Below are positions 1 through 13,060 of a DNA stretch of 13,060 bases, one piece after another. The stretch lies in contig JBHLRP010000070.1 in NCBI GenBank assembly GCA_048882485.1, positions 1-13,060 on the forward strand. Reading direction: 5' to 3'. The stretch's first letter is position 1. Every line of letters starts with the position of its first letter. Both the position numbers and the translations under genes were made by a program. This DNA is from Candidatus Thorarchaeota archaeon (GTDB lineage: Archaea > Asgardarchaeota > Thorarchaeia > Thorarchaeales > Thorarchaeaceae). Below the pieces are notes generated by a model that was not told where the DNA came from, made no database searches, and saw only the letters and a list, made by a program, of their open reading frames with translations.

Positions 1-486
1 ATCATAGCTTGTTGGAATACACTTCTCAAGACCAACAGGTGCAATCACTGTGATGTTTCTGGCCATTGCAGGCCCCATGAAAGTGCCTACTGTTCCACCG
101 GTTCTACTTGCCAGCAAGACAATCGGTATGTAGTCCGAACCAATTGCATTAGCACTCTTGATAATCACGTCGCCAGGACCCATTTGATCCAAGACATCAA
201 TCACTTTTTTCCCCTCAATCCGTTTCCCCTTGAGAAAGATAGCGTCAGGAAAACGTTTCTCACCTTCAGTGACCGCCAGACCTTTTGCAACAGTTAGTCC
301 TGCAATATGCCTGGTCTTGTCGTACTCTCCCAGTATCTCTTCAACGAGGTATGCTGAAGTGGTTCCCATTGTTATGCAGAGATATCCGTTCTTCCAAGCC
401 TGTTGGACAGATTCGGTCTTCAATAGTCCTTTAGCAATTAGTCTCTTGCTCTCTGCTACCGTGAGCGTGACAAGAAGCTTCTTCAT
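1..486 (-). CDS. Conserved hypothetical protein, 3'-truncated by the window edge; possibly NagB/RpiA/CoA-transferase-like (ISOCOT) fold
   Basis: Not in the ORF track. Hand translation from ATG at 486 is open for 162 codons to the edge: MKKLLVTLTVAESKRLIAKGLL...CITMGTTSAYLVEEILG...GPGDVIIKSANAIG...TGGTVG...IAPVGLEKCIPTSYD. The motifs LTVAESKRLIAK, GTT-AY, GDVxIKxANA, GGTxG and PVGLEK match an uncharacterised family I recall from anaerobic bacteria and archaea. The fold call is inference. Confidence 0.85.
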   Translation of the reverse strand, partial: MKKLLVTLTVAESKRLIAKGLLKTESVQQAWKNGYLCITMGTTSAYLVEEILGEYDKTRHIAGLTVAKGLAVTEGEKRFPDAIFLKGKRIEGKKVIDVLDQMGPGDVIIKSANAIGSDYIPIVLLASRTGGTVGTFMGPAMARNITVIAPVGLEKCIPTSYD

Positions 487-518
487 CTCAACTCATCTCT
501 TTCTGTCAATGCTCCCTG

Positions 519-524
519 ATTAAA
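519..524 (-). promoter_or_regulatory. Candidate archaeal TATA box for the 1-486 gene
   Basis: TTTAAT on the minus strand, 33-38 nt upstream of ATG 486, in the 58-bp gap after the dehydrogenase gene. Confidence 0.3.
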
Positions 525-544
525 CACTTTGGTTCGATTTGAAG

Positions 545-1846
545 CTAGATACTAAGACCAACATACTTCCTGACACGATTCTTGAATTCCTGTGCGACTC
601 CTGGAGGGTCAACAAACACTATCCCGCTCAAATCCTTCTCCTCGAGCTCCTTCAGAAGTAAATCGTGTGCTGCTCCCAGTACCACGATGTCACAGGACTG
701 CAGAACCTCCTCAATAGAATCGACCTTTCTATCACCGACCTTCTGCTCAACAAGTGGATCATAGACAACCACTTCGATTCCTGTTGACCAAAGGAGATTG
801 ATGAGTTCCAATGATGGACTGTTTCTCGTGTCTGACACATTTGGCTTGAAGCTCACTCCCAGAATTCCAACGGTAGATTTCAGCGAGAGGTCCAGAACCA
901 GTTCCCGAATTCTTTTTGACACATGAGCCGGCATTGAGTCATTGACTTGCCGAGCTGCAGGTATAAGGGCTCCCTCACCGTTGAGCGGACGCACAGACTC
1001 AACAAGAATCCATCCATCTTTCGGAAGACAGTAGCCTCCTACACCGAGTGATGGATTGAGGATGTCGACTCTTGGATGCAGATTTGCCAGTTCGATGACT
1101 TCCCTTACATCTATCGAAAGAGCCGTACAGAGCTTTGCCAGTTCATTAGCGTAGGCAATTCCGACGTCTCTGAATGCATTCTCAGCCAATTTCGCAGCCT
1201 CTGACACTCTTGCCTTCGTAGGATGAATTAATTCAGGATTGAAGACGGTCTTCAGAAATGCAACTGCAAGATCTGTCGATAGCTTTGATACTCCTCCTGC
1301 CAATCGATGATTGGTATCCATTTCCTTCACGACATGACCTGGAAGTACTCTTTCTGGACAATGGGCGAACCAAAAGTTCTCGTCCGGAGTTTTTCCACTT
1401 TTTTCATTGAATAGACTCGATAGACGTTCTGTCGTGCCAACAGGGACTGTACTCTCTACAATCACAAGGCAATCGCTTATGGCTTTGGATGCTAAATCTG
1501 CAACCGAATTTTCAAGGTACCTTGTGACAGGCTTGTTATTCTCATCTATAGGGCTGGGTAGACAGAGCACAAAGACATCGGTCTCTGCGATGTTATCGTA
1601 GGAAGTGTCTAAGGCAATGTCTGAAAGATGTTTTTCAGCAATCTGCTGTAGGCCATCTTCCTTCATCCGGATTTTTCCCATTCTAAGCTCGGCCACTAGT
1701 TCCTCATTCGTATCTATGCCAGTTATGGCCAGTCCGCTTCTCTTGTAGAAGAGTGCAGTAGGAAGTCCGATATAGCCGAGTCCTATTATCGAAACTTTCG
1801 CTTCCTTACTCTCAATTTTGCTTAGGAGCTTCTTGTGCCCGCTCAA
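545..1846 (-). CDS. wecC: UDP-N-acetylhexosamine 6-dehydrogenase (UDP-glucose/GDP-mannose dehydrogenase family, WecC/WbpA-like)
   Basis: Rossmann motif IIGLGYIGLP, then ESTVPVGTT, CPERVLPG, AKLAENAFRDVGIAYANE (catalytic Lys), GVGGYCLPKD (catalytic Cys) and GVSFKPNVSDTRNSP. TTG start with GGAGG upstream. The substrate (ManNAc, GlcNAc or GalNAc) cannot be resolved from sequence. Confidence 0.9.
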   Translation of the reverse strand: MSGHKKLLSKIESKEAKVSIIGLGYIGLPTALFYKRSGLAITGIDTNEELVAELRMGKIRMKEDGLQQIAEKHLSDIALDTSYDNIAETDVFVLCLPSPIDENNKPVTRYLENSVADLASKAISDCLVIVESTVPVGTTERLSSLFNEKSGKTPDENFWFAHCPERVLPGHVVKEMDTNHRLAGGVSKLSTDLAVAFLKTVFNPELIHPTKARVSEAAKLAENAFRDVGIAYANELAKLCTALSIDVREVIELANLHPRVDILNPSLGVGGYCLPKDGWILVESVRPLNGEGALIPAARQVNDSMPAHVSKRIRELVLDLSLKSTVGILGVSFKPNVSDTRNSPSLELINLLWSTGIEVVVYDPLVEQKVGDRKVDSIEEVLQSCDIVVLGAAHDLLLKELEEKDLSGIVFVDPPGVAQEFKNRVRKYVGLSI

Positions 1847-1855
1847 ATGGATTTG

Positions 1856-1860
1856 CCTCC
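1856..1860 (-). promoter_or_regulatory. Shine-Dalgarno-like GGAGG for the dehydrogenase TTG start
   Basis: cctcc at 1856-1860 reads GGAGG on the minus strand, with a 9-nt spacer to TTG at 1846. A TATA-like TTTTAA lies at 1891-1896 on the minus strand. Confidence 0.5.
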
Positions 1861-1903
1861 TCTATTCCTCCAAGGCACCTGTCCATGTCCTTAAAAGTTG
1901 CCT

Positions 1904-2920
1904 ATGGGAAAAGAACTGAGTTGGCAGTTTCATATTCCCAACGGGCGGCTAGAAAACATGTTGAATCTCACAGGAAATGAGATTGAAGATCTCATTCGGA
2001 GGGTGATTTCCTATGGTCCACCACAATGGGTGTCTCGGGACGATCCCACAAGACGCTTGGAAGTTCTTGGTTCTCTGTTTCAAAACGGTCCTTTGTTTGA
2101 AGCGAGAGCCATCCAAGTTGCAGCAGGACGCCTGGGATGCAGAACTGTGGATTTGGGCTGGAATCATGCTCAAAGAATGTCAACTGAATCACTTCAAACA
2201 GAGGTTAATATGTTCAATAAGGCGGTCGATGTGCTTCTGACTGCATTTGTCGACATGGATACGTTCGGTGCAGGCCGCCGTGTAGTAGAGCAGCTTGGCG
2301 CGTTTTCAAGAGTTCCACTTATCAGCCTATCAGATGACATCTATGCCTCTCAATCAGCTCTAGCTGTGACTTCTGCATTATGGGAACATCTAGGAGATCT
2401 AAAGGGGAAGAACATCGCGGTTTCCTGGGGATTTGGCTCAAATCACGTTTTGCCTTCTGCCGCTCACAGTCTGTGTCTATTGGGTGCATCTCTAGGAGCA
2501 AACATCAGAGTAGTTTCCCCGAGTGACTTTTCTCTATTGAATCGAGTCCTTCGAGACGCTCAAGACCGCGCCAAGACTGCTGGTGGAACCTTCGAAGAGT
2601 GTCATGATTTCGATTCCTTTCATGATGTCGATGCAGTATATGCGATGAATTGGTGTCGATTAGATGACTTCAATCGGCCACAGAGGAATTCTGAATACGC
2701 ATCTAAACACCGAGATTGGCATTTCACCAAGGATGTTTTGCCTCAGAGAGCCCTTTTTGTCACAAGACCGCCTATCCAGACAGAGCTCCTTGCAGGCCGC
2801 GCGTTGATAGATGGTGAGAATAACCTCACTAGCGATTTATTCGCCTGGACCGTGCAGGCGCTTCTGGCATCTATCTCATATGTAATCGATGAAGACGCAC
2901 AGCATTCTGTATTGCTCTAG
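1904..2920 (+). CDS. Aspartate/ornithine carbamoyltransferase-fold protein (YgeW/ArgF'-like), catalytic motifs apparently degenerate
   Basis: Scaffold motifs appear in the expected order: NLTGNEIEDLI, IQVAAGRLG, ESLQTEVNMFNKAVD, SRVPLISL, LKGKNIAVSW, LGANIRVVSPSDF, DVDAVYAMNW, KHRDW, LIDG. STRT, HPxQ, HCLP and AENR are absent. ATG 1904 is preferred over TTG 1898 or ATG 1958 because GRLENMLNLT resembles the usual GRDFLxLxD N-terminus. Confidence 0.8.
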   Translation: MGKELSWQFHIPNGRLENMLNLTGNEIEDLIRRVISYGPPQWVSRDDPTRRLEVLGSLFQNGPLFEARAIQVAAGRLGCRTVDLGWNHAQRMSTESLQTEVNMFNKAVDVLLTAFVDMDTFGAGRRVVEQLGAFSRVPLISLSDDIYASQSALAVTSALWEHLGDLKGKNIAVSWGFGSNHVLPSAAHSLCLLGASLGANIRVVSPSDFSLLNRVLRDAQDRAKTAGGTFEECHDFDSFHDVDAVYAMNWCRLDDFNRPQRNSEYASKHRDWHFTKDVLPQRALFVTRPPIQTELLAGRALIDGENNLTSDLFAWTVQALLASISYVIDEDAQHSVLL

Positions 2921-2947
2921 AATCCGCCATCATGGAATCAACAGACC

Positions 2948-2953
2948 TTTTAT
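2948..2953 (+). promoter_or_regulatory. Candidate TATA box upstream of the radical SAM gene
   Basis: TTTTAT 28-33 nt upstream of ATG 2981 with no obvious SD, consistent with a leaderless or short-leader archaeal transcript. Confidence 0.35.
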
Positions 2954-2980
2954 CATGAATCGCTATTGTGCTCCAAGACA

Positions 2981-4084
2981 ATGTGGAAGATTTATCGGCC
3001 CGACTCCATTCGGGTGTGGAAAGACGCAGAAGTAGTTCGTCGACTAAGAAGATACAGGCATATCATAGATCAAGAGCGATATGCCAAGTTCCTGCTTGCA
3101 AAAGATGTCATCACCAACCTACCTCTTGATTCTCCCCTAGGTGAGCTTTGGAAGGAGCACAAGGTGCTTTCAACCAAGCACTCTGAATATGTGAAACAGG
3201 TTGACTCTGGAGATCAGCGTAGTGTTGAAGTTCTGCCCAGTGAGCGGTCATTTCTTGATCTCAAAATTGAACTTGCAAACCGAATTCTTCAGGACTGCCA
3301 TTTCTGTGAACGGAAATGCGGAGCAGATCGCACTATGGATGACAAAGGTTGGTGCAAGCTAGGCAGCGAGTCTCGGGTTTCATCTGCTTTTCTCCATTCT
3401 GGCGAAGAAGCGCCTTTAGTTCCCAGCGGCACCATATTCTTCGCATCTTGCTGCTTTGGTTGTGTCTTTTGCCAGAACGAAGATATCTCCACGAATCCAA
3501 ACTCGGGTCAAGTCATAAGCACAAAAGAATTAGCAATCCTTGCTGATACATTGTTCAGAGATGGAGCTTTGAACATCAATTACGTTGGCGGAGACCCAAT
3601 ACCCAATACCCATACAATACTAGGTTCAATGGAGCATCAGACATCCAATGTGACTCAACTATGGAACTCCAACCTCTACTGTTCCGAGGAAACTATGAAA
3701 CTTCTTGCGGATGTATTTGATGTCTGGCTACCTGACTTCAAGTATGGCAATAATGAATGTGCAGAGAGACTATCCGGTGTCAAGAATTACTTCGATGTGG
3801 TTTCACGTAATCATTCAATGGCCTATCAGTATGGAGAGGTGATAGTCCGCCATCTCGTTATGCCTAATCACATTGAGTGCTGCACATTTCCCATTCTCGA
3901 ATGGATTTCTGAGAATTTGCCAGACTGTATGGTGAATATCATGGGTCAGTATCGACCTGAGCACAGAGTTCGAAGGGAGCGAGATAAATTTCCCGAGATA
4001 TCACGAAGAGTAAGTCGAGAGGAGATGCAGATTGCTCAGGCTAAAGCAGATGCCCTTGGTATCTGCTGGAGACCAGTGAGCTAG
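2981..4084 (+). CDS. pflX: Radical SAM protein, PflX-like (pyruvate-formate-lyase activating enzyme-related, COG1313)
   Basis: CX3CX2C motif CCFGCVFCQN, N-terminal CHFCERKCGADR...GWC, HSGEEAPLVPSGTIFF, NINYVGGDP, WNSN, WLPDFKYGN, VIVRHLVMPNH and NIMGQYRP. The extension MWKIYRPD...AKFLLAK is typical of archaeal members. ATG 2981 is preferred over TTG 2966. Confidence 0.88.
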   Translation: MWKIYRPDSIRVWKDAEVVRRLRRYRHIIDQERYAKFLLAKDVITNLPLDSPLGELWKEHKVLSTKHSEYVKQVDSGDQRSVEVLPSERSFLDLKIELANRILQDCHFCERKCGADRTMDDKGWCKLGSESRVSSAFLHSGEEAPLVPSGTIFFASCCFGCVFCQNEDISTNPNSGQVISTKELAILADTLFRDGALNINYVGGDPIPNTHTILGSMEHQTSNVTQLWNSNLYCSEETMKLLADVFDVWLPDFKYGNNECAERLSGVKNYFDVVSRNHSMAYQYGEVIVRHLVMPNHIECCTFPILEWISENLPDCMVNIMGQYRPEHRVRRERDKFPEISRRVSREEMQIAQAKADALGICWRPVS

Positions 4085-4140
4085 AACTCCATGCGTCATG
4101 TCACAAAATTCTAAAGAATGGCCTTTGTTCCCTCTCTAAC

Positions 4141-4371
4141 ATGTGTCTTGCAGTTCCTGGCCTAGTTGAGAGCATCGATGAGGACTATGCAGAAGTAGAC
4201 TTCGGAGGTGTTCGAAAGAGGGTATGCATTGCGCTACTTCCAGGACTGAAGACTGGCGAATATGTCATTGTCCATACTGGGTATGCCATTGAGCGATTGA
4301 AACCGGAAGAGGCCAAGAAGCGTCTTGAACTGTGGGAAGAGATGGCTCAGATGGCTGATGATACTGAATAG
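4141..4371 (+). CDS. hypC: [NiFe]-hydrogenase maturation chaperone HypC/HybG/HupF
   Basis: 76 aa with the diagnostic N-terminus MCLAVPG (Cys2), AEVDFGGV and GEYVIVHTGYAI (conserved His). Confidence 0.96.
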   Translation: MCLAVPGLVESIDEDYAEVDFGGVRKRVCIALLPGLKTGEYVIVHTGYAIERLKPEEAKKRLELWEEMAQMADDTE

Positions 4372-4434
4372 GGCGCGTAGCCAGACCTTCAGAAAATGCT
4401 ATCAAGTCATTCACTGATGGCTCGTTCGAGCACA

Positions 4435-5292
4435 ATGACAGACACACTTGAATCAATTATGGCTGAGCTAAAGTTTCGTATCAACACTGAGGACACAGTC
4501 ACAAAGATATCTCAGGACGAGATTGAGTCTCTAATTCCCAATACCGTTGTTGTCATGCCTGCCGGAGGGAAGGGCACCAGAATACGTGCGGAGACTCAGA
4601 GCGAGGGCATAAACAAGGTGATGATCAGCATTGATGGAACGGAGAGCATGATAGAGAAGGCAATCAGTGATTATGCCTCCATTGGGATTTCCAAGTTTGT
4701 TGTGCTTACGGGGTTTCTCGCTGAAGAGGTTGAAGAGCATCTTGGAGATGGTGCTAGATGGGATGTTGAGATTCTCTACTCTCAGGATCCTGAAGGAAGA
4801 AAGGTCGGAAATGCAGGAGCCATTCTAAATGCTCTCAATAACGGCACAATCGATGATTCGTTGACTGCAATTGTACACAATCCTGATGACATGATTGTCG
4901 GCCTCAGTCGTCCATACGGAAGGATTTTCCTAGAGGGTCACTTGAAGGGCAGAAAGAATGGATGCATTAGCACTTTTGTGGTTGTACCTGAAACGCCATT
5001 CCAGTATTCAGGCATGATAATAAGCAAGGGTAGAGTATCAGATATCGCAAAATATCCACCAATTGCTATTCCAGCACACACTGGTATAACACTCTTTGAC
5101 CCGGAAGTTTATGACTACTTTAGACGATTTGTTTCACTTGAGAAGGAAACCTCTTTCGAGAACGTTATCAGTCCCGTATTGGCAAAAGAGGGGAAACTCT
5201 ACGCCGTCAACGTTCCATCTGAATGCTGGATTCCCGTAAATGATTTGAAGGGTATCGAAAGAGCAAAGATGGCTCTGTGCAATTCCAATTGA
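4435..5292 (+). CDS. Sugar-phosphate nucleotidyltransferase (NTP_transferase family), divergent, without a hexapeptide C-terminal domain
   Basis: VVMPAGGKGTRIR...NKVM (GGxGTR...K motif), VVLTGFLAEEVEEHLGDGARWDVEILYSQD, GNAGAI, HTGITLFDP, SFENVISPVLA and WIPVND. The start is uncertain: in-frame ATGs at 4396, 4417, 4435 and 4459. Confidence 0.85.
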   Translation: MTDTLESIMAELKFRINTEDTVTKISQDEIESLIPNTVVVMPAGGKGTRIRAETQSEGINKVMISIDGTESMIEKAISDYASIGISKFVVLTGFLAEEVEEHLGDGARWDVEILYSQDPEGRKVGNAGAILNALNNGTIDDSLTAIVHNPDDMIVGLSRPYGRIFLEGHLKGRKNGCISTFVVVPETPFQYSGMIISKGRVSDIAKYPPIAIPAHTGITLFDPEVYDYFRRFVSLEKETSFENVISPVLAKEGKLYAVNVPSECWIPVNDLKGIERAKMALCNSN

Positions 5293-5400
5293 TTTATCAG
5301 CATCAGTTCTCTCCAACATCATTCCAGAACCTTCTAATACTCGACACACTCAGAGAATCCATCTGGTGCGGACCGTTTCTCTTGAGGGGCGCTTTCATCC

Positions 5401-6177
5401 ATGAAGACGGTGATTATACCTACGCTCAATGAAGAGGAAAACATTGGGCGTCTTATACCTGCCATCTACGATTACTTGGGTGAAAAAGGTGTTACAGTGG
5501 TCGTCGTTGATGATGCGAGTGAAGACCGTACCTGCGAAGTCGCCGAGAAGCTAGGCGAAGAATACAGTATCAAGCTCCTTGAACGCAGAGGTCAGCGTGG
5601 AATATCTAGTGCCGTCCGATGGGCTTCGGAAAAGGCTGGAAATGGACATGTTGCTGTGATGGATGCAGACTGGTCACACCATCCGATGTATCTCCCTATG
5701 CTGTTCAAGAAGATTGAACTAGGCTACGATATCGTTGTAGGCTCAAGATACGTGTCTGGAGGAGGTGTCGATGGTTGGCCGAGTTACAGGCATTTTCTCA
5801 GTCTAGGTGCCACTGTGCTTGCCAAAGCGCTATTCCGGTTTCCAATACGAGATCCTATGAGCGGCTACGCCGCGTTCAAATCAAGTCAGCTATTAATTGA
5901 TGGTATTGCAGATTCAGAATCCAAATTTCTGATTGATGTTCTAGCATCGAACAATCATCTTCGAATTGTTGAGATTCCAATAGTATTCCGAAATCGCAAA
6001 CTGGGATCTAGTAAATTAACAGGCGTCACACTCATAGGATACCTCAATCAGATTCTGTCCCAATATCTTCAACGCAAAAAAAGGAGGGCGTGGATGAATA
6101 GACCATCTTCGTTGGCTATTCCAGTTGAGCCGGTACATTTTGCATCCCTTCACCAAACTGATATAACAAATCAATGA
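5401..6177 (+). CDS. GT2 polyprenol/dolichol-phosphate mannose synthase-like glycosyltransferase (Dpm1/Ppm1-like)
   Basis: IIPTLNEEENI, VVVDDASEDRT, VMDADWSHHP (DxD), VVGSRYVSGG, RDPMSGY and EIPIVFRNRKLGSSKL. No C-terminal transmembrane segment. Confidence 0.9.
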   Translation: MKTVIIPTLNEEENIGRLIPAIYDYLGEKGVTVVVVDDASEDRTCEVAEKLGEEYSIKLLERRGQRGISSAVRWASEKAGNGHVAVMDADWSHHPMYLPMLFKKIELGYDIVVGSRYVSGGGVDGWPSYRHFLSLGATVLAKALFRFPIRDPMSGYAAFKSSQLLIDGIADSESKFLIDVLASNNHLRIVEIPIVFRNRKLGSSKLTGVTLIGYLNQILSQYLQRKKRRAWMNRPSSLAIPVEPVHFASLHQTDITNQ

Positions 6178-6186
6178 TGCTACGCA

Positions 6187-8325
6187 ATGCAATTCAGCAA
6201 GGTGTCTGTATTGGAGTCTAGTAGATTAAGACGTGAAGATGGACTTCCAGACACTACTAACCAAAGGCAAGCACTTCTTATCATTGCGGTTCTCCTCAAT
6301 CTTGTTCCAGCATTTATCCTCCGATTCGTTGGGGGCATAATGTATCCCTTTTTCATCGTGGTGTTCCTTTGGACCGCGCTCTACATCATCACGCTAGCAA
6401 TAGCCGTACGAATTGTCAGAAGTGGGGAGTCTCTTTCTCTCTTCAGTGTATCATCAAAATTCTCTCTGCCAATGTTACTACTGGTTTCGGTGGTTCCGCG
6501 TTTAGCATGGATTGGTTCTGAGTTTCTCGTTTCACTCGATGCTGTATGGTACATTGATTACGGGAAATTCATGGCACAGGGAAGCTTGCCTTACGCTGAT
6601 TTCTATTTTCCATATCCTCCCATTTTCGGCTACTTCGTCTATGCCATCTTGCTCATTGCACCCTCAGTGGACAGCTACAGAATCCTTGCTGTCATTTTTG
6701 ACATGGCGATTGTTGTGGCTCTATGGCAGATGGTTCGGTCCAAGGTGATCAAGGATGAATTTCGTCTTGCTCCATTGGTATATGCGCTTCTCCCTTTTGC
6801 TGTCATTGAGTCTGGCTTCAATGGACACTTCGAGCCAATAGCGAATATCTTTCTCATTCTCTCACTCTGGTGTATCCTGAGCGGTCGTCCCAGGTTGAGC
6901 GGAGTATTCCTTGGGCTCAGTGCAGCAACCAAGGTATATGCGGCCTTTATGCTTCCGGTGTACTTGCTCATCATCCGGGAGAACCGAAAGAGGATTGAGC
7001 TCATAGTGCTTGCACTTATTTCTGGCTATCTCACATTTATCCCGTTCTCAATCCCAGTATGGCTCAGAGGCGATTTGCTATTCCCGGGCACGGCTATGCC
7101 AGGGCTCTCAACCGGGTTCTTTGATGCATTGTTTGGCTTCATCTTTGACCTTGCTCCTCTGCATCTTCTTACTATTGCACTGATTGGCTTTGGCGCATTG
7201 GTTATGGTCATTTTCATTCTACTCAAGTCCCTTGGAGATCGCCCAGACCAGCTTGGGTCCACAGCAACCCTCTATGATATTCTATCCCTTTGCCTTGGAA
7301 TCGTGTTTGGTGTCATGACCGTTCTTGTGTGGGTATATCCTCTCCTTCCGCCTGGCCCTGGTGTATTTTGGCGGTACCCGTTCGATGTCGCTCTCGCTCG
7401 GGGTGTTTCTACGGCAGCTGGGACCCTGCTCATCATACGGATGGGTTGGCGAAGATGGAGGAATGCGACAAGTAGGAATATTACCAATAGACAACTAGCG
7501 CTGATTGCATCCGTGCTATTGATGCTGCTTGTTTCCATGTCGAAACAGGTGTTTTACGGATGGTATCTTCTGTGGGTCCTCCCGCCTGTCTTCCTGATCC
7601 GCGACCGCAGACTGGTGTACCTTGCAATAGCATGTATGCTATTCCTCTATCCTAGCTATACCCATGACAATTTCCTCAATCTTGGCTATGATGATGTCAA
7701 GACCTGGAGTGATCAGTTCTCAGAAGTGGATGACTGGGTATTGACTGTTGACCTGTCTAATACTACTCTGTCATTAGATGACGTTGGAGTCCATTCTCAG
7801 AGCACAAACGGGATAGGACGATTCTCTGTCGACACTAGCTCGGTCACTAATGAATCGGAACGTAGCATGATATCCGTCACATGGACCAAGAACGTGAATA
7901 TCCCGGTAACACCTCACACCGAATTTGTGATAAGAGAGTCCGCAGACTGGGATCCAGTCTTCGGAAGGTATTGCGATGTGGAGCTGCATTTTGAGGGTCT
8001 CAATTCCACAGGACATTCAGTCAGCTGGCCGATAATTGCAGAATGGCAACATGCTCCATCAAACATCACGTTTTGGCTGTGGCGATTCGCATTCTCCGGA
8101 CAAGGCATACATGTGCATCCGATCGAGCTGACACAGCTTCGCATTTTGATCGATAACATTCGTGAGCCTCGATTAGCATTTCTAGTGGACTTCATGTATA
8201 CAACCGAGGTCAATCTATTCTCCCTTGGGTCCGTCCCGCTCGTTTCTCTACTGACTATTCCCAACCTCTTGGCTGTTCTTGTTTTGGAGAGGACACTGCC
8301 AAGAGAGAATGAATGGTATTTGTAA
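6187..8325 (+). CDS. Polytopic GT-C glycosyltransferase (GT87/DUF2029/PIG-M-like) with a C-terminal exported domain and terminal membrane anchor
   Basis: Many hydrophobic helices. The loop SLDAVWYIDYG...GSLPYADFYFPYPP and the segments YALLPFAVIESGFNGHFEP, GVFLGLSAATKVYAAF and YGWYLLWVLP are typical of GT87/PIG-M-like enzymes. Begins 9 nt after the Dpm1-like stop codon. Confidence 0.8.
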   Translation: MQFSKVSVLESSRLRREDGLPDTTNQRQALLIIAVLLNLVPAFILRFVGGIMYPFFIVVFLWTALYIITLAIAVRIVRSGESLSLFSVSSKFSLPMLLLVSVVPRLAWIGSEFLVSLDAVWYIDYGKFMAQGSLPYADFYFPYPPIFGYFVYAILLIAPSVDSYRILAVIFDMAIVVALWQMVRSKVIKDEFRLAPLVYALLPFAVIESGFNGHFEPIANIFLILSLWCILSGRPRLSGVFLGLSAATKVYAAFMLPVYLLIIRENRKRIELIVLALISGYLTFIPFSIPVWLRGDLLFPGTAMPGLSTGFFDALFGFIFDLAPLHLLTIALIGFGALVMVIFILLKSLGDRPDQLGSTATLYDILSLCLGIVFGVMTVLVWVYPLLPPGPGVFWRYPFDVALARGVSTAAGTLLIIRMGWRRWRNATSRNITNRQLALIASVLLMLLVSMSKQVFYGWYLLWVLPPVFLIRDRRLVYLAIACMLFLYPSYTHDNFLNLGYDDVKTWSDQFSEVDDWVLTVDLSNTTLSLDDVGVHSQSTNGIGRFSVDTSSVTNESERSMISVTWTKNVNIPVTPHTEFVIRESADWDPVFGRYCDVELHFEGLNSTGHSVSWPIIAEWQHAPSNITFWLWRFAFSGQGIHVHPIELTQLRILIDNIREPRLAFLVDFMYTTEVNLFSLGSVPLVSLLTIPNLLAVLVLERTLPRENEWYL

Positions 8326-8342
8326 GGTGTGACTGTGTGGGC

Positions 8343-9563
8343 TTACCTTGTCATTTTGAATGTCTTCTGATAGTTGAGGAGGGTTCTCTTGGCTGCAAGT
8401 GTCCAATTCTCACTCTTCGCATATTCAATCTGCATTCGGCTTCTCTCCTCCAACTTGCTTGGTTGGCTCAGGATGCCCATTAGTTTCTCTGCCAGGGCTC
8501 TCGGATCTCCAGAACTGAAAAGGAATAGGTTGCCCCCTATTGATTCTCTGTTGTGGAAACCCACATCAGAAGCCAATATAGGGATACCATATCCAGCATA
8601 GTTGTGAATTGGGCCACTGGCACCTACGCTTTCAGTATATGGAATGAGCAAGAGTGTACTCGCCGAGAAGTATACAGGCACCTCATCGTCCGGAATGAAC
8701 CTTGTGTCGAATCGTATGTTCTCTTCAATAGCAAGCTCACCCACCAAATCGTGCAAATGTTCCAAGTGTCTATCACCCTCGCGACCCTGTGGTCTGCCTG
8801 CCACAAGCAAAAAAGCGTCTGGATGTTTTTCCCTCACTGCACTTATCGCGCGTAGGGCCGTATCAAAGCCCTTCCCCGGGCGTATGAATCCAAACATCAA
8901 GATGACCTTCTTGTCTGCTAGTCCGAGCAATCTTGCAGCATGTTGTTGGTCTGGTTTCCCCCCAGGAGGTACACAAGGATGAGGTATCTCTAGAACCTTC
9001 TTTGGATTGAATCCATATTCCCTAAGGAAGACTCTCCTCAGCGTCGAGTTCTCTCTCACGGTGCTTAGTTGTACAGTATCGGTGCTCCAATTCAAGACCT
9101 TCATGAAGAAACGGAAGATAGGCCCTGCCAGGATGGAGAACCGCCCAACTATTCTGTATTTCTTCACTCTCTCAACTACCTGCCATGGCATCCATGTGCT
9201 ATGCAATGTCATGGTAGTCTTCACTCCAGTCAAGCGCAAGAGAATCAGGAGAAACAGCATGATTTCACCGAAGAACCCTCCATAGACTCTCCCGTAAGGT
9301 CCAAACTGTACATGAGCGAGACTGCACTGCTTTTCAGCTATTTTTCCAAGCAACTGGAAAGGGTACATGATTGAGCGACCATCCCAGATTGATAATGTTT
9401 CAATCATGGAATTAGGAGGACTTACAGGATTGGCTTCTTTACCTCCAATTGCGATCACTCTGACCTTTCCAGTACTCACTAGGTTCTTGATCAATCTGGC
9501 AGCATAAGGAGCCTCTCCTGACTTCTCTGGAGGTAACGGGGAGATCATTGCCACCCTAAACAT
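8343..9563 (-). CDS. GT4 (GT-B fold) glycosyltransferase
   Basis: MFRVAMISPLPPEKSGEAPY, AHVQF, TMTLHS, EIPHP, FGFIRPGKGFD, LLVAG, FIPDDEVPVYFSAS and PYTESVGASG...GIPILASD. ATG 9563 is preferred because the ORF-track start at 9662 adds 33 non-homologous residues. Confidence 0.88.
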   Translation of the reverse strand: MFRVAMISPLPPEKSGEAPYAARLIKNLVSTGKVRVIAIGGKEANPVSPPNSMIETLSIWDGRSIMYPFQLLGKIAEKQCSLAHVQFGPYGRVYGGFFGEIMLFLLILLRLTGVKTTMTLHSTWMPWQVVERVKKYRIVGRFSILAGPIFRFFMKVLNWSTDTVQLSTVRENSTLRRVFLREYGFNPKKVLEIPHPCVPPGGKPDQQHAARLLGLADKKVILMFGFIRPGKGFDTALRAISAVREKHPDAFLLVAGRPQGREGDRHLEHLHDLVGELAIEENIRFDTRFIPDDEVPVYFSASTLLLIPYTESVGASGPIHNYAGYGIPILASDVGFHNRESIGGNLFLFSSGDPRALAEKLMGILSQPSKLEERSRMQIEYAKSENWTLAAKRTLLNYQKTFKMTR

Positions 9564-9664
9564 AGGAACCACTTCTGTCTGGAAACTAACAGGTGAAAAG
9601 GGTTTCCGGCACCTGAGGCCGACAACTTGATTTGCAGGGATTGGTCGTTTCGTGAGGAGCACTT

Positions 9665-9670
9665 AGGAGA
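9665..9670 (+). promoter_or_regulatory. Shine-Dalgarno-like AGGAGA for the flippase
   Basis: AGGAGA with a 7-nt spacer to ATG 9678. Confidence 0.45.
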
Positions 9671-9677
9671 CAGAGAT

Positions 9678-11207
9678 ATGTCAGACCCTGCATCAGCAGC
9701 CGCAAGAGGCACGTCTGCATTCATTGGCCAAGCCGCAGTCACTGGCATGCTGAGAGTGTTGAACCTCGCAATTCTGACACGACTGTTGATACAGGAAGAG
9801 ATGGGACAGATTGCTTTCCTGGGAATAATCTACGGCTTTATGCAGTTTCTTGGAGCACTCGGACTTAACCATGCTTCTCCACTGGTAATTCCAGAGGAGG
9901 AGGCGAAGGGGAACATAGGTCGAGTCAAGGGTTTTCTGACGAGGGCAACGGCAATCATCCTCGTTTCCTCGTCGGTAATGGCTATGCTGGTGCTTCTACT
10001 GACTCCTTTTCTATTTGCTTCGAGCGTGGTGTCTTTCGGCCTGCTCAGACTAGCCGTTATCATCGCTCCCTTTTCTGCCCTGGAAACATTCCTTGACTCA
10101 TTTCTTTTGGCAAGATACTCTGTGAAGAACCTAGCAACTGGCCGAATTGTTTTCGACATCTCTCGAATTATCGGAACGGTTGGGCTAGTTCTAATTGGCA
10201 TGGGAGTAGAAGGCGTGATGATTGGATGGCTCATGGGAGAAATAGTGGCTGTGGTTGTCTTTGGCTCAGCTGCCATCCGAGGTCTGAATGTAGAATCTAT
10301 AGCCATCAAGATGACCCCTATTCTAGCGTTTGCCGTACCGAATCTAGCATTCCAGGCTATTGATGTGACCATTCAGAATACAGATCGGCTTATCCTGCTC
10401 TACCTTACAGACCTCAGGGCCTTGGGAGTATTCGATGTGATTCTGAGAATCCTATATATGTTGAGCCTGTTGTCCCTTACAATTGCATCTTCAATATATC
10501 CTATACTGACCCGTATCAGGATCCGCCTTGACAGTGATGATGAGGCCTGGGGACAGGAGATGGGCAATGTCATCTCGAATCTTGTCCGTTACATTCTGAT
10601 TCTCGTCCTTCCTTTGGCTGTCATCGCAGCTCTCAATTCTCATATTATACTGGAGGTCCTATTTGGGACTCCATATGCCGTGTATCCAAGCGCAAGCCTC
10701 TCCTTCGCAATCCTTGTGCTCTCATACGCACTATGGGGGGTCATTCATGCAATTCATACATCGCTGCGGTCGATGGGTGAAGCCAAGTTCTTCATCTTCA
10801 CTGGACTAGGAATCATCGTTTTCGAGATCATTGGAGCTTGGTATCTTATTGGGTGGCTAGGCCTGCTAGGATCTGCAGTCATTCGCGCTCTATATGTGAC
10901 CATACTGTTCATTAGCTCTTGGGCACGATTGTACCAAAGAGGAGTGATTGGGCTCGGCTCTGTTAGCATCTCAGTCATCAGGATTGGCCTCGCGTCTGTT
11001 ATGGCGGGATGCATTGTCTTCTTGGTTCACCCCGTTGGGATCATAGATCTGGCATTCTGGGTCTTGTCTGGAGCATTGGCATACATCTGTCTTCTCTTTG
11101 GTTTCCGAGAGGTAAGAGGCCTAGATTTCCAGATTGCCAGGGCAGTTTTGCCTACCAGACTTCATGGAGTGGTAAAGAGGCTAGAGCACATCTACACAAG
11201 GGCATAG
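9678..11207 (+). CDS. Wzx/RfbX-type (MOP superfamily) oligosaccharide flippase
   Basis: 509 aa with roughly 12-14 hydrophobic segments. AARGTSAF...ILTRLLIQEEMGQ, LGLNHA, ILAFAVP...TDRLIL...ALGVF, SIYPILTR, ILEVLFGTPY, LRSMGE and LIGWLGLLGSA follow the flippase pattern. Confidence 0.88.
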   Translation: MSDPASAAARGTSAFIGQAAVTGMLRVLNLAILTRLLIQEEMGQIAFLGIIYGFMQFLGALGLNHASPLVIPEEEAKGNIGRVKGFLTRATAIILVSSSVMAMLVLLLTPFLFASSVVSFGLLRLAVIIAPFSALETFLDSFLLARYSVKNLATGRIVFDISRIIGTVGLVLIGMGVEGVMIGWLMGEIVAVVVFGSAAIRGLNVESIAIKMTPILAFAVPNLAFQAIDVTIQNTDRLILLYLTDLRALGVFDVILRILYMLSLLSLTIASSIYPILTRIRIRLDSDDEAWGQEMGNVISNLVRYILILVLPLAVIAALNSHIILEVLFGTPYAVYPSASLSFAILVLSYALWGVIHAIHTSLRSMGEAKFFIFTGLGIIVFEIIGAWYLIGWLGLLGSAVIRALYVTILFISSWARLYQRGVIGLGSVSISVIRIGLASVMAGCIVFLVHPVGIIDLAFWVLSGALAYICLLFGFREVRGLDFQIARAVLPTRLHGVVKRLEHIYTRA

Positions 11208-11307
11208 CAGGCACCACAGGTACAGGTGAAGCACCTTGGAAATGCTCATAAGCCCGCAGAATCGGATGAGCTAGACACGCAGTTCTACATGTTTCTCCCA
11301 TGGTGGA

Positions 11308-12483
11308 ATGATGAAGTTGAGTGAGTCGGGCCTCAAGCTATTGATGTACAGTCCCCTAAGCCTAAGAATGGGCGCAGGTGGAGACCGATGGCTTGTGGAG
11401 ATGGCACCTCGATTGATGAAGAGAGGCATTCAACCTACCGTGTTTGCTACCGATTTCATGGTAAAGAACTATCGCAGAAATCCTACAGATTGGTTTGTAG
11501 ATCAACTGGTTGATTCTGGAATCCGATACGAGGAAGCCGCATCCAGTTCAATCTCAAGTACTGTCAACACTCCACTAATGGGGAGAGGGGCGTTTACTCA
11601 ACTCTCCAGAGAGATGAAGAATCATGATATAACCTACTTCATGAATGCCTATTTCTTTCAGGATGTGTCAACTTGGATGGCCAAGCGGCTGGCCCATCCA
11701 GCGCCTGTGATAAGTGCTCAACATGCGACTCTATTTCAGGACAACCCATTTCACAATGCCTACATCCACCTAGTAAGTCGGAGCCTGCTCAGGGTATTCG
11801 ATGCGTTTCACGTACTGAACAAAGAAGACTACTTGACCTATGGGAGATGGGGGTTAAGCCCAGCATTTCTTATTCCCAACGGTGTGGATACCACGACGTT
11901 CTTTCCTGCTCGTTCGAAAGATGACGAACAGTTCAATGTGCTCTATCTAGGAAGACTAGACCACCAGAAGGGTATAGATACACTTCTTGAGGCAATTCAA
12001 TTCATCGAGAACAAGGTGGGCGACGGAATCGTCTTCAAGATTGGTGGGACCGGTCCATTCAGGGAGCATGTGCAGAGATTTGTCCGGAATCGTCCAAATG
12101 TTCAATACCTCGGCCGTGTGCCTGAAGAAGATCTCGTGCAGGTTTACAATTCAGCCAGCGTTTTCGCAATGCCGTCTCGTCGAGAGACCTTTGGTCTGGT
12201 AGCATTGGAGGCCATGGCTTGTGGTACTCCAGTTGTGGTGAGTGATATTCCGGGCCCAAGGAGTTTCATTGAGGAATCTTTTGCACGCAAGATGCCACCA
12301 ACGAATCCGAAGCTATTGGCAGATGCAATTGAATGGTTCTATCATCTTTCGCTGGAACATCCAGAAGAGTTCAAATCCATGGCGAAGAACGCCAGAGCCG
12401 TCTGCGTCGAAAAGTTCGACTGGGAGCAGATATCTGACAGGCTTTCAGCCGTGATAAAGTGGGTAGTAGCGGGAAAGGAATAG
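11308..12483 (+). CDS. GT4 (GT-B fold) glycosyltransferase, PimA/PIG-A/RfaB-like
   Basis: GAGGDRW, ISAQHA, IPNGVD, YLGRLDHQKGID, IGGTGP, LGRVPEED and an intact EX7E motif in PSRRETFGLVALEAMACGTPVV. Confidence 0.92.
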   Translation: MMKLSESGLKLLMYSPLSLRMGAGGDRWLVEMAPRLMKRGIQPTVFATDFMVKNYRRNPTDWFVDQLVDSGIRYEEAASSSISSTVNTPLMGRGAFTQLSREMKNHDITYFMNAYFFQDVSTWMAKRLAHPAPVISAQHATLFQDNPFHNAYIHLVSRSLLRVFDAFHVLNKEDYLTYGRWGLSPAFLIPNGVDTTTFFPARSKDDEQFNVLYLGRLDHQKGIDTLLEAIQFIENKVGDGIVFKIGGTGPFREHVQRFVRNRPNVQYLGRVPEEDLVQVYNSASVFAMPSRRETFGLVALEAMACGTPVVVSDIPGPRSFIEESFARKMPPTNPKLLADAIEWFYHLSLEHPEEFKSMAKNARAVCVEKFDWEQISDRLSAVIKWVVAGKE

Positions 12484-12552
12484 GGAAGTATTGCAGATGA
12501 AACAGGTTTGAAATTGAGGGAACACCCCGAGGCGGTGCTATTCGGCCCCAAC

Positions 12553-12564
12553 TATATCATATAA
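12553..12564 (+). promoter_or_regulatory. AT-rich TATA-like element upstream of the last GT2
   Basis: TATATCATATAA in the longest intergenic gap, followed by AGGAGA (12585-12590) 6 nt before an in-frame GTG at 12597. Confidence 0.3.
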
Positions 12565-12638
12565 CACAAGATGATTGATAAAACAGGAGATTTCCAGTGC
12601 AAATAGGAAACCAAAATAATAGAGCTGAGGACTCAAGA

Positions 12639-13060
12639 TTGACCTTTGTCTACTTTCTATTGCCTGCCTACAACGAAGAGGCGAACTTGCCTGACCTTCT
12701 CACGGCAATAGATGAAGCGATGACTGACTATCATGTCGTTCTTGTGAACGATGGCTCGCAAGATCATACTGGAGAGATAGCCCGTGAGTATGCACAAAAG
12801 ATGCCCATGACAGTCATTGATCATGAAGAGAACAAAGGTCTTGGCGGCGCTCTGAAGACGGGGATATTTTACATTATTGAGAAAGGGCAAAACGGTGCAG
12901 CCGTGGTCACTATGGACTCTGACCTCACCCACGATCCAAAGATGGTTCCATTGATGGTCCGTGAACTAGAAAAGGGATTTGATGTTATTGTTGCTTCTCG
13001 TTACGCACCCGGAGGAGAACAACGCAATCTTCCTCTTTCTAGGAGGATTCTGAGTTGGGG
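12639..13060 (+). CDS. Second GT2 Dpm1-like glycosyltransferase, 3'-truncated by the window edge
   Basis: Not in the ORF track. Hand translation: (M)TFVYFLLPAYNEEANL...VLVNDGSQDHT...HEENKGLGGALKTG...VVTMDSDLTHDP...DVIVASRYAPGG...RRILSW. The start is TTG 12639 or GTG 12597; an in-frame TAA at 12579-12581 bounds the ORF. Confidence 0.9.
   Translation, partial: MTFVYFLLPAYNEEANLPDLLTAIDEAMTDYHVVLVNDGSQDHTGEIAREYAQKMPMTVIDHEENKGLGGALKTGIFYIIEKGQNGAAVVTMDSDLTHDPKMVPLMVRELEKGFDVIVASRYAPGGEQRNLPLSRRILSW

Follow-up and report, generated by a model that had tools for sequence, protein, structure and literature searches.

A transcarbamylase-fold protein family of Thorarchaeaceae without the carbamoyl-phosphate motifs: a probable pseudoenzyme

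To our knowledge, every characterised transcarbamylase uses carbamoyl phosphate (CP) via the motifs SxRT, HPxQ, and HxLP. The specificity for the second substrate is set by four loops, among them the 120's loop, the proline-rich loop, and the 240's loop, the last of which closes over the substrates. In all known transcarbamylases, CP is bound through SxRT, HPxQ, and HxLP, and the knotted transcarbamylases (the AOTCase/SOTCase/YgeW group) are recognized by a proline-rich loop and an extended 120's loop (PMC4581275). Within this group, YgeW keeps the CP site and carries extra N- and C-terminal helices as well as a longer 240's loop (PMC4581275). An inactive dihydroorotase (DHOase) partner of ATCase is mentioned in the same paper (PMC4581275).

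Here we describe a transcarbamylase-fold gene in a 13,060-nucleotide stretch of DNA from Candidatus Thorarchaeota archaeon (contig JBHLRP010000070.1; "the window" denotes this whole stretch). The gene at 1958-2920 and its orthologues are referred to as the motif-less family. In concept only, the protein resembles the inactive dihydroorotase PyrC' of dodecameric ATCases, a full-length enzyme fold without catalytic residues that is kept by selection; the dead fold there is, however, a DHOase and not a transcarbamylase. The literature searched yielded nothing relevant on a dead transcarbamylase family or on any link of Thorarchaeota to one, and the remark in the initial annotation that no such family is known agrees with this result.

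Reading frame, fold, and relation to the knotted transcarbamylases

Inspection of the frame at 1904-2920 (+) revealed 338 codons followed by a stop (TAG, 2918-2920). The uninterrupted frame reported in the initial annotation was thus confirmed, but the protein is probably shorter than the 338 aa given there. In the alignment, the Met equivalent to M19 is the start in many orthologues, residues 1-17 of the 338-aa version showed pLDDT values below 50 in the AF2 model, and 1-nt indels break the frame within 1904-1957 among close relatives, in which the ATG at 1958 is invariant. Thus, the first 18 codons are probably untranslated, and the protein probably comprises 320 aa (1958-2920). The sequence TTAAAA (1891-1896), located 5' of this ATG, is likewise invariant among close relatives. 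The upstream region and the gene are composed as follows.

1889-1900, + strand: TATA-like box CCTTAAAAGTTG, a candidate archaeal promoter, identical in 6/6 aligned relatives within a variable flank
1904-1957, + strand: in-frame 5' extension, probably an untranslated leader (pLDDT below 50, frame not conserved in close relatives)
1958-2920, + strand: transcarbamylase-fold gene without CP site, likely the true coding sequence of 320 aa (open frame, AF2, Foldseek, orthologue starts)

The AF2 model of the protein had a pLDDT of 86.6 and a pTM of 0.88. Its top match in Foldseek was N-acetylornithine transcarbamylase (AOTCase; TM 0.80), with the AOTCase structures 3l02 and 3kzk scoring best (E about 1e-19 to 1e-20, TM 0.79-0.81) among many OTCase, AOTCase, YgeW, and PTCase structures (TM 0.71-0.81). 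Searches with the sequence gave E values of 1.7e-20 for the NCBIfam AOTCase model, 6.5e-15 for phmmer against the PDB, and 1.6e-7 for the Pfam OTCace C-domain, the last one barely above its cut-off. A search of the ESM Atlas with the protein returned ordinary transcarbamylase clusters alone. The homology to the ATCase/OTCase scaffold, which had been recognized earlier, is thus far above chance, and the fold, with its two Rossmann-like domains and a C-terminal helix that crosses back, was recovered by AF2, Foldseek, and Pfam. Both insertions that mark the knotted group are present.

2252-2278, + strand: extended 120's loop DxxTFGAGR, longer by a 7-residue insertion than in unknotted OTCase, with F121, G122, and G124 near-invariant in the family
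2423-2470, + strand: proline-rich loop region SWGFGSNHVLPSAAHS, with 5 residues inserted compared with OTCase and with W175, F177, G178, P184, and H188 conserved

The DxxTFGAGR segment aligns with YGxG of active knotted relatives, and the proline-rich loop, which follows beta5, reads SWGFGSxxxxP with an invariant P184. As previously proposed, a derivation of the motif-less family from the knotted AOTCase/YgeW branch is supported, an assignment drawn from the shared insertions and from the ranking of profile and fold matches, in both of which AOTCase came first, and not from the tree with its long stem and midpoint rooting.

The closest characterised protein is AOTCase (ArgF'; X. campestris, 3kzc/3kzk/3l02; NF003384). 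Both proteins have the two-domain fold (TM 0.79-0.81), the proline-rich loop, the extended 120's loop, the W of (K/N)SW, the DW motif, and the Pro of HxLP, and NF003384 was the best-scoring NCBIfam model. The motif-less protein is nevertheless only about 20% identical and lacks SxRT, the R106 equivalent, HPxQ, the Lys of KSW, the His-Cys-Leu of HCLP, and the following Arg, and its gene lies outside any arginine gene cluster. With 73.4 bits against a cut-off of 288 and an absent CP site, it is not a member of NF003384, whose enzymes are also characterised by the specificity residues Glu92/Asn185/Lys302. YgeW (3q98, 2yfk; TIGR03316) shares the loop signatures of the knotted branch and the fold (TM about 0.75), but the motif-less protein reached 38-42 bits against cut-offs of 453-500. 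The nearest relatives outside the family are AOTCase-like enzymes of Asgard archaea (e.g., P0079 of Heimdallarchaeota/Kariarchaeaceae, the loci in G240 and G210, and the paralogues on contig C27 of the same genome), which have the same loop architecture and match the motif-less family profile with E values of 1e-31 to 1e-37. Unlike the motif-less protein, they keep STRTR, HPxQ, and, in most cases, an HxLP-type motif, and the stem that separates the two groups measures about 2 substitutions per site. One of these Asgard genes adjoins an M20/ArgE-like gene, as judged by reading its sequence.

The former carbamoyl-phosphate site

All motif coordinates given in the initial annotation match the translation of 1904-2920. 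The segments concerned are listed here with residues in 338-aa numbering.

2078-2101, + strand: former FxxxSxRT CP loop, now F59QNGPLFE66, with the motif Thr replaced by Glu (alignments; Glu/Asp in 89% of the family)
2228-2245, + strand: D109VLLTA114, in which the Arg at the end of beta3 (R106 equivalent) is Ala (alignments; Ala/Ser/Gly across the family)
2342-2356, + strand: former HPxQ motif, now Y147ASQS151 (alignments)
2639-2671, + strand: end of beta8 and 240's loop, YAMNWCRLDDF (Y246AMNW250 from 2639), with the Lys of KSW replaced; the loop is strongly conserved only within the motif-less family
2762-2773, + strand: former HxLP motif, now T287RPP290 (alignments; Cys position Glu/Asp in 65% of the family)
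2840-2851, + strand: former (A)ENR segment, now F313AWT316 (alignment; Arg kept in 62% of the family, lost in this clade)

HMMER alignments with P. furiosus OTCase (1a1s) and X. campestris AOTCase placed the substituted strings exactly opposite STRT, R106, HPCQ, DVW/KSW, and HCLP. The same placement was obtained in a MAFFT alignment with 24 active knotted relatives, and no other register of these alignments brought back any of the motifs. A proper alignment thus did not relocate intact motifs, a possibility that had been raised at the outset, and the replacement of SxRT, the beta3 Arg, HPxQ, the Lys of KSW, HxLP, and the C-terminal Asn-Arg is confirmed. Nor were the CP motifs retained in the orthologues: no member of the motif-less family has them, and none carries Thr at the SxRT position.

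The SxRT motif, with Ser, Arg, and Thr each present in 100% of the active relatives, reads PLFE in the window; in the family, its first position is Pro (39%) or Ser (25%), the second is variable, and the third is Glu (55%) or Asp (34%). HPxQ reads ASQS, and here the His found in 100% of the active enzymes is opposed by Ala (75%) or Ser (15%) in the family, and the Gln found in 95% by Ser, Pro, Ala, or Gly. In TRPP, the final Pro alone of HxLP is kept (91% in the family). Across 12 CP-contact positions, the mean frequency of the top residue was 0.93 in the 24 active knotted relatives versus 0.50 in the 58 family members. The family-wide mean is 0.52, so the CP-contact positions evolve like average sites.

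Distribution, selection, and family-specific residues

The motif-less family is monophyletic (100/100), is set apart by a stem measuring about 2 substitutions per site, and contains long branches. A single copy was found in 59/76 other genomes from a single GTDB family (Thorarchaeaceae-type MAGs) and none in any other Asgard family among the 301 genomes searched. Two fairly complete genomes of this GTDB family, G063 (91%) and G069 (97%), yielded no copy, although both possess the radical SAM block described below. Thus, the gene is dispensable in some lineages.

Down to about 30% identity within the family, the fold is kept. The reading frame is unbroken in almost every genome in which the gene was found; a few matches include a stop, possibly outside the coding part. 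The dN/dS values were 0.13-0.32 versus 0.04-0.12 for the neighbouring radical SAM gene and were two to three times those of neighbouring enzymes (NTP-transferase pairs with L003 or L005, whose HSP coordinates were out of register, were left out). Taken with the targeted and family-wide loss of the motifs, these values are in line with the earlier proposal that the gene is retained under selection and not decaying. A homologue of an enzyme family that lacks the essential residues and is under purifying selection across species corresponds to the operational definition of a pseudoenzyme.

Twenty-odd residues are near-invariant and specific to the family, among them R76, F121/G122/G124, D144, F177/G178/P184/H188, F209/L212/R214, N249 together with the 240's loop, R261, and A266. 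Except for R76, they lie at or just past the C-terminal ends of strands in the AF2 model, their clustering in space being judged from secondary-structure positions. The most strongly conserved family-specific segment is the 240's loop. The conserved loops would also form the predicted knot and the domain core, and part of the conservation may therefore be structural and not functional.

Judged from the sequence, the motif-less protein is probably a pseudoenzyme with respect to carbamoyl transfer that has kept the fold and been retained as a non-catalytic binder of a ligand or partner, with a binding or regulatory role. The family would be a lineage-specific offshoot of the knotted transcarbamylases in which the two-domain fold was kept and CP binding was lost; carbamoyl transfer would be absent because CP is no longer bound. 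The former CP pocket is remodelled, with small residues in place of the beta3 Arg, the His, and the Gln, a variable residue at the Arg position of SxRT, and acidic side chains in place of the SxRT Thr and, in most members, the HxLP Cys. Selective constraint has shifted away from the CP subsite. It acts foremost on the 240's loop (NWCRLDDF...PERN) and also on the 120's and proline-rich loops, on the beginning of helix 6, and on the LLxR stretch that follows beta6. Trimer formation is probably kept, and a small ligand or a protein partner may bind at the old acceptor-side cleft.

A conserved acidic/polar cluster near the old pocket (D144, D145, E/D66, H188, N249) could equally be a new catalytic or metal site. 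Together with R214, R261, and the Gly-rich 120's loop, these residues would be used by a neofunctionalised enzyme that acts on an amino-acid-like or phosphorylated substrate by another reaction, one independent of CP, an alternative that we regard as rather unlikely. It would account for invariant family-specific polar residues at strand ends facing the cleft, for the outstanding conservation of the 240's loop, and for purifying selection on the gene. Positions around the old pocket, however, differ between family members, and the literature searched, including PMC4581275, yielded no example of CP-independent chemistry in a transcarbamylase-fold protein. Moreover, with the elevated dN/dS and the long branches within the family, a binding protein fits better than a tightly constrained catalyst.

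Paralogues, gene neighbourhood, and meaning for the family

A search of the same genome for an active paralogue, as recommended in the initial annotation, revealed five other transcarbamylase-fold genes with largely or fully intact CP motifs, two of which are knotted, AOTCase-like, and located on contig C27. In one of the paralogues, L026, a regular expression found no HxLP-type motif. As proposed in the initial annotation by analogy with the inactive PyrC' of Pseudomonas ATCase, the motif-less protein could be a non-catalytic subunit in mixed trimers with an active knotted paralogue, or its regulator, and the Asgard AOTCase-like proteins are indeed the nearest active relatives. Yet, a shared trimer interface is doubtful, given the very long stem of the motif-less protein and its identity of only 21-24% with the paralogues, and the gene has no chromosomal linkage to any paralogue or to arginine genes. 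We therefore consider this role improbable.

The genes and signals flanking the motif-less gene in the window are the following.

1-486, - strand: N-terminal part of a conserved 255-aa protein without family match, divergently upstream in nearly all loci
545-1846, - strand: UDP-ManNAc-dehydrogenase-like gene in a variable slot, occupied by PurB or by nothing in other genomes
2948-2955, + strand: invariant candidate box TTTTATCA, centred about 30 nt 5' of the radical SAM ATG at 2981
2966-4084, + strand: PflX-like radical SAM gene with CxxxCxxC and an N-terminal Cys-rich extension, a neighbour not shown to be a partner
4141-4371, + strand: HypC/HupF gene of 76 aa (Pfam PF01455, 1.2e-25), the genome's only hypC

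The radical SAM gene lies just downstream of the motif-less gene in 20/23 MAG loci (19 on the same strand), and one more locus is cut off by its contig end before that point. Across the order, hypC comes after the radical SAM gene in 18 loci. This adjacency would fit an accessory protein, either for the PflX-like radical SAM enzyme and HypC in the maturation of a metallocentre or hydrogenase, or for the nucleotide-sugar/glycan genes downstream. Several observations make such a role as doubtful as that in mixed trimers. The radical SAM gene is present in 253/301 Asgard genomes, most of them without the motif-less protein, and the radical SAM-hypC-NTP-transferase block occurs without the motif-less gene in G063, G069, and G112. 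Insertions of 1-12 kb or different contigs part the two genes in several genomes, and unrelated housekeeping genes (PurB, UDP-sugar dehydrogenase) occupy the upstream slot. Each of the two genes also has its own conserved TATA-like box, TTTTATCA suggesting a separate promoter for the radical SAM gene. A coupling between the two genes is thus unproven.

The radical SAM-hypC synteny is specific to the order: a phylum-wide radical SAM-HypC unit was rejected, as a 4-kb distance around the radical SAM gene contained neither hypC nor the NTP-transferase gene in any of 19 non-Thorarchaeal Asgard genomes (0/19), in which the radical SAM gene has none of these neighbours. Membership in a glycan pathway (NTP-transferase, GT2, GT87-like GT-C, GT4s, flippase) was likewise discarded, since it is suggested by synteny only and the block also occurs without the gene. 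The 255-aa divergent neighbour, for which the ESM Atlas gave widespread hypothetical proteins alone, is no functional clue either; it has no family match and is also present in G069, which lacks the motif-less gene. The neighbourhood gives no function for the motif-less gene.

That the gene is a decaying copy, a pseudogene in the making without function, is contradicted by the evidence and highly improbable: every catalytic motif is lost, the gene evolves faster than its neighbours, and some genomes of the same family yielded no copy, but nearly all genomes with the gene have an intact frame, the fold and the near-invariant residues persist at about 30% identity, dN/dS is about 0.2, the promoter-like box is conserved, and the AF2 model is confident.

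A pseudoenzyme retained as a binder thus remains our preferred reading. A selected knotted fold with a decayed CP site and new residues fixed in the specificity loops would be a clear case of a pseudoenzyme, or of repurposing, for a classic fold. Tentatively, we also consider it possible that the family is not inert. It might represent the first use, in the transcarbamylase fold, of the old acceptor cleft (240's, proline-rich, and 120's loops) for CP-independent catalysis, or, in Thorarchaeaceae specifically, for metabolite sensing or partner binding that may be linked to the neighbouring radical SAM-HypC unit. Some JGI/IMG annotations call these genes "ornithine carbamoyltransferase", whereby the arginine/carbamoyl-phosphate metabolism of Thorarchaeota MAGs is overstated. 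Such genes can be flagged by an acidic residue at the SxRT Thr position, the absence of HPxQ, and the NWCRLDDF loop.

Fold, reading frame and start codon

The transcarbamylase homology of the gene studied is weak in sequence, yet clear. The Pfam model of the Asp/Orn-binding domain (OTCace) matched barely above its cut-off (1.6e-7), the model of the carbamoyl phosphate (CP)-binding domain stayed under its cut-off (0.0086), and the top NCBIfam model, N-acetylornithine carbamoyltransferase, reached 73 bits versus a cut-off of 288. In a phmmer search against PDB sequences, P. furiosus OTCase came first (6.5e-15), followed by X. campestris AOTCase. A confident AlphaFold2 model was obtained from 25 homologues (mean pLDDT 86.6, pTM 0.88). 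Its best Foldseek matches were the AOTCase structures 3l02 and 3kzk (E ~1e-19 to 1e-20, TM 0.79–0.81), with OTCases, YgeW and PTCase ranking next. Model and structure search thus uphold the transcarbamylase fold proposed in the initial annotation.

The frame at 1904–2920 (+) is unbroken over 338 codons, and the opposite strand of this segment holds no rival ORF of 80 aa or more. The 338-aa ORF described previously stands as an open frame but probably not in its length; the protein most likely comprises 320 aa from ATG 1958. The Met equivalent to M19 is the start in many aligned orthologues, residues 1–17 are disordered in the AlphaFold2 model, and ATG 1958 is invariant in an upstream-region alignment of six close relatives. 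In the same alignment, a CCTTAAAAGTTG box at 1889–1900 is invariant, and frame-shifting 1-nt indels occur between this box and ATG 1958; the predicted N-terminus of one relative derives from a different frame. The box is a candidate archaeal TATA element.

Replacement of the carbamoyl-phosphate site

The SxRT, HPxQ and HxLP motifs bind CP and characterise all known transcarbamylases (PMC4581275). HMMER and MAFFT alignments revealed that the motif replacements first read by eye are real and correctly placed.

Segments of the gene studied opposite the transcarbamylase motifs
From 2078, +: FQNGPLFE, opposite FxxxSxRT
+ strand: DVLLTA, opposite DxIxxR
2342, +: YASQS, opposite xHPxQ
2639, +: YAMNW, opposite YxKSW
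2762, +: TRPP, opposite HCLP
2840, +: FAWT, opposite AENR

None of the 58 full-length members of the family (the gene and its orthologues) carried the CP motifs in the alignment. Constraint was compared between these 58 members and 24 active knotted relatives at 12 CP-contact positions. The mean top-residue frequency of the active relatives was 0.93 at the CP positions and 0.50 at all positions, and that of the family was 0.50 and 0.52, respectively. In the family, the CP site has lost its special constraint. The β3 Arg and the His and Gln of the CP motifs are replaced by small residues (A/S/G), the Lys of KSW by Leu or Met, the Thr of SxRT by Glu/Asp in 89% of the members, and the Cys of HCLP by Glu/Asp in 65%; the Arg position of SxRT is variable (L/W/R/S).

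The family fixes other residues for itself. In the 120's loop these are F121/G122/G124, around the proline-rich loop F177/G178/P184/H188, and at the 240's loop N249 together with the conserved loop itself (NWCRLDDF); R76, D144, F209/L212/R214, R261 and A266 complete the set. All except R76 lie at or just past the C-terminal ends of strands and thus on the cleft side, a placement taken from the secondary structure of the model. We favour non-catalytic binding of a ligand or partner at the old acceptor-side cleft as the probable role, given that constraint now falls there and that the gene evolves at a moderately relaxed rate. A new, CP-independent chemistry of the protein is conceivable, although we regard it as considerably less probable than such binding.

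Paralogues and gene neighbourhood

The genome of the window, 3.96 Mb in size and 90.5% complete, contains six transcarbamylase-fold genes in all, equal to the highest count per genome in a 2015 review (PMC4581275). The initial annotation proposed looking for an active paralogue. The five others, whose CP motifs are largely or fully intact, are PyrB, an ArgF divided between the ends of two contigs, another OTCase-like gene, and two knotted AOTCase-like genes on contig C27, with 13 kb between them. The paralogue loci are L024 and L026 on C27, L025 on contig C67, L027 on C14, and L029 and L028 on C40 and C20. The knotted paralogue L026 has SVRTR and HPCQ, with no match to an HxLP pattern. Protein identity between the gene studied and the five paralogues is only 21–24%. 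Active paralogues exist, and no link leads from them to the gene studied; mixed trimers with them, or their regulation, are unlikely.

Gene order compared across 23 MAG loci
1: gene of a 255-aa protein, divergent, no family match (window 1–486, −; full length L002:5767–6534, −)
2: variable slot with a UDP-ManNAc-dehydrogenase-like gene, PurB or nothing
3: the transcarbamylase-fold gene studied
4: PflX-like radical SAM gene (2966–4084, +), CxxxCxxC and N-terminal Cys-rich extension (CHFCERKC...GWC)
5: hypC (4141–4371, +), 76-aa HypC/HupF (MCLAVPG...), Pfam 1.2e-25
6: NTP-transferase
7: Dpm1-like GT2
8: GT87-like GT-C

The hypC gene, overlooked previously, lies in what looked like a 310-nt gap separating the radical SAM and NTP-transferase genes. 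It is the genome's sole copy, with hypD, hypE and hypF on other contigs, and in most Thorarchaeal loci it comes directly after the radical SAM gene, with extra sequence between the two in a few. An invariant TTTTATCA box ~30 nt 5' of the radical SAM ATG 2981 suggests that this gene may have its own promoter. Several genomes carry 1–12 kb insertions between the gene studied and the radical SAM gene; in genomes G103 (L037:3900–11400) and G027 (L036), an 8–10 kb opposite-strand cassette has among its genes an ORF of 1319 aa and three or more ORFs without family match. The radical SAM–hypC–NTP-transferase block occurs without the gene studied in one sister-family genome and in G063 (91% complete) and G069 (97%), where no family copy was found.

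The radical SAM gene is present in 253/301 Asgard genomes, with ~50% identity across families and almost always without the gene studied. In 19 non-Thorarchaeal Asgard genomes it had none of these neighbours, hypC included. This near-universal Asgard protein looks like a conserved housekeeping enzyme and deserves separate study. The block looks like an order-specific conserved gene order of unrelated housekeeping genes, and the neighbourhood assigns the gene studied no function. An accessory role for the radical SAM/HypC or glycan genes is similarly improbable to the mixed trimers.

Most Thorarchaeal loci have GT2 and GT-C after the NTP-transferase. In the window, 5401–13060 forms a glycosylation module: besides the Dpm1-like GT2 and a GT87/PIG-U-like GT-C of 712 aa, it comprises another GT2, two GT4s and a MOP-type flippase. 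The soluble, highly conserved 255-aa protein (59–100% identity over full-length matches in the GTDB family) had no Pfam or NCBIfam match. Look-alike hypothetical clusters occur across Archaea and Bacteria in the Atlas, and several genomes hold a paralogue of ~35% identity.

Family extent, origin and selection

True members (>216 bits) were found as single copies in 59 of the 76 other genomes of the Thorarchaeaceae and in no other Asgard GTDB family of the 301-genome sample. Eight matches at ~128 bits in other families are likely canonical enzymes, which the two of them examined (G240 and G210) proved to be. Many genomes without a member also lacked the neighbouring genes, so that the region is probably unassembled there. 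One member carries the NCBI label Lokiarchaeota, so that the family may extend slightly beyond the range seen in the sample. Of the 35 clusters returned by a word-indexed search, those with a name came from MAGs labelled Thor-, Hermod- or Promethearchaeota. HMMER, run over all of 1.84 billion cluster representatives, yielded ~35 full-length family representatives (E <1e-59), then a gap, and ordinary knotted transcarbamylases from ~1e-31.

Both signatures of knotted transcarbamylases, the proline-rich loop and the extended 120's loop (PMC4581275), are present in the family. Its closest outside relatives are Asgard AOTCase-like proteins, including P0079 (labelled Heimdallarchaeota/Kariarchaeaceae) and those of G240 and G210, which, unlike the family, have kept STRTR, HPxQ and a HxLP-type motif. 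The G240 gene adjoins an M20/ArgE-like gene, as read from its sequence. In a maximum-likelihood tree the family was monophyletic (100/100) on a stem of ~2 substitutions per site, the sister group not being fixed. The metagenome protein P0094, a knotted-type homologue outside the family, branches close to the base of the active clade. It too has none of SxRT, HPxQ and HxLP (NPILQAM, YDPIQ, LYPLP) and may have lost its CP site independently.

Nei–Gojobori dN/dS for the window and five close orthologues was 0.13–0.32 for the gene studied (~0.2 in unsaturated pairs), 0.04–0.12 for the adjacent radical SAM gene and 0.07–0.10 for GT2. The gene is under purifying selection, 2–3 times more relaxed than that of its neighbours. 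This agrees with the view that it is intact and kept: it belongs to a family and is no broken copy, and its dN/dS is well below the value near 1 associated with decay, which is very improbable.

Our literature search found no paper on a transcarbamylase family like this; the 2015 review goes no further than noting that essential motifs are missing from some transcarbamylase-like sequences (PMC4581275). We firmly conclude from the sequences that the protein would be unable to use CP as known transcarbamylases do, yet is maintained, probably for binding at its old acceptor-side cleft.
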